A stretch of 64,000 nucleotides of DNA from assembly GCA_045125705.1 (NCBI GenBank), contig JBGVNQ010000020.1, positions 3,783-67,782 of the forward strand. Direction: 5' to 3'. Below are positions 1 to 64,000 of this stretch, piece by piece. How positions within the stretch are numbered: position 1 is the stretch's first letter; every line of letters begins with the position of its first letter. This DNA is from Akkermansia sp. (GTDB taxonomy: Bacteria > Verrucomicrobiota > Verrucomicrobiia > Verrucomicrobiales > Akkermansiaceae). The translations under genes were made by a program, and so were the position numbers. The notes under the pieces are model-generated. The model was not told where the DNA came from. It searched no databases and was given only the letters and a program-made list of their open reading frames with translations.

Positions 1-1402
1 CCTGCCCATCGAATACCGCGAGGGCGAGGGTCTGTATGTGTGTCTGGAAGACCCGCTGAACCCGCAGACGGTGGATGACCTGCGCATCGCCACCGGCCAC
101 GATATCTACCTGTATGTGGCTGCCGACTATGAGGTGCGCGCCCGCATCACCGAATGCTACGGTGGCGCCGAGGCCGCCATGGGTGACCTGCTCGCTGAGC
201 TCGACCACATGAGCGTGGGCAGCAATGACGGCGCAGAGGAAGCCAACGCCGCCCCTGTTATCAAGTTCGTGAACCTGGTGATTATGCAGGCCATCAAGGA
301 AAAGGCCTCGGATATTCACCTGGAGCCCTTCGAAACCGAGTTCAAGATCCGCTACCGTGTGGACGGCGCTCTGTACGAAATGGCCCCGCCCCCTGTGCAC
401 CTGGCCAACTCCGTGATTTCCCGCGTGAAGGTGATGGCCGGCATGAACATTGCCGAACGCCGCGTGCCGCAAGACGGTCGCATCGTGATGAAGGTGGGCG
501 AAGCCGGTGTGGACATGCGTGTGAACTCCCTGCCCACCCAGTACGGTGAATCGGTGGTAATGCGTGTGCTCGACCGCAACAGCGTGAGCCTCAACCTCGA
601 TAACCTGAACCTCTCCCCCCACCTGCACGAGTACATCATCGACACGGTGAACAAGCCCAACGGCATCTTCGTGGTGACGGGTCCCACCGGTTCCGGTAAG
701 ACCACCACCCTCTACGCCGCCCTGCGCGAGGTGAACACCGAGGACTCAAAGCTGCTCACCGCAGAGGACCCCGTGGAATACGACATCGACGGCATTGTGC
801 AGGTGCCCATCAACGAAGCCATCGGCGTGACCTTCCCGCGTGTGCTGCGCGCCTTCCTGCGTCAGGACCCGGACCGCATTCTGGTGGGCGAAATTCGTGA
901 CAAGGACACTGCACAGATTGCCATTCAGGCAGCTCTTACGGGTCACCTTGTGCTTTCCACCTTGCATACGAATGACGCCGCAGGCGCTGTGACGCGTTTC
1001 GTGGATATGGGCGTGCAGCCCTTCCTGCTGGCCGCCACGCTGCTCGGCGTGCTGGGTCAGCGTCTGGTGCGTACCATCTGCCCGTACTGCAAGACCCCCT
1101 ACACCCCGTCCACCTCGCTACTCACGCAGCTGGGCATCAACCCGCAGCTCATCGGCAGCCAGCAGTTCTTCACCGGCGCCCGCTGCGACAAGTGCGCCAA
1201 CACGGGCTACAAGGGCCGTAAGGGTATCCACGAGCTGCTGAACGTGACCGACCCCATCAAGGAACTCATCACGCAGAACGTGCCCTCCATCGTGCTCAAG
1301 CAGAAGGCCGTGGAGCTGGGTATGACCACGCTTCGCGAAGACGGCATCCAGAACATCTTTGAAGGCAATACCACCATCGAAGAAGTGCTGAAGTACACCT
1401 AA
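1..1402 (+). CDS. Type II secretion / type IV pilus assembly ATPase (GspE/PilB family), 5' end cut by window edge
   Basis: The frame is open to base 2. Walker A GPTGSGKTTT, Asp box/Walker B DRILVGEIRD, His box LTGHLVLSTLHTND and a C-terminal CPYC...CDKC tetracysteine are all typical of GspE/PilB ATPases. Confidence 0.9.
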   Translation, partial: LPIEYREGEGLYVCLEDPLNPQTVDDLRIATGHDIYLYVAADYEVRARITECYGGAEAAMGDLLAELDHMSVGSNDGAEEANAAPVIKFVNLVIMQAIKEKASDIHLEPFETEFKIRYRVDGALYEMAPPPVHLANSVISRVKVMAGMNIAERRVPQDGRIVMKVGEAGVDMRVNSLPTQYGESVVMRVLDRNSVSLNLDNLNLSPHLHEYIIDTVNKPNGIFVVTGPTGSGKTTTLYAALREVNTEDSKLLTAEDPVEYDIDGIVQVPINEAIGVTFPRVLRAFLRQDPDRILVGEIRDKDTAQIAIQAALTGHLVLSTLHTNDAAGAVTRFVDMGVQPFLLAATLLGVLGQRLVRTICPYCKTPYTPSTSLLTQLGINPQLIGSQQFFTGARCDKCANTGYKGRKGIHELLNVTDPIKELITQNVPSIVLKQKAVELGMTTLREDGIQNIFEGNTTIEEVLKYT

Positions 1403-1474
1403 TACTTGACGCCGCTGCGCTTATCTGATATTTTCTTAACATAACAACATTTTCCTCTAAACTTACTAATCACT

Positions 1475-2761
1475 ATGCCTAACTTCAAATACACTGCGCT
1501 CGACCAGAACGGCGCTGAAAAGACAGGCTTTGTAACAGCTGATAACAAGATTGCCGCCATGGAAATGGTGCGCGCCCAGGGTCTGCTCGTACGCGAATGC
1601 GAGGAAGCCAAGGGCGGCAGCGCCTCTGCGGCCAAGAAGAAGGACGCCAAGAAAGAAAAGGGCAAGAAGAAGAAGACCGGTGGAGCCAAGGGCAAAGCCG
1701 GTGGTGCCGTGAAGCAGAAGGAGCTCATGGTATTCACCCGCCAGCTCGCCACGCTGATTGATGCCGGTCTGCCCCTGCTGCAGAGTCTCAACGTGCTCAG
1801 CAAGCAGGAGCCCAACCCGAACCTGCGCGCCACCATCGTGGCTCTGGGTGAATCTGTGCAGGGTGGCTCCACCTTCTCCGAAGCCCTTTCCACCTATCCG
1901 AAGATGTTCAACAAGCTCTTCGTGAACATGGTGAAGGCCGGTGAAATCGGTGGTGTGCTTGAAGTGGTGCTCAATCGTCTGGCCGAATACCAGGAAAAGG
2001 CCAACCGCCTGCGTTCCAAGATTGTGTCTGCCATGGTGTACCCGACCATCATCATGGTGATTGCTGTGGGTATTCTCGTATTCCTCATGCTGGTTATCGT
2101 GCCCAAGTTCAAGGAAATGTTCGAAGGCCAGAACATGGAGCTGCCCGCCCTCTCGCAGTTCGTGTTCAACTTCTCCGACAACTGCATGGCCGACAGCCTT
2201 GTGCCCTTCGTGCCCAATGCCGTGTTCTTCCTCGGCCTGCTGGCCGCCGGCATCATCGGTGTTTCCATCTGGAAGCGCACGCCCAAGGGTGGCCGCGCTG
2301 TGGATGCCCTGGTACTCAAGCTGCCCAAGGTGGGTGACCTCACCCGCGTGAGCTCCGTGGCCCGTTTCTCCCGTACCTTTGGTACTCTGGTTTCCTCCGG
2401 TGTGCCGATTCTGCAGGCTCTGCTCATCACCCGCGACACCGCCGGCAACGTGATTGTGGCCGATGCCGTGACCAAGATTCACGACTCTGTGCGCGAGGGT
2501 GAATCCATCGTGACCCCCATGAGCACCTGCAACGTGTTCCCGCCCATGATGATTTCCATGGTGGACGTGGGTGAAGAAACCGGTCAGCTGCCCGACATGC
2601 TCATGAAGGTGGCCGAAGTGTATGACGAAGAGGTGGACAACACCGTGACCGCCCTTACCGCCATGCTCGAACCGCTCATGATTGTGTTCCTGGCTGTGGT
2701 TGTGGGTAGCATCGTGCTCGCCATGTTCATGCCGATGATGGAAATCATCAAGAACGTCTAA
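1475..2761 (+). CDS. Type II secretion / type IV pilus inner-membrane platform protein (GspF/PilC family) with Lys-rich N-terminal insert
   Basis: Two T2SSF-type repeats (FTRQLATLIDAGLPLLQSL and FSRTFGTLVSSGVPILQAL) and hydrophobic TM segments. It lies directly downstream of the ATPase gene. Residues 46-82 are a K/G/A low-complexity stretch. Confidence 0.88.
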   Translation: MPNFKYTALDQNGAEKTGFVTADNKIAAMEMVRAQGLLVRECEEAKGGSASAAKKKDAKKEKGKKKKTGGAKGKAGGAVKQKELMVFTRQLATLIDAGLPLLQSLNVLSKQEPNPNLRATIVALGESVQGGSTFSEALSTYPKMFNKLFVNMVKAGEIGGVLEVVLNRLAEYQEKANRLRSKIVSAMVYPTIIMVIAVGILVFLMLVIVPKFKEMFEGQNMELPALSQFVFNFSDNCMADSLVPFVPNAVFFLGLLAAGIIGVSIWKRTPKGGRAVDALVLKLPKVGDLTRVSSVARFSRTFGTLVSSGVPILQALLITRDTAGNVIVADAVTKIHDSVREGESIVTPMSTCNVFPPMMISMVDVGEETGQLPDMLMKVAEVYDEEVDNTVTALTAMLEPLMIVFLAVVVGSIVLAMFMPMMEIIKNV

Positions 2762-2778
2762 TCCTCCCTTCCCTGCGC

Positions 2779-3402
2779 ATGAAACTGAGCAAGAAGACAG
2801 CTAAGGGTTTCACCCTGGTGGAAATCCTCATCGGCGTAAGCATCCTGGCCATGCTGGCCTCGGGCATGTGGGTGGCTGTGGCCAGCTACCAGAACAAGAA
2901 GCTGGTGAAGAAGGCCGAGACAGAAATCGCGCTCATGGCCGCCTGTCTGGAGGAATACCGCACGGACAGCGGCGGTGTGCTCCCCTTCGGTCGTGGCGAT
3001 GAGGAAAGCTCCAACATCCTCTACCGCGCCCTCTCCTGCGACGAGGACAACGACGGCGAACCCGACGAGGACTCCAGCGGCAACACGCGCATGCCCTATT
3101 GCCGCACGCTCAACGTCATCAAGAATCCCAAGGAAGCCGAACAGGGCGAAGGTATTCCCGTGCTCCGCGCCAGTATCCGCACCAAGGAGAAAGGCCGCCG
3201 CAAGATGCTCGTGATTATCGACCCCTGGGGCAAGCCTTACCGCTACCGCCTGGGCTGCGAAGCCGAGGACGAGAAGGGCAAGACCGGCACCGGCATCAAC
3301 GCCGATTTCGACATTTTCTCCCAGGGCGCCGATGGACAGGGCGACAGCACCAACAAGAGTGCTGAGAACGAAGATAACATCTCCAACATCAAACTCTGGT
3401 AA
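2779..3402 (+). CDS. Prepilin-type (pseudo)pilin with N-terminal cleavage/methylation site
   Basis: The N-terminus MKLSKKTAKG|FTLVEILIGVSILAML is a class III signal peptide (G-F-T-L-x-E followed by a hydrophobic helix). The gene starts 17 nt after the platform gene. Confidence 0.8.
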   Translation: MKLSKKTAKGFTLVEILIGVSILAMLASGMWVAVASYQNKKLVKKAETEIALMAACLEEYRTDSGGVLPFGRGDEESSNILYRALSCDEDNDGEPDEDSSGNTRMPYCRTLNVIKNPKEAEQGEGIPVLRASIRTKEKGRRKMLVIIDPWGKPYRYRLGCEAEDEKGKTGTGINADFDIFSQGADGQGDSTNKSAENEDNISNIKLW

Positions 3403-3420
3403 ATCCGGAATCGACAGCAT

Positions 3421-5631
3421 ATGAACTACCGTTCCTACGCGGCGTTCTTAGCATCAGCCAGCGCCATCCCGGCGCTGGTTGCTGTTTGTACGCCATGCCA
3501 AGCAGCCAGTGCCGTGCAACCCGCCATCGAGCTGGTGAAGCGCGTCACGCCCGAATATGCGGAGAAAGTGCATTTCTCCATTGGTAAAGACAAGGCTCCC
3601 ACCATCACGGGGAAAGACGATGCCATCCACATCAAGGGCGCCAGCGTTGCAGAATGCATCCGCGCCTATGGGTACTACCTGCGCAACTATGCCAAGGTGC
3701 ATCTTTCCTGGAACGGAGACAACACCAGCGCAGCCAGCTTTGTGGTGCCCAAGAAAAAAATCACTGTGCCGGAAGCCCTGCCTTTCAACTATGCCTACAA
3801 CTACTGCACCCTGAGCTACACCTGCGCCCACTGGGACACCAAGCGCTGGGAGCAGGAGCTGGATCGCCTGGCACTTTCGGGCTACACCCATGTGCTGGTG
3901 ACAGCGGGGCTCGAAACCGTGTGGCAGAAGTTTTTGAAGGAAATCGGCTACCCGGAGAACAAGATTGCCGGCTTCATCCCCAACCCGGCCTATGCGGCCT
4001 GGTGGAACATGGGTAATCTGGAAGGCGAAGGCGGTCCTGTGAGCCAGAATATCATCCAGTATGAAGCCAAGCTCGGCAAGTTCCAGGTGAAGCGCATGCG
4101 CGAGCTGGGCATGGAACCGGTGCTGCAGGGTTATGTGGGCTTCCTCCCGCATGATATGCCCACGGATAAGGTGAAAGGCCGCATCATTCCCCAGGGGAAG
4201 TGGTGTGCCTACTACCACCGCCCTGCTGTGCTGCAGCCCACAGCTGAGGATTTCCCCCGCCTGGCAGCCCTGTGGTACAAGCACCTCAAATCCGTCTACG
4301 GCTACCAAGGCAAATACTTCGGCGGCGATCTCTTCCACGAAGGCGGCAGCACGGGCGGCACCCCGCTCACCCCGGCAGCCAAGGCTGTGCAGGCAGCCAT
4401 GCTGAAGGCCTCTCCTGATTCGTCCTGGCTCATCCAGGCCTGGGGCCACAACCCGCACCGAGACCTCGTGGCAGGCACCGATGCCAAGCACACCATCATT
4501 CTGGCGCTGGATAAGGACATGAGCCCGAAACACAACATTTCCCGCAACTACCAGGGGCGCCCCCATGTGTGGTGCGAGCTGCTCAACTTCGGTGGCAACC
4601 ATGGCATGTACGGTGGCGCTGAGCTGCTGGAAAAGATGACGGGCAATGCAGGCGGAGCCATCGGTATCGGCCTCATTTCCGAAGGACTGGAGACCAACCC
4701 CTATTACTACGCCCTGCTCACCGAACGCATCAACACGCGCGAAGCCATCGATACCGAGGCCTTCATCCGCAAGTATGCCGAAGCCCGCTATGGCGTGAAG
4801 GACGAGGACCTTGTGCGAGCCCTGAAGCTGCTGCGCGAGAGTGTCTATGCCCCCACACGCCTGCAGGAAGGCTGCCAGGAGAACATTCTCTGCGCACGCC
4901 CCAGCCTCACTGCACGCAAGGCATCCACCTGGTCCAACCCGAATGATTACTACGACAAGGCCAAGGTGGTTCAGGCCGCCAAACTCATGCTCAAGGCGGG
5001 TAAGAAGCACAAGCTGGGCAAGCTGCGCACCTTCCGCCACGATCTGGCCGATGTGTGCCGCCAGGTGCTGGCCGATAAGGCCCGCGAGCAACTGCCCAAA
5101 GTGAAGGCAGCCTTTGATGCCAGGAATCTCGAGGCCTTCAACAAGGAAAGCGCGGCCTATCTGCAGCTTATCCGCAGCACAGGTACCATGCTGGCCACGT
5201 CCGAAGACTTCCTGCTGGGGCGCTTCCTGGCCGGAGCCGAAGCCAAGGGTGGCAAAAACGCCAAGGCCCGAGCCGAGATGCGCAACGCCATGGTGCAGCT
5301 CATCACCACCTGGACTCCCGTCAACGGCATGCTCAATGACTACGCCCACCGCCAGTTTGCCGAGCTCATGAGCCACTACTACCTCAAACGCTGGGAAGCC
5401 TTCTTCAACGCCCGCAAAGCCGAACTGAAGGGCGAAGCCATGGCTGGCGAAGGCGGCAAATCTGCCACCCAGACCACTGAGAACAACGGCGAAGCCGTGA
5501 GCACCAGCTACGAGCTCAGCAAGTCGGTGGACGCCGTGGAGCAGAACTTCCGCAAGAGCAAATACCCCAGATACCAGAAACGCATCGGCAATGTGCTCAA
5601 ACAAGCAGAAATCGTGCTGGAGAAGCTGTGA
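3421..5631 (+). CDS. Secreted alpha-N-acetylglucosaminidase (GH89, NAGLU-like)
   Basis: 736 aa with a signal peptide. NAGLU-like blocks occur along the length (YNYCTLSYTCAHWDTKRWEQELDRLALSGYTHVLV, AWWNMGNL, FGGDLFHEGG, ELLNFGGNHG). The gene starts 18 nt after the pilin gene. Confidence 0.85.
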   Translation: MNYRSYAAFLASASAIPALVAVCTPCQAASAVQPAIELVKRVTPEYAEKVHFSIGKDKAPTITGKDDAIHIKGASVAECIRAYGYYLRNYAKVHLSWNGDNTSAASFVVPKKKITVPEALPFNYAYNYCTLSYTCAHWDTKRWEQELDRLALSGYTHVLVTAGLETVWQKFLKEIGYPENKIAGFIPNPAYAAWWNMGNLEGEGGPVSQNIIQYEAKLGKFQVKRMRELGMEPVLQGYVGFLPHDMPTDKVKGRIIPQGKWCAYYHRPAVLQPTAEDFPRLAALWYKHLKSVYGYQGKYFGGDLFHEGGSTGGTPLTPAAKAVQAAMLKASPDSSWLIQAWGHNPHRDLVAGTDAKHTIILALDKDMSPKHNISRNYQGRPHVWCELLNFGGNHGMYGGAELLEKMTGNAGGAIGIGLISEGLETNPYYYALLTERINTREAIDTEAFIRKYAEARYGVKDEDLVRALKLLRESVYAPTRLQEGCQENILCARPSLTARKASTWSNPNDYYDKAKVVQAAKLMLKAGKKHKLGKLRTFRHDLADVCRQVLADKAREQLPKVKAAFDARNLEAFNKESAAYLQLIRSTGTMLATSEDFLLGRFLAGAEAKGGKNAKARAEMRNAMVQLITTWTPVNGMLNDYAHRQFAELMSHYYLKRWEAFFNARKAELKGEAMAGEGGKSATQTTENNGEAVSTSYELSKSVDAVEQNFRKSKYPRYQKRIGNVLKQAEIVLEKL

Positions 5632-5670
5632 TATTCAGCGTTATGAATCTGCACGGTTATTAGAAATTGC

Positions 5671-5698
5671 TTGATTTTCACACATACAGGATTACAAT
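5671..5698 (+). promoter_or_regulatory. sigma70-like promoter candidate TTGATT-16-TACAAT
   Basis: Hexamers at 5671-5676 and 5693-5698 in an AT-rich intergenic region, 35 nt upstream of the ATG at 5734. Confidence 0.3.
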
Positions 5699-5733
5699 AA
5701 AGTATCAACCAACTATAGAAAGACTATGCTATC

Positions 5734-6426
5734 ATGAGTCAGGAAGAAACAACAGCGCCGAAAGCTCCTGTAAAGAAAAAGTCCCGTGGATGCTTGAAAT
5801 GGTTCATCCTGTTGATTATGCTGCTGCTTGGCGGCTGCTGGTTGTTTTCTTTCTGTTTCTATGACGGCACGGTGAGAAGCCCGCAGGAAGCCGTGCAGAA
5901 GGCGCAGAACTCGGTGCGCACCATGGTGGAGAACATGGTGGCCAGTAGTGCGCTGCAGGGGCACTCGGTGAATCAGTCCGGACGTCTGGTAGAGATGTAT
6001 TCTCTCTATGAAAAGGACATCGTGGTGGAGTATGAATATACCACAAGCTGGATGTTCTCCCGCAAGCGCATCAGGATTATCCAGCCCTACCGCGTGCGTT
6101 ACGGAATCGACACCAGCATGACCAATCTCGAGTGCGAGTGCCGCGACAACAGCGACGTGGTGCAGGTAAGCAATCTGAAACCCAGCGTGATTTCCTGCGA
6201 GCGCTTTGGCCTGCAGCTTCTGGAGGAGGAGGAAGGTATGTGGAACAAGATTCACCCGGATGAACGAGCTCTGGCGCAGAACCAGATAGAGGAACAGGCT
6301 CGCGAAGATGCTGCCAAGGACCCTGCCGCGATATACCTGACGGAGATGCGTTTTGTGGAGCTGCTCAACCGCGAATCTGCCCGCCAGCAGTCGAACACCC
6401 GCTATACCCTGGCTCCCAGGGATTGA
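5734..6426 (+). CDS. Membrane-anchored hypothetical protein (possibly DUF4230-like)
   Basis: One N-terminal TM helix (WFILLIMLLLGGCWLFSFCF) followed by a soluble domain of about 180 aa. No catalytic motif recognised. Confidence 0.5.
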   Translation: MSQEETTAPKAPVKKKSRGCLKWFILLIMLLLGGCWLFSFCFYDGTVRSPQEAVQKAQNSVRTMVENMVASSALQGHSVNQSGRLVEMYSLYEKDIVVEYEYTTSWMFSRKRIRIIQPYRVRYGIDTSMTNLECECRDNSDVVQVSNLKPSVISCERFGLQLLEEEEGMWNKIHPDERALAQNQIEEQAREDAAKDPAAIYLTEMRFVELLNRESARQQSNTRYTLAPRD

Positions 6427-6487
6427 GAGTTTTTGAGGCAATTTCCATAAATCACTGGTTATCGCATAACAATTTCCGGATGCAAAA

Positions 6488-6513
6488 AGCCCTGGTGGAT
6501 ATCCACCAGGGCT
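6488..6513. terminator. Bidirectional stem-loop terminator between convergent genes
   Basis: AGCCCTGGTGG-ATAT-CCACCAGGGCT forms a perfect 11-bp stem. It is flanked by an A-run upstream and a T-rich tract downstream. Confidence 0.6.
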
Positions 6514-6542
6514 CTTTCTGAGTTGCTTTGAAGCAGCAGAAC

Positions 6543-7544
6543 TTACTTGTTCATGGCTTCCTCGATGGCAACAGCCACGGAAACCGTAGCACCCACCATG
6601 GGGTTGTTGCCCATGCCGATGAGGCCCATCATTTCCACGTGGGCGGGCACGGAGGAGGAACCGGCGAACTGAGCGTCGCTGTGCATGCGGCCCAGGGTGT
6701 CGGTCATGCCGTAGGAGGCGGGACCGGCAGCCATGTTGTCCGGGTGCAGGGTACGGCCCGTGCCACCACCGGAGGCCACGGAGAAGTACTTCTTGCCGGC
6801 CAGCGTGCATTCCTTCTTGTAGGTGCCGGCCACCGGGTGCTGGAAGCGGGTGGGGTTGGTGGAGTTACCGGTGATGGAAACGTCCACGCCCTCGAGCCAC
6901 ATGATGGCCACGCCTTCGCGCACGTCGTCAGCGCCGTAGCAGTTCACCTTGGAACGCTCGCCGTCGGAGAATGCCTTCTTGCTCACCACTTCCACCTTAC
7001 CGGTGGCGTAGTCGAACTTGGTCTGGCAGTAGGTGAAGCCGTTGATACGGGAGATGATGTAGGCGGCGTCCTTGCCGAGGCCGTTCAGGATAACGCGCAG
7101 AGGCTTCTGGCGCACCTTGTTGGCGGAGCGGGCGATACCGATAGCGCCTTCAGCAGCAGCGAAAGACTCGTGACCGGCCAGGAAGCAGAAGCACTCGGTC
7201 TCTTCGCGCAGAAGCATGGCAGCCAGGTTGCCGTGACCCAGACCCACCTTGCGGTCGTCGGCCACAGAGCCGGGAATGCAGAAAGCCTGCAGGCCTTCAC
7301 CGATAGCCTCAGCGGCGTCGGCAGCCTTGGTGCAGCCCTTCTTGATAGCGATGGCAGCGCCTACCACGTAGGCCCAACCGGCGTTCTCGAAAGCGATGTT
7401 CTGGATGCCGCGCACGATTTCACGCACGTCGATACCCTTTTCAAGGCAAACCTGCTCGGCTTCCTCGCAGGAGTTGATACCGTACTGAGCAAGAACCGGA
7501 AGGATCTGGTCGATACGACGGGAATAAGATTCAAAAAGAGGCAT
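6543..7544 (-). CDS. GGGtGRT-family protein (conserved, function unknown)
   Basis: Carries the eponymous motif ASGGGTGRTLHPDNMAAGPASYGMTDT. 333 aa. Confidence 0.8.
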   Translation of the reverse strand: MPLFESYSRRIDQILPVLAQYGINSCEEAEQVCLEKGIDVREIVRGIQNIAFENAGWAYVVGAAIAIKKGCTKAADAAEAIGEGLQAFCIPGSVADDRKVGLGHGNLAAMLLREETECFCFLAGHESFAAAEGAIGIARSANKVRQKPLRVILNGLGKDAAYIISRINGFTYCQTKFDYATGKVEVVSKKAFSDGERSKVNCYGADDVREGVAIMWLEGVDVSITGNSTNPTRFQHPVAGTYKKECTLAGKKYFSVASGGGTGRTLHPDNMAAGPASYGMTDTLGRMHSDAQFAGSSSVPAHVEMMGLIGMGNNPMVGATVSVAVAIEEAMNK

Positions 7545-7570
7545 AATCTTGTTCTATATTTAGGGGTTCT

Positions 7571-8263
7571 TTACTCGTGACGGGGGTCGATGTACTTGGC
7601 GGCATCGGCGAAGCGGCCGTAGGAGCCGGTGTGCTTCTTGATGGCCTCGTTGGCGTCCATGCCCTTCTTGATGTCTTCCATCATCGGGCCCATCTTCACG
7701 TACTGGTAACCGGTGATTTCACCGTCGGCGTCCAGAGCAAGCTTGGTGATGTAGCCTTCAGCCAGCTCCAGGTAGCGGGCACCCTTGGCCAGCGTGCCGT
7801 ACAGCGTGCCGGTCTGGGAGCGCAGGCCCTTACCAAGGTCCTCAAGACCTGCACCGATGGGCAGACCACCCTCAGAGTAAGCGCTCTGGGTGCGGCCGTA
7901 CACGATCTGCAGGAAGAGTTCGCGCATGGCGGTGTTGATGGCGTCGCACACGAGGTCGGTGTTCAGAGCCTCGAGCACGGTCTTGCCGGGAAGGATTTCA
8001 GAAGCCATAGCGGCGGAGTGGGTCATGCCCGAGCAGCCGATGGTCTCAACCAGGGCTTCCTGGATGACACCCTGCTTCACGTTCAGGGTCAGCTTGCAAG
8101 CACCCTGCTGAGGAGCGCACCAACCCACACCGTGGGTAAGGCCGGAAATGTCCTCAATCTTGGTGGATTGCGTCCAGGCACCCTCCTGGGGGATGGGGGC
8201 GGGGCCGTGATTGCAGCCCTTCTTGACGCAACACATCTGTTCGACTTCGTGTGTGTACTGCAT
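7571..8263 (-). CDS. NifU/IscU-N-domain-like Fe-S scaffold-type protein, partner of the GGGtGRT gene
   Basis: Cys-rich N-terminus (CCVKKGC), and IGCSGMTHSAAMASEILPGKTVLEALN resembles the IscU/NifU N-domain. I moved the start to the ATG at 8263 (MQYTHEVEQ). The gene ends 26 nt upstream of the GGGtGRT gene. Confidence 0.6.
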   Translation of the reverse strand: MQYTHEVEQMCCVKKGCNHGPAPIPQEGAWTQSTKIEDISGLTHGVGWCAPQQGACKLTLNVKQGVIQEALVETIGCSGMTHSAAMASEILPGKTVLEALNTDLVCDAINTAMRELFLQIVYGRTQSAYSEGGLPIGAGLEDLGKGLRSQTGTLYGTLAKGARYLELAEGYITKLALDADGEITGYQYVKMGPMMEDIKKGMDANEAIKKHTGSYGRFADAAKYIDPRHE

Positions 8264-8387
8264 AGTTGTATGAGTATGTTGTGTTGGAAAAACGCTCGGC
8301 ATCGGATGCTTGAACCGATGATACCTTGCTGCCGCCATTATATCCGTTTTTCCGCAAATAGCGAGCATAAAATCTGCACAAAGTCAA

Positions 8388-8433
8388 CAAAAACGCCTCA
8401 CCACCCCCTGCGCAGAGCCGGGGTGGCGGGCGT
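8388..8433 (-). terminator. Rho-independent terminator downstream of eno
   Basis: The minus strand reads ACGCCCGCCACCCC...GGGGGTGGTGAGGCGT, a GC-rich imperfect stem, followed by TTTTTGTTG. Confidence 0.6.
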
Positions 8434-8454
8434 TATGAGAAAATCGGCGCTTAA

Positions 8455-9759
<1,305 letters not shown>

Positions 9760-9859
9760 CTAACTATTCTTGCTGGCGGTAGATTATCACAACTTTTTAA
9801 TCATTGCAAGCATTTTATTGCTCTTTTTTGTAATTTTTCTAATTTTTAGAAAAGGCCGC

Positions 9860-11280
9860 ATTGCCTCAAAAAAAATCGAACCCAACGAGGAATCGCCGTT
9901 TCGCCTACAGTGATGAAAATTCTTGGTTGCCTCAAAATTAAGAGCACTATAATACCTACATGCACTTAATGATGAGCGGGAAAGAAAAAGAAAGGTTCGT
10001 TTTGAGGTCTAGGCTTCTCTATGGCAAATGCACTACTCGCAGCCAGAAATCAGCCATCATAGACGATTTAATGCAATATATTGGCTATAAATCAAGAAAA
10101 TACGCCATAACAGTACTTACTCAAAGTCAAAATAGACAAAAGCGCAAAAAGAAGGGGCGCCGAAATATTCTCGACACCAAACAGGTGGAGCTGCTGCGTG
10201 AAATATGGGCAGGGATGGGTTATCCTTGTGCTAAACTGATGCAACCCATGCTCCGGGACTGGGTTGAGTCACGCAGGAAATCACAAGATTTTCCTGCTGA
10301 ATACAGCGATGTAATATTACCAGAACTCTCTGCTGCTACTATAGATAGAGCATTATCAGCTTTTAAGCTGAACGGACCGAAGAAAGCGGATGATCGGTTA
10401 GCTCTGGAACGGCTCAAACAAAGCATTCCCATAGTAAACCGAAAAGAGGAAGTGATCGAACCGGGACACCTCAGCATAGATACAGTTGCTCACTGCGGAG
10501 GTAATCTGGCAGGAAGCTTTGCCTGGACATTGACTGTGACGGATGAGCTGACATTGTGGACGCAGAACAGAGCCATATGGAACAAAGGCAGAGAGGGGAC
10601 ATGTGCGGCACTGCAGTATATTCTGAGAGAGCTCCCCTTCCGGATTCGCTCTATCAATTCAGACAATGGGACAGAGTTCATCAACTATCACCTGCAGGAC
10701 TTTATAAAGAAGAAATACAAGACGTGTAAAGTAACACGCTCCAGACCAAATTTCAAAAATGATAACGCACGGGTCGAAGAGCGAAATCGACGTCTTGTGA
10801 GAGAAGTAGTAGGGGACGAAAGACTTGATGATGTGCGATTTGTATACCTTTTAAATCAACTCTACAAATGGGTAAACTTGCAGCACAATCATTTTATAGC
10901 GAGTATGAGATTGGAGAAGAAAGAGAAATGCGGACGGAGAATAATCAAACGATACGATAAGGCTCGAACTCCATATATGCGCGTGCTGGAAAAGATGAAG
11001 GAAGGCGGCAGAAAGGAAAGATTCATCAGATTACACGAAAGCCTCAATCCATGGACAATAAAGAACAAGATAGCGCAATACGCAAAAGAAATAGCAATGC
11101 TGTTAAGCCATCCTCAGCCGTAAGGGAGGGGCTCATTGCCGCCCCTCCCAAACCCACCCTGCTAGGGTGTTGGGCTCCAAGGTAACTTTGGGCTTGATTA
11201 GTTCGAAAAAATGAGTACTCTAAGGTTCGATTAATTTTGAGGCATCCACCCCCTTGGGTTCGATTTTATTTTGAGGCAAT
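9860..11280 (+). mobile_element. Insertion sequence (about 1.42 kb) with one DDE transposase gene and about 26-bp terminal inverted repeats
   Basis: The left end is ATTGCCTCAAAAAAAATCGAACCCAA (9860-9885). The reverse complement of the right end (11254-11280) is ATTGCCTCAAAATAAAATCGAACCCAA. A second, subterminal inverted copy TGCCTCAAAATTAA occurs at 9928-9941 and 11231-11244. No clear target-site duplication was seen. Confidence 0.8.
9960..11123 (+). CDS. DDE (rve/integrase-core type) transposase
   Basis: Candidate DDE triad: D in LSIDTVAH, D in INSDNGTEF and E in ARVEERNRRLVRE. The N-terminal region is basic and HTH-like. Family not assigned. Confidence 0.8.
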   Translation: MHLMMSGKEKERFVLRSRLLYGKCTTRSQKSAIIDDLMQYIGYKSRKYAITVLTQSQNRQKRKKKGRRNILDTKQVELLREIWAGMGYPCAKLMQPMLRDWVESRRKSQDFPAEYSDVILPELSAATIDRALSAFKLNGPKKADDRLALERLKQSIPIVNRKEEVIEPGHLSIDTVAHCGGNLAGSFAWTLTVTDELTLWTQNRAIWNKGREGTCAALQYILRELPFRIRSINSDNGTEFINYHLQDFIKKKYKTCKVTRSRPNFKNDNARVEERNRRLVREVVGDERLDDVRFVYLLNQLYKWVNLQHNHFIASMRLEKKEKCGRRIIKRYDKARTPYMRVLEKMKEGGRKERFIRLHESLNPWTIKNKIAQYAKEIAMLLSHPQP

Positions 11281-11296
11281 ACGCGCCGCGAAAGAT

Positions 11297-11896
11297 TCAG
11301 TCTGATTCCTCAAACCAACTCGTGACCGAGTTGCATATACCGAGCCCGATTTGAGCGAAAGGCATCGATACGGCGAATGAGAGAAAATTGATGGTGGTCA
11401 GCGGCAAATCCACCGCCACAAAGCTCAGCCCTGCCAGCGGATAGGCCCAGTAGGCATCAGAGGTGAGCTTTGCACCCTCTCCGCTGGTCATCAGTATCCG
11501 TCCGCGTGGATTACTTTCCTCTGTCCATGCGGCAACCTTATCTGCGAGCCGTTTTGCGTAGTCGGGCAATTCGCGAGCAATGATGGCTGAATTCCCATAC
11601 AGACTGGCTTCTACGACAACCTGACTGACTTCAGATTCCGGAACACGGGTATACGCACCTCCTGCGCCTGGTGATATCAGTCCTCGAACAACATCGGTGC
11701 CCCTGCGAGTATAGGTGCTGCGTTCACCGTTGAAGTAATACCAATCCCCGTGTCCCTCAACCGTCCAGACAGGGGAATCTTCCTTTATCTGCACGCAATC
11801 ATATACACGCCCGTAGTCTGCTATGCGAGTACTGGTGCATATCCGGCAACCGGATACACACGCAACGCAAGCGATGAGGCAGCAAATCTTCTTCAT
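11297..11896 (-). CDS. Lipoprotein with C-terminal membrane hairpin, tandem paralog 2
   Basis: Lipobox VSGC. It shares RIADYGRVY...TYTRR and TSDAYWAYPLAGLSFVAVDLP...SWFE blocks with the upstream gene. It starts 2 nt after the paralog 1 stop. Confidence 0.6.
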   Translation of the reverse strand: MKKICCLIACVACVSGCRICTSTRIADYGRVYDCVQIKEDSPVWTVEGHGDWYYFNGERSTYTRRGTDVVRGLISPGAGGAYTRVPESEVSQVVVEASLYGNSAIIARELPDYAKRLADKVAAWTEESNPRGRILMTSGEGAKLTSDAYWAYPLAGLSFVAVDLPLTTINFLSFAVSMPFAQIGLGICNSVTSWFEESD

Positions 11897-11898
11897 AA

Positions 11899-12588
11899 CT
11901 ACTCAAACCAGGAAAGACCGAGATTACCGGTTATCTCGATGAAAGGGACAAAAAGGATACTCACCACACTTATCGGCACATCCACCAGCACAAAGGCTGC
12001 ACCGGCCATAGGATAAGCCCAGATGGCATCTGATGTCAGGCGAGCCTCGCTGGTCAGATACACAATACCCTCCGGTGTGTCGTGAGGGGCGTGTCCGGTG
12101 AAACGCGTTGCGCTCACCATCATCGATTCAGCAGGCAGAGCGGCTGCCGGCAATTCATCGATGCGACGATAAACAGGTTCAGCGTCATAGAATCGGCAAG
12201 GCGCATCTATCCATACGGAATCAGCACTCTGCTCAGGAACACTGCCAGTGCCGGGTAGAGGTGCTGCGGTGAAAGGGTGTCGTCTACCCGGGCTCAACTT
12301 CACATAGGCTATATCTGTTTCGGCACCAGACCTAGCTTTATACTGGCCGGAGGGAGTCACCCACAGCAGAGAACAGAGGTCGGCATCTCGTCGTTCAAAT
12401 GTTGTTCTGATGCCCTGCACATAGTATTCCCCGTCCTTACTCCAGGCCGGCAGCTCCTTATCCATAGGCAGTATCACACCCTCATATTCCCGCCCATAAT
12501 CCGCGAGGCGCGAGTGCGTGTGCATGATGCAACTGTTCAGCATGCAGGTGCAGGCGAATGCCAGGAAATACAGAAAGAGGCTCTTCAC
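11899..12588 (-). CDS. Lipoprotein with C-terminal membrane hairpin, tandem paralog 1
   Basis: Lipobox LNSC, with RLADYGREY...TFERR and TSDAIWAYPMAGAAFVLVDVP...SWFE blocks. I placed the start at the GTG at 12588. A GGAGGG sits a few nt upstream, and the GTG forms a GTGA overlap with the nuclease stop codon. Confidence 0.6.
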   Translation of the reverse strand: MKSLFLYFLAFACTCMLNSCIMHTHSRLADYGREYEGVILPMDKELPAWSKDGEYYVQGIRTTFERRDADLCSLLWVTPSGQYKARSGAETDIAYVKLSPGRRHPFTAAPLPGTGSVPEQSADSVWIDAPCRFYDAEPVYRRIDELPAAALPAESMMVSATRFTGHAPHDTPEGIVYLTSEARLTSDAIWAYPMAGAAFVLVDVPISVVSILFVPFIEITGNLGLSWFE

Positions 12589-13049
12589 GATTCTCCCTCC
12601 TTTCTCTGCTCGCTGCGGAAGACACGAGGCCTGCACGGGGATTCAGTCGCCCATATTCCCCTGCCCGCAGCCTTGGCACGAGCCTCGGCCTCGGCCAGCA
12701 GCTCATCATCAGCGGCATAGTGCTTGTAATGCCAGGCCAGCCCCTCCTTCAACATGAAGCGGTTCACATAGCGGGCCCCGGCATACACCTTGCCTACATA
12801 GCGGCCATATTTATCGACATCGAGCACCTCGACACGAATCTCCTTATCATAGATAAGTTTCCCGAGTTTCTTACGCGCTGCAAGGGCACATTCCTGGTCC
12901 TTTTCGGGGGCATCGATGCCATACAGCCGTACGCGAACCCGCTCGCCATCCGGCAGCTCCAGATGCAATGAATCACCATCCGACACGCCTACGCAGATGC
13001 CTTCCAGCAGCTGTGGCGGTTGTTCATTATCTTTGCAGGAACGCGGCAT
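12585..13049 (-). CDS. Staphylococcal-nuclease-fold thermonuclease (SNase family), no signal peptide visible
   Basis: GDSLHLELPDGERVRVRLYGIDAPE and DKYGRYVGKVY align with the SNase Ca-binding and catalytic positions (D21, R35, D40, E43, R87 equivalents). The N-terminus MPRSCKDNEQPP is hydrophilic. Confidence 0.8.
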   Translation of the reverse strand: MPRSCKDNEQPPQLLEGICVGVSDGDSLHLELPDGERVRVRLYGIDAPEKDQECALAARKKLGKLIYDKEIRVEVLDVDKYGRYVGKVYAGARYVNRFMLKEGLAWHYKHYAADDELLAEAEARAKAAGRGIWATESPCRPRVFRSEQRKEGES

Positions 13050-13050
13050 T

Positions 13051-13788
13051 TCACTCAGCTTTCAGTTCACCACAGAAACCGATGCGTTTATGGAAAGACA
13101 CCGTATCGCTCTTCTGCTCACAGTACGTCTTTGCCATAACAGATACGGTTTTTACATCCTTTTCAAATCTGAAGAAATAACGCACTTCCCCTTCACCGGA
13201 TGCCCGACAGGTACTGATGATTTCCGCCTCCTCGCCTGACGGCGTCTTAAAAATAAAATCGTCAAGTAAGTTGGCATCACCATTGCTCATGGAAATCCTC
13301 AATTCATCGTTTTCATCCCATTCGTAGGATACGTCACAACCCGGGATATTCAGTTTCCCCTTCTCCCCCATTTTCACCGTCTGGCCAGGCTGGGTGACAA
13401 TATCGCCGCCAATCGTAACAACCAGATTGCCCTTGATTTCCACCCATTCACCTTGCGGAGCAGTATAGACATTAAACTCAATCACGTCTCCGCTCTGACC
13501 GAAGATTTTATCGGGAGACCATTCAAGTGCGTTACCCTTCGCATCGGTAATGGAAACATCTTTCGCACTGATAGACAGTACCGTCATCTTCTCCGTTGGA
13601 GGCACTACCTGGATTTCTACCGACAGAGACGCACTGCGCAGCCAGCGCGGAATAGATTTCTCCTCTGCCTCCATAGGAAACTCGCGGGTCAGAGACTGCA
13701 AACGGCATACATAGGCATCATTATCAGCAGCCGCGCAGATACCAGAACCGATAGCAAAAAAGGCAAGAAAATAAGGTAGTTTCTTCAT
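13051..13788 (-). CDS. Secreted hypothetical protein (signal peptide, beta-rich)
   Basis: MKKLPYFLAFFAIGSGICAA signal peptide. No recognisable motif. Its stop codon lies 1 nt from the nuclease start codon. Confidence 0.55.
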   Translation of the reverse strand: MKKLPYFLAFFAIGSGICAAADNDAYVCRLQSLTREFPMEAEEKSIPRWLRSASLSVEIQVVPPTEKMTVLSISAKDVSITDAKGNALEWSPDKIFGQSGDVIEFNVYTAPQGEWVEIKGNLVVTIGGDIVTQPGQTVKMGEKGKLNIPGCDVSYEWDENDELRISMSNGDANLLDDFIFKTPSGEEAEIISTCRASGEGEVRYFFRFEKDVKTVSVMAKTYCEQKSDTVSFHKRIGFCGELKAE

Positions 13789-13913
13789 ATCCCTGCCAGT
13801 ATGCGGTAAAATAGCTCACATGTCAAGAGCCATGTTAAAAGTCGACAAGAAGCTGAGGCTGCGCCGGTATCCGAGCCATGCACCGTACACTTGTTCTCGC
13901 TCTTCTCTGACTC

Positions 13914-14615
13914 TTACTTGTACCTGTCCTCGGGGAAATTGCGGTAGCCTATCTTGAGCGGGCTCATGTCGTCCAGCAGGCGGCGGTCGTAGCGGCGGGT
14001 GGGCGGCTCCAGATTGCCGAGGGTCTTGCCCTTATCCGGTTCAAAAAAGAACTGCAGGTAGTAGGTGCCCGTGTAGCCCAAGGCCTGGGTATCGCGAATC
14101 ATTCGGAGGAGGTCTGCCTCGTCCAGTAGCCCGGGGTGCACGGTGGTGCGCACTTCGTGCTCCACTCCGTATTCAATGAGGGTGGTGAGCGTCTCCTGGT
14201 AGCGCTCGAAAAGCAGCTTGCCCCCGGGGAGTCGCCAGCTGCGGTTGGCGGGCATCTTGTTATCAAGTGCCACGTAGTTAATCAATTTTTCTTCCAGCAG
14301 GTTGCGGATGACCTGCGGGTTGCTGCCGTTGGTATCTACCTTGATAAGGTAGCCGAGTTTCTTGATCTCGCGGCAGAGTTCAGCAATATCAGGGTTGAGG
14401 GTGGACTCCCCTCCGGAAAGCACTACGGCATCTAGGAAGCCGGCGCGCTCCCGGAGGAAAGCCATCTCATCCTGCCCTCCGCCGTGACTCAGAACAAGTT
14501 CCGGGTTGTAGCAGTAGGGGCAACGCAGATTACACCCTGTGTACCAGAAGATACAGGCCGCTTTTTTCGGGTAATCCAGAAAGGTAAGCGGGGTGATATC
14601 TGCGGGGTGACGCAT
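13914..14615 (-). CDS. nrdG: Anaerobic ribonucleotide reductase activating protein (radical SAM)
   Basis: CNLRCPYC radical-SAM cluster motif, and a position immediately downstream of the nrdD pieces. I chose the ATG at 14615; the longest ORF starts at a TTG at 14630. Confidence 0.85.
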   Translation of the reverse strand: MRHPADITPLTFLDYPKKAACIFWYTGCNLRCPYCYNPELVLSHGGGQDEMAFLRERAGFLDAVVLSGGESTLNPDIAELCREIKKLGYLIKVDTNGSNPQVIRNLLEEKLINYVALDNKMPANRSWRLPGGKLLFERYQETLTTLIEYGVEHEVRTTVHPGLLDEADLLRMIRDTQALGYTGTYYLQFFFEPDKGKTLGNLEPPTRRYDRRLLDDMSPLKIGYRNFPEDRYK

Positions 14616-14636
14616 AACCTTTGTTCGCAACGCGAA

Positions 14637-14849
14637 TTACTTGAGGATGGCGTCGCAGCCACAGCCGCAGGGCTCCTCGAAGTGAGCGCGCTCCTCGAAT
14701 TCGCCCTGCTTACCGGCGTTGAAGGTTTCCACCGGACGGTGGTAGCCCATCACGCGGGTATACACGGTGCATTTGGTGCGCTCCTCAGAGTGCTCGGCAA
14801 GAAGCTGCTCGTCGGTCTTGTATACGGGTTTTACATCCTGATCGCTCAT
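14637..14849 (-). CDS. Stand-alone glycyl-radical domain of class III RNR (C-terminal piece of NrdD)
   Basis: The 70-aa ORF contains YTRVMGYHRPVETFNAGKQGEFEER. This matches the NrdD glycyl-radical signature (T-R-x-x-G-Y ... W/F-N-x-G-K-x-x-E-x-x-x-R). Confidence 0.7.
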   Translation of the reverse strand: MSDQDVKPVYKTDEQLLAEHSEERTKCTVYTRVMGYHRPVETFNAGKQGEFEERAHFEEPCGCGCDAILK

Positions 14850-14894
14850 GGTCGTGTTGTTTCTATTGGTTTGGGGTTGGTTGAATCTGTTTCT

Positions 14895-17039
14895 TTAGAA
14901 GAGAGGCAGCTCAGGCTGCTCCTCGGTGCGGGCGCGGTCGATGATTTCCTGGTCGCAGAGCGGGCAGAAATCGTGACGGCCGCGGAGGTAACCGTGCTTC
15001 TCGCACACGGAGAAGAGCGGAGTCACCGTGATGTAGGGCATCTTGAAGTTGGTAAGCACCTTGCGTACGATGTCGCGGCAGGCCTCGGGAGAGGAGATAG
15101 CCTCGTTCATGTACATGTGGAACACCGTGCCACCCGTGTAGCAGCACTGCAGCTTGTCCTGCATCTGCAGAGCCTTGAAGAGGTCATGCGTGTAGCCGGC
15201 AGGAAGCTGGGAGCTGTTCGTGTAGTAACGGTGACCGGGAGTACCGCTCTGGATGATATCGGGGAAGCGCTTCTGGTCTTCGCGGGCGAAGCGGTGGGTG
15301 GTACCTTCGGCGGGGGTAGCCTCCAGGTTGTAGAGGTTGCCGGTGGTCTCCTGGTAACCGCGGATGCGCTCACGCATGAAGTGCAGCACTTCCTCGGCAA
15401 AGGCGATGCCCACGGGCTCAGCGGTGTTCATCGTGTCGTTGGAGAAGTTGCGCAGCATTTCGTTCATGCCGTTCAGACCGATGGTGGAGAAGTGGTTGCG
15501 CAGGTGCGGCAGGTAGCGCTTGGTGTAGGGATACAGACCGCGCTCGTACAGCGTGTTGATGAAGACGCGCTTCTTCTCAAGGGTCTCCTTGGCCAGGTCC
15601 ATCAGCTCGCCGAGCTTGCTGTACAGGAGGTTCTTGTTACCCTTGTACAGGTAGCCAAGACGAGCCAGGTTGATGGTCACCACGCCGATGGAACCGGTCA
15701 TTTCAGCAGAGCCGAACAGACCACCACCGCGCTTGAGCAGCTCGCGGAGGTCCAGCTGCAGACGGCAGCACATGGAGCGCACGGCATCCGGCTTGTAAGC
15801 CTCTTCGTCGATGACCTTGTTGCCGTTCTCGTCGTACTTGTACTGGGAGCCCACGAAGTTCTGGAAGTAGGAGGAGCCGATCTTGGCGGCATTCTCGAAG
15901 AGCAGCGGCACGTTCTCGCCTTCCCAGTCGAAGTCTTCCGTGATGTTCACGGTGGGAATCGGGAAGGTGAAGGGCTGGCCGGTGCTGTCGCCTTCGGTAA
16001 GCACCTCGTAGAAAGCCTTCTGGATGACCATCATTTCCTTCTGGAAGTGCTTGTAGGTCAGGTCAGTCAGGCTCTCCACACCGCGTTCCTTAGCGATGGC
16101 AAGCAGTGCCTCGTCCTCCAGCCCCTCGAAGATGTGCTGGTTGTTGGACATGGGCGTCTGGTCGCGCAGGTCGCGGGGCACGGTCCAGTCGATGGTCACA
16201 TTGGTGAACGGGCTCTGACCCCAGCGGCTGGGCACGTTCAGGTTGTACACGAAGCCGCGCAGAGCCTTCTTCACTGCCTTGTACGGCAGCTGGTCCTTGA
16301 ACAGATAGGGAGAAAGGTAGGTATCGAAGGAGCTGAAGGCCTGTGCACCGGCCCATTCGCTCTGAAGAATGCCAAGGAAGTTGGCCATCTGTCCCAGAGC
16401 CTCACGGAAATGCTTGGGCGGACGGCTGTTCACGCGGCTGCGCACGCCATTGAAGCCTTCGTTCAGCAGAGCGCGCAGGCTCCAGCCGGCGCAGTAGCCG
16501 GTCAGGCAGTCAAGGTCGTGGATGTGGTAGTCGCCATTGCGGTGGGCGGCACCTTCTTCGGGGGTGTATACCTGGTCGAGCCAGTAGTTGGCAATCACCT
16601 TACCGGCGGTGTTGTTCACTAGACCGGCGTTGGAGTAAGTGGTGTTCGAGTTGGCCTTGATACGCCAGTCGGTGTTGCCCACATATTCCTCGATGGTCTG
16701 CTTACAGTCTACCCAGGTGTTGCCCTGGTAGAGACCGGCAATCTGCTCACGCTGCAGCTTGTGCAGGAAACGGTATTTGATGAAGTTGCGGGCCGTGTCG
16801 TAGGCGCCGGCACGCATCAGTTCCTTTTCGATGCGGTCCTGCACCATTTCCACGGGCAGGTATTCTTCGTGCTTCAGTTTATCCAGCACATTGGCATAGA
16901 CAAGAGGATTGTACTCCTCCTGTGAGGCGTGGAACGCCTTCTCGATGGCCTGCTGTACTTTGTAGGCCTCGAAGCGTTCGCGCTTTCCGTTTCTCTTGAT
17001 GATTTCAGGCATTGTTCCGTGAGAGGTTGTGAGTTTCAT
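14895..17039 (-). CDS. nrdD: Anaerobic ribonucleoside-triphosphate reductase, large piece lacking the glycyl-radical loop
   Basis: N-terminal ATP-cone-like IIKRNGKRERF, NrdD core blocks, and a C-terminal Zn-ribbon-like CEKH...CPLC. The ORF stops at TAA 14895-14897, before any RVxGY motif. Confidence 0.9.
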   Translation of the reverse strand: MKLTTSHGTMPEIIKRNGKRERFEAYKVQQAIEKAFHASQEEYNPLVYANVLDKLKHEEYLPVEMVQDRIEKELMRAGAYDTARNFIKYRFLHKLQREQIAGLYQGNTWVDCKQTIEEYVGNTDWRIKANSNTTYSNAGLVNNTAGKVIANYWLDQVYTPEEGAAHRNGDYHIHDLDCLTGYCAGWSLRALLNEGFNGVRSRVNSRPPKHFREALGQMANFLGILQSEWAGAQAFSSFDTYLSPYLFKDQLPYKAVKKALRGFVYNLNVPSRWGQSPFTNVTIDWTVPRDLRDQTPMSNNQHIFEGLEDEALLAIAKERGVESLTDLTYKHFQKEMMVIQKAFYEVLTEGDSTGQPFTFPIPTVNITEDFDWEGENVPLLFENAAKIGSSYFQNFVGSQYKYDENGNKVIDEEAYKPDAVRSMCCRLQLDLRELLKRGGGLFGSAEMTGSIGVVTINLARLGYLYKGNKNLLYSKLGELMDLAKETLEKKRVFINTLYERGLYPYTKRYLPHLRNHFSTIGLNGMNEMLRNFSNDTMNTAEPVGIAFAEEVLHFMRERIRGYQETTGNLYNLEATPAEGTTHRFAREDQKRFPDIIQSGTPGHRYYTNSSQLPAGYTHDLFKALQMQDKLQCCYTGGTVFHMYMNEAISSPEACRDIVRKVLTNFKMPYITVTPLFSVCEKHGYLRGRHDFCPLCDQEIIDRARTEEQPELPLF

Positions 17040-17157
17040 TTACCCGTTTTCCGGGGGTGTCCCGGCAGACGGATAGTCGCTAGGTGCACAGGCGCAACTC
17101 TACCACTCTCGCCAACGCAAAGCAAGGAAAAAAATCAATACGGTCGCACTTTTCTTT

Positions 17158-17205
17158 ATACAAAATATTGCAGCCCATCATGCTTAGCTATACCATATAT
17201 TGTAT
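17158..17205 (-). promoter_or_regulatory. Two NrdR-box-like 16-bp palindromes upstream of nrdD
   Basis: On the minus strand, ATACAATATATGGTAT (17190-17205) matches the ACACwATATATwGTGT consensus at 13/16 positions. CTGCAATATTTTGTAT (17158-17173) matches at 11/16. Their centres are 32 bp apart. The distal box overlaps a TATAAA -10-like hexamer about 115 nt upstream of the nrdD ATG. Confidence 0.45.
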
Positions 17206-17317
17206 ATCCCTGTAAGATTTCGGAATTTAGACAGTTTCTAAGCTCTACGTTCTAAAATAGCCTCGGAAAGCGTTGATTCGCTTGACTTCTGGCTATAAAA
17301 AAGCTCTTTTCAGATAT

Positions 17318-17363
17318 CCTCTATATGGTGTGGACAGAGCAAGTGCGATACACTATATAGAGT
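17318..17363. repeat. AT-rich 14-bp inverted repeat pair (operator or terminator hairpin)
   Basis: CCTCTATATGGTGT (17318-17331) and ACACTATATAGAGT (17350-17363) are complementary at 12/14 positions with an 18-nt spacer. The pair lies 28 nt downstream of the methyltransferase stop codon. Confidence 0.5.
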
Positions 17364-17390
17364 AGCACAAAAAGGGAATCAGCGAGAGCC

Positions 17391-18275
17391 TCAGGTGATG
17401 GCCCAGATGCATTTCAGGTAGTCTTCTCCGTCGAAATCGAAGGTCATGGGCACCGAAACGAGCTGTGCACCGGGAATTCCTGCCGCCACCATGCGACGGA
17501 ATGCCGGCATGGTGAGTTTGCGGCAGTTGGTGGAGCAGAGAATGCGCCCGTGGGGAGCCAGGCAGGCAGCTGCCAGGTTCACCAGGTGGTCATAATCTTT
17601 CTCCACGCGCCACACATGCCCCTTCTCATCGCGCGAGAAAGTGGGCGGGTCAAGCACGATGATATCGAAGCGACGACCCTGGCGGGCAAAGCGGTCCATC
17701 CAGTGCAGTGCATCCCCCTTGCAGAAATAATGGTCGTCGGGGTCGATATCATTCAGCGCCATATTCTCGCGGCACCAGCTCAGGCAGGGCTGAGCCAGGT
17801 CCAGCGTGGTAGTCTGGGCACCGGCCAGTGCAGCACACACGGAGAACGCCCCCGTGTAAGCAAAGGTGTTGAGCACCTTCATACCGGGGCGGCACAGGCG
17901 GCGCAGCTCAGCGCGGTTATCGCGCTGGTCCAGGAAAATGCCCTGCGAGTACCCTGCCCCCATGTCCATGAGGTAATTCACGCTGTTCTCCTGAATCACG
18001 AAACGCAGCGGCACCTCAGGGCCGCAGAGAAACTGCGGCGCTTCCTTCACGTCCTTATCCAGACGCTTCACATACACGGGACGCCCCGTAGCGCGCAGCA
18101 ATTCCTTGAGCCCTGCCGGCAGTGCGGTATCGCGCAGCGATACCAGCAGGCGGTCTGCCAGCGCATCAATGAACACGCCCGGCCAGGGTGCGCCGTCGGC
18201 CACGCGGAAAGCGTTGGTCTCGGGTGGCAGCTTGGCCAGGCGTTGCTCGATGAGCGCTTGCAGTTTGTTGCTCAC
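17391..18275 (-). CDS. SAM-dependent RNA methyltransferase (COG1092-type, RlmI/RlmK-like)
   Basis: Motifs VLNTFAYTGAFSV and IIVLDPPTF, with a PUA-like N-terminal part. I placed the start at the GTG at 18275, which forms a GTGA overlap with the sufE stop codon. Confidence 0.7.
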   Translation of the reverse strand: MSNKLQALIEQRLAKLPPETNAFRVADGAPWPGVFIDALADRLLVSLRDTALPAGLKELLRATGRPVYVKRLDKDVKEAPQFLCGPEVPLRFVIQENSVNYLMDMGAGYSQGIFLDQRDNRAELRRLCRPGMKVLNTFAYTGAFSVCAALAGAQTTTLDLAQPCLSWCRENMALNDIDPDDHYFCKGDALHWMDRFARQGRRFDIIVLDPPTFSRDEKGHVWRVEKDYDHLVNLAAACLAPHGRILCSTNCRKLTMPAFRRMVAAGIPGAQLVSVPMTFDFDGEDYLKCIWAIT

Positions 18276-18697
18276 AGCAGGAAAGTCTTGGAAGCGGTGT
18301 CGGCAGCCTTGCGGATAGTGGCCGCCATGGAAGTGAGCGCATTGGCGCGGGTGGAGGCCAGGTGCTCCTTGAGCCCGCAATCATCAAGCTTGCCCAGGTC
18401 AGCCGCCAGCACCTCGGCAGGAGTCAGCCCCGAAAGCAGGCGGATAAAGAGCGCGATGAGCCCCTTGGTGATAAGAGAATCGCTGTCTGCGTGAATAATG
18501 AGCTTGCCGTCATCCATCTCGGTGCCTACCCACACGCGGCTCTGGCAACCCTTGATCAGGTTGCTGTTCTTGCGGTATTTTTCGGGCATGGCGGGCAGCT
18601 TGCGGCCCAGCGATATGATGAATTCATACTTCTCTGTCCAGTCTTCAAAGACGGACATATCATCCAGCAGTTCCTCGATGCGTGTATTGTAATCCAT
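18272..18697 (-). CDS. sufE: SufE-type sulfur acceptor protein
   Basis: SufE signature IKGCQSRVWV. About 140 aa. Start taken at the ATG at 18697. Confidence 0.8.
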   Translation of the reverse strand: MDYNTRIEELLDDMSVFEDWTEKYEFIISLGRKLPAMPEKYRKNSNLIKGCQSRVWVGTEMDDGKLIIHADSDSLITKGLIALFIRLLSGLTPAEVLAADLGKLDDCGLKEHLASTRANALTSMAATIRKAADTASKTFLL

Positions 18698-18700
18698 CAC

Positions 18701-19615
18701 TTACTTGCGGCTGGTGGCCAGCGTGTAAAGCACGGCCTTCTGGGCGTGCAGGCGGTTCTCTGCCTCGCGGAAGATGACGGGAGCATTAGCCTCGAGCACC
18801 TCATCGGTAATCTCATAGCCGCGGTAGGCGGGCAGGCAGTGCAGCACAATGTGGCCGGGGGCAGCCAGCTTGAGCAGCTCATCGTTCACCTGGTAGGGGA
18901 AGAAAGCCTTCTCCTTGGTGCCCTTCTCTGCCTCCTGGCCCATGGAAATCCACGTATCGGTGTTGATGACCATGCAGTCGCGCACAGCTTCAGCGGCATC
19001 GGTGGTGCAGATGATGTTCGGGCAATCGAGCGCAGCCAGAGTCTCGGCCTTGGGCAGAGCCTGCTCGGGACCGGCCAGCATCAGCGTGAAGCCCAGGTGC
19101 TTGGCAGCCCACATCCAGGAGCGGCCCATGTTGTTGTCCACATCGCCCAGGAAAGCAATCTTCATCCCCTTCCAGGAACCCTCGCCGTACTGCTCCTCGA
19201 TGGTGAGCAGGTCAGCCAGAATCTGGCAGGGATGCTCCAGATCGGTCAGGGCATTGATGGTGGGCAGCTTGGAGTAATCGGCAAAGTCCACTACATCCTG
19301 CTGGTCATAGGTGCGGATGATGGCGCCGTGAATCATGCGACCCAGCACGCGGGCGGTGTCCTTGATAGGCTCGCCGCGGCCCAGCTGGATATCGCGGGTG
19401 GAAAGGAACATCGGGCGGCCGCCCAGTTCGGAGATACCCACCTCAAAGGACACGCGGGTGCGGGTGGAGGATTTGGAGAAAATCAGAGCCCAGGTCTGCC
19501 CGGCCAAGGGCTGTTCTGCGTGGCAACCGCGCTCGGCTTTGAGCTTGTGCCCCAGGGCAAGCAATTCGCAAATCTGCTCGCCGGTCAGTTCTTCGATGGA
19601 AAGAAGGTTGTTCAT
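18701..19615 (-). CDS. argF: Ornithine carbamoyltransferase
   Basis: STRTRVSFE carbamoyl-phosphate motif, DTWISMG ornithine motif and HCLPA. Confidence 0.88.
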   Translation of the reverse strand: MNNLLSIEELTGEQICELLALGHKLKAERGCHAEQPLAGQTWALIFSKSSTRTRVSFEVGISELGGRPMFLSTRDIQLGRGEPIKDTARVLGRMIHGAIIRTYDQQDVVDFADYSKLPTINALTDLEHPCQILADLLTIEEQYGEGSWKGMKIAFLGDVDNNMGRSWMWAAKHLGFTLMLAGPEQALPKAETLAALDCPNIICTTDAAEAVRDCMVINTDTWISMGQEAEKGTKEKAFFPYQVNDELLKLAAPGHIVLHCLPAYRGYEITDEVLEANAPVIFREAENRLHAQKAVLYTLATSRK

Positions 19616-19698
19616 GGCTATATAAAATTCCGGGAAAGCAGCAAAGTATCACGTTTGCTGTCACCTGTAAAGTTCAGAGTGAGTCAGCGCACCGATAT

Positions 19699-19971
19699 TT
19701 AATCGCAAGGTTCTGTCAGCGCGCGGGCTACTTCACGGATAACGAATCTGGCACCCTGGGCTACCAGCAGGCTGATACCCAGCACAGCTGCACCCATAGC
19801 AAGCCCCAGCAACACCCCATAATCCGAAATCCAGAAACAGGTCGGCACTATCGCCACAAGTAGATGCATTACCACCACTGCTATATACGCACCCGTGCGT
19901 ACGTTTTGCGATTTCGACAGAGCCGACAAAGCAAGACAAGTCACATAGATGATAAGAGGAGGTATAAACAT
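19699..19971 (-). CDS. Small integral membrane protein, unknown function
   Basis: 90 aa with three hydrophobic helices. No recognisable motif. Confidence 0.5.
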   Translation of the reverse strand: MFIPPLIIYVTCLALSALSKSQNVRTGAYIAVVVMHLLVAIVPTCFWISDYGVLLGLAMGAAVLGISLLVAQGARFVIREVARALTEPCD

Positions 19972-20036
19972 CGTTGTTCTCTCTGTTAGCGCATTCTACC
20001 CCCGCCATCTGACGATTACAAGACTTTCCCTGACGC

Positions 20037-20058
20037 TGTGACATACTTTCCTGTCACA
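20037..20058. promoter_or_regulatory. Perfect palindrome TGTGACA-N8-TGTCACA in the divergent intergenic region upstream of tdh
   Basis: The 7-bp arms are at 20037-20043 and 20052-20058, just upstream of the candidate tdh promoter. Confidence 0.35.
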
Positions 20059-20073
20059 AAACAGAGATTAGGC

Positions 20074-20102
20074 TTGCGCGAGCTGCGGGGTGAGAGTATA
20101 GT
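20074..20102 (+). promoter_or_regulatory. sigma70-like promoter candidate TTGCGC-17-TATAGT
   Basis: The -10 hexamer ends 11 nt before the tdh ATG at 20114. Confidence 0.35.
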
Positions 20103-20113
20103 TTCGCCCCGAA

Positions 20114-21145
20114 ATGAAAGCCCTCGTCAAAACAACGGCCGATAAAGGCCTGGAACTGATGGACGTGCCGATGCCTGAAGTCGGCCCGAATGATGTTCTC
20201 ATCAAGATTTACAAAACAGCTATCTGCGGCACCGACCTGCACATCTGGAACTGGGACGCCTGGGCCCAGCAGACCATCCCCGTAGGCATGCACGTAGGTC
20301 ACGAGTTCTGCGGCATCATCGAGCGCGTGGGCTCTGCCGTCACGGAATACAAACCCGGCGATGTTGTTTCCGGCGAGGGTCACATCGTCTGCGGCCACTG
20401 CCGCAACTGCCGCAAAGGCCTCTTCCACCTCTGCCCGAACACCAAGGGTGTGGGTGTGAACCGTCCCGGCTGCTTTGCCGAATACCTTTCCATCCCCCAG
20501 AGCAATGTCATCCGCATTCACAAGGACATGCCCATGGAGATTGCCTCCATTCTCGACCCCTTGGGCAATGCCACTCACACCGCCCTCTCCTGGGATCTCG
20601 TGGGTGAGGATGTGCTCATCACCGGTGCCGGTCTCATCGGCTCCATGGCTGCCGCCGTCTGCAAGAAGGCCGGAGCCAAGAGCGTGACCATCACCGACGT
20701 GAGCGACTACAAGCTCAACCTTGCCCGCATCATGGGCGCCGACCGCACCGTGAACGTCATCTCCGGCGACAGCATCGATGCCGCCCGTAAGGACCTCGAA
20801 ATCGAGGAAGGCTACGGCGTGTGCCTTGAGATGAGCGGCGCTCCCGCCTGCCTCAAGGACATCATCAACCATTCCGCCTATGGTGCCAATATCTCCCTGC
20901 TCGGCATCCAGCCCGGCGGCTCCGGCATCGACTGGAACACCTTCGTGTGGAAGGGGCTCAAGATGAAGGGCATCTATGGCCGCGAAATGTATGGTACCTG
21001 GCAGAAGATGGACGCCATGCTGCGCAGCGGGCTCGATGTTTCCCCCATCATCACCCACCGCATGCACTACACCGACTTCAAGAAGGGCTTCGAGGTCATG
21101 GCCTCCGGTCAGTCCGGCAAGGTGGTGCTCACCTGGGCTGAATAA
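20114..21145 (+). CDS. tdh: L-threonine 3-dehydrogenase (Zn-dependent MDR family)
   Basis: GHEFCG Zn motif, the structural-Zn cysteine cluster CGHCRNCRKGLFHLC, and the Rossmann motif ITGAGLIGS. Confidence 0.9.
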   Translation: MKALVKTTADKGLELMDVPMPEVGPNDVLIKIYKTAICGTDLHIWNWDAWAQQTIPVGMHVGHEFCGIIERVGSAVTEYKPGDVVSGEGHIVCGHCRNCRKGLFHLCPNTKGVGVNRPGCFAEYLSIPQSNVIRIHKDMPMEIASILDPLGNATHTALSWDLVGEDVLITGAGLIGSMAAAVCKKAGAKSVTITDVSDYKLNLARIMGADRTVNVISGDSIDAARKDLEIEEGYGVCLEMSGAPACLKDIINHSAYGANISLLGIQPGGSGIDWNTFVWKGLKMKGIYGREMYGTWQKMDAMLRSGLDVSPIITHRMHYTDFKKGFEVMASGQSGKVVLTWAE

Positions 21146-21170
21146 AAATACCATTTCATTTCAATTCCCC

Positions 21171-21201
21171 AAGCCGCATTCCCCGCAAAGGAATGCGGCT
21201 T
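21171..21201 (+). terminator. Stem-loop terminator after tdh
   Basis: AAGCCGCATTCC-CCGCAAA-GGAATGCGGCTT forms a 12-bp stem, followed by CTGCTTTG. Confidence 0.6.
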
Positions 21202-21275
21202 CTGCTTTGTATGTTGGATTTTGAATTGTTGATTTTGGATGTATCAAATTCCCCGGGCATTGCCCGCCAATATTC

Positions 21276-21304
21276 TTGACTTATTACCCCCTACAAGGTA
21301 GAGT
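21276..21304 (+). promoter_or_regulatory. sigma70-like promoter TTGACT-17-TAGAGT, 6 nt before the start codon (leaderless geometry)
   Basis: Hexamers at 21276-21281 and 21299-21304; the ATG is at 21311. Confidence 0.45.
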
Positions 21305-21310
21305 ATTGGC

Positions 21311-22711
21311 ATGGATACAGATACCCGTAAGAGCGTGGCCGCGTGGTCATCGGTGATTTGGAGCGGATTCCTCGCTGCCACCAAGCTGGTGGTGGGCATT
21401 TTCACCGGCTCGCTCGGTATCTTGTCGGAGGCGCTGCACAGTGCGCTTGATTTAGTGGCTGCGGGCGGCACTGTGTTTGCTGTGAAGGTAGCTGCACGCC
21501 CTGCTGATGACGAACACCCCTACGGCCACGGCAAGGTAGAGAACCTCATGGCTCTGGCAGAAACTCTTCTGCTGCTCGCCACCGCTGCCTGGGTTATCAT
21601 GGAAGCCTGCGAGCGTCTCCTCAGCTCCGACCCTGCTGCGCTGGAGGTGAAGTTCTCCTACTGGGCATTTGCCATCGTCATCATCTCCATTGTGGTCGAT
21701 GTGAACCGTGCCGCCATGCTCAAGCGGGTAGCGCGCGAGACCCGCAGCGCCGCGCTTGAGGCCGATGCGGCCCACTTCACCACCGATATCTGGAGCAGCG
21801 CCGCCGTGCTCCTTGGTATCACCGGTGCTGCCGTTGCAGGCATGACCGTCGAGGGCAGCTGGCTGCACTGGGTGCTCATGCGAGCAGACGTCTTTGCCTC
21901 GCTCGTGGTGGCGGCGCTCATTCTCCACGTCTGCAAGGACCTCGGCAAGCAGTCCATCAACAACCTCATGGACAAATCCAACGGCGAAGCCTCCGACAGC
22001 ATCCGCAAAGCCATGGCAGAGCGCATGCCCACCTACCCGCTCTCCCGCCTCCGTGTCCGTGAATCCGGCGCCCGCTATTACGTGGATATGGAGGTACAGG
22101 TGCCGCCCAGCCTGCATGTGGATACAGCCCATGAAATCGCCGATGCCATAGAAGAGCTTGTCGCTACCACCCTGGAAGGCGCCGAGACCATGGTGCACAT
22201 GACCCCCGCCCAGTCCCTGCCCGAGACCCCCGAATTCGTCATCCGTCGCCTGGCCCTCAGCCACCGCTTCGGCGTGCACGGCCTCGTGCTTCAGCATACG
22301 GACGATGGCAAGTTCATCATCGCCGTCGACCTTGAGCTGCCCCCTGCCGCCACGCTGGAATCCTGGCAGGTCGCAGTGGAAGCCTTCCGCAAGGAAGTAC
22401 AGCGCAACCTGAATGCCGACCTTGTAGCCCTGCATGTGGAGCCCGACCTGCGCCGCGTGCCCGCCTACACCGAGCCCCTGCCCGAGGATTGGGAAGACCA
22501 GGTGCGCCAGGCCATGATACACCGCGGCGCCCCCCTGCCCAGCAGCATCAGCTGCTACACCCGCGGCCACGAGCGCCTCTGCATCATCACCATCCCCCGC
22601 GAACCCCGCCTCACCGTCGAGGAAAGCCACGCCCGCCTCACCAAGCTCAACAAGAAGCTCGCCGAGCGCCTCCCCTCCGCAGCCCGCATCATGGTGACCT
22701 ATGAGGAATGA
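21311..22711 (+). CDS. Cation diffusion facilitator (CDF) metal efflux transporter with about 170-aa C-terminal extension
   Basis: A six-TM CDF core (LSEALHSALD, HFTTD metal-site motifs) is followed by three sequential segments that look like repeats of the CDF cytoplasmic domain. Confidence 0.85.
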   Translation: MDTDTRKSVAAWSSVIWSGFLAATKLVVGIFTGSLGILSEALHSALDLVAAGGTVFAVKVAARPADDEHPYGHGKVENLMALAETLLLLATAAWVIMEACERLLSSDPAALEVKFSYWAFAIVIISIVVDVNRAAMLKRVARETRSAALEADAAHFTTDIWSSAAVLLGITGAAVAGMTVEGSWLHWVLMRADVFASLVVAALILHVCKDLGKQSINNLMDKSNGEASDSIRKAMAERMPTYPLSRLRVRESGARYYVDMEVQVPPSLHVDTAHEIADAIEELVATTLEGAETMVHMTPAQSLPETPEFVIRRLALSHRFGVHGLVLQHTDDGKFIIAVDLELPPAATLESWQVAVEAFRKEVQRNLNADLVALHVEPDLRRVPAYTEPLPEDWEDQVRQAMIHRGAPLPSSISCYTRGHERLCIITIPREPRLTVEESHARLTKLNKKLAERLPSAARIMVTYEE

Positions 22712-22933
22712 AGAGGGATATACAAACTTGCGAATTCCTCCGCCACCAGCTCACACTAGCAACGCTAGTGTTTTCATCCTCTTTTTTCACGGGTGCAATC
22801 ACTCGGTGGGGACCTTGGCGTATTTGATTTACGCTTCCGCCTCCGAGTCGCCGAGCCTCCTATTCAGCCGTCTCCGCGTCTCGCTATCGCTCGCTTGCTA
22901 CGCCATGCCAGGCTGTTCATTAATCACTAGAAA

Positions 22934-23929
22934 TCAACATTTTCCTTGCATATTCCAAAATACTTTTGCTTCCTTTCGCGTGGTGGGAGCCATGTATCGG
23001 CTGCGCAGAAGTGATAAATCCCGGTGGCCCATTTCCAGCTGCAGCTCTGGCAGGTTTCTGAAATGTGCGGCGTGGTAGCTGGCGAAAGTATGGCGGCAGA
23101 CATCCGGCACCCAATGAGTAAACCCGGCCGCACGTCGCAAAGCCAGCCAGCGGTTCTGCCAGTTTCGAGGCACGCGGCAATCCTGTGCACGCATGCCGGG
23201 CAGCGCGCGTAGAGGTACAACTCGCCCGCCGCCAGTTTTGCTGCGCTGCGGGCGGATGATGACCTGCCGCTCCTCCCAGCACACATCCTCCGGACGCAAT
23301 CGCTCTACCTCTGCAGGGCGCACGCCGCTGTATAGCAACAGACTCAGAGAGAAACTCATATCACGGAACTGTCGTTGTTCCACCACCTTGAGCAAACGGC
23401 TCACCGCATCATTGGTAAGGGGCTCTATAGGAGACTCCTGCACAGGCGGCACTTCTATACGAGCCACCGGATTCGCATTGCACCATTCCCGTCTCTGTCC
23501 GTAAGCAAAAATACTATGCAGAATAGCCCGTCCTTTGCGGTAACTATGCGCACTGTGACCAAATGCATTGTGCAGCAGTTCGCGGCATTGTCCCACCGTC
23601 ACAGCCCGCAGCGGCAACTGAGCAAAGGCCGTATGCTTCAGCATCCTACGCACATAATGCCGTAAATCACGCGTAGTCGTAGGTCTCCGCCCTGCCCGCG
23701 CCTGCACACTCTCCCACGCAGCCTGCTCAAAAGGTACCGTCCGCTCCGCTGCCTGCACAGCTGCAATCCCCTCCCTCATCACACGCCGCACCAGCTCCAT
23801 CAACTCCACCCGTGCCATCCCTTCTGCCCGCCCCCCCAGCCCCTCCACACACTCCATCACCAGCCGCGCAGCATCAACACCATCCAGCGGCACCATCGTC
23901 ATCAGTCTTTTTATCGTTTTTGTATTCAT
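22934..23929 (-). CDS. Tyrosine site-specific recombinase (phage-integrase family)
   Basis: The C-terminal catalytic region reads ...SGVRPAEV...HTFASYHAAHF...MGHRDLSLLRSRY, giving the R..H-x-x-R/H..Y pattern. Confidence 0.85.
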   Translation of the reverse strand: MNTKTIKRLMTMVPLDGVDAARLVMECVEGLGGRAEGMARVELMELVRRVMREGIAAVQAAERTVPFEQAAWESVQARAGRRPTTTRDLRHYVRRMLKHTAFAQLPLRAVTVGQCRELLHNAFGHSAHSYRKGRAILHSIFAYGQRREWCNANPVARIEVPPVQESPIEPLTNDAVSRLLKVVEQRQFRDMSFSLSLLLYSGVRPAEVERLRPEDVCWEERQVIIRPQRSKTGGGRVVPLRALPGMRAQDCRVPRNWQNRWLALRRAAGFTHWVPDVCRHTFASYHAAHFRNLPELQLEMGHRDLSLLRSRYMAPTTRKEAKVFWNMQGKC

Positions 23930-23941
23930 AGTTGTAGTTAC

Positions 23942-24120
23942 GCATTCACAAAGCTAAGTCAATGAAAAATTGCTTGCAATGACTGTTACTGTGCAGAGGT
24001 GAATGATATAACGTCACATCTTGAAGTGCGAGATAATTTATGGCAGAGGTTGCCCTTTTCTTACTTAGGATACAAACCTTTGATTTCATGCATCCTTGCA
24101 AACCTTAGCTTTGTGAATGC
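23942..24120. promoter_or_regulatory. Candidate invertible DNA switch: 145-bp segment bounded by perfect 17-bp inverted repeats
   Basis: GCATTCACAAAGCTAAG (23942-23958) and CTTAGCTTTGTGAATGC (24104-24120). The segment lies between the divergent recombinase gene (start 23929) and membrane-protein gene (start 24137). Confidence 0.6.
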
Positions 24121-24136
24121 TGTATATTCATGATGC

Positions 24137-25510
24137 ATGACGGGTATCAATCGCATAATTAACAAACACTTACCGGAAATTGCGGTTGGTTGTTTAATGT
24201 TGTCAATGGTGGTCTCTCAGTTCTCCTACTTCTGTGATAGAACGGTATTCGGGCATGATGATTTATCTCAGATAGGGACATATTGCTGGAATTTGGAGAC
24301 AGAAGGGAGGTGGCTGATATATCTGCTATTTGACGTGTTACGGTATTTTAATACACATGTGGCATTGGTTGCAGACTTCGGGTTTATTGGTATTTTTGGA
24401 TATCTGTGCGCTAGAAAATGGTTAAATTCAGGCCAAAGTATACTAATTGCATTGCTGGTAATGCTGACTCCATCTGTGGTGCTGTTTCTTGATTGGCCAA
24501 TCATCGCCATGCCTTCCATGTTTCTACTGGCGATTGCCTCGCTGGTGTGCAAAAGAATGCCTCTCTGGCTATTTTTCTTGCTTTTCGGTATACTATTTAA
24601 TGCAACATTCAGTAATGTGTACTTCCTGTTACCGCTATTGTTTTTGAATGAGAATTCCAGAACATTGTTGCGTGTCGTGCTCTTCTGGATTGCGGGTTTT
24701 GTGATAGGTTTTGCTATTGCAGAGCTGATTACATATATTATTTGTGGGCATTTTATTGAACTTGGAGAGTGGAGAAAGCCCAATTATATAAGAAGCTTGT
24801 CGGATATTTCGACGAATGTTCTAACAGCGCTGGGATTTGCCTCTAGACACATACGTTATATGGGGAAAGTATGTGGATTTACAGGATTTCTGTGCGTTGT
24901 ATTATTTGCATGGACGCACAGGAATAATAAAATACAAGGTCTTACAATGCTTCTGGTTATGGGGTTAGTTGCCATGAGCTGTTATGCACAAAGTATTCCT
25001 GCTGGCATAGATGTGTCTATGAGAACAGCCCATTGCTTATATTTTTCCTTGATTTTATTTGTTTTGGTAAGTTGCAGGGTCAATCGTTTTCTTCTTCTGT
25101 CCTTGGTTTTGATATGGAGTGGAAGAAGCCTGAATATGAATGCAAGAAATTTAGAATGGCAAAACACAATCAGAAGTTCGTTCAGAGATGGCATTGCTAG
25201 CATTGGAGTTTCTCCTGTTGAGGTAAACGGACTTGTTATGTTAGCTGATGATAATGATGTGTATGAAATAGTAAAGTCAATCGAAGGCTCGTCTCACACA
25301 TCGAGCTATGATTTAATAATGAATCTGGATTCTTGGGCCGCCGCTCCCCGATACGAGGGGTTTAAATCTTTATGGTATCGAAAAGGAGCCGAAGAAAAGC
25401 TTAAGGAACTGGAGATTAAGGAAAATGATTTAGCTTTTACAACAAGAGGCATATACAGTTTTGCGTTATGCAAAGGTTATCTGTTCATTCGCCTCAATAC
25501 GCCCAGATAA
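24137..25510 (+). CDS. Polytopic membrane protein, low GC (GT-C/Gtr-type glycosyltransferase or polymerase-like topology; function uncertain)
   Basis: About 10 hydrophobic helices fill the first 330 aa or so, followed by a soluble tail of about 125 aa. The gene is AT-rich: 25 G+C in the 60 nt at 24241-24300, against 38 in 20281-20340. Confidence 0.55.
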   Translation: MTGINRIINKHLPEIAVGCLMLSMVVSQFSYFCDRTVFGHDDLSQIGTYCWNLETEGRWLIYLLFDVLRYFNTHVALVADFGFIGIFGYLCARKWLNSGQSILIALLVMLTPSVVLFLDWPIIAMPSMFLLAIASLVCKRMPLWLFFLLFGILFNATFSNVYFLLPLLFLNENSRTLLRVVLFWIAGFVIGFAIAELITYIICGHFIELGEWRKPNYIRSLSDISTNVLTALGFASRHIRYMGKVCGFTGFLCVVLFAWTHRNNKIQGLTMLLVMGLVAMSCYAQSIPAGIDVSMRTAHCLYFSLILFVLVSCRVNRFLLLSLVLIWSGRSLNMNARNLEWQNTIRSSFRDGIASIGVSPVEVNGLVMLADDNDVYEIVKSIEGSSHTSSYDLIMNLDSWAAAPRYEGFKSLWYRKGAEEKLKELEIKENDLAFTTRGIYSFALCKGYLFIRLNTPR

Positions 25511-25801
25511 GCGCGCAGTGCAAGATTTTTTCATAAAATATCGGTCATTGAAGAAAAACAAGGCATCCTGAATATATAGCTTAACGACGTTCTCGGTGCC
25601 CCGCCTTGCGAAGCCTAGCTCAAATAGCGTGATTCATAACATTTTTTAGAAAAACGAAATGTTCATCAGATTTTTCAATACAAAGGCTACAAAAGATCGA
25701 TGCAGGGTACTCCTCCTTATAGGAATTCCTAAATATTCTGCATTACCACTGAACGCATGCCTTAACTTCCATCCTAAATATGCTAAATACAGAAGCACAG
25801 C

Positions 25802-26863
25802 ATGTCTCCCACTGAACAACGGCTATTTTCCGCCTCTCAAATAGCTAAGGCTGGAAGCATTTTGCGCGACACCTCATCAACTGCGGATAAGGTGGGGTGG
25901 GCGTTCGGGATGCTGGATAACTTCCGCGCGCTGCACGTGGAGCCGCTGAATGTATTCCAGAACACGCTGAGAGCCCGTCTGAAGAAGCTAGGGCTGAGTG
26001 ATGCGATTGTGGCGCAGCGTATTAAGCGAAAGCCGACTATTCTGGAGAAGCTGCAGCGGTTCCGCTCGATGCGACTTGACCAGATGGATGATATTGGTGG
26101 GATTCGCGCGATTGTAAGCAGTATTGCGGAGCTGAAGGAGCTGCGAAAACTTTATACCGCAGGTTCGCACAAATTGCTGCATGAATTGCAGCGTGAGGAT
26201 GATTATATTGCCTCCCCCAAGGACTCCGGATACCGAGGTGTACATCTGGTTTTCCGTTACCAGACGAATAAGGAGGATAAGGCCGGGTACAATGGGCTGC
26301 GCATTGAAATGCAGCTGCGTACCCAGCTACAGCACACATGGGCTACCGCGGTGGAAACTTTTGAGGCTTTCATGGGCGAGAAGTTCAAATCCAGTCAGGG
26401 CGCACAGGAGTGGCTTGATTTCTTTGCCTTGGTGGCAAGTGCTTTCGCGCTCAAGGAAAAGCAGACTCCACTTCCCGCGCACAAGAATTTGACGAAGCAG
26501 GAACTTGCCCGCCGGATTAAGCAGCAGGCAAATGATTTGCAAGTGGGCCTCATGATGAAGAGTTTCTCGCTGGCTGCCAATAACCTGGCACCCAGCTACC
26601 GTCAGAAGGGCGGTCTGGCCCTGATGATTTTCGACAGTGTCACTAAGTCTGCCAATGTTACGGTTTACCCGAAAGATAAATACGAACAGGCATACGAAGC
26701 CTATGTCCGCGAAGAACAGCGCAGTAGCCAGGAAAGCACTCGCCAGGTTGTGCTGGTAAAGATGGATTCCATCCAGAAGCTGGAGAAGGCGTACCCCAAC
26801 TACTTTGCCCGGCTCAAGGATTTCCAGACGGAGTTGAAACACATCTTCGCGTGGTGCTCGTAA
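25802..26863 (+). CDS. Stand-alone RelA/SpoT-domain nucleotide pyrophosphokinase (small alarmone synthetase / toxSAS-like) with C-terminal extension
   Basis: Synthetase-fold motifs DDIGGIRAIV, DSGYRGVHLVFRY and IEMQLRTQLQHTWATAVE. There is no HD, TGS or ACT domain. Confidence 0.8.
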   Translation: MSPTEQRLFSASQIAKAGSILRDTSSTADKVGWAFGMLDNFRALHVEPLNVFQNTLRARLKKLGLSDAIVAQRIKRKPTILEKLQRFRSMRLDQMDDIGGIRAIVSSIAELKELRKLYTAGSHKLLHELQREDDYIASPKDSGYRGVHLVFRYQTNKEDKAGYNGLRIEMQLRTQLQHTWATAVETFEAFMGEKFKSSQGAQEWLDFFALVASAFALKEKQTPLPAHKNLTKQELARRIKQQANDLQVGLMMKSFSLAANNLAPSYRQKGGLALMIFDSVTKSANVTVYPKDKYEQAYEAYVREEQRSSQESTRQVVLVKMDSIQKLEKAYPNYFARLKDFQTELKHIFAWCS

Positions 26864-26919
26864 GTTGCTTTTCTTTTAGCAAAGACGAGGCTCTGCTGAT
26901 TATTTCTCTCATTTCCTGA

Positions 26920-26947
26920 TTGACTGAGGCTCTGAGTATGTTATAAT
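26920..26947 (+). promoter_or_regulatory. Strong sigma70-like promoter TTGACT-16-TGtTATAAT (extended -10)
   Basis: -35 at 26920-26925, TG at 26939-26940 and -10 at 26942-26947. The -10 overlaps the first ATG of the long ORF, which favours the ATG at 26964 as the true start. Confidence 0.5.
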
Positions 26948-26963
26948 GTGCGTTCATAGGGGT

Positions 26964-27197
26964 ATGAATAACCACCCCGGGTTAGAAACAGTGGACGACG
27001 ATATCATTTGCACAGAGAAAATCATTGCTGACCGCAAGACCTTTTTCATTGACCTGAAGAGCAACGCCCGTGGGCGTGTGGTGCGCATCACCGAAAAGGT
27101 AAGCTCGAACCGTGACCGCATCATGGTTCCTGCAGAAATCCTGGACGATTTCATTGCCGCGCTGGAGGATATCCGCCGCGCCAATAACGAGCATTGA
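26964..27197 (+). CDS. PUR-alpha-like (DUF3276-type) nucleic-acid-binding protein
   Basis: FFIDLKSNARGRVVRITEK...RDRIMVPAEILDDFIAALEDI fits a single PUR repeat (beta-sheet followed by a helix). Confidence 0.6.
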   Translation: MNNHPGLETVDDDIICTEKIIADRKTFFIDLKSNARGRVVRITEKVSSNRDRIMVPAEILDDFIAALEDIRRANNEH

Positions 27198-27347
27198 TGC
27201 AGCTCTTGCCGCCGCTGCGGCAAAATTATAGTTTGTTAGTAGGATTGACAGACTTTTGTCTGGACAACAGGATTGTATTGTGCTTTAATCTTGGCGAGAC
27301 TAGAGCACAGAGTCTGTAATTTTTCAATAACATTTAATGCACTGAAT

Positions 27348-28646
27348 ATGAGAAGAATCAAGGTTCTTAAATTGGGTTGGGAGTTTCCGCCGCTGATTAA
27401 CGGTGGGCTCGGAGTGGCGTGCATGGGTATTTCGCGGGCACTTTCGCAGAAGGTGGATCTGAATGTGATTGTGCCGAAGGCTGCCCCTGATGCCAGGTAT
27501 GATGGCTTTGAGCTGATGGGTGTGAACAACCTGAAGCACGAGCAGCTGGTGACGCAGGAGGCTGAGTACACCTACGAGAGCTTCTCCGTGGTGGGCAAGG
27601 CTCCTGTGAATCTGGATCCGTACGCCTGCGTGGAAGGGACGCCCGGAAATATCACCTTCACGAAGGAGGGCAAGCTGCTCTTCTCCCGTGTTCACGAGGC
27701 TGACCTTGAGCTGTTCACCGGCAAGGAGGACCTGTATGCCGGTGATCTGGCCCGCAAGGTGATTGAGTTCTCGAAAATCTGCGCGGTGATGGCACGCAAG
27801 TATGATTTCGATGTGGTACACGCGCACGACTGGATGACCTACCTGGCCGGTGTGGAGGTGAAGAAGGCCACAGGCAAGCCGCTGGTGGTGCATCTGCATG
27901 CCTCGCAGTTCGACCGCGCAGGTGCCGATGCCCGCGGCTGGATTTACGACATTGAGAAGTACGGCATGGAGCAGGCAGACGCCGTGATTCCCGTGTCCAA
28001 GTACACGGGCACGATTGCTGCCGGTCACTATGGCATTGACCCAGCTAAGATTTTCCCCGTGCACAATGGCGCTGACCCCGTGCATGTCTTCCACAGCAAG
28101 AAGAAGTTCCCCGAGAAGCTGGTGCTCTTCCTGGGCCGTCTCACGGCGCAGAAGGGGCCGGAGTTCTTCCTGGATATCGCCGCCAAGGTGCTGGAGCAGA
28201 CCGACAATGTGCGCTTCGTGATGGCCGGTACGGGTGAGAAGCTGCGCCAGCTGATTGAGACGGGCGCTTTCCACGGCGTGGGCGACAAGTTCCACTTCAC
28301 GGGCTTCCTGAACAAGCAGAAGGTGAACGAACTGCTCTCCATGACGGATGTGTACTGCATGCCGTCGGTTTCCGAGCCCTTCGGACTTTCCGCACTGGAG
28401 GCAGCCCAGTTCAACATTCCTGCCGTGATTTCGAAGCAGAGCGGCGTGGCCGAGGTGATGAAGGGCGCGCTGAAAGCTGACTTCTGGGATGTGAACATGA
28501 TGGCCAAGCACATCGTGGACCTGGTAACGGATGACGAGCTGTATAAGAAGGTGGCCGAGCAGAGTGCTCAGGACATCAAGAACTCGAACTGGGAAACCGC
28601 AGCCGACAAGATGATACGGGTGTACCACCACGTGCTCGGCTGGTAA
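27348..28646 (+). CDS. GT4-type glycosyltransferase, glycogen-synthase-like
   Basis: N-terminal EFPPLINGGLGVAC, and the C-terminal GT-B motif PSVSEPFGLSALEAAQ. It is paired with the GH57 gene. Start taken at the ATG at 27348. Confidence 0.7.
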   Translation: MRRIKVLKLGWEFPPLINGGLGVACMGISRALSQKVDLNVIVPKAAPDARYDGFELMGVNNLKHEQLVTQEAEYTYESFSVVGKAPVNLDPYACVEGTPGNITFTKEGKLLFSRVHEADLELFTGKEDLYAGDLARKVIEFSKICAVMARKYDFDVVHAHDWMTYLAGVEVKKATGKPLVVHLHASQFDRAGADARGWIYDIEKYGMEQADAVIPVSKYTGTIAAGHYGIDPAKIFPVHNGADPVHVFHSKKKFPEKLVLFLGRLTAQKGPEFFLDIAAKVLEQTDNVRFVMAGTGEKLRQLIETGAFHGVGDKFHFTGFLNKQKVNELLSMTDVYCMPSVSEPFGLSALEAAQFNIPAVISKQSGVAEVMKGALKADFWDVNMMAKHIVDLVTDDELYKKVAEQSAQDIKNSNWETAADKMIRVYHHVLGW

Positions 28647-28673
28647 TTCACGCATTAACTTTCTGATAAGGAT

Positions 28674-29858
28674 ATGAATATCACGCTCACTTTTCATGCG
28701 CACCAGCCGAACCGGTTGATACCGTATGATTTCTTCAAGATTGGCGAACATGCATTCTACGAGGACGACCTCCTCAACGGACGTGTGCTGAGCGCAGTGG
28801 CCGAGCGATGCTACCTGCCAGCCAATCGCATGATGAAGCAGCTCATCGAGCTTTCCGACGGCAAGTTCCGCTTTGCCCTCGCTATTTCCGGTGTGATTCT
28901 GGAGCAGGCCCGCTACCACCGCCCCGACCTCATTGCCTCCTTCCAGGAGCTGGCAGAGACGGGCTGTGTGGAGTTCCTGGCCATGCCGTACTACGCTTCG
29001 CTGGCTTCCCTGTACTCCACAGGCGAGTTCGCCGAGCAGGTGCAGGAGCACTGCGACCTGATTCAGGAGCTTTTCGGTCAGCGACCCACGGTGCTCTGGA
29101 ACACGGGTATGCTGTACTCGAATGCCATCGCTGCCCAGGCCTACGATATGGGCTTCGAAGGCATCATGGCCGATGGTAATGGCCGCATGATGAGCAACCG
29201 CAACACGAATGACCTGCAGTGTGCCCCGCTCATCGATAAGACCAAGACCCTGCTGCGCCACCGCCACCTCTCGAACGACCTGGCCAACCGCCGCACCGAC
29301 CCGAGCTGGAACGAATACCCGCTCTCGCCCTATACCTTTGTGGATTGGCTGAACGCCGAGCAGGGTCAGGTGGTGAATATCTCCATGGACTACGAGACGC
29401 TCGGCGAGCGCCAGCCTGATACCACAGGAGTGTTTGAGTTCTGGCGCACCATGATTACCGCCGCGCTGAATGCTGGCAACGAGTTCTACACCCCCGGTGA
29501 AGCGGTACGCGTGTTCCCGTCCACCGGCACACTGAACTGCCCGAATCCTGTGAGCTGCTCCACGTTCGGCACGACCACCCACTGGAACGGCAACGTGATG
29601 CAGCAGGAGGCCATCAAGAAGATTTACGATCTGGAATCTCCGGTGAAGGCCAGCGAGGACCGCGATATGATTCATGTGTGGCGCAAGCTGCAGAGCGCAG
29701 ACCACTTCCACTACATGGAGAAGAGCAACGGGTTCGCCCCCTACCCCTCGCCGTATGATGCGTACATCTACTACATGAACGCCCTGGCCGACCTGCAGGT
29801 GCGAGTGAAACAGGAAGCAGAGCTGATTCACAAGGCACACAAGGTGACCATGGCCTGA
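28674..29858 (+). CDS. GH57-family alpha-glucan-active enzyme
   Basis: N-terminal FHAHQPNR (GH57 region I), with family-like blocks throughout. Confidence 0.7.
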   Translation: MNITLTFHAHQPNRLIPYDFFKIGEHAFYEDDLLNGRVLSAVAERCYLPANRMMKQLIELSDGKFRFALAISGVILEQARYHRPDLIASFQELAETGCVEFLAMPYYASLASLYSTGEFAEQVQEHCDLIQELFGQRPTVLWNTGMLYSNAIAAQAYDMGFEGIMADGNGRMMSNRNTNDLQCAPLIDKTKTLLRHRHLSNDLANRRTDPSWNEYPLSPYTFVDWLNAEQGQVVNISMDYETLGERQPDTTGVFEFWRTMITAALNAGNEFYTPGEAVRVFPSTGTLNCPNPVSCSTFGTTTHWNGNVMQQEAIKKIYDLESPVKASEDRDMIHVWRKLQSADHFHYMEKSNGFAPYPSPYDAYIYYMNALADLQVRVKQEAELIHKAHKVTMA

Positions 29859-29880
29859 TTCCCATCAACCTCTCACAAAG

Positions 29881-29910
29881 CCCCTGCCCATCGGCAGGGG
29901 CGGTTTATTA
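29881..29910 (+). terminator. Rho-independent terminator after the GH57 gene
   Basis: CCCCTGCC-CATC-GGCAGGGG followed by CGGTTTATT. Confidence 0.6.
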
Positions 29911-29915
29911 CGAGC

Positions 29916-30917
29916 ATGAAAACCACATTGTGTCTGGCACTCGCGCTACTGGCTCAACCATTGCTGGCAGCTCCTCCCTTTGAGTGCTATTCCAACAACG
30001 TAGCCCCCTATACCGAACAGGCATGGGAGGCGGAAATTCCCTTGCTGCTGAACCGCGTGGAAACCACAGGCGATGCCAACCTGCGCTCCTCCTCCGGATT
30101 CACGGCACTGCAGGCTGCCTGCCGTGTGGGCAATGAAGCTCTGGTGAACAAACTTCTCGATATGGGGGCAGATGTGAACGCCCGCCCGAAGCATTGGCAG
30201 AAAATGGGGCCAATCGGCAGCTCGCCCCTGGGTATGCTCGTGGTTTTCATGGACGAAGAAAGTGCCGAGCGCCGTACCCGCATCGCAAAACGTCTGCTGG
30301 ATAAAGGAGCAGACCCGGATGCCCCCGTTGTAAGGGCTTGGGGCAACAAACCAGCCTTTGAACCTCCTTTTTCTCGTCTGACGGGGCACGACTGGAACAA
30401 TGCCATGCGTAAGCTCCTGCTCGAATACGGTGAACAGGATTTGAAAAAACGCACCATGGGCTGGAGAATTTCATGGATGTGGTGCTCCCGTGATACCGAA
30501 TTGGTAAAAAAGCTGCTGCATGGTGGCGTGGATCCGAATGCGCATGTCGGAGAAAAGAGCATGACGCTGATGCACTTCCTGCTCAGGCACAATCCGAATC
30601 CTGAGCTTATCCGACTGGCGCTGGAAAAAGGCTTCGATGTCACTCGCAAGGTCGGCAGAAACGGACGCGTGGCCAGCTACCTTTTCAATTTACCGGTCAG
30701 GCCGTCCTGGAACTTCTCCGGCAGGTACAAGCCGACGCCGGAGGAGCTCGCAGCCATTGCAACCATGCTGATAGAAGCAGGTTCTCCTCTGGATGTACTC
30801 AACGGCGAAGGTAATTCGCTGCGCATCTATTACGGCAGCATCGACACCCCGGAAGCACGAGCCGTAGGTAAGGTGCTGCGGGAGCATGGCGCCAAACTTC
30901 ACCCAGACGCCAGATGA
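29916..30917 (+). CDS. Secreted ankyrin-repeat protein
   Basis: Signal peptide MKTTLCLALALLAQPLLAA. Ankyrin repeats are visible (GFTALQAACRVGNEALVNKLLDMGADVNA, LLDKGADPDA, LLHGGVDPNA). Confidence 0.8.
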   Translation: MKTTLCLALALLAQPLLAAPPFECYSNNVAPYTEQAWEAEIPLLLNRVETTGDANLRSSSGFTALQAACRVGNEALVNKLLDMGADVNARPKHWQKMGPIGSSPLGMLVVFMDEESAERRTRIAKRLLDKGADPDAPVVRAWGNKPAFEPPFSRLTGHDWNNAMRKLLLEYGEQDLKKRTMGWRISWMWCSRDTELVKKLLHGGVDPNAHVGEKSMTLMHFLLRHNPNPELIRLALEKGFDVTRKVGRNGRVASYLFNLPVRPSWNFSGRYKPTPEELAAIATMLIEAGSPLDVLNGEGNSLRIYYGSIDTPEARAVGKVLREHGAKLHPDAR

Positions 30918-30936
30918 ATTTCAACTTCTGACCACG

Positions 30937-31515
30937 ATGCAAATCTCTCCCATCCACGCCCTGCTCCTTGCTCTTACGTTTCCCGTTCTGGCAGCAGAAC
31001 GCCTGCCGGATGCTGCGCGCAGGCAGATTGGGGTGACGGTGGATTATGACCCGAGCTATACAGCCATTCCCTACCCCGGCGGCGATGTGCCGATGGAGAC
31101 GGGCGTATGCTCCGATGTGACGGTGCGCGCCCTGCGCGTGCTTGGGCTGGATTTGCAGAAAGAAATGCACGAGGATATCAGGCGTAACTTCTCTGCCTAC
31201 CCGTGCCGAGGCATGTGGGGACAGCGCAAGCCGGACAGGAATATCGACCACCGCCGCGTGCCCAACCAGGAGGTATACTTCAAGCGGCGCGGCTGGGCAA
31301 AGCCCGTCACTAAGAATCCCGCAGACTACCTGCCCGGCGATATTGTGACCTGCCTGATTGGCGATAGCATCCCCCATGTGATGATTGTGAGCGACCGCAA
31401 ATCAGAAGTCGGCACTCCGCTCTGCTTCCACAATATCGGCATGGGCACAGAAGAAGAGGACTGCCTGTTCGATTTCACCATCACCGGGCATTTCCGCCCC
31501 GTACTCAGGAAGTGA
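30937..31515 (+). CDS. DUF1287-family secreted protein
   Basis: GVTVDYDPSYTAIPYPGGDVPMETGVCSDVTVRALR is typical of DUF1287. Start taken at the ATG at 30937, which gives a signal peptide. Confidence 0.65.
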   Translation: MQISPIHALLLALTFPVLAAERLPDAARRQIGVTVDYDPSYTAIPYPGGDVPMETGVCSDVTVRALRVLGLDLQKEMHEDIRRNFSAYPCRGMWGQRKPDRNIDHRRVPNQEVYFKRRGWAKPVTKNPADYLPGDIVTCLIGDSIPHVMIVSDRKSEVGTPLCFHNIGMGTEEEDCLFDFTITGHFRPVLRK

Positions 31516-31521
31516 TTAGCC

Positions 31522-32007
31522 ATGAAGAACCTACTGAGTTTTCTGCTTCTCTTTGTAACAATCCCTCAGCTTATGGCCAGTGTGGATTACGCACTCGTCG
31601 TTAAAGAGAGGGATGGTAAATTCTACAATCATCCCGAAGCGAAGGGCTATGACTTCCGCGCATGTCTGGAGGACTTCGACCTGCTGCATGATGGTAAGGA
31701 CTGCGAGGACTCTACCTTCGGCCCGAACATACGTCTGGTTGCGAAGATTGATGGAAAACCATACATTCTGGAAGTCGACGCGCAATATGGCGTATTTACC
31801 CTATATGCAGCCAAGCGTCAGCTGAAAGCTCCGAAGCTCGGAAGTAATTGGAGGGTTTCAAAGAAGATTCGGGAGTTCTTCCTCCCTGAGCTCTATGATT
31901 CCCTCCGCAAGGCCGGGCTGAATATCTACACCGGTGAGGAAATAAAGGCAATGACCAAGGAGGAGAGGATGAAAGTCATTTCCGGCAAAACCTCCCCCGT
32001 GAAGTGA
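31522..32007 (+). CDS. Secreted hypothetical protein
   Basis: Signal peptide MKNLLSFLLLFVTIPQLMA. No motif recognised. Confidence 0.5.
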   Translation: MKNLLSFLLLFVTIPQLMASVDYALVVKERDGKFYNHPEAKGYDFRACLEDFDLLHDGKDCEDSTFGPNIRLVAKIDGKPYILEVDAQYGVFTLYAAKRQLKAPKLGSNWRVSKKIREFFLPELYDSLRKAGLNIYTGEEIKAMTKEERMKVISGKTSPVK

Positions 32008-32530
32008 AGCCATACGAGAGGAAGCGACAGCCCTCTCTCCGTATATGGGCTAGGCCGCCCTGTTTTTATGGATAAGTCCATCCCCGACAAATCGGGAATT
32101 GGCGAAGCGATGGCGAGCGGAATTTCAGAGCCCACGAAAGTGGGCGACATAATCGTAGCGAAGGCCGTCAGGCCCTCGTTCTCAACAAAAATAAGACCCG
32201 AGCCCGCGTCTGCGGGCGGCATAATGCGTGGCCAAGAGGAATATCTCGGCAATGCAAATGACCGTTAATTCAATACCGATATACATTGAAATCGATACGG
32301 TTTCGTATTGCGACTCTTTATGCCGCCCGTTGAAACGGGCTCCTATATTTCTTTGATGTAATCGAGGGGTTACGCACGCCCCGCCTCAGCGGGGCGGCTC
32401 CACCCCATCGCTACGATTATACCGCCCTTCGGGCTCAAAATTCCGCAGGCTGTGCCTGCTCGACAAACTCGGATTTCTCTCTGCTGCTAAATTATACAAA
32501 TGAGTACACTTTCGCTGCCCTGATTTTACC

Positions 32531-32558
32531 TTGTCTCGCCGGGGCAATATGTTATAAT
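32531..32558 (+). promoter_or_regulatory. sigma70-like promoter candidate TTGTCT-16-TATAAT
   Basis: The -10 at 32553-32558 ends 20 nt before the GH84 ATG at 32579. Confidence 0.4.
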
Positions 32559-32578
32559 GCCTGGAAATCTCTCCTTTT

Positions 32579-42683: not shown

Positions 42684-43079
42684 TTATACCAGCGCTATCA
42701 GAGATATGAGTATCGTGAACAGCAAGGGTACAAGAACCGCTGAAAATACACTACGCCACAAGTGGTATTTAAGCAACTTGAGGCTGACCAACAAGGGAGC
42801 AAACAGAAACAGGATCAAGAATCCCTGCTGCACTGCGCTTGTCCAGCTTGTGTATTCTCCGCAGATAAGAACAGAGCATGGCGCTACCGCGAGGATGAGA
42901 GCGATACAGATGAAACAGCTGATACTACTGAGCACGATAGCCAGAACAAGCTTAAGCAAGCTTGCAGGAGAGCCGATACCGGCCAACACATAACTCAATG
43001 CTGCAGCCACACCATAGACAAAGGGATATCCGATGCAGAACAGAAGCGACGTCGGGTAAGATAATATGCTGTCAGACAT
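42684..43079 (-). CDS. Small 4-TM membrane protein, unknown function
   Basis: 131 aa from the ATG at 43079, almost entirely hydrophobic. It starts 13 nt downstream of the preceding gene. Confidence 0.5.
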   Translation of the reverse strand: MSDSILSYPTSLLFCIGYPFVYGVAAALSYVLAGIGSPASLLKLVLAIVLSSISCFICIALILAVAPCSVLICGEYTSWTSAVQQGFLILFLFAPLLVSLKLLKYHLWRSVFSAVLVPLLFTILISLIALV

Positions 43080-43092
43080 GTCATCGGCTGAT

Positions 43093-43932
43093 TCAAACGA
43101 GCGGCAAATCGGCAATCTTTGCCTGAGTGAGCTGGTCGTGCAGTTCTACCCCCGCCTCCAGGATGGGGCTCCCCATGCAATCCACCAGGCGGCACGCAGC
43201 CTTGCCCACGCAGGCAGACTCGTACCTCGCAATCCACTCCTGGGATTCAGGGGAATGAATGGATTCCGAATCAACAGGGCGAGGGAATCGTGTAATCCCA
43301 ACTCTGTATGGCTTAGGAGTCAGCCTCGCCCGCCAGCACTGCTGTCGCTCACACATGGCGACATAGAGAGGGTCGGCGTGCAGTGCCGCAAAGAGCTGTT
43401 TCATCCGGGGTGATGAGGGTGCAAGGTCATTCCCCGTAAGCATGATGCGCCAGCCATTGTGAGTGCGGTACACGCGTGCACCGAGGCTGGAATCCTGCTC
43501 GCAAAGGCTACGGACAATGCCAAGCAGCTTATCCTCCGGCGAGAGCTTGTTGCCAAACCAACCGCGCACCGTCTCGCCAAACGAAAGAGGAACATCATCT
43601 ACATCGACAAAACAGAGGGATGTACTGTTGAGCACCTGCACGCCATATCGGTTGCGGGTAATGACGAGGTCCTCACTCAACTGCCGTACTACGGGCTCAA
43701 GCAATAACACTGAGTATTCATCCTCACCTATCTCATCCAACGCACGCAGTTTCGCTCGGTAGTCATCAAAATTTCCTCCGGGCATACGCAGGAACTCAGC
43801 ACGCAGACCGCGGCGGGCTTCAAGTCGCTCGCGGGCTTCTTCCATGGATGTAAACGATATGCCTCGTAAACGCCACATCTGGCCATCAATACCTTTGCTG
43901 CGCTCAGTTGTCCAGAATGGAGGAATTTTCAT
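43093..43932 (-). CDS. Hypothetical cytoplasmic protein (weak primase-polymerase-like DxD / H motifs)
   Basis: 279 aa. LCFVDVDD and RVYRTHNGWRIML loosely resemble AEP motifs I and II. No confident family assignment. Confidence 0.5.
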   Translation of the reverse strand: MKIPPFWTTERSKGIDGQMWRLRGISFTSMEEARERLEARRGLRAEFLRMPGGNFDDYRAKLRALDEIGEDEYSVLLLEPVVRQLSEDLVITRNRYGVQVLNSTSLCFVDVDDVPLSFGETVRGWFGNKLSPEDKLLGIVRSLCEQDSSLGARVYRTHNGWRIMLTGNDLAPSSPRMKQLFAALHADPLYVAMCERQQCWRARLTPKPYRVGITRFPRPVDSESIHSPESQEWIARYESACVGKAACRLVDCMGSPILEAGVELHDQLTQAKIADLPLV

Positions 43933-43993
43933 TTCTGTATCTTATAGAATGGAATGTCTTGCGTCAAGCAGATTCCACAGTCAATCTCCAGCC

Positions 43994-44022
43994 TTGAGTG
44001 CACGGCGGAACTATGTTAGAAT
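43994..44022 (+). promoter_or_regulatory. sigma70-like promoter TTGAGT-17-TGtTAGAAT, 6 nt before the start codon (leaderless geometry)
   Basis: Hexamers at 43994-43999 and 44017-44022, TG at 44014-44015. The menD ATG is at 44029. Confidence 0.45.
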
Positions 44023-44028
44023 CCACGC

Positions 44029-45630
44029 ATGATTAGTGAGAAGCCTGTGGTGCAGGAACTGGTGGCGCTGATGCTGGCGCATGGGGTAACAAGAGCTGTG
44101 CTTTGCCCCGGAAGCCGCAACTCTCCCATCGTGGCCACGCTGGCCGCCTGTGCAGACGTGGAATGCCGCAGCGTGACCGATGAACGCAGCGCAGGATTTG
44201 TTGCTCTTGGCTGGGCGCAGCAGGCACAGGCGCCTGTGGCGGTGGTGGTTACCTCCGGCAGCGCTGTGCTGAATGTGCATCCTGCTGTAGCAGAGGCATA
44301 CTATCGCAAAACTCCTCTGCTAGTCATTTCTGCAGACCGCCCTGCTTCATGGATTGGCCAGAACGATGGCCAGACCCTGCCCCAACCCGGAGTTTTCGGT
44401 TCACTTGTGCGCTTTTCCGCACAAGTGCCGGAGGAGGACGCCTGGCACGCCAACCGAATCATCAACGAGGCATTGCTGGAACTGAGCCATCGCGGAGGCG
44501 GCCCGGTGCACCTGAACATCCCCCTTACCGAGCCGTTTTTCGGCATGGTAGAAGAAACACTGCCCGTGGTGCGAGTCATTAAGCGCACTGAAGCAGCCCG
44601 CATGAATGCCGATGAGGAAGAAGCACTGCTGGAGGAAGCCTCTGCGCTGCCACGCAGGCTGATTCTGCTTGGCCAGCAATCCGCCCCTTCCCTCATGCTC
44701 GCTAAGCTGGCGGCGGATAAGCAATTTGCCGTGGTGGGTGAACACATTGCCAACGCTCCCTTTGCCGACTGCAACCGCCCAGATGTCCTGCTGGGCAATA
44801 ATCCGGATGCAGCCAGGAGTCCCGATTTGCTCATTACCTGCGGCGGTGATGTCATCTCGAAACGGCTGAAAAAGCTTCTGCGCAGCAATCCACCCAAGGC
44901 TCACTGGCACATCTCTGCCGATGGCGAAGTGGTGGACAGCTTCTGTGCGCTTACCCGGGTACTGGAAGGCGACCCGGAGGAATTCTGGGATTTGCTGGCA
45001 GCTTTCGCCGAAGAAGGAGACGATACCTACCGCACACGCTGGCAGACTGAACCGGCCTCATTTCAGGAGGATGAATTCTGCGGCATGAAGTTCGTGGGAG
45101 AGCTGATGAAGAATCTGCCCGCCGGCAGCGTGCTGCACCTGGGCAACAGCTCAGCCGTGCGCTACGCCCAGCTTTTCCCCATGCCCCAGGGGATACAGGT
45201 GGAATGCAACCGTGGAGTCAACGGTATTGAAGGCAGTGTGTCTGCCGCCGCCGGACATGCCATGGCAACACCGGATAAGCTCCATTTCCTTATCATCGGC
45301 GATTTAAGCGTATTTTACGATTTAAACGGTCTGCTCATGGCTCAGCAATGTCCCAATCTGAGAATTCTTTTACTGAACAACCAGGAAGGCGGCATCTTTG
45401 GCACCCTGCCCGGCATGCCGGATTGCCCCCAGATACGGGCGCCGCATGGCGAGAGCATCATGGGCTGGTGCGGGTGCAATTTCCGCTGCAGGCAGGTGCT
45501 CATTGAATTCCACTGGGAAGAAGCACTGAAAGTACTGCTTTCTACAGAGCCCGAACCGGTACTGGTAGAGCTTTTCACCGAAACGAGGCAGGATGCCGCC
45601 ATTTTGAAAAACTTTTACACGAATATCTGA
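44029..45630 (+). CDS. menD: 2-succinyl-5-enolpyruvyl-6-hydroxy-3-cyclohexene-1-carboxylate synthase (ThDP enzyme)
   Basis: N-terminal [10 protein letters not shown], a ThDP motif [12 protein letters not shown]...NN, and genomic context with menB and menC. Confidence 0.85.
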
Positions 45631-45632
45631 CT

Positions 45633-46451
45633 ATGAAACGCGAGTGGACTACAATCAAGGAATATGAGGATATTATCTTCGATAAGTACAACGGCATTGC
45701 CCGTATCACCATCAACCGCGAGCGCTACCGGAACGCCTTCACCCCGCTGACTACGGCAGAAATGAGCGATGCGCTGCGCCTCTGCCGCGAGATGCAGGAC
45801 ATCTCGGTAGTGGTGCTCACCGGTGCGGGTGACACGGCATTCTGCGCCGGCGGCGACATGAATGTGAAAGGCCGCGGTGGCTATGTGGACACGGAGGGCA
45901 TTCCGCGTCTCTCGGTGCTGGATGTGCAGAAGCAGATTCGCTCTCTGCCCAAGCCTGTGATTGCTGCGGTGAATGGCTTTGCCATCGGCGGTGGTCATGT
46001 GCTGCACGTGGTCTGTGACCTCTCCATTGCCTCAGAGAACGCCATTTTCGGCCAGACTGGTCCCCGCGTCGGCAGCTTCGATGCCGGCTTTGGCTCCTCG
46101 TACATGGCCCGCTGCATCGGCCAGAAGAAGACGCGCGAAATCTGGTTCCTCTGCCGCAAGTACAATGCACAGGAGGCGCTGGAAATGGGACTGGTGAACA
46201 AGGTAGTACCGCTGGAGCAGCTCGAGGACGAGTATGTGCAGTGGGCTGAAGAAATGATGCAGCACTCGCCCATCGCGCTGCGCCTCATCAAGGCCGGGCT
46301 CAACGCTGAACTCGACGGCCAGGCCGGTATTCAGGAACTGGCGGGTGATGCCACCATGCTCTTCTACATGTGCGACGAAGCACACGAAGGCTCTCAGGCA
46401 TTCCTTGAGAAACGCAAGCCTGATTACTCCAAGTATCCGAAACTGCCCTGA
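45633..46451 (+). CDS. menB: 1,4-dihydroxy-2-naphthoyl-CoA synthase
   Basis: Crotonase fold with MenB blocks ([38 protein letters not shown]). Confidence 0.9.
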
Positions 46452-47467
46452 TGCAGCTTATCGATGCAGCACCGCTGAGGCATTTTCCACAGCCGCTTAA
46501 GCTGCGGTGGCAGCGGCGTGTGCTGCATTTCAAACGTCCGGCAGCCACATCCCGGGGCTCTCTGACAGAGCGTACTACCTATATCATCGAAGCAGAAACG
46601 CCCGCTGGTATCGGCTGTGGAGAATGCTGCATCATGCCCGGGCTTCTTCCGGAAATACAGGAAGAAGAGCTGGACGCGTGGTGCAGGCTGGTGGAGCTAC
46701 ACCAAGGGCTACCTGAAAAAAACTTACCTTCCCCGATACAATTCGGGCTGGAGTGCGCTTTGCAGGCTGCGATGAATCCCGGAAGCCCCCGCTGGAATAC
46801 CCCTTTTGCACGAAGGGAATGCGGAATTCCGATTCATCACCTCATCTGGATGAACAACTGCGAAAACATGCTCGCAGCCATGCAGGATGGAGTGAGCCGG
46901 GGGTTCACCTGCCTGAAGATGAAGGTGGGCGCCCTGCCCTTTGAGCAGGAGCTGGAGATGCTTCACGAAGCACACAGGGCTTTTCCCTCTGTGGAATTGA
47001 GAGTAGATGCCAATGGTGCTTTTTCTTCTACACACGCTTTAACAAAGCTTGAGGCTCTCTCAGCAGCTGGTGTAAGTTTCATTGAACAACCTATCCGTCC
47101 GCACCAATGGACAGACATGGCAGAATTATGCCACCAATCCCCCCTGCCCATTGCGCTGGATGAAGAGCTGATTAACGCGCCGATTTCAGAGCTGCTGGAT
47201 ACTGTACATCCTCAGGCGGTCGTGCTGAAGCCCTCACTACACGGTGGACTGCTGAAAGCCCAGGAATGGGCACAACAAGCAGAAGAACGAGGCATTCGAT
47301 GGTGGGTGAATTCTGCACTTGAAAGCAACATCGGACTCACCGCGTTAGCTGAGTGGTGTGCCTATGCAGCCCCTGGGCAGATGCAGGCACTCGGCACGGG
47401 AAAATTGTTTACAGATGACACCTCCGGGGCGGTAGAGTTGGTAGGCAATAACCTGAAAATGCTGTAA
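46451..47467 (+). CDS. menC: o-succinylbenzoate synthase (enolase superfamily)
   Basis: Enolase-superfamily barrel motifs (KMKVG, LRVDANG, IEQP, ALDEE). TGATG overlap with the menB stop codon. Confidence 0.75.
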   Translation: MQLIDAAPLRHFPQPLKLRWQRRVLHFKRPAATSRGSLTERTTYIIEAETPAGIGCGECCIMPGLLPEIQEEELDAWCRLVELHQGLPEKNLPSPIQFGLECALQAAMNPGSPRWNTPFARRECGIPIHHLIWMNNCENMLAAMQDGVSRGFTCLKMKVGALPFEQELEMLHEAHRAFPSVELRVDANGAFSSTHALTKLEALSAAGVSFIEQPIRPHQWTDMAELCHQSPLPIALDEELINAPISELLDTVHPQAVVLKPSLHGGLLKAQEWAQQAEERGIRWWVNSALESNIGLTALAEWCAYAAPGQMQALGTGKLFTDDTSGAVELVGNNLKML

Positions 47468-47521
47468 AACTGATAGAATACTTGAACAAATCACGTATTA
47501 TTTGCGTCAACAAGTGTAATC

Positions 47522-48466
47522 ATGAGCAAATTCATCACCTTCAGTTCGGTCATGGCTCTGGCCATGAGCTCGCCCATGTTGCTGGCAAATGTTCCCACGC
47601 TGCGCGCTATGCCCACCAATCTGGTCACCGCTCAGGCTCGTGGTAATTGCGATCTGATGGCATCAAACACGGTGCGCGCCTCCTTTGTGGGGCTGCGTGA
47701 CCTTGCCGTGCAGCGCATTGACCAGGATGAACCCACCACCGTGCAAGTTGGCGTGTTCCAGGTAATTGACAGCCTGGCCTACCGTCGCTACAACCGTATC
47801 GGTGATGGTCAGCTCACCCCCGGCATGCAGTTCACCATCGGCATGAACAAGGAGCTGCCCGGCCAGCCGGCTGAAAACGTGGATACTATCGCAGCGCTGC
47901 AGCCCGGCGAAGAAGTGGTGATGCGCGTTGACCACCTTTACCTTATCACCGGTCAGGAGGGTGAATCCCTGCGCGTGTGCGCCCGGCTTGCCCGCCGCAA
48001 TCCTAATCCTGCACCCGTGCAGCCTGCTGCAGCCCCAGCTCCGCTGCCCATCCCCGGTGCACAGCAGGCAGTTCCCGGCAATGGCATGATGCACATGACC
48101 AGCCGTAGCTTCTCCTTCTCGTCCGATTCCAACGGCCAGATGCAGACAGTGCAGACCAGCCGCGTATATGACCCGAACACGGGCGAAATCAAGACCCGTA
48201 TGATGATTAACGGGGTGGAGGTTGACCCTGTGACCCGCCAGCCTCTTGCACTTGCCACGCCTCAGCCGACACCCGCTCCGGTCGATGCCGAACAGGCTCA
48301 GCAGGAAGCTGAGGAGGACGAAGAGAACGATACCATCGTAGAGCACAACAACAATCCCGTGGTGCAACCTGGAGATGACCCCGTGCTCACCCCGGAAATC
48401 ACGCCTTCTGCAGAGCCTTCACCTGCCACCAATGAGGGGCAGATGAATGCAGCCGACAGCTTCTGA
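47522..48466 (+). CDS. Secreted Pro/Ala/Gln-rich hypothetical protein
   Basis: Signal peptide, then low-complexity PAPVQPAAAPAPLPIP and an acidic QQEAEEDEEND tail. Confidence 0.55.
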   Translation: MSKFITFSSVMALAMSSPMLLANVPTLRAMPTNLVTAQARGNCDLMASNTVRASFVGLRDLAVQRIDQDEPTTVQVGVFQVIDSLAYRRYNRIGDGQLTPGMQFTIGMNKELPGQPAENVDTIAALQPGEEVVMRVDHLYLITGQEGESLRVCARLARRNPNPAPVQPAAAPAPLPIPGAQQAVPGNGMMHMTSRSFSFSSDSNGQMQTVQTSRVYDPNTGEIKTRMMINGVEVDPVTRQPLALATPQPTPAPVDAEQAQQEAEEDEENDTIVEHNNNPVVQPGDDPVLTPEITPSAEPSPATNEGQMNAADSF

Positions 48467-48489
48467 TAACAGAGTCGGAAATATTTGAC

Positions 48490-48525
48490 AAACGCGCCAC
48501 CTGGTTTTTCGGGTGGCGCGTTTTT
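48490..48525 (+). terminator. Rho-independent terminator
   Basis: AAACGCGCCACC-TGGTTTTTCG-GGTGGCGCGTTT followed by TT. Confidence 0.7.
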
Positions 48526-48565
48526 ACATTGCGAGGTAGCGGGAGCTGTGTTACACTGCTGCTGC

Positions 48566-48973
48566 ATGGTAGAAGAAACTTCAGGAGTACCATTTTTTGC
48601 TGAAGGTGTGGCTGCAGGCTTCCCCTCGCCTGCGACTGGCGAACTGAATGGCACCTTGGATTTGAACCAGCTCTGTGTGCGGCATCCTGCCGCCACTTAT
48701 TTTGTACGGGCTCGCGGCGACAGCATGACGGGAGCAGGCATAGACGATGGCGATGTGCTGGTCGTAGACCGCAGCACGACTGTAACCAACGGGGCTATCA
48801 TCATAGCCTCCATACATGGAGAGTTCACCGTAAAGAGACTGGATAAGCGAGGCGAGAAAGTGCGCTTGCTGCCGGAAAATCCTGCCTTCAAACCGATTGA
48901 AATCACGCCAGGGTGCGGGGCCGAGTTTTTCGGTGTGGTCACCTTCGTCATCAAGGACATGAAGGTACGCTGA
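48566..48973 (+). CDS. umuD: UmuD-like S24 self-cleaving peptidase (LexA/UmuD family, no DNA-binding domain)
   Basis: VAAGFPSPA cleavage-site region, Ser in RGDSMTGAGI and Lys in FTVKRL. 135 aa from the ATG at 48566. Confidence 0.75.
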   Translation: MVEETSGVPFFAEGVAAGFPSPATGELNGTLDLNQLCVRHPAATYFVRARGDSMTGAGIDDGDVLVVDRSTTVTNGAIIIASIHGEFTVKRLDKRGEKVRLLPENPAFKPIEITPGCGAEFFGVVTFVIKDMKVR

Positions 48974-48983
48974 ATAATGAAAA

Positions 48984-49009
48984 TCACCAGCAGCCGAAGC
49001 TGCTGGTGA
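48984..49009. terminator. Bidirectional terminator between convergent umuD-like and infC genes
   Basis: TCACCAGCAGC-CGAA-GCTGCTGGTGA forms a perfect 11-bp stem. Confidence 0.65.
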
Positions 49010-49043
49010 CTTGAAAAAGTCCTAATTGTCAGGATAGTGAGCT

Positions 49044-49766
49044 TTATTCTTCGCCCAGATCGTCTGTGGCGTCGAACTCGTCCGATTCGGCATCAAAATC
49101 AGCCTCCTCGTACTTCTTGAACTTCTTGACACGCTGGTTGGCAGGGAGCGGAGCCAGCACCATGGTAACCGTGTTACCGGCAAGCTTGGCAGGCTGGTCT
49201 ACCTGGCCCATGGTCTTCATATCTTCCACCACTTTAGCCATCACATCCAGACCAAGCTCACGGTGAGCATTTTCGCGGTTGCGGAAACGAAGCTGGAAAC
49301 GCACCTTATGGCCATGGTCAAGGAACTGCTCGGTACGAGCCATCTTGACGTTGTAGTCATTCACGTCGGTACCCACGCGAAGTTTGACTTCCTTCATCTT
49401 GGTCACCTTCGACTTGTTGTTCTTCTGCAGCTTAGCCTGCATATACTTGAACTTGCCGTAGTCGATGAGACGACAGACAGGCGGGTCTGCATTGGGGGCG
49501 ACTTCTACGAGGTCGAGACCGATTTCCTTGGCCTTGGCGAGGGCATCTCGGGTGGCCATGACGCCGAGCTGGTCACCCTTGGCGGTGACTACTCGTACCT
49601 TGGGAGCGCGGATGCGGTCGTTGACGCGAATCTGCGGTGCATTATTGGAGCCTTTATCGCGGTTAGGGCGATTGGCCGGCTTATTGGGTTTCTGGGGGGC
49701 TGCCACTTGTGTGTGTTCTTGGTTAGTCCTGGGGTCTACCGTCAGGCGGGATGGCTCACGGTCCAT
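49044..49766 (-). CDS. infC: Translation initiation factor IF-3 with N- and C-terminal extensions
   Basis: The IF-3 core is present (IRVNDRIRAPKVRVV...GVMATRDALAKAKEIGLDLVEV...). There is a basic N-terminal tail of about 45 aa and an acidic C-terminal tail. Confidence 0.9.
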   Translation of the reverse strand: MDREPSRLTVDPRTNQEHTQVAAPQKPNKPANRPNRDKGSNNAPQIRVNDRIRAPKVRVVTAKGDQLGVMATRDALAKAKEIGLDLVEVAPNADPPVCRLIDYGKFKYMQAKLQKNNKSKVTKMKEVKLRVGTDVNDYNVKMARTEQFLDHGHKVRFQLRFRNRENAHRELGLDVMAKVVEDMKTMGQVDQPAKLAGNTVTMVLAPLPANQRVKKFKKYEEADFDAESDEFDATDDLGEE

Positions 49767-49794
49767 TCCCTGCCTGCCGGTGGAGAGAATTGTT

Positions 49795-51717
49795 TTACTT
49801 CTGTTCCTTTACTTCGGGTTCGAATTCAGGGCGGATCAGGCGCTGGCTGATTTCCTTCTCCAGAGCGGAGATGAACTCATCCACGCCCATGGTGCCGACT
49901 ACATCGAGCTCGCGATGACGCACGGAAACCTTGCCTTCCTCGGCTTCGCGCTGGCCAACTACGAGCATGTAGGGCACGCGGTCGAGACGAGCGTTGCGAA
50001 TCTTGGCGCCAATCTTATCAGGAGCATCATCGAGCTTCACACGCACGAACTTAGAAGCAAGCTTGGCGCGAAGCTCCTCTGCGAAATCAGCCACCTTCTC
50101 GGAGATGGGCAGCACGCGCACCTGCTCAGGAGCAAGCCAGGTCGGGAACTTGCCACCGAAGTGCTCGATAAGCAGGCCAGTGAAACGCTCCATGGAGCCG
50201 AAAGGTGCACGGTGAATCATAACGGGGCGGTGAGGCTTGTTGTCTGCACCTGTGTAGGTGAGGTCAAAGCGCTCAGGCAGGTTGTAGTCCACCTGCACAG
50301 TGCCCAGCTGCCAGTCGCGACCGATGACGTCGCGCACGATGAAGTCAATCTTCGGGCCATAGAAAGCAGCTTCGTTCTCTGCTTCAATGTAGTCGAATCC
50401 TTCCTCGGTGAGCACCTCGCGGAGAGCCTGCTCAGAAAGCTTCCAGTTCTCGATGGTGCCGACATACTTCGAATCAGAGTAATCCTTATCGCGAAGAGAA
50501 AGGCGCACGCGGTAATCATTCATCTGGAGCGTACCGAGAATGTGCTTCACAATGCCGATGCACTGCTGCACTTCTTCCTTAATCTGGTCGGGACGGCAGA
50601 AAATGTGGGCATCGTCCTGAGTGAACCCACGCACGCGGGTCATACCACCCAGCTCGCCGCTCTGCTCCCAACGATACACGGTACCGAACTCTGCCAGACG
50701 CACAGGCAGGTCGCGGTAGGAATGAGGATCGTTGGCATAGATGCGGATGTGGTGCGGGCAGTTCATGGGCTTGAGCATGAAACCACTGATGGTACGAGTA
50801 TCAAGCGCATTGAACAGGTCAGCGCAGGAGGCGTTCTCGTTGCGCAGCATGCGGAAATCATCCGGATCCGGAATGGGCGGGAACTGGCTTTCCTTGTAAT
50901 GCTCCCAGTGGCCGGAGGTCATGTAGAGGTCCAGCTTACCGATGTTGGGGGTGAACACCTGAGAATAGCCGATGCGGTCAAGCTCCTCAGTGATGAAATC
51001 CTGCAGTTCACGACGAATGATAGAACCCTTCGGCTTCCACAGCACAAGGCCCTGACCCACCATCTCATCGATGGCGAAAAGCCCCATCTCACGACCAAGG
51101 CGACGGTGATCGCGTTTCTTGGCCTCTTCAAGGCGAGCGAGATGCTCATCAAGCTGCGTGCGGTTCGGGAAGCAGGTGCCGTAGATGCGCTGCAGGCGGG
51201 GTCCATTGGCATCACCCATGTAGTAGGCAGAAGCCACGCTCATAATCTTGAATGCCTTGCAGTTGCCTGTGCGACCCACATGGGGACCGGCGCAAAGGTC
51301 TGTGAACTCACCATTGCGGAAAATGGAAATTTCCTCGCCTTCGGGAATGCGGTTAAGCAAGTCGACCTTGAACTTGGAAGCCACTTCGCGGGGGCCACCG
51401 GCACCGAGTTCGCCACTCTGAGCCATGGCCATGGCCTCATCGCGGGTCACTGTAGTTCGCTCAAATGTCTGGTTTTCCTTGACAATCTTCTTCATCTCAG
51501 CCTCAATCTGTTCGAATTCGGCAGTGGAGATGTTGTGGTCAAGTTCGATATCGTAGTAAAAGCCATTCTCGATGGCGGGGCCGGCGGCGAGCTGAGCCTG
51601 AGGCCAGATACGGCAAATGGCAGCAGCCAACACGTGCGCACAAGAGTGGCGCAGACGTTCAAGGTCGCTTGCCTGGTTGCGTTCTTCCAGGGTCTTACGT
51701 TCTTTCTGTTCAGACAT
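49795..51717 (-). CDS. thrS: Threonyl-tRNA synthetase
   Basis: Editing-domain HSCAHVLA, class II motifs (FRNGEFTDLCAGPH, GFTQDDAHIF) and an anticodon-binding C-terminus. Confidence 0.93.
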   Translation of the reverse strand: MSEQKERKTLEERNQASDLERLRHSCAHVLAAAICRIWPQAQLAAGPAIENGFYYDIELDHNISTAEFEQIEAEMKKIVKENQTFERTTVTRDEAMAMAQSGELGAGGPREVASKFKVDLLNRIPEGEEISIFRNGEFTDLCAGPHVGRTGNCKAFKIMSVASAYYMGDANGPRLQRIYGTCFPNRTQLDEHLARLEEAKKRDHRRLGREMGLFAIDEMVGQGLVLWKPKGSIIRRELQDFITEELDRIGYSQVFTPNIGKLDLYMTSGHWEHYKESQFPPIPDPDDFRMLRNENASCADLFNALDTRTISGFMLKPMNCPHHIRIYANDPHSYRDLPVRLAEFGTVYRWEQSGELGGMTRVRGFTQDDAHIFCRPDQIKEEVQQCIGIVKHILGTLQMNDYRVRLSLRDKDYSDSKYVGTIENWKLSEQALREVLTEEGFDYIEAENEAAFYGPKIDFIVRDVIGRDWQLGTVQVDYNLPERFDLTYTGADNKPHRPVMIHRAPFGSMERFTGLLIEHFGGKFPTWLAPEQVRVLPISEKVADFAEELRAKLASKFVRVKLDDAPDKIGAKIRNARLDRVPYMLVVGQREAEEGKVSVRHRELDVVGTMGVDEFISALEKEISQRLIRPEFEPEVKEQK

Positions 51718-51802
51718 ATTGTACTAAGTGAGGCAATAATATCGCCCTTTTATGCCAATTTATCAAGCATAATCAATGGCAACAGTGCAAAAAAATCAGC
51801 AT

Positions 51803-52684
51803 TTACGACTTTTTACGACGTTTCCGGAACCCAGGCAATCCAGAACGAAGGCCACGTCTCCGCGTTCTGATTGAATTCATGTGTACCTTCAGGCGATGCA
51901 ACGGCATGCGTAATCTGTGGAAAAAGCCCGATACAGAGCAGTATGAATAAGGGGCTCGTTTACAGGAGTACTCCGCTTCGGAAGAAACGCTTCCGCCAAT
52001 ATCGGAAAGGCTCTCTCCCTGATCAACCAAGACCGGATACAGGGCACAAATACGCACCCCTGGGACAGCGGAAAGATAATCCCTGTACATAGAGTCAATT
52101 GCGCGGTAGCGGGTAAGCCACTCCCATACATTTTCCTCTGTTGGCAAAAGAGAAAGAACTATATCATACATGCTCTGAGGCAACAGGTATGCATGAGTGG
52201 CCAACACTCCCTCTACCTGCCACAAATCTACAGCACCTCCTTTTTTTAACAAACGCCCATACGGAACAGGCTTGTTAAAACCGAGATACAGCATATAATT
52301 TCCTGTTAATTCCTCAAGAGCTTGTGCCAGCATATCTACACCGCTGGCATTGTCTCGAACCACGGCATCGTCTTCCAGAATCAGTACATTCTTCCAGCCT
52401 TCTGCCTTTGCTTTTTCGATGGCCCGACGGTGAGATAAAGCACAACCTGCTGTTCCGCCCCAGAAATTGGCACGGTCTCCGGTTTGCTCAGTAAACCAGG
52501 GTTTCTGACCAAAGGTGGGCAGACGGCGACCGTAAACTGCACTTAAACGCTGAACTTTCTCAAGTGGTAAAGAATTACTGTTTACCTGCTTGAAGCGTTC
52601 ATATCTCTCCACACTTTCATCCAGATTGATGACCAATATGCCATCTATCTTATCCCATGCCGAATGGTATGATTGAGTGTGCAT
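51803..52684 (-). CDS. Glycosyltransferase family 25 (LOS/LPS glycosyltransferase-like)
   Basis: GILVINLDESVERYERF and GTAGCALSHRRAIEKA resemble GT25 (Lic2B/LpsA type). Confidence 0.7.
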   Translation of the reverse strand: MHTQSYHSAWDKIDGILVINLDESVERYERFKQVNSNSLPLEKVQRLSAVYGRRLPTFGQKPWFTEQTGDRANFWGGTAGCALSHRRAIEKAKAEGWKNVLILEDDAVVRDNASGVDMLAQALEELTGNYMLYLGFNKPVPYGRLLKKGGAVDLWQVEGVLATHAYLLPQSMYDIVLSLLPTEENVWEWLTRYRAIDSMYRDYLSAVPGVRICALYPVLVDQGESLSDIGGSVSSEAEYSCKRAPYSYCSVSGFFHRLRMPLHRLKVHMNSIRTRRRGLRSGLPGFRKRRKKS

Positions 52685-52687
52685 AAG

Positions 52688-53062
52688 TCAGTGTAATCGG
52701 CCGTAGTCATCGTTAAATCGCTCGATATCCTCTTCAGAAAGGTAATTGCCAATCTGGACTTCAATCAAAGCGAGAGGGGCTGTACCCAGATTACTCAACC
52801 GGTGCATGCTACCACACGGAATCATGATAGATTCACCTACATTGAGATGCATAAGGTTATTATCACACTGCACAGTAGCGACCCCTTCAGTAACAATCCA
52901 GCGCTCTGTGCGATACTGGTGTTTCTGCAGGGAAAGTCGCCCACCCGGATAAACAAGTAATTTTTTTACCACTACGTGAGACTGCAAGTCCAAGACCTGC
53001 CACTCGCCCCATGGACGAGTTCCTGTTTCACCAACATGGTATGTAATGCGCGACTCCTTCAT
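52688..53062 (-). CDS. Cupin-type mannose-6-phosphate isomerase-like protein (type II PMI C-terminal domain only)
   Basis: RPWGEWQVL...LSLQKHQYRTERWIVTEG...GESIMIPCGSMHRLSN...LIEVQIGNYLSEEDIERFNDDYGR. Confidence 0.7.
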   Translation of the reverse strand: MKESRITYHVGETGTRPWGEWQVLDLQSHVVVKKLLVYPGGRLSLQKHQYRTERWIVTEGVATVQCDNNLMHLNVGESIMIPCGSMHRLSNLGTAPLALIEVQIGNYLSEEDIERFNDDYGRLH

Positions 53063-53478
53063 TTATTCAAAGATTGGCGAATACTGGTAGTAGAGCGTTC
53101 CGGCAAGTCTGCATGCGGAATACGGGCACTGGTCACATAACGGATTCCCTTGGATTCCACAAACTCTTTCTTGGCATCGCTCGTACCATCAGAATTGACA
53201 AAGAAAATATCCGGTTTCACCTCATCCAACAAAGGTGCGAAGTCCAGAATCTTACCTGTATCCGGGCCAATATATACTTTCTTCACAAAGCGAATTGCTT
53301 CGAGCATATACTTTCGCTCCTGTTCGGTATACATGGTCTTACGGTTCTTGAGAGCCATCACCGTGGCATCAGAACCAATAGATACATACACATCACCATA
53401 ACTGGCGGCTTCCTCAAGAAACGCGATATGACCGCTATGCAACACGTCGAAACAACCGGAAACAAATACTTTAGCCAT
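53059..53478 (-). CDS. Stand-alone cytidylyltransferase-family nucleotidyltransferase (TagD-like)
   Basis: VFVSGCFDVLHSGHIAFLEEA (HxGH motif). 139 aa from the ATG at 53478. Its stop codon forms an ATGA overlap with the start of the cupin gene. Confidence 0.7.
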   Translation of the reverse strand: MAKVFVSGCFDVLHSGHIAFLEEAASYGDVYVSIGSDATVMALKNRKTMYTEQERKYMLEAIRFVKKVYIGPDTGKILDFAPLLDEVKPDIFFVNSDGTSDAKKEFVESKGIRYVTSARIPHADLPERSTTSIRQSLNK

Positions 53479-53497
53479 AATCCTCAGAGATAAATAT

Positions 53498-54652
53498 TTA
53501 TTTGATAACTCCACGCTTACGAAGGCGCTCGAGGAAACGGGGTTCCCACTCCACCTGTTCGTCCTTGCCAAATGTGCGGCAATAGGGCTCAATCGGGTAC
53601 ATATCCTCGCAAGCATCTACCGCAGCATCACGTGCAGCCTTGTTTTCATAAAGATACAAGGCGTAACCACCATGCCCACCACCGCAATACTTGTGGGCAA
53701 GCTGCTGTCCTAAATCAGGCAGAGGCTGCATGCCTTCTTCAAGCTGCAGTTGATAACTCATCTGAACACCAACTGCCAGCACTGCTACATCCTGCTGCTG
53801 CACACCAAGGCGGGCTATGCGAGCAGCTTTGGCAATACGCTCAAATGAACGCTCATACCCGGCAAAACCAGGAGTATAATGCTTCACCCGGGTATCATAA
53901 ACAGCCATGCATCCCTTGAGGAACTCGCCGGTATTCTTGAAATCGAGCACAGGCTTCGGCCCCGATTTCCAGACACAGGCGCCAGTCTCTGCAATGACTG
54001 CAGGGTCCTGCCAGCCCACACCCAGACCAAGTTCTGATGCAACCGGGTCCCAGCCGTTGAGTACACTCCAGCCACCACTACCGCCAAGACCTGCACCCTG
54101 CCGATACAACCATTCCTTCAGTGACACAGTGGGAGAAATGGCGCAGTTGACAATATATTCACCGGGGATAGCGTTTTCCGGCACATCGAGCCAGCCTCCT
54201 GCGAAATCGACACGCAGAGGAGAATGAGCTGGAGCCTTCACTCGGGAAAGAACCTGAGTACTGGTTGTCTGGGCATCTTCCGGAAGTGATTTTTCGAGCA
54301 CGACAAACACAATGCCATGTTCGTCACAGAATCGGCGTTTGGCATCGATGTACTGGTCATCTGTTGTAACAGCCAGCACCTGCGGGTTTACTTTTAAACA
54401 AGCAGACTTGAACGAAAGTGCCACATCCTCGTCTGTAGAAAGCACTACTTCGTCCACCATGGAAAGAGCACTGATAACCGCAAACTTGTCAGCATCGTCA
54501 AGAACAGACTTCTTGTCATATATCCTCCACAGCAAATCAGCGGGAGGATAAGAGACTACCAGATAATCGCCAAGGGCACGAGCATCTGTAAAGAAACGGA
54601 TATGGCCTGCATGCAATACATTAAAAGCACCTGAAACAAAGACTTTTTTCAT
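53498..54652 (-). CDS. Fusion: cytidylyltransferase-like domain + compact GHMP-type sugar kinase domain
   Basis: N-terminal VFVSGAFNVLHAGHIRFF. The C-terminal part carries LRVDFAGGWLDVPE (as in the fucokinase/HddA N-motif), GAGLGGSGG (GHMP motif II-like), GWQDPAV and KYCGGGHGGYALYLY (motif III-like). Confidence 0.65.
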   Translation of the reverse strand: MKKVFVSGAFNVLHAGHIRFFTDARALGDYLVVSYPPADLLWRIYDKKSVLDDADKFAVISALSMVDEVVLSTDEDVALSFKSACLKVNPQVLAVTTDDQYIDAKRRFCDEHGIVFVVLEKSLPEDAQTTSTQVLSRVKAPAHSPLRVDFAGGWLDVPENAIPGEYIVNCAISPTVSLKEWLYRQGAGLGGSGGWSVLNGWDPVASELGLGVGWQDPAVIAETGACVWKSGPKPVLDFKNTGEFLKGCMAVYDTRVKHYTPGFAGYERSFERIAKAARIARLGVQQQDVAVLAVGVQMSYQLQLEEGMQPLPDLGQQLAHKYCGGGHGGYALYLYENKAARDAAVDACEDMYPIEPYCRTFGKDEQVEWEPRFLERLRKRGVIK

Positions 54653-54683
54653 ACAAAAGCAGAAAAGCTAAAAAGAAAAAATA

Positions 54684-55064
54684 TCAGAACACAGAATCAC
54701 GACCGGCTCCAGACTGAGCTCCGGCAGTCGTCTTCTGAATAAAGCGCTGCAGCATGGGCAGCAAAACAGGCCCAAGAAGCTGCATGATTACCTGGAATAC
54801 TATCCCGTATACCCCTTGTGAAGCCGCAGCCGCTTTTTCAGCAGCCTTACGGCGGCGACGCAAACATGCGAGAGCCCCCACTACAGATGCCGCAGCACCG
54901 GCTGCTGCACCAATACGCATAATGGTGGCAGGAGACACGGGAAGAGCCCTCACGCAACTCCCGACATGCCTCTGTGTAGAAGCCACAGCATCAACCACTG
55001 CCACGCGGCTGGCGGCTACACGCATCAAGGCTTGCTGCTTTCCTTGCAAAGTAATTTGAGACAT
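54684..55064 (-). CDS. YqjK-like small membrane protein
   Basis: 126 aa, last gene of a DUF883 / holin-like / small-protein triad laid out like E. coli yqjDEK. Confidence 0.4.
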   Translation of the reverse strand: MSQITLQGKQQALMRVAASRVAVVDAVASTQRHVGSCVRALPVSPATIMRIGAAAGAAASVVGALACLRRRRKAAEKAAAASQGVYGIVFQVIMQLLGPVLLPMLQRFIQKTTAGAQSGAGRDSVF

Positions 55065-55459
55065 TCCAAATCGTTTTTGATTTCCTGGGCTGTAGCAGGT
55101 GCCAGTTTCTTACCTCCCATGCTCCGCACCATACGGAGCAGCATCAGCGCCACCACCAGATTAATGAGAAAAACCACCCCGAGCGCAAGTGCCGGATGCA
55201 TCCAGATTGCAAGACACACCGCAACTGCTGCGCAAAGCGCAAAATACGCACCCAGCAACAGCACGCAGGCCACAACAGCCAGAATTACGCGCTGCAACTG
55301 GTGCGTCGTGTATTCCTTCACCTCCTCTGCAAAGAGAGAACCCAATGCACTAGTATGTTCAGCAGTCCGCTGCACTACAGAACGGGCCTGCTGCACCATA
55401 GCCGAAGCCTCCTGGCGCAACACCGAAGCACCATCTTTCTGTTTGAAGAGATGAAACAT
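55025..55459 (-). CDS. YqjE-like (DUF1469 / phage-holin-family) membrane protein
   Basis: Two central TM helices. Position between the DUF883 gene and the YqjK-like gene. Confidence 0.5.
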   Translation of the reverse strand: MFHLFKQKDGASVLRQEASAMVQQARSVVQRTAEHTSALGSLFAEEVKEYTTHQLQRVILAVVACVLLLGAYFALCAAVAVCLAIWMHPALALGVVFLINLVVALMLLRMVRSMGGKKLAPATAQEIKNDLECLKLLCKESSKP

Positions 55460-55494
55460 AAGATTTCAGAATCCGGTTCATTGCCCGGATTGAT

Positions 55495-55890
55495 TCAGCG
55501 GCGGGAGCCACCAAGAATAAGGCCAATCAGCACGCCAATACCCAGAGCGCCAAGAACGCTGCCAGTAGGATTAGTCTTCACGTACTCTTCACCAGCCTTA
55601 TGGTATTCCTTTGCTGCGGCACAGGTTTTATCCCACCCCTCGTTCATCTGCACGCGAGCCTTATCCCAGCCTTCGTTCATCTGAACACGAGCCTTACCCC
55701 AGCTCTCATTTATCTGAGCGCGAGCCTGGTCTGCATATTCACGCACATGCTCCATCTGCTCAGCGGCAGCCTTACGAACCTTCTCGTACTGCTCACTGGC
55801 GAACTGACGAGCAGCATTCAGACGATCACAGGCATCAGCCGTGGGTGCAGGCGTAGCGACCTGAGTTTCCTTGATTTCTTCGGTTTCCAT
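55495..55890 (-). CDS. DUF883 (ElaB/YqjD-like) tail-anchored stress protein
   Basis: The C-terminus NPTGSVLGALGIGVLIGLILGG is typical of ElaB/YqjD. Three internal 11-aa repeats are present. Start taken at the ATG at 55890. Confidence 0.7.
   Translation of the reverse strand: METEEIKETQVATPAPTADACDRLNAARQFASEQYEKVRKAAAEQMEHVREYADQARAQINESWGKARVQMNEGWDKARVQMNEGWDKTCAAAKEYHKAGEEYVKTNPTGSVLGALGIGVLIGLILGGSRR
55628..55726. repeat. Three tandem 33-bp coding repeats inside the DUF883 gene
   Basis: Units at 55628-55660, 55661-55693 and 55694-55726 encode ARAQINESWGK / ARVQMNEGWDK / ARVQMNEGWDK. Confidence 0.85.
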
Positions 55891-56079
55891 AACTTGCAGA
55901 ACGTTGATTGTGTAACTTTCTTGGAGCGTGTACAAGCACAACTCTCGATTGATAGAGTATTATAAGCATACTCAGACCAGAAATGCAAGCTATCTTAATC
56001 AAAATGACGAATTTTCCGCACCTATCCTATCATCACGCGCGCGAGCGCGCATTTTTTAGAGACATGCTTCATTATTGCC

Positions 56080-56108
56080 TTGCCAATCCGAGTCAGAGCT
56101 AGTATAAT
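56080..56108 (+). promoter_or_regulatory. sigma70-like promoter TTGCCA-17-TATAAT
   Basis: Hexamers at 56080-56085 and 56103-56108, 20 nt before the carA ATG. Confidence 0.5.
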
Positions 56109-56128
56109 GCCACGGCTTAAATTAACAC

Positions 56129-57253
56129 ATGAAAGCAATTCTGGCATTAGAAGACGGAACTATTTTCGAAGGCTCCTCCATTGGCGCCACCGGAACAGTT
56201 ACAGGTGAAGCCTGCTTCAACACGGCAGTAATGGGCTACCAGGAAATTCTGACCGACCCCACTTACTGCGGACAGATTCTCGCTATGACCTACTCGCTCA
56301 TAGGCAACTACGGCATAGTGGAAGAGGATAACGAAAGCCCTGCACCCCAAGCTGCAGCCATCGTGATGGGTGAGCTTTCCAACATCCACTCCAGTTGGCG
56401 AGCAGATTCTCCCATGGGAGATTGGCTGAAGCGCCACAACACTCCCGGCATCGAGGGCGTGGATACCCGCCGTCTGGCTCGCCACATCCGCATTAACGGC
56501 AGCATGCGAGCCTGTGTCACCACAGAACTGAGCGCAGCTGATGCTGTGGCCCGCGCAAAGGAGGCCTCCACACTCGATGGAGCAGACCTTGCTACCGGCG
56601 TAAGCACCAAAGCCGCCTATGAGTGGCAGGGTGAATCCCGTCCGTGGAAACTGCCGAACAAGACAGCCGGAGATATGACCAACTACGGCACACTTGCACC
56701 TGCTACAGCCAAAGTAGTTGCACTTGACCTTGGCGTTAAGGCAAGCTCCCTCCGTGCCCTGCGCCAGGATGGCTACGAGGTAACTGTTGTTCCTGCCACC
56801 ACCAGCGCCGAAGAAATTCTTGCTCTTAATCCTGCCGGTCTGTTCCTTTCCAGCGGGCCTGGTGACCCCGCCGCACTTACGGGAGTCATCAATACTGTAA
56901 AAGCCCTTCTTGGCAAACTGCCCATCTTCGGTCTTGGTCTGGGTAATCAGGTTCTGGGTATTGCCCTTGGAGGCAGCACCAAGCGCCTGAAGTTCGGTCA
57001 TCGTGGGGCTAACCAGCCTGCCAAGGATCTTGCCACTGGCAAAGTGGAAATCACGGCACCCAATCACAGCTTTGTAATTGACGCTGATACCCTGCCCGCC
57101 AACGTCAAGGTGACTCATCTCAATCTGAATGATGACACTGTGGCCGGAATCTGCTGCTGCGAGCTGCGTGCGGCTGGCATGGAATACACGCCCGAGCCAA
57201 AGGATGGTCACATTTTCACCAGCTTCGTCAAGGCTATCAACGAAGCCAAATAA
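56129..57253 (+). CDS. carA: Carbamoyl-phosphate synthase small (glutaminase) subunit
   Basis: N-terminal ALEDGTIFEGSSIGA and the GATase triad region (GLGLGNQVL, HRGANQP). No carB is adjacent. Confidence 0.9.
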   Translation: MKAILALEDGTIFEGSSIGATGTVTGEACFNTAVMGYQEILTDPTYCGQILAMTYSLIGNYGIVEEDNESPAPQAAAIVMGELSNIHSSWRADSPMGDWLKRHNTPGIEGVDTRRLARHIRINGSMRACVTTELSAADAVARAKEASTLDGADLATGVSTKAAYEWQGESRPWKLPNKTAGDMTNYGTLAPATAKVVALDLGVKASSLRALRQDGYEVTVVPATTSAEEILALNPAGLFLSSGPGDPAALTGVINTVKALLGKLPIFGLGLGNQVLGIALGGSTKRLKFGHRGANQPAKDLATGKVEITAPNHSFVIDADTLPANVKVTHLNLNDDTVAGICCCELRAAGMEYTPEPKDGHIFTSFVKAINEAK

Positions 57254-58540
<1,287 letters not shown>

Positions 58541-58570
58541 TAGCCACTGCAAATATACAATTATCAGAAG

Positions 58571-58609
58571 GGCCGCACACATACGCGTGCGGCCTTTCTT
58601 TTTATTTTA
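58571..58609 (+). terminator. Rho-independent terminator after purA
   Basis: GGCCGCAC-ACATACGC-GTGCGGCC followed by TTTCTTTTTATTTT. Confidence 0.75.
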
Positions 58610-58619
58610 ATAAACTCAT

Positions 58620-59309
58620 TCAGGCACGTGGAGCATTCTGCCCACCGACCAGAAGCACGATTTCGCCTTTTGGCGGCTTAACTTTGAACTCCTCCAGAAG
58701 GGCCGCGGCAGAACCACGATGATACGTTTCAAAAACCTTCGTAAGCTCTCGAGCCACACAAACAGGCACATTGGCATCTATTTCGGCAAGAGCCTGCACT
58801 GTTTTGACAATACGGAATGGAGATTCGTAAAAAATACTCGTATGACTTGCCTGCACCGCACTTTGAAGCACGGCCGTCTTGCGCCCGGTCTTCACGGGCA
58901 GGAATCCGCCAAAGAAAAAGGCATCGCTGGGCAATCCGGACCCAACAAGAGCAGTCACAACGGCCGAGGGGCCAGGAAGCACAGTAAAAGCCACATCCCG
59001 AGACTTCAGCTCCTGAATCAGTCGATACCCTGGGTCACTCACCCCAGGCATGCCCGCATCTGTCACCACAGCAAAGCTCTCGCCGGCCAAAGCCCGCGAT
59101 GCTATTTCAGGTGCGCGTTGGGTTTCGTTATGCTCGTGAAGGCTCAGCAGCGGCTTGCGTATGCCATAGTGACTAAGCAGCATACCCGTATTCCGGGTAT
59201 CCTCGCAGCAGATACAATCTACAGACTCCAGAACAGCTAACGCGCGACGTGTGATATCCTCGCGATTTCCTATAGGCAACCCCACAAAGCTGACAGGATA
59301 CTCAATCAT
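58620..59309 (-). CDS. rsmI: 16S rRNA (cytidine1402-2'-O)-methyltransferase
   Basis: Tetrapyrrole-methylase fold with RsmI blocks (GNREDITRRALAVLESVDCICCEDTR, VTDAGMPGVSDPG). Confidence 0.85.
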   Translation of the reverse strand: MIEYPVSFVGLPIGNREDITRRALAVLESVDCICCEDTRNTGMLLSHYGIRKPLLSLHEHNETQRAPEIASRALAGESFAVVTDAGMPGVSDPGYRLIQELKSRDVAFTVLPGPSAVVTALVGSGLPSDAFFFGGFLPVKTGRKTAVLQSAVQASHTSIFYESPFRIVKTVQALAEIDANVPVCVARELTKVFETYHRGSAAALLEEFKVKPPKGEIVLLVGGQNAPRA

Positions 59310-59815
59310 CGGGTTGTTATATTGAGAACTATATCATCAGCCACGCGACTGGTCGCGTAGAATAAGGCTGACTCCATAGCCGTGATTGTACTACCATTCT
59401 GATTGAAATAGGACGCCTGTTCCGACTCCGTGCCCTTGGATATAATTACCCCCGTCTTCCGATTCACAATCTCATACTGCACATGAACCGTCACTCCAAT
59501 CTGGGTACTGATATAAGAGTCTTTTGTACTGGTTGTCAGCGAATCGCGGGATATGTGACTGACAGTTCCCTTGACGATGAAATCAGCTTCGTTTCGGGGA
59601 GCGAGCCTATATGTACCATCGCTCTGCAGCGCATTCGTTACAGCAGTTGTCATGTATACCCCTACTGAAGGCTGTACCGTGTTGTTTTCGAACATCTCAA
59701 CACAGAATGTGTGCATGTCGTCCATCCTGGCAGGCTTCATACCACCCAGATGATATCCACAGGACGTCAACGCCAGACCGGTAAGGGCGCAGGAAAAGAG
59801 AATTCGCAAGTTCAT
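59306..59815 (-). CDS. lptE: LPS-assembly lipoprotein LptE-like
   Basis: Lipobox LTSCGYHLGG, typical of LptE N-termini. About 170 aa. ATGA overlap with rsmI, and bamD lies upstream. Confidence 0.55.
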   Translation of the reverse strand: MNLRILFSCALTGLALTSCGYHLGGMKPARMDDMHTFCVEMFENNTVQPSVGVYMTTAVTNALQSDGTYRLAPRNEADFIVKGTVSHISRDSLTTSTKDSYISTQIGVTVHVQYEIVNRKTGVIISKGTESEQASYFNQNGSTITAMESALFYATSRVADDIVLNITTR

Positions 59816-59824
59816 ATCGGTTCC

Positions 59825-60793
59825 TTAATTCTGATTGGTGGAAGAGGATGCAAGTTCGCGAGCCGTCTTGAGCAATTTCTCAGCCTCGGCAGCAGCCTCG
59901 GGATTTACTTCTTTCTGTCTTATCACATCCTCAAAACAGAACATGGCAGACGTGTATTCATTGGAACGCTCAAGGTAATAACGGCCAACTTCGAGCTGCT
60001 GATTAACCATCAGTTTTTCCATGTTTGCGGCTTCAGAAAGAGCCTTATGCGCCTCTGCATGTTTCGGGAAACGGAGATTGAACTCCTCGTATGCTTCGCG
60101 GGCATTGCTGAGATTTACCAGGTTATTATCACCACGGGTGTGAGAATCGGCCCAGAGCTTGGCCACCATGAGCTGAGACTCCGGGGCATAGCGGCTATCG
60201 GGATATTTCTCCACCAGCAAAGCGTATTCCTTGCGGGCCTCCTCGGGGCGGTCCTGATCAAGCAGGAATTTGGCAAGAATAGAGCTTGCCGTGGCAGCCA
60301 TGTCATTATAGGGAGCCTTCGATACAATCTCTCGCAACCAGTTAATCACCACGACGGGCTCCATGGTTGTTTCCCATGCCCCCCAGAATACGGGCACCTT
60401 CATGCGCCCGCTGGCGCCATCCATAGCCATAGCAAGCTGGCGATTCAACGCTTCAGCATACAAATCAGCCTGAGGATAACGATCTATCAGCTTACTGTAT
60501 TCCTTAAATGCATCACGATAATCTTCGGTAGCCTCATAGCTCTTGCCCAGCATGAAACGAGCCTGCGGAGCATTGGGCGCCAGCGCATGGTAACGAGTGA
60601 TTTCCTTCAATACGTTACGAGCCTTACGGGTTTTACCTTCCTTCTGGTACTCCTGCGCCTCAGCCATCAGCTTCTCGGCCACCGGGTCAACGGACTTCAC
60701 CTGACCAATGGGAGGCGGGCCATCAAACGAATCACACATGGGCAGCAGCAGAGCCGATGCCGCACAAAGGCGTAAGAGTTGCATTCTTGTCAT
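59825..60793 (-). CDS. bamD: TPR lipoprotein, outer-membrane assembly factor BamD-like
   Basis: Lipobox LLPMC followed by TPR-like helical repeats along the whole length. Start taken at the ATG at 60793. Confidence 0.55.
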   Translation of the reverse strand: MTRMQLLRLCAASALLLPMCDSFDGPPPIGQVKSVDPVAEKLMAEAQEYQKEGKTRKARNVLKEITRYHALAPNAPQARFMLGKSYEATEDYRDAFKEYSKLIDRYPQADLYAEALNRQLAMAMDGASGRMKVPVFWGAWETTMEPVVVINWLREIVSKAPYNDMAATASSILAKFLLDQDRPEEARKEYALLVEKYPDSRYAPESQLMVAKLWADSHTRGDNNLVNLSNAREAYEEFNLRFPKHAEAHKALSEAANMEKLMVNQQLEVGRYYLERSNEYTSAMFCFEDVIRQKEVNPEAAAEAEKLLKTARELASSSTNQN

Positions 60794-60910
60794 GACGCTC
60801 TGAGAATACCATGTTCGCACCCTGTTGTGCAAGTTTAAATGCAAGGTATATGTGTCTTATTATGGCAACCGTTTATCAACGATGCCGTCTATGATAGATT
60901 CTCACTTAAT

Positions 60911-61456
60911 ATGAGATTTCGCTTCTTGATTCCGATACTTGTATTTTTCCATACGGCCTTCGCGGCCGTTAACACTACCCCCCAGCAGAATGTTGACCTG
61001 CGGCAGTATGCCGGGAGATGGTATGAACAAGCCAGATACGAAAACTGGTTTGAAAAAGATATGGATGAAGTATATACCGACTATATGCTTCACAAAAACG
61101 GCACCCTAACGGTACAGAATAACGGCCGTTCCATCAAAGGAAAAGCAAAGCAATCTGTAGGCAAGGCGTTTCCGTCAGAACCAGGAGAAATGCAAGTTTC
61201 CTTTGTATGGCCGTACTGGTGGTTTCGTGCACCTTACAAGATTCTCTACGTTAACAAAGATTACTCAGCAGCTCTTGTCGCAGGAGAAGGTGACGAATAC
61301 CTGTGGATGCTCACACGCGACAGATTTCCCGGTGACGAGACCATGGATAAACTCCGCGCAGAAGCACAGCGAAGAGGCTTTGACACCGCAAAGTTACGCT
61401 ACACAACCCATCAGAAACGGAAATCTACCGCACCTGACACAAAGAGGCCGGGATGA
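60911..61456 (+). CDS. blc: Bacterial lipocalin (Blc-like)
   Basis: YAGRWYEQARYENWFE lipocalin motif. About 180 aa with a signal peptide. Start taken at the ATG at 60911. Confidence 0.8.
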   Translation: MRFRFLIPILVFFHTAFAAVNTTPQQNVDLRQYAGRWYEQARYENWFEKDMDEVYTDYMLHKNGTLTVQNNGRSIKGKAKQSVGKAFPSEPGEMQVSFVWPYWWFRAPYKILYVNKDYSAALVAGEGDEYLWMLTRDRFPGDETMDKLRAEAQRRGFDTAKLRYTTHQKRKSTAPDTKRPG

Positions 61457-62364
61457 TAGTGACGGCCTTCTATGCGATCATAATCTGAATTATAACGGCA
61501 GACATCTACCGTAGTCACCAATGTACTGCCGAGAGATAGTGACACAATACGACGGGTTTCACCAGGATTCGAGAAATCGTACTCAGCCATCACGCCTGCT
61601 ACAAGTGAACGGATTCGCAGCATGCGCGTGCCATCCTGGCGATTCACGGCCCAGGAACCACCGGAGCCCTGAGCAAAGAGTCCCATATCAAGCCGTTCGT
61701 TTATCTTACGAAGCACGGTTAATTTGAATCCGCTGAGGCTTAATCTCCAATCCGGAGTCATACGCCAGTCAAAATTCACCACGGGAACAAGAGCAAAAAT
61801 AGTCGCATCAGGAGAATGAGCCAGACCTACGGAGTACGTAAGGCTTTCACTGTGCTTTACCTGATAGGAGACAAGAAAGTTAACATGGAAGCTGTGCGCT
61901 CTGTGCACAAAATCAGAGGACATAGCGGGAGAAACAGCAGCAATGAAAAGATTACCGCTGGGTCTTGGAACAATTGCGGATATCGGAAGCGAGAAGTTAT
62001 ACAAATCGCTTCGGCGGAGGTTCAACGCGCCATCCGCATTTACATAAGTAAACTGTGCATTGAATGAAGCATTGAACATCCAATCGTCGCCGCCGGAACG
62101 GCGTGGGTCAGCCAGAGGCACATTGATGCCATACTGCTGCCAGCATAATTCAGACGCTCCATGCCGCTCCCCCATATTCGAAGTGAACTCGAAAGAAAGG
62201 AAACTGGGCATGAATCCACTCTCCGGCATCTCGTGGCGCCAGTTATCATAGACCTCCTGAGCCATAAGAATGGTGTTATCCTTCCATTCATCATACCATT
62301 CATCAGCCAGCACCGAGGGAACTAAGGCAAGCAGGAGAGCTACGGTCTTCTTCATGAGCAGCAT
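61411..62364 (-). CDS. Outer-membrane beta-barrel-like hypothetical protein
   Basis: Signal peptide (MKKTVALLLALVPSVLA from the second ATG at 62355), alternating beta-strand pattern and a C-terminal ...GAVDFRF with terminal Phe. The 3' end overlaps convergent blc by 46 nt. Confidence 0.5.
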   Translation of the reverse strand: MLLMKKTVALLLALVPSVLADEWYDEWKDNTILMAQEVYDNWRHEMPESGFMPSFLSFEFTSNMGERHGASELCWQQYGINVPLADPRRSGGDDWMFNASFNAQFTYVNADGALNLRRSDLYNFSLPISAIVPRPSGNLFIAAVSPAMSSDFVHRAHSFHVNFLVSYQVKHSESLTYSVGLAHSPDATIFALVPVVNFDWRMTPDWRLSLSGFKLTVLRKINERLDMGLFAQGSGGSWAVNRQDGTRMLRIRSLVAGVMAEYDFSNPGETRRIVSLSLGSTLVTTVDVCRYNSDYDRIEGRHYHPGLFVSGAVDFRF

Positions 62365-62399
62365 TGTACCAAAGGTAAGTGTTTTTGCAAGAAAAACAT

Positions 62400-62436
62400 A
62401 CTGTTATAATACTGTTATAATACTGTTATAATCTGT
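62400..62436. repeat. 3.4 tandem copies of an 11-bp unit ACTGTTATAAT (each copy is an extended -10 TGtTATAAT)
   Basis: Units at 62400-62410, 62411-62421 and 62422-62432, plus a partial CTGT. The repeat lies in the divergent intergenic region between the genes starting at 62364 (-) and 62503 (+). Confidence 0.9.
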
Positions 62437-62502
62437 GACAGTCATCACCTCCCGTCTTGCCAGAACTCGATAGATTTCATATACTGAAACCTCCACTCCG
62501 GC

Positions 62503-64000: not shown

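What the first reader, a model, noticed from the sequence alone, without database searches (positions are those of the whole stretch)
23930..24136. Candidate invertible promoter switch between a tyrosine recombinase and a low-GC membrane protein gene
Perfect 17-bp inverted repeats GCATTCACAAAGCTAAG (23942-23958) and CTTAGCTTTGTGAATGC (24104-24120) bracket a 145-bp AT-rich spacer. The unit fills nearly the whole divergent intergenic region: IRL lies 12 nt from the recombinase start (23929, minus strand) and IRR 16 nt from the 457-aa membrane protein start (24137). On the minus strand, the spacer end abutting IRL reads TTGA|CT, giving TTGACT, a near-consensus -35. If the spacer is flipped, that TTGA moves next to IRR. 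The result would be TTGACT-17 nt-TATATT(24123-24128)-8 nt-ATG(24137). This is the same -35/17/-10/very-short-leader geometry seen at fixed promoters in this window (21276-21311 and 43994-44029). In the orientation present here the corresponding position reads AAACCT, which is not a -35. The assembly would therefore be phase-OFF for the membrane protein. In this orientation the TTGACT faces the recombinase gene, but only a poor -10 (TAACTA) follows it. The overall layout matches fim-type and Bacteroidales-type invertons. The split -35 model is my inference.
Basis: partly seen in the sequence, partly recalled or inferred. Interest (0 to 1): 0.8.

Follow-up and report, generated by a model that had tools for sequence, protein, structure and literature searches.

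The report
Invertible promoter switch for an Akkermansia surface-glycan gene
A 145-bp piece of DNA between a recombinase gene and a membrane glycosyltransferase gene of an Akkermansia gut bacterium occurs in nature in both orientations. Flipping it appears to complete or break the gene's promoter, so this is a real but fairly conventional on/off switch for a cell-surface sugar modification.

Summary
Perfect 17-bp inverted repeats (23942-23958, 24104-24120) flank a 145-bp spacer between a divergent tyrosine recombinase gene and a 457-aa low-GC membrane protein gene.

A public metagenome scaffold (L033) is about 99% identical over window 21172-27058. It carries exactly this spacer reverse-complemented (144/145), with both repeats intact.

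The flipped allele reads TTGACT-17-TATATT-8-ATG. A promoter scan finds this site in L033 and nothing in the window allele.

The host is an Akkermansia species. The recombinase, repeats and membrane gene form a cassette in at least five further lineages and at least five genomic contexts. In these lineages:
- The two repeat arms change sequence together.
- The spacer length stays at 145-148 bp in the five closer lineages.
- TTGA(C/T) lies just inside the recombinase-side repeat.
- TAnnnT lies 6-9 nt before the ATG.

One lineage without the recombinase is frozen in the ON-like form.

The membrane protein is most likely a GtrC-like GT-C glycosyltransferase.

Akkermansia invertons are already published. 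This one has a different repeat core, its own adjacent recombinase, and a promoter split across the recombination site. Transcription, reversibility within a strain and dependence on the recombinase are untested.

The parts
22934..23929 (-). Tyrosine site-specific recombinase gene (331 aa), the presumed invertase
   Evidence: PF00589 at E 4.8e-14. It aligns to XerD and XerA. R, K (SKTGGGR), R (CRHTF), H (GHRD) and Y (LLRxRY) are invariant in 7 lineages. Asp replaces the usual His-II (A3). The gene is always divergently adjacent to the repeat, 0-25 nt away.
23942..23958 (.). Left inverted repeat (IRL), recombination site
   Evidence: Perfect 17-bp repeat. It is intact in the flipped natural allele L033. 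Its sequence co-varies with IRR across lineages.
23959..24103 (.). 145-bp invertible segment
   Evidence: L033 carries it reverse-complemented (144/145) with breakpoints at the repeats. Its length is 145-148 bp in six lineages despite about 40-60% sequence divergence.
23957..23962 (-). Mobile -35 hexamer TTGACT. TTGA comes from the segment and CT from the repeat. In this allele it faces the recombinase gene.
   Evidence: Read from the sequence. GTCAA/ATCAA at this position is the only invariant block of the spacer in six lineages. In L033 it sits 17 nt upstream of TATATT.
24104..24120 (.). Right inverted repeat (IRR). In the ON state it forms most of the 17-nt spacer between -35 and -10.
24123..24128 (+). 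Fixed -10 hexamer TATATT, outside the invertible segment and 8 nt before the start codon (leaderless or near-leaderless mRNA predicted)
   Evidence: TAnnnT lies 6-9 nt before the ATG in all recombinase-linked lineages. The same geometry occurs at other gene starts of the window.
24137..25510 (+). Regulated gene: 457-aa polytopic membrane protein, probable GtrC-like GT-C glycosyltransferase with a C-terminal soluble domain
   Evidence: AF2 model with pLDDT 91. Foldseek top hits are ALG12, ALG9, PimE and AglB. HDD 40-42 and EGRW 56-59 are invariant or nearly so. One homologue is fused to a GtrA domain. Homologues sit next to GT2 genes and in a polysaccharide locus.

Best explanation
This is a phase-variation switch (inverton) of an Akkermansia species.

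Proposed mechanism:
- The adjacent tyrosine recombinase (22934-23929, - strand) recombines the two 17-bp inverted repeats and flips the 145-bp segment between them.
- The segment carries only one functional promoter part, a -35 element (TTGA plus CT supplied by the repeat) at one of its ends.
- The -10 element (TATATT, 24123-24128) is fixed outside the right repeat, 8 nt before the start codon of the membrane protein gene.
- In the window's orientation the -35 points at the recombinase gene, and the membrane gene has a -10 without a -35. This is the predicted OFF state.
- After inversion the -35 lands exactly 17 nt upstream of the -10, with the repeat itself serving as the promoter spacer. This gives TTGACT-17-TATATT-8-ATG and a leaderless or near-leaderless transcript. 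This is the predicted ON state.
- The regulated product is most likely a GtrC-like GT-C glycosyltransferase that decorates a surface glycan on the periplasmic side. The switch would then create subpopulations with different surface sugar structures, relevant to phage and immune evasion.

Shown: the repeats; both orientations in nature; conservation and co-variation of the repeats; the conserved geometry; the recombinase fold and catalytic residues.

Inferred: that this recombinase does the flipping; that flipping is reversible within a strain; that transcription depends on orientation; the biochemical role of the membrane protein.
For: Both orientations exist.
- L033 (ENA ERZ28633703, scaffold_6980) matches the window at 991/1000 in the left flank and 1381/1400 in the right flank.
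- Its spacer is 144/145 identical to the reverse complement of the window's spacer, and both repeats are intact.
- Window, L001, L004 and L005 of the same lineage have the other orientation.
- Contig L010 begins exactly at the first base of the IRR sequence shared by both orientations, as expected for an assembly-graph break in a mixed population.

The repeats are under selection.
- Of 14 core columns, 7 vary among five lineages.
- In 5 of those 7, both arms carry the same base in every lineage.
- Mismatches between arms are confined to outer positions 2-3.

Recombinase linkage.
- The recombinase, repeats and membrane gene are found together in window, L002, L006/L023, L018, L026 and L011, in at least five different genomic contexts.
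- Recombinase and membrane protein diverge in parallel: 72/79, 57/67, 54/47, 56/43 and 36/32 % identity.
- Catalytic R-K-R-H-Y are invariant.

Promoter model.
- GTCAA/ATCAA just inside IRL is the only invariant spacer block.
- The predicted ON promoters are TTGACT-17-TATATT (window), TTGACT-17-TAGATT (L002), TTGACA-17-TAGATT (L006), TTGACT-17-TACAAT (L018) and TTGATT-17-TATTCT (L026). Each lies 6-9 nt before the ATG.
- The consensus scan finds no promoter in the window allele and exactly this one (10/12) in L033.
- L022 has no recombinase and only one repeat copy. It reads TTGACT-18-TATACT-7-ATG, a frozen ON form.
- L027 has a homologous gene behind a different (published-type) repeat with the same -35-inside, -10-outside layout.
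- The leaderless geometry is used elsewhere in the window. 7 of 11 motif hits open ORFs of at least 100 aa against a 23% baseline (P = 0.0045). 5 of 11 long-ORF starts with a TAnnnT 5-9 nt upstream also have TTG at 16-18 nt, against a 4.5% background.

Known background: Akkermansia has many experimentally supported invertons (PMC13343947, PMC11892184, PMC10028968).
Against: - No read-level data. The two orientations come from different samples or strains that are about 99% identical, so reversibility within a clone is not shown.
- 20 of 21 assembled alleles across about 7 lineages are in the predicted OFF orientation. Such a strong bias is unexpected for a freely switching element.
- No transcription data. 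The promoter assignment rests on an E. coli-type consensus applied to a Verrucomicrobiota genome.
- No conserved promoter for the recombinase was found in either orientation.
- The recombinase has Asp where most family members have the second catalytic His.
- 33%-identical relatives are ordinary prophage integrases next to tRNA-Leu.
- The function of the membrane protein rests on weak fold matches (TM 0.39, E 0.013) and on context. It has no Pfam, NCBIfam or PDB sequence match.
Confidence: 0.72

Rival explanations
1. The inversion is real, but its regulatory logic differs from the split -35 model. The switch might mainly control the recombinase gene (autoregulation). It might carry a complete promoter or a terminator inside the segment. 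It might set two expression levels rather than ON and OFF.
For: - In the window allele a second candidate, TTGCAA-17-TAGCTT on the - strand, reads through IRL toward the recombinase.
- A terminator-like hairpin lies at 24042-24054 inside the segment.
- The -10 alone, preceded by TG, might give basal transcription.
- The strong bias toward one orientation could mean that this state is the useful one.
Against: - The TTGCAA-17-TAGCTT candidate and the hairpin are not conserved in L002, L006, L018 or L026. The hairpin is no longer called in L033.
- No -10 at the right distance exists on the recombinase side in L006, L018 or L026.
- The only invariant spacer block is the TTGA(C/T) at a fixed distance from the repeat.
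Confidence: 0.12
2. The adjacent recombinase is the integrase of a small mobile two-gene cassette. The inversion is catalysed by another, trans-acting Akkermansia invertase.
For: - The cassette sits in at least five different genomic contexts.
- More distant relatives (33%) are prophage integrases beside tRNA-Leu.
- In L027 a homologous gene is switched by a published-type repeat with no local recombinase.
- The window repeat resembles that published-type repeat in sequence.
Against: - The repeat core changes with the recombinase lineage, while the recombinase gene stays 0-25 nt from IRL in every lineage.
- No direct repeats or att-like ends of a cassette were seen.
- The lineage that lost the recombinase (L022) has also lost the second repeat and is fixed in one state.
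Confidence: 0.1
3. The two orientations are a fixed difference between strains, caused by a rare past inversion between chance or relic repeats. There is no ongoing phase variation.
For: Only one flipped assembly among 21, and no within-sample evidence other than one contig break (L010).
Against: - The arms co-vary across lineages.
- Spacer length and promoter geometry are conserved.
- The recombinase is intact and under purifying selection.
- The breakpoints fall exactly at the repeats.
- Invertons with similar 17-bp repeats and about 157-bp segments flip in A. muciniphila (PMC11892184, PMC13343947).
Confidence: 0.06

Closest known systems
Published Akkermansia invertons (Jiang et al. 2019 motif CGGATT..AATCCG; 'group 138' of PMC11892184; the cps1 capsule inverton of PMC13343947)
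   Same: - Same genus.
- Intergenic promoter-type inverton with 17-bp repeats and a segment of about 125-160 bp, placed in front of a cell-surface gene.
- The repeat plus flank shares TACGC..TTC..AA..TAAG|TCAA with a published-type repeat found upstream of a homologous gene (L027).
- L027 shows the same -35-inside, -10-outside layout.
   Different: - The repeat core is different: GCATTCACAAAGCT, with no CGGATT or AATCCG.
- The published class has about 30 copies per genome and no recombinase assigned in the papers read. This one is a single copy with its own adjacent recombinase, and the repeat core co-varies with that recombinase.
- The A. muciniphila reference genome did not turn up as a carrier of the membrane gene family.
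E. coli fimS switch with FimB/FimE
   Same: [quoted passage not shown]
   Different: - fimS is 314 bp with 9-bp repeats and carries the whole promoter (own knowledge).
- Here only the -35 appears to move, the repeat forms the promoter spacer, and the mRNA is predicted to be leaderless.
- There is one recombinase rather than two.
Bacteroides fragilis local tyrosine invertases (Tsr family) and their adjacent invertible promoters
   Same: A gut commensal in which a divergent recombinase gene lies next to its own inverton and controls surface molecules (own knowledge; compare the invertase-inverton links in PMC11892184).
   Different: - Different phylum, promoter type and repeat motifs.
- Bacteroides invertons carry a complete Bacteroidetes promoter inside the segment.
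Phase-variable gtr (O-antigen glucosylation) operons of Salmonella
   Same: Phase-variable expression of a GT-C type, polyprenyl-phosphate-sugar-dependent glycosyltransferase that modifies a surface polysaccharide (gtr phase variation is mentioned in PMC11868660).
   Different: - Salmonella gtr switching is epigenetic (Dam/OxyR; own knowledge), not a DNA inversion.
- No gtrA or gtrB lies next to the window gene.
- Homology to GtrC is not shown. The support is fold-class similarity, a GtrA fusion in a distant family member, and GT2 neighbours.

Membership tests
Recombinase-operated invertible promoter (inverton) | Short DNA segment bounded by inverted repeats in an intergenic region | tested here: met
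   17-bp perfect repeats with a 145-bp spacer fill the divergent intergenic region.
Recombinase-operated invertible promoter (inverton) | Both orientations occur, with breakpoints at the repeats | tested here: met
   L033 compared with window, L001, L004 and L005: 144/145 identity to the reverse complement, with flanks about 99% identical. The alleles come from different samples. Co-occurrence within one sample is not shown, apart from the L010 contig break.
Recombinase-operated invertible promoter (inverton) | A site-specific recombinase that catalyses the inversion | tested here: inconclusive
   An adjacent PF00589 recombinase has conserved R-K-R-H-Y and co-varies with the repeats. Catalysis itself cannot be tested here.
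Recombinase-operated invertible promoter (inverton) | Orientation-dependent transcription of a flanking gene | not testable with these tools
   Sequence-level support only. A promoter is called in the flipped allele and not in the window allele, and the geometry is conserved.
Published Akkermansia inverton class (IR motif CGGATT..AATCCG) | Repeats containing the CGGATT / AATCCG motif | tested here: not met
   The window repeat GCATTCACAAAGCTAAG lacks the motif. It matches the L027-type repeat only at 13 of 16 positions. L027 itself does carry CGGATTCCG/CGGAATCCG. The motif is as quoted in PMC13343947.
Tyrosine recombinase / phage integrase family (PF00589) | Catalytic pentad/hexad R-K-H-R-H/W-Y | tested here: met
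   R204, K231, R279, H302 and Y312 are invariant in 11 sequences. His-II is replaced by an invariant Asp276, so five of the six positions are canonical.
GT-C fold glycosyltransferases (GtrC-like) | Polytopic membrane domain with the GT-C fold | tested here: inconclusive
   The AF2 model has pLDDT 91. Best PDB matches are ALG12 and ALG9 (prob 0.99, E 0.013-0.018, TM 0.39), then PimE and AglB. There is no Pfam, NCBIfam or PDB sequence match.
GT-C fold glycosyltransferases (GtrC-like) | Conserved acidic residue(s) in the first extracytoplasmic loop after TM1 | tested here: met
   In H40-D41-D42, D41 is invariant and H40 nearly so. The motif directly follows helix 2-33. That this loop is catalytic in GT-C enzymes is own knowledge.
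GT-C fold glycosyltransferases (GtrC-like) | Association with a polyprenyl-phosphate-sugar supply (GtrA flippase, GtrB-type GT2) | tested here: inconclusive
   Family member P0284 is fused to a GtrA/DPMS domain. A GT2 gene lies directly downstream in L027 and L028. No such genes lie next to the window copy.
Wzy/EpsG-type polysaccharide polymerases | Match to EpsG or Wzy profiles | tested here: not met
   Only 1 of 21 family members gives a sub-threshold EpsG hit (E 3.6e-4). The window protein gives none.

The most novel reading that the evidence does not exclude
The locus may be one example of a portable, self-contained phase-variation cassette. It would combine a dedicated tyrosine invertase with a minimal switch in which only the -35 hexamer moves, the recombination site doubles as the promoter spacer, and the target mRNA is leaderless.

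Three observations fit this reading:
- The recombinase family is far larger than the membrane protein family: more than 1,300 homologues against 21, all named members coming from uncultured Akkermansia.
- The repeat resembles the published Akkermansia repeat.
- L027 shows the same split layout.

The split-promoter design could therefore be the general principle of Akkermansia invertons. This recombinase family could include the still-unassigned invertase(s) that flip the roughly 30 published invertons per genome.
Probability: 0.3. Interest if true: 0.7.

Novelty: new variant of a known kind. Interest (0 to 1): 0.55.

Why it matters
Akkermansia is being developed as a therapeutic gut bacterium. 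Its surface variability affects mucus association and probably phage and immune interactions (PMC13343947).

Its invertons are catalogued, but none of the papers I could read assigns them a recombinase. This locus offers a simple, testable pair: one recombinase and one site. The repeat looks related to the general Akkermansia class.

The design is also compact. A 145-bp segment contributes only a -35, and the recombination site acts as promoter spacer in front of a leaderless gene. That could serve as a minimal genetic switch.

The locus also predicts a phase-variable glycan modification in non-muciniphila Akkermansia species.

Tried and rejected
- **Metagenome scan.** I scanned metagenome contigs with a degenerate flipped-junction pattern. 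The flipped allele was later found through the recombinase's nearest homologue.
- **Exact look-up of the window recombinase.** It is not on record.
- **L022 upstream region.** I tested it against forward and reversed spacers of eight loci. Nothing scored above shuffled controls. L022 therefore supports the ON-type junction only through the TTGACT-site-TATACT arrangement.
- **N-terminal extensions of homologues (P0005, P0010) as signs of flipped alleles.** They are gene-caller over-extensions in the usual orientation.
- **Known RNA families and tRNAs in the window.** None found.
- **Sequence searches of the membrane protein.** Pfam, NCBIfam, PADLOC, PHROGs and PDB sequences gave nothing. The viral fold library gave only uncharacterised proteins.
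- **TTCGGAATCCG matches in viral loci.** They lie inside integrase coding sequence and are coincidental.
- **Other invertons of the published type in the window.** None found.
- **Jiang et al. 2019.** The paper could not be read. What their Akkermansia 'promoter motif' looks like is unknown to me, which limits the novelty claim for the split promoter.

Full report
**1. Observation**

The sequence is exactly as described. GCATTCACAAAGCTAAG (23942-23958) and its reverse complement (24104-24120) flank 145 bp. This is the longest perfect inverted repeat with a 40-700 nt spacer in the 64-kb window. The 17-mer occurs nowhere else even with two mismatches, and none of 100 dinucleotide-preserving shuffles gave two matches.

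The unit fills the divergent gap between two ORFs. One is a 331-aa ORF on the minus strand (22934-23929). The other is a 457-aa ORF on the plus strand (24137-25510) with about 39-40% GC, in a region of about 55-62% GC.

**2. The flanking genes and the host**

The minus-strand gene is a tyrosine recombinase.
- It matches PF00589 at E 4.8e-14.
- It aligns to XerD and XerA.

The plus-strand gene has no Pfam, NCBIfam, PADLOC or PHROG match.

Relatives in GTDB genomes are titled Akkermansia sp.. Cluster members of recombinase homologues are also from uncultured Akkermansia. Neighbouring genes are ordinary chromosome genes: a cation efflux protein, aspartate carbamoyltransferase, glycogen synthase, GH57 and an ankyrin protein.

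**3. Direct test of inversion**

The closest homologue of the recombinase (P0022, 99% identity) lies on an ENA metagenome scaffold, L033 (5,885 bp). L033 is collinear with window 21172-27058.
- Flank identity is 991/1000 on the left and 1381/1400 on the right.
- Both 17-bp repeats are intact.
- The 145 bp between them are 144/145 identical to the reverse complement of the window's spacer and 46/145 to the forward sequence.

Four other assemblies of the same lineage (window, L001, L004, L005) have the window's orientation.

A MAG contig of a sister lineage (L010) starts exactly at the first base of the repeat sequence shared by both orientations. A de Bruijn graph would break there if both orientations were present in the sample. 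This is suggestive only.

**4. Comparative evidence that the repeats are functional**

The membrane protein family is small in the word-indexed search, with 21 clusters. In six Akkermansia lineages the gene is preceded by the same layout of recombinase, repeat, spacer of about 129-148 bp, and repeat. These lineages are window, L002/L009, L006/L023/L010, L018, L026 and L011. The layout sits in at least five different chromosomal contexts.

The repeat sequence differs between lineages, but the two arms change together.
- Of 14 core columns, 7 vary among five lineages.
- In 5 of those 7, both arms carry the same base in every lineage.
- Differences between arms are confined to outer positions 2-3.

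The spacer is 145-148 bp in six lineages although its sequence is about 40-60% diverged.

The recombinase and the membrane protein diverge in parallel. The recombinase keeps R, K, R, H and Y invariant, and an invariant Asp replaces the usual second His.

**5. Promoter model**

In an alignment of the whole intergenic region, the only invariant block inside the spacer is TCAA (mostly GTCAA) directly inside the recombinase-side repeat. On the other strand this reads TTGA(C/T). Outside the other repeat every lineage has CTGTA and a TAnnnT hexamer 6-9 nt before the ATG.

Flipping each lineage in silico gives these promoters, each 6-9 nt before the ATG:

| Lineage | Predicted ON promoter |
|---|---|
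| window | TTGACT-17-TATATT |
| L002 | TTGACT-17-TAGATT |
| L006 | TTGACA-17-TAGATT |
| L018 | TTGACT-17-TACAAT |
| L026 | TTGATT-17-TATTCT |

The consensus scan finds no promoter in window 23700-24400. In the flipped natural allele L033 it finds exactly TTGACT-17-TATATT, matching 10 of 12 positions.

Two natural variants fit the model.
- L022 has no recombinase, one repeat copy and an IS110 transposase upstream. It reads TTGACT-18-TATACT-7-ATG, a frozen ON-type junction.
- L027 has a homologous gene without a local recombinase. It has a different 20-bp repeat containing CGGAATCCG/CGGATTCCG, which is the published Akkermansia motif as quoted in PMC13343947. It shows the same arrangement of GTCAA inside and TAACAT outside.

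The short-leader geometry is used elsewhere in this genome.
- 7 of 11 hits to TTGNNN-16..18-TANNNT-5..9-ATG open ORFs of at least 100 aa, against a 23% baseline (P = 0.0045).
- 5 of 11 long-ORF starts with such a -10 also have TTG at the right spacing, against a 4.5% background. The 24137 gene is one of those with a -10 but no -35.

On the recombinase side no -10 lies at a usable distance in L006, L018 or L026. The -35 therefore has no conserved partner in the window's orientation.

**6. The regulated gene**

An AlphaFold model built on the 21-sequence alignment is confident (pLDDT 91, pTM 0.88). It shows a polytopic helical domain plus a C-terminal alpha/beta domain.

The best PDB fold matches are GT-C glycosyltransferases:
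- ALG12 and ALG9 (probability 0.99, E 0.013-0.018, TM 0.39);
- PimE;
- AglB.

This is weak but consistent. The H40-D41-D42 motif directly follows the first helix, and D41 is invariant. GT-C enzymes carry catalytic acidic residues at this position (own knowledge).

A profile search of 1.84 billion representatives finds 442 relatives. One of them (P0284) is fused to a GtrA/DPMS transmembrane domain. In L027 and L028 the family gene is followed by a GT2 gene. In L028 it sits among pyruvyl transferases and an acyltransferase.

The most likely role is a GtrC-like, polyprenyl-phosphate-sugar-dependent decoration of a surface glycan. A Wzy/EpsG-type polymerase is less well supported, with one sub-threshold EpsG hit in 21 members.

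**7. Comparison with what is known**

Akkermansia invertons are established.
- About 32 with one repeat motif occur in A. muciniphila ATCC BAA-835, for example 17-bp repeats around 157 bp (PMC11892184).
- Akkermansia has the highest count of intergenic invertons per genome among the phyla surveyed (PMC10028968).
- A cps1 capsule inverton has been verified experimentally (PMC13343947).

None of the papers I could read assigns a recombinase to them. I could not read Jiang et al. 2019.

The window's repeat lacks the published motif. Even so, its repeat plus flank shares TACGC..TTC..AA..TAAG|TCAA with the L027 repeat, so the two classes look related. The recombinase family is large, with more than 1,300 hits at E < 1e-10. 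Its 33%-identical relatives are prophage integrases next to tRNA-Leu.

In mechanism the locus works like fimS/FimBE and like the local Tsr invertases of Bacteroides. It differs in that only the -35 appears to move and the recombination site forms the promoter spacer.

**8. Open points**

- 20 of 21 assembled alleles are in the predicted OFF orientation.
- The recombinase's own promoter is not identified. A window-specific candidate, TTGCAA-17-TAGCTT, is not conserved.
- Reversibility within a strain, orientation-dependent transcription and dependence on the recombinase remain to be tested.

**9. Verdict**

This is a genuine inverton of a known general kind in a genus known for them. Three features are specific to it: a cis-encoded recombinase that co-varies with its repeat, a split promoter, and a GtrC-like target gene. 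These make it a useful but not startling variant.

Noticed in passing
window 25802-26863 (+): A 353-aa RelA/SpoT-domain protein lies directly downstream of the phase-variable gene. It matches the PADLOC phage-defence candidate PDC-S33 over its full length (E 5.9e-112) and phrog_4773. It is present in window, L001 and L033 but absent at the same place in L002 and L004, so it is a variable insertion. Whether it is co-transcribed from the switchable promoter is unknown (291-nt gap).
   Followed up: partly
window 32149-32420: Nested perfect inverted repeats lie in a gap of about 540 bp upstream of an 824-aa ORF (32579-35053). The outer pair is ATAATCGTAGCGA (13 bp, 246 between). The inner pair is CGGGCGGCATAA (12 bp, 93 between). 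Several GC-rich hairpins surround them. There is no Rfam match. It could be another invertible or structured element.
   Followed up: no
window 21311, 35123, 44029, 48566 (+); 43932, 60793, 62355 (-): Gene starts are preceded by TTGNNN-16..18-TANNNT with only 6-9 nt to the ATG. This suggests that leaderless or near-leaderless mRNAs are common in this Akkermansia genome.
   Followed up: partly
window 22934-23929 (recombinase), residue D276: The whole recombinase subfamily (11 sequences, 36-87% identical) has an invariant Asp (PDVCRH) where XerD has the catalytic His-II.
   Followed up: partly
L027 5930-6092: A second inverton-like pair lies in the same Akkermansia contig. The arms are ATCGCATTTTCTATGCGATG and its complement with one mismatch (20 bp, 123 between). 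It sits in the divergent gap upstream of a 623-aa gene and has a different repeat sequence and a long leader.
   Followed up: no
L022 534-749 and 998-2128: An IS110-family transposase gene is preceded by nested 22-bp and 17-bp inverted repeats. It lies about 370 bp upstream of the frozen ON-type promoter in the lineage that lacks the recombinase.
   Followed up: no
P0284 (distant family member, 596 aa): A GtrA/DPMS transmembrane domain (residues 22-132) is fused to the membrane protein family domain (164-489). This is a domain-fusion hint that the family works with a polyprenyl-phosphate-sugar flippase.
   Followed up: partly
L034-L044, e.g. L042 2496-2579 and 3001-3975: Relatives of the recombinase at 33% identity sit at the ends of IMG/VR viral contigs next to a tRNA-Leu gene. 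They are ordinary prophage integrases.
   Followed up: partly
window 26920-26947 (+): A near-consensus promoter TTGACT-16-TATAAT with an upstream TG (11/12) overlaps the annotated start of the 83-aa PurA-like ORF (26946-27197). The true start of that ORF is probably further downstream.
   Followed up: no
window 24042-24063 (+), inside the invertible segment: A terminator-like hairpin GGCAGAGGTTGCC is followed by CTTTTCTT. A weakly conserved GCTTTCC block lies at the same place in relatives. One base difference in L033 removes the hairpin call. Its function is unknown.
   Followed up: partly

Follow-up and report, generated by a model that had tools for sequence, protein, structure and literature searches.

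The 64,000-nucleotide stretch of an Akkermansia sp. contig analysed here (the window) contains a variable site bordered on the left by a core CDF cation-efflux gene (21311..22711, + strand) and on the right by a core PurA-like gene region (26910..27197, +), in which a 77-aa reading frame starts at 26964 and has its own strong promoter (TTGACT at 26920, TATAAT at 26942). Between these borders lie a tyrosine recombinase gene (22934-23929, − strand), a perfect 17-nt inverted repeat (23942-23958 and 24104-24120), a low-GC gene for a 457-aa membrane protein (24137-25510, +), and a gene with an ATG start (25802..26863, +; 353 aa plus stop) that is assigned below to the CapRel family of fused toxSAS toxin-antitoxins, and is referred to as the CapRel-like gene. 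An earlier note on this DNA had placed it in an AT-rich island, which holds for part of its surroundings: the membrane-protein gene and the gap following it are strongly AT-rich (GC 0.39-0.40 for both), but the CapRel-like gene itself is moderately GC-poor (GC 0.526, GC3 0.64, versus 0.58-0.63 and a GC3 of 0.78-0.80 in the core neighbours).

Strains whose flanking genes are identical differ in what lies between the CDF and PurA-like genes: the site is either empty, occupied by the CapRel-like gene alone, or occupied by this gene plus cargo. The co-resident cargo of the present strain (22934..25510) is missing from the strains carrying the CapRel-like gene alone, and the cargo variants found beside it comprise the recombinase plus the membrane-protein gene, type I R-M, or Fic genes. 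Most conspecific contigs sampled at the site lack the CapRel-like gene, which is thus not part of the core genome. In other Akkermansia species, the unit formed by promoter and ORF is inserted at other places, where it adjoins bipA, leuS or Fic genes, and overall it occupies three or more chromosomal sites. Degraded remnants of the CapRel-like gene persist at the loci L006 and L010-L015, indicating that its loss is tolerated. The variable site of a related species holds genes for a DUF4011/MTES_1575 helicase-nuclease and an AAA_13 ATPase, and Fic/Doc proteins also neighbour relatives of the CapRel-like protein. The gene is accessory and mobile, and the variable sites in which it resides contain defence genes as well. 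The region is not called an integrative element, because no tRNA gene was found in the 64-kb window and no att-like direct repeats bound the variable region, the only strong repeat being the 17-nt inverted repeat.

On the same strand, 100 bp separate the CapRel-like gene from the downstream PurA-like gene, an arrangement reminiscent of PANGU type I, which couples a DNA-binding protein with a toxSAS, and the two neighbours could be read as a two-gene system of this kind, with a nucleoid protein activating the toxin. However, the PurA-like gene, which has its own promoter, sits beside the CDF gene at empty sites, and its place next to the CapRel-like gene is taken by bipA, leuS or Fic genes in other species. 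In addition, the partner in PANGU has to be YejK-like and 300 aa or longer, and the toxSAS has to carry an acidic, DNA-mimicking domain at its C-terminus, whereas the neighbour here has 77 aa, and the C-terminal domain of the CapRel-like protein has a pI of 8.3 and carries a YXXY motif. Contradicted by the distribution of the two genes, this pairing was rejected, and we hold it to be extremely improbable.

Whatever the surrounding genes, the ORF is preceded within the cassette by a conserved region (25740..25801, +) whose sequence suggests a promoter. It consists of a -35-like TTAACT (25762-25767), a 16-nt spacer ending in TGc, and a -10-like TAAATA (25784-25789) with 12 nt left to the ATG, so that a nearly leaderless transcript is expected. 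Nearly all Akkermansia copies keep about 45-60 nt ahead of the ATG (the L008 copy has diverged), and homology ends beyond. A consensus promoter scan did not flag the element ahead of the CapRel-like gene. In nearly every other copy the -35 element reads TTGACT (TTGACA in L004); the weakened form of this strain (TTAACT versus TTGACT) was counted toward a reading of its expression as phase-variable, which is discussed further below. On the other side of the ORF, the 3' tail of the insert (26864..26909, +), common to same-species copies only, contains a weak hairpin (TTGCT-TTTCTTTT-AGCAA), and no terminator was called in this interval by terminator prediction. Gut metatranscriptome contigs span positions 25946-26972, these being assembled contigs that may include DNA.

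The translation contains all the motifs quoted in the earlier note (DDIGGIRAIV, DSGYRGVHLVFRY, IEMQLRTQLQHTWATAVE and KLEKAYPNYFARLKDFQ), and Pfam recognizes RelA_SpoT alone (residues 72-182, E 1.2e-15), consistent with the stated absence of HD, TGS and ACT domains. The end of the protein had been misplaced at ...KDFQ, whereas the translation runs 12 more residues (TELKHIFAWCS). No separate antitoxin ORF had been seen near the gene, and this is borne out by the strains L018, L026 and L030, in which it is the sole insert between the two core genes.

From the Pfam match and residue mapping, the N-terminal part (aa 1-200; 25802..26401, +) is a toxSYNTH domain with a pI of 9.8, the predicted toxin and a pyrophosphokinase of the RelA/SpoT fold. 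It carries two arginines assigned to ATP-adenine coordination (R73 and R102), the interface residue A71, and the G-loop tyrosine Y144 (nt 26231-26233). The remainder of the protein was delimited on an AF2 model of all 353 aa (pLDDT 86, pTM 0.81). In this model, a helical linker or 'anchor' (aa 201-262; 26402..26587, +), with helices at 202-218, 232-245 and 248-259, is followed by a domain with a beta-beta-alpha-beta topology (aa 263-323; 26588..26770, +; strands 269-278, 283-289 and 314-323, helix 291-310), which agrees with the published description of the pseudo-zinc-finger domain (pseudo-ZFD or pZFD; PMC9712102), and would serve both as sensor and as antitoxin. The predicted fold of the C-terminal domain is a cysteine-free pseudo-zinc-finger, in which three strands form a sheet and the helix separates the second strand from the third; residues 263-323 contain neither Cys nor His (0 of each). 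The interface residues V317 and L318 sit in its last strand, just upstream of a putative C-terminal autoinhibition segment (26771..26860, +), which comprises A330, the YXXY motif Y331-P-N-Y334 (nt 26792-26803) and a terminal helix.

CapRel senses phages as a single protein and stops translation by way of tRNA modification, and all the sequence and structure tests run in this analysis favour it among the options left by the earlier note, which had suggested a toxSAS or a CapRel-like fused toxin-antitoxin. In phmmer searches against PDB sequences, CapRel (7ZTB/9ERV) was matched over residues 8-343 of the query (E 1e-37), the runner-up being RelQ (3e-9, core only). A family profile built from 49 homologues and scored against PDB sequences gave 239 bits for CapRel (E 5.6e-70, profile positions 5-344), versus 73 bits for RelQ (1e-19) and 15 bits for FaRel2 (0.08); FaRel and Tas1 had no entries among the PDB sequence matches to this profile, even at E values up to 10. 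When the protein is said here to be closer to CapRel than to other RSH or toxSAS proteins, this refers to full-length profile scores against PDB representatives. BLASTP against the SJ46 gene product, SJ46 being also the best match among phage genomes, gave 32% identity (E 4e-44), with an overall identity to CapRel SJ46 of 32-34%. For the C-terminal halves alone, BLASTP matched only the last 33 residues (E 2e-6), whereas the part at aa about 220-310, the sensor core, gives no BLAST alignment when taken by itself and is supported by the fold prediction and the profile alignment. Foldseek retrieved 7ZTB as the top match over the full length (E 1.7e-21, TM 0.70/0.72, 355 columns), with an RMSD of 9 Å to this open crystal form. 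In BFVD, the search of viral structures returned partial matches to the RelA/SpoT core only, and no full-length CapRel-like model. Two computational families without described function were also matched over nearly their full length, the single-gene phage-defence candidate PDC-S33 of PADLOC (E 5.9e-112, 338/349 profile positions) and PHROG 4773 (E 7.6e-97, 339/353 positions); our literature search for PDC-S33 found no paper text mentioning it.

These comparisons also bear on whether the gene might simply encode a housekeeping small alarmone synthetase (SAS) similar to RelQ, RelP or RelV, producing (p)ppGpp for the stringent response. Its catalytic core has matches in NCBIfam (YjbM) and Pfam (RelA_SpoT), and relatives are labelled '(p)ppGpp synthetase' in the source databases, but with 53 bits the protein stays far below the curated YjbM threshold of 320, and SAS structures cover the N-terminal half only (TMq about 0.4 in Foldseek). 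RelQ (SAS1/YjbM) and RelP (SAS2/YwaC) share the RelA/SpoT fold with the protein (TM to the target about 0.7 over about 185 residues), but they are core genes that make (p)ppGpp, and have no C-terminal antitoxin or sensor domain, whereas the C-terminal 150 aa of the protein considered here are CapRel-like, and most of the sampled conspecific contigs lack the gene at this site. By profile and structure scores, it does not group with RelQ, RelP or RelV. A housekeeping role, contradicted by both distribution and architecture, was rejected and can hardly be credited.

A more detailed comparison is provided by the residues that have been defined experimentally in CapRel SJ46 (A77, R79, R116, Y155, V338, L339, A351, Y352 and Y355; PMC9712102). 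The first four align to A71, R73, R102 and Y144 of the Akkermansia protein, and the last five to V317, L318, A330, Y331 and Y334. All of them are invariant in the 49 homologues, with the exception of A71, which is variable. The position of SJ46 A341 is occupied by a lysine (K320), and the substitution A341K renders CapRel SJ46 constitutively toxic (PMC9712102); lysine being the most frequent residue at this column in the clade, the interface is probably co-adapted.

Taken together, the gene most probably encodes a fused CapRel-type toxin-antitoxin, as a putative one-protein anti-phage sensor; its enzymatic substrate, autoinhibition, trigger and protection against phages we infer from the family only. 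By analogy, in the uninfected cell, the C-terminal pseudo-zinc-finger domain would fold back onto the N-terminal toxSYNTH, and the Y331-P-N-Y334 turn would enter between R73 and R102, thus blocking the ATP (pyrophosphate-donor) site. Upon infection, a protein of the phage, alone or with a host factor, would bind the pseudo-ZFD and the anchor and keep this domain away. The released enzyme would then move pyrophosphate from ATP onto the 3'-CCA ends of tRNAs, translation would halt, and the infection would abort.

In this scheme, pyrophosphorylation of the tRNA 3'-CCA is the expected chemistry by virtue of a published link, since toxSAS neutralised at the donor site by a pZFD and a YXXY motif form the tRNA-targeting class, while acceptor-site inhibition of the Tis1-like type goes with makers of (pp)pApp (PMC11782079). 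Could the protein instead be a self-inhibited toxSAS whose activated form yields (pp)pApp or pppGpp as a toxic alarmone, leading to ATP depletion or metabolic shutdown? The toxSAS fold is common to both chemistries, the protein shares no more than about 33% of its residues with CapRel SJ46, which modifies tRNA, and the recently described toxSAS effector GRel makes pppGpp. However, the YXXY/pZFD arrangement, with the donor-site inhibition tied to tRNA-targeting enzymes, is present and no Tis1-like neighbour gene accompanies it, and the strongly basic toxSYNTH domain would suit RNA binding, so that we regard an alarmone product as improbable.

Within the family, the closest known system is CapRel SJ46 of the Salmonella phage SJ46 (PDB 7ZTB, 9ERV; Zhang et al. 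2022, PMC9712102). Both proteins are encoded by a single ORF of about 350-370 aa and are collinear over their full length, with a toxSYNTH domain containing a G-loop Tyr and two adenine-coordinating Arg, helical anchors, a cysteine-free pseudo-ZFD, a YXXY autoinhibitory motif, and a conserved V-L...A-Y-P-N-Y-F, and both are carried by mobile or variable DNA. The Akkermansia protein differs in its length (20 aa less, mostly because it lacks loops that follow beta1 or lie within the pZFD), in its Lys at the A341 position, and in a sensor that is not hypervariable among close alleles; its host is a gut commensal of the Verrucomicrobiota, and its location a chromosomal variable site instead of a prophage. 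The toxSYNTH class and the logic of donor-site neutralisation by pZFD/YXXY are also shared with the unfused CapRel/ATcapRel, PhRel/ATphRel (e.g., mycobacteriophage Phrann gp29/gp30) and FaRel2/ATfaRel2 systems (PMC11782079), but these are bicistronic, whereas toxin and antitoxin form one polypeptide in Akkermansia, with no neighbouring antitoxin gene.

All full-length Akkermansia alleles are intact (11/11), with a dN/dS of about 0.045. By domain, the linker is the most variable among these 11 alleles (0.073), followed by toxSYNTH (0.043) and the pZFD (0.034), and no diversifying selection on the sensor was found among them, the pseudo-ZFD being not hypervariable. Residues 221-300 form the least conserved stretch at the deep divergence of the 49 homologues. 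Enterobacterial CapRels reportedly show an arms-race (Red Queen) signature, with the sensor as the least conserved region; among the Akkermansia alleles, by contrast, the pseudo-ZFD varies no more than the toxin domain does. Across several species, it is under purifying selection as strong as that on the catalytic domain (dN/dS about 0.03, with dS saturated).

The genetic context and the lack of diversifying selection in the sensor within Akkermansia would also fit a selfish or stabilising (addiction) module of the variable region, devoid of any phage-defence role, as the site is recombination-prone and holds mobile cargo. Nevertheless, a toxin-antitoxin made of one polypeptide has no separate antitoxin on whose differential decay it could rely once the gene is lost, there is nothing to stabilise in L018, L026 and L030, in which the gene is alone at the site, and the degraded remnants also speak against addiction. 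Moreover, three fused CapRels (SJ46, Ebc and Kp) were assayed as phage defences in the 2022 paper (PMC9712102). Addiction without defence is therefore considered unlikely, at a level comparable to that of an alarmone product, and an anti-phage sensor remains the preferred reading.

What would such a sensor recognize? Conservation of the pseudo-ZFD across species suggests that its ligand could be a phage protein that is itself highly conserved, or a complex with a host factor; FtsZ, a host factor, has reportedly been found of late in the trigger complex of CapRel-Ebc. No phage of Akkermansia that bears or activates the gene was identified in this analysis. The CapRel-like gene lies 291 bp downstream of a same-strand gene under a putative invertible promoter, with no predicted terminator between them. 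We propose, tentatively and with more doubt than confidence, that the trigger sensed by the CapRel clade of Akkermansia may be unusually invariant, and that expression may in addition be partly phase-variable in this strain.

Akkermansia is a major commensal of the human gut and a candidate therapeutic organism, and to our knowledge little is known about its phage defences; our literature search found no paper linking Akkermansia or Verrucomicrobiota with CapRel or toxSAS. As the system type is already well characterised, the finding extends the family by one member and one host lineage but brings no new mechanism, and its interest is limited by the fact that family members of the CapRel type are numerous (4062 homologues in the protein collection, and 251 relatives on IMG/VR viral contigs). 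Wild strains with an empty site, with the gene alone, and with the gene plus cargo nevertheless represent a natural comparison set, which could reveal the Akkermansia phages that are restricted, and then the trigger.

The CapRel-like gene occupies positions 25802 to 26863 of the forward strand, starts with ATG and encodes 353 residues, as the earlier note had it, and all the motifs quoted there are found in the translation; the protein does not end in KDFQ as claimed, extending 12 residues further. Pfam returns a single RelA_SpoT domain (residues 72–182, E 1.2e-15), with HD, TGS and ACT domains absent, as the earlier note had it. In a phmmer search of the PDB, the top entries were 7ZTB/9ERV, the fused toxSAS CapRel of Salmonella phage SJ46 ("RelA/SpoT family protein", E 1e-37; "Salmonella tRNA pyrophosphokinase CapRel" in the fold library), far ahead of the rest and aligning residues 8–343 with chain residues 14–364, RelQ/YjbM and RelP/YwaC being matched at E 3e-9 or weaker and over the catalytic core only. 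The RelA/SpoT gene of the same phage is the best tblastn match in 50,697 phage genomes, its product sharing 32% identity with the window protein over 358 columns (BLASTP, E 4e-44). A profile of 49 homologues recovered CapRel at E 5.6e-70 (profile positions 5–344), RelQ at 1e-19 and the toxSAS FaRel2 at 0.08, and end-to-end matches were obtained to PDC-S33, a single-gene defence candidate family of PADLOC (E 5.9e-112), and to PHROG 4773 (E 7.6e-97). Between C-terminal halves, BLASTP similarity to SJ46 is significant over the last 33 residues only (E 2e-6), and the sensor core has diverged from that of SJ46, as the family would lead one to expect. The protein is thus a further member of the already known fused CapRel family, and the proposal of a CapRel-like fused toxin-antitoxin agrees with every sequence, structure and architecture feature of that family that can be tested computationally. 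A housekeeping small alarmone synthetase (SAS) is ruled out by the architecture, the distribution and the score against the NCBIfam equivalog for housekeeping YjbM (53 bits vs a cut-off of 320).

In CapRel SJ46, Arg79 and Arg116 coordinate adenine, Tyr155 is the G-loop residue and defence is lost in Y155A, the YXXY motif (Tyr352, Tyr355) lies between the two arginines in the closed state, and substitutions at the interface residues A77, V338, L339, A341 and A351 lead to constitutive toxicity (Zhang et al. 2022, PMC9712102). The chain letters of 7ZTB match all residues named there (7ZTB numbering), and the window protein aligns A71, R73, R102, Y144, V317, L318, A330, Y331 and Y334 with them, residues that are invariant among the 49 homologues except for A71. 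The one difference from SJ46 is K320 at the A341 position; because this column varies within the clade (20 K, 18 S and 6 A among the 49 homologues), K320 probably represents a co-adapted interface, and not a deregulated toxin.

An AlphaFold2 model built with the 49-sequence alignment (pLDDT 86, pTM 0.81) places after the catalytic domain three helices, a strand-strand-helix-strand unit (269–323), short helices in the YPNY region and a helix at the C-terminus, a predicted layout that corresponds to the published anchors and pseudo-zinc-finger domain (pseudo-ZFD), described as a three-stranded sheet with a helix joining beta7 to beta8 and lacking cysteines (PMC9712102). Residues 263–323 contain neither Cys nor His. 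Foldseek ranks 7ZTB first in the PDB (E 1.7e-21, TM 0.70/0.72, 355 aligned columns), SAS enzymes aligning over only about 185 residues. The RMSD of 9 Å to 7ZTB reported by Foldseek would fit a different inter-domain angle in the model, as the crystal shows the open form.

By homology, the mechanism is most likely that of CapRel: the pseudo-ZFD would dock onto the catalytic toxSYNTH domain, and the Y331-P-N-Y334 turn would sit between R73 and R102, obstructing the ATP-donor site. Binding of a protein encoded by the phage to the pseudo-ZFD would then free the enzyme to pyrophosphorylate tRNA 3' ends and halt translation. The triggers known for CapRels are a major capsid protein, Bas11 Gp54, and T7 Gp0.4 complexed with FtsZ. 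The assignment of tRNA, and not a nucleotide, as the likely substrate follows the rule that toxSASs with donor-site inhibition by the pseudo-ZFD and YXXY form the translation-targeting class (PMC11782079), and the basic character of the toxSYNTH domain (pI 9.8) agrees with it. A toxin producing alarmones instead is improbable, as it would run contrary to the same rule, according to which (pp)pApp-making toxSASs are inhibited at the acceptor site by Tis1-like domains (PMC11782079).

Close homologues (87–99% identity) are without exception from genomes of Akkermansia or Akkermansiaceae and from gut metagenomes. When contigs encoding GT4 and PurA-like proteins identical to those of the window were compared, the stretch from the CDF transporter gene to the PurA-like gene (22712–26909 in the window; also L007–L009 and L016–L031) proved to be a variable hotspot, found in at least four cargo states among strains with identical flanking proteins: empty, with a gap of about 83 bp (12 loci among those listed); with the CapRel-like gene as the only insert (L018, L026, L030); with a recombinase, a 457-aa membrane-protein gene and the CapRel-like gene (the window, L007, L024); and with Fic, recombinase, type I restriction-modification (R-M), CapRel-like and HTH-Fic genes in this order (L008, L009). 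The CapRel-like gene is therefore accessory, and the site being empty in some of these strains, it does not belong to the core genome. The AT-rich island described earlier needs narrowing: the gene itself is moderately GC-poor (GC 0.526, GC3 0.64, vs 0.58–0.63 and 0.78–0.80 in flanking core genes), and the strongly AT-rich part (GC 0.39–0.40) is the upstream membrane-protein gene and the gap behind it.

The PurA-like gene (26964–27197, 77 aa) is a conserved core gene, not a partner of the CapRel-like gene. Among the sigma-70-like promoters of the region, its own (TTGACT-16-TATAAT, TG-extended) ranks first, and the right border of the cassette lies 10 nt before the -35 of this promoter. A PANGU-like pairing of the two genes was rejected: empty sites still have the PurA-like gene, and the features that define PANGU are lacking.

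Copies also occur elsewhere. In species UBA3385, one follows a type I R-M system, and a stub with a frameshift, some 111 codons long (L006:10001-10334), comes after a DUF4011/MTES_1575 helicase-nuclease and an AAA_13 ATPase and adjoins a Fic gene; in further species, the gene is followed by bipA or flanked by uvrC and leuS. Six metagenome contigs (L010–L015, for example L010:4602-5082) retain, beside uvrC and a gene for a 1349-aa SNF2 helicase, a remnant with an in-frame-like internal deletion fusing residues 1–64 to 256–353. An addiction module, in which the gene would stabilise the variable region, fits poorly with a single fused polypeptide, with copies standing alone at the site and with tolerated remnants.

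When copies are aligned at the start codon, about 45–60 nt upstream (TTGACT, 16 nt ending in TGc, TAAATA, 12 nt, ATG) and the ORF are conserved in nearly all, the upstream part of L008 having diverged, and cross-species homology stops directly after the stop codon; the mobile unit is therefore a cassette of promoter and ORF measuring about 1.1 kb. Neither a tRNA gene in the window nor direct repeats bounding the variable region were found. The window carries TTAACT (25762–25767) in place of the TTGACT of nearly all other Akkermansia copies (TTGACA in L004; L008 diverged), which may make the cassette promoter of this strain weaker. Between the membrane-protein gene, which ends at 25510, and the CapRel-like gene, no terminator is predicted. 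A 13-nt direct repeat, TCCTAAATAT(T/G)CT, occurs twice 45 nt apart (25727–25739 and 25772–25784), at the left edge of cassette homology and within the promoter spacer, and may be either coincidental, the DNA being AT-rich, or a regulatory box.

Several neighbours recur in relatives. Homologues of the tyrosine recombinase in the window immediately precede type I R-M systems, or the DUF4011/MTES_1575 helicase-nuclease and AAA_13 ATPase (L001:1-7831, L008:2550-9839, L006:1-9702), and in L001 hsdS and hsdR are separated by additional short ORFs; the recombinase may serve phase variation of differing defence cargos and not island integration. In three contexts (L005:2734-3672, L006:10385-11323, L008:11247-12143), the CapRel-like gene or stub is directly followed by a gene for an HTH_17 plus Fic/Doc protein of some 300 aa, which is missing from the window and may act as another toxin or defence gene travelling with the cassette. 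At the bipA site (L002:4761-6417, L003:7443-9129), a gene for a 210-aa DUF6088 protein and an overlapping 343–353-aa gene upstream of the CapRel-like gene may form an AbiE-like pair, the domain scan covering the DUF6088 protein alone. A 45% identical homologue from Cupriavidus sp. (P0066, 438 aa) has a variant architecture with an added DUF2188 (PF09954).

The 11 full-length Akkermansia alleles have 353 codons each, free of stops and indels, and their dN/dS of 0.045, at saturated dS (about 1.1), indicates strong purifying selection. Residues 221–300 are the least conserved of the 49-sequence alignment, as also reported for CapRels. Among the Akkermansia alleles, dN/dS is 0.034 in the pseudo-ZFD, 0.043 in the catalytic domain and 0.073 in the helical anchors, the most variable part; the pseudo-ZFD does not exceed the catalytic domain in variability, which speaks against a continuing arms race at this scale and gives a hint that the trigger is conserved. 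Gut metatranscriptome contigs from four runs of one study cover 25946–26972 at about 98–99% identity, which suggests transcription in vivo; since DNA can also end up in such assemblies, the evidence is moderate. The contigs are less deep here than over the adjacent glycosyltransferase gene, and no contig in these runs covers the recombinase or membrane-protein gene; the transcribing strain is probably one carrying the CapRel-like gene alone.

The family is large, with 4062 homologues in the protein collection and 251 copies on IMG/VR viral contigs (33–43% identity, none from the Akkermansia clade), and a literature search found no paper tying Akkermansia to CapRel or toxSAS. The main addition is the host lineage, together with the naturally occurring alleles of the site in empty, filled and expanded form.
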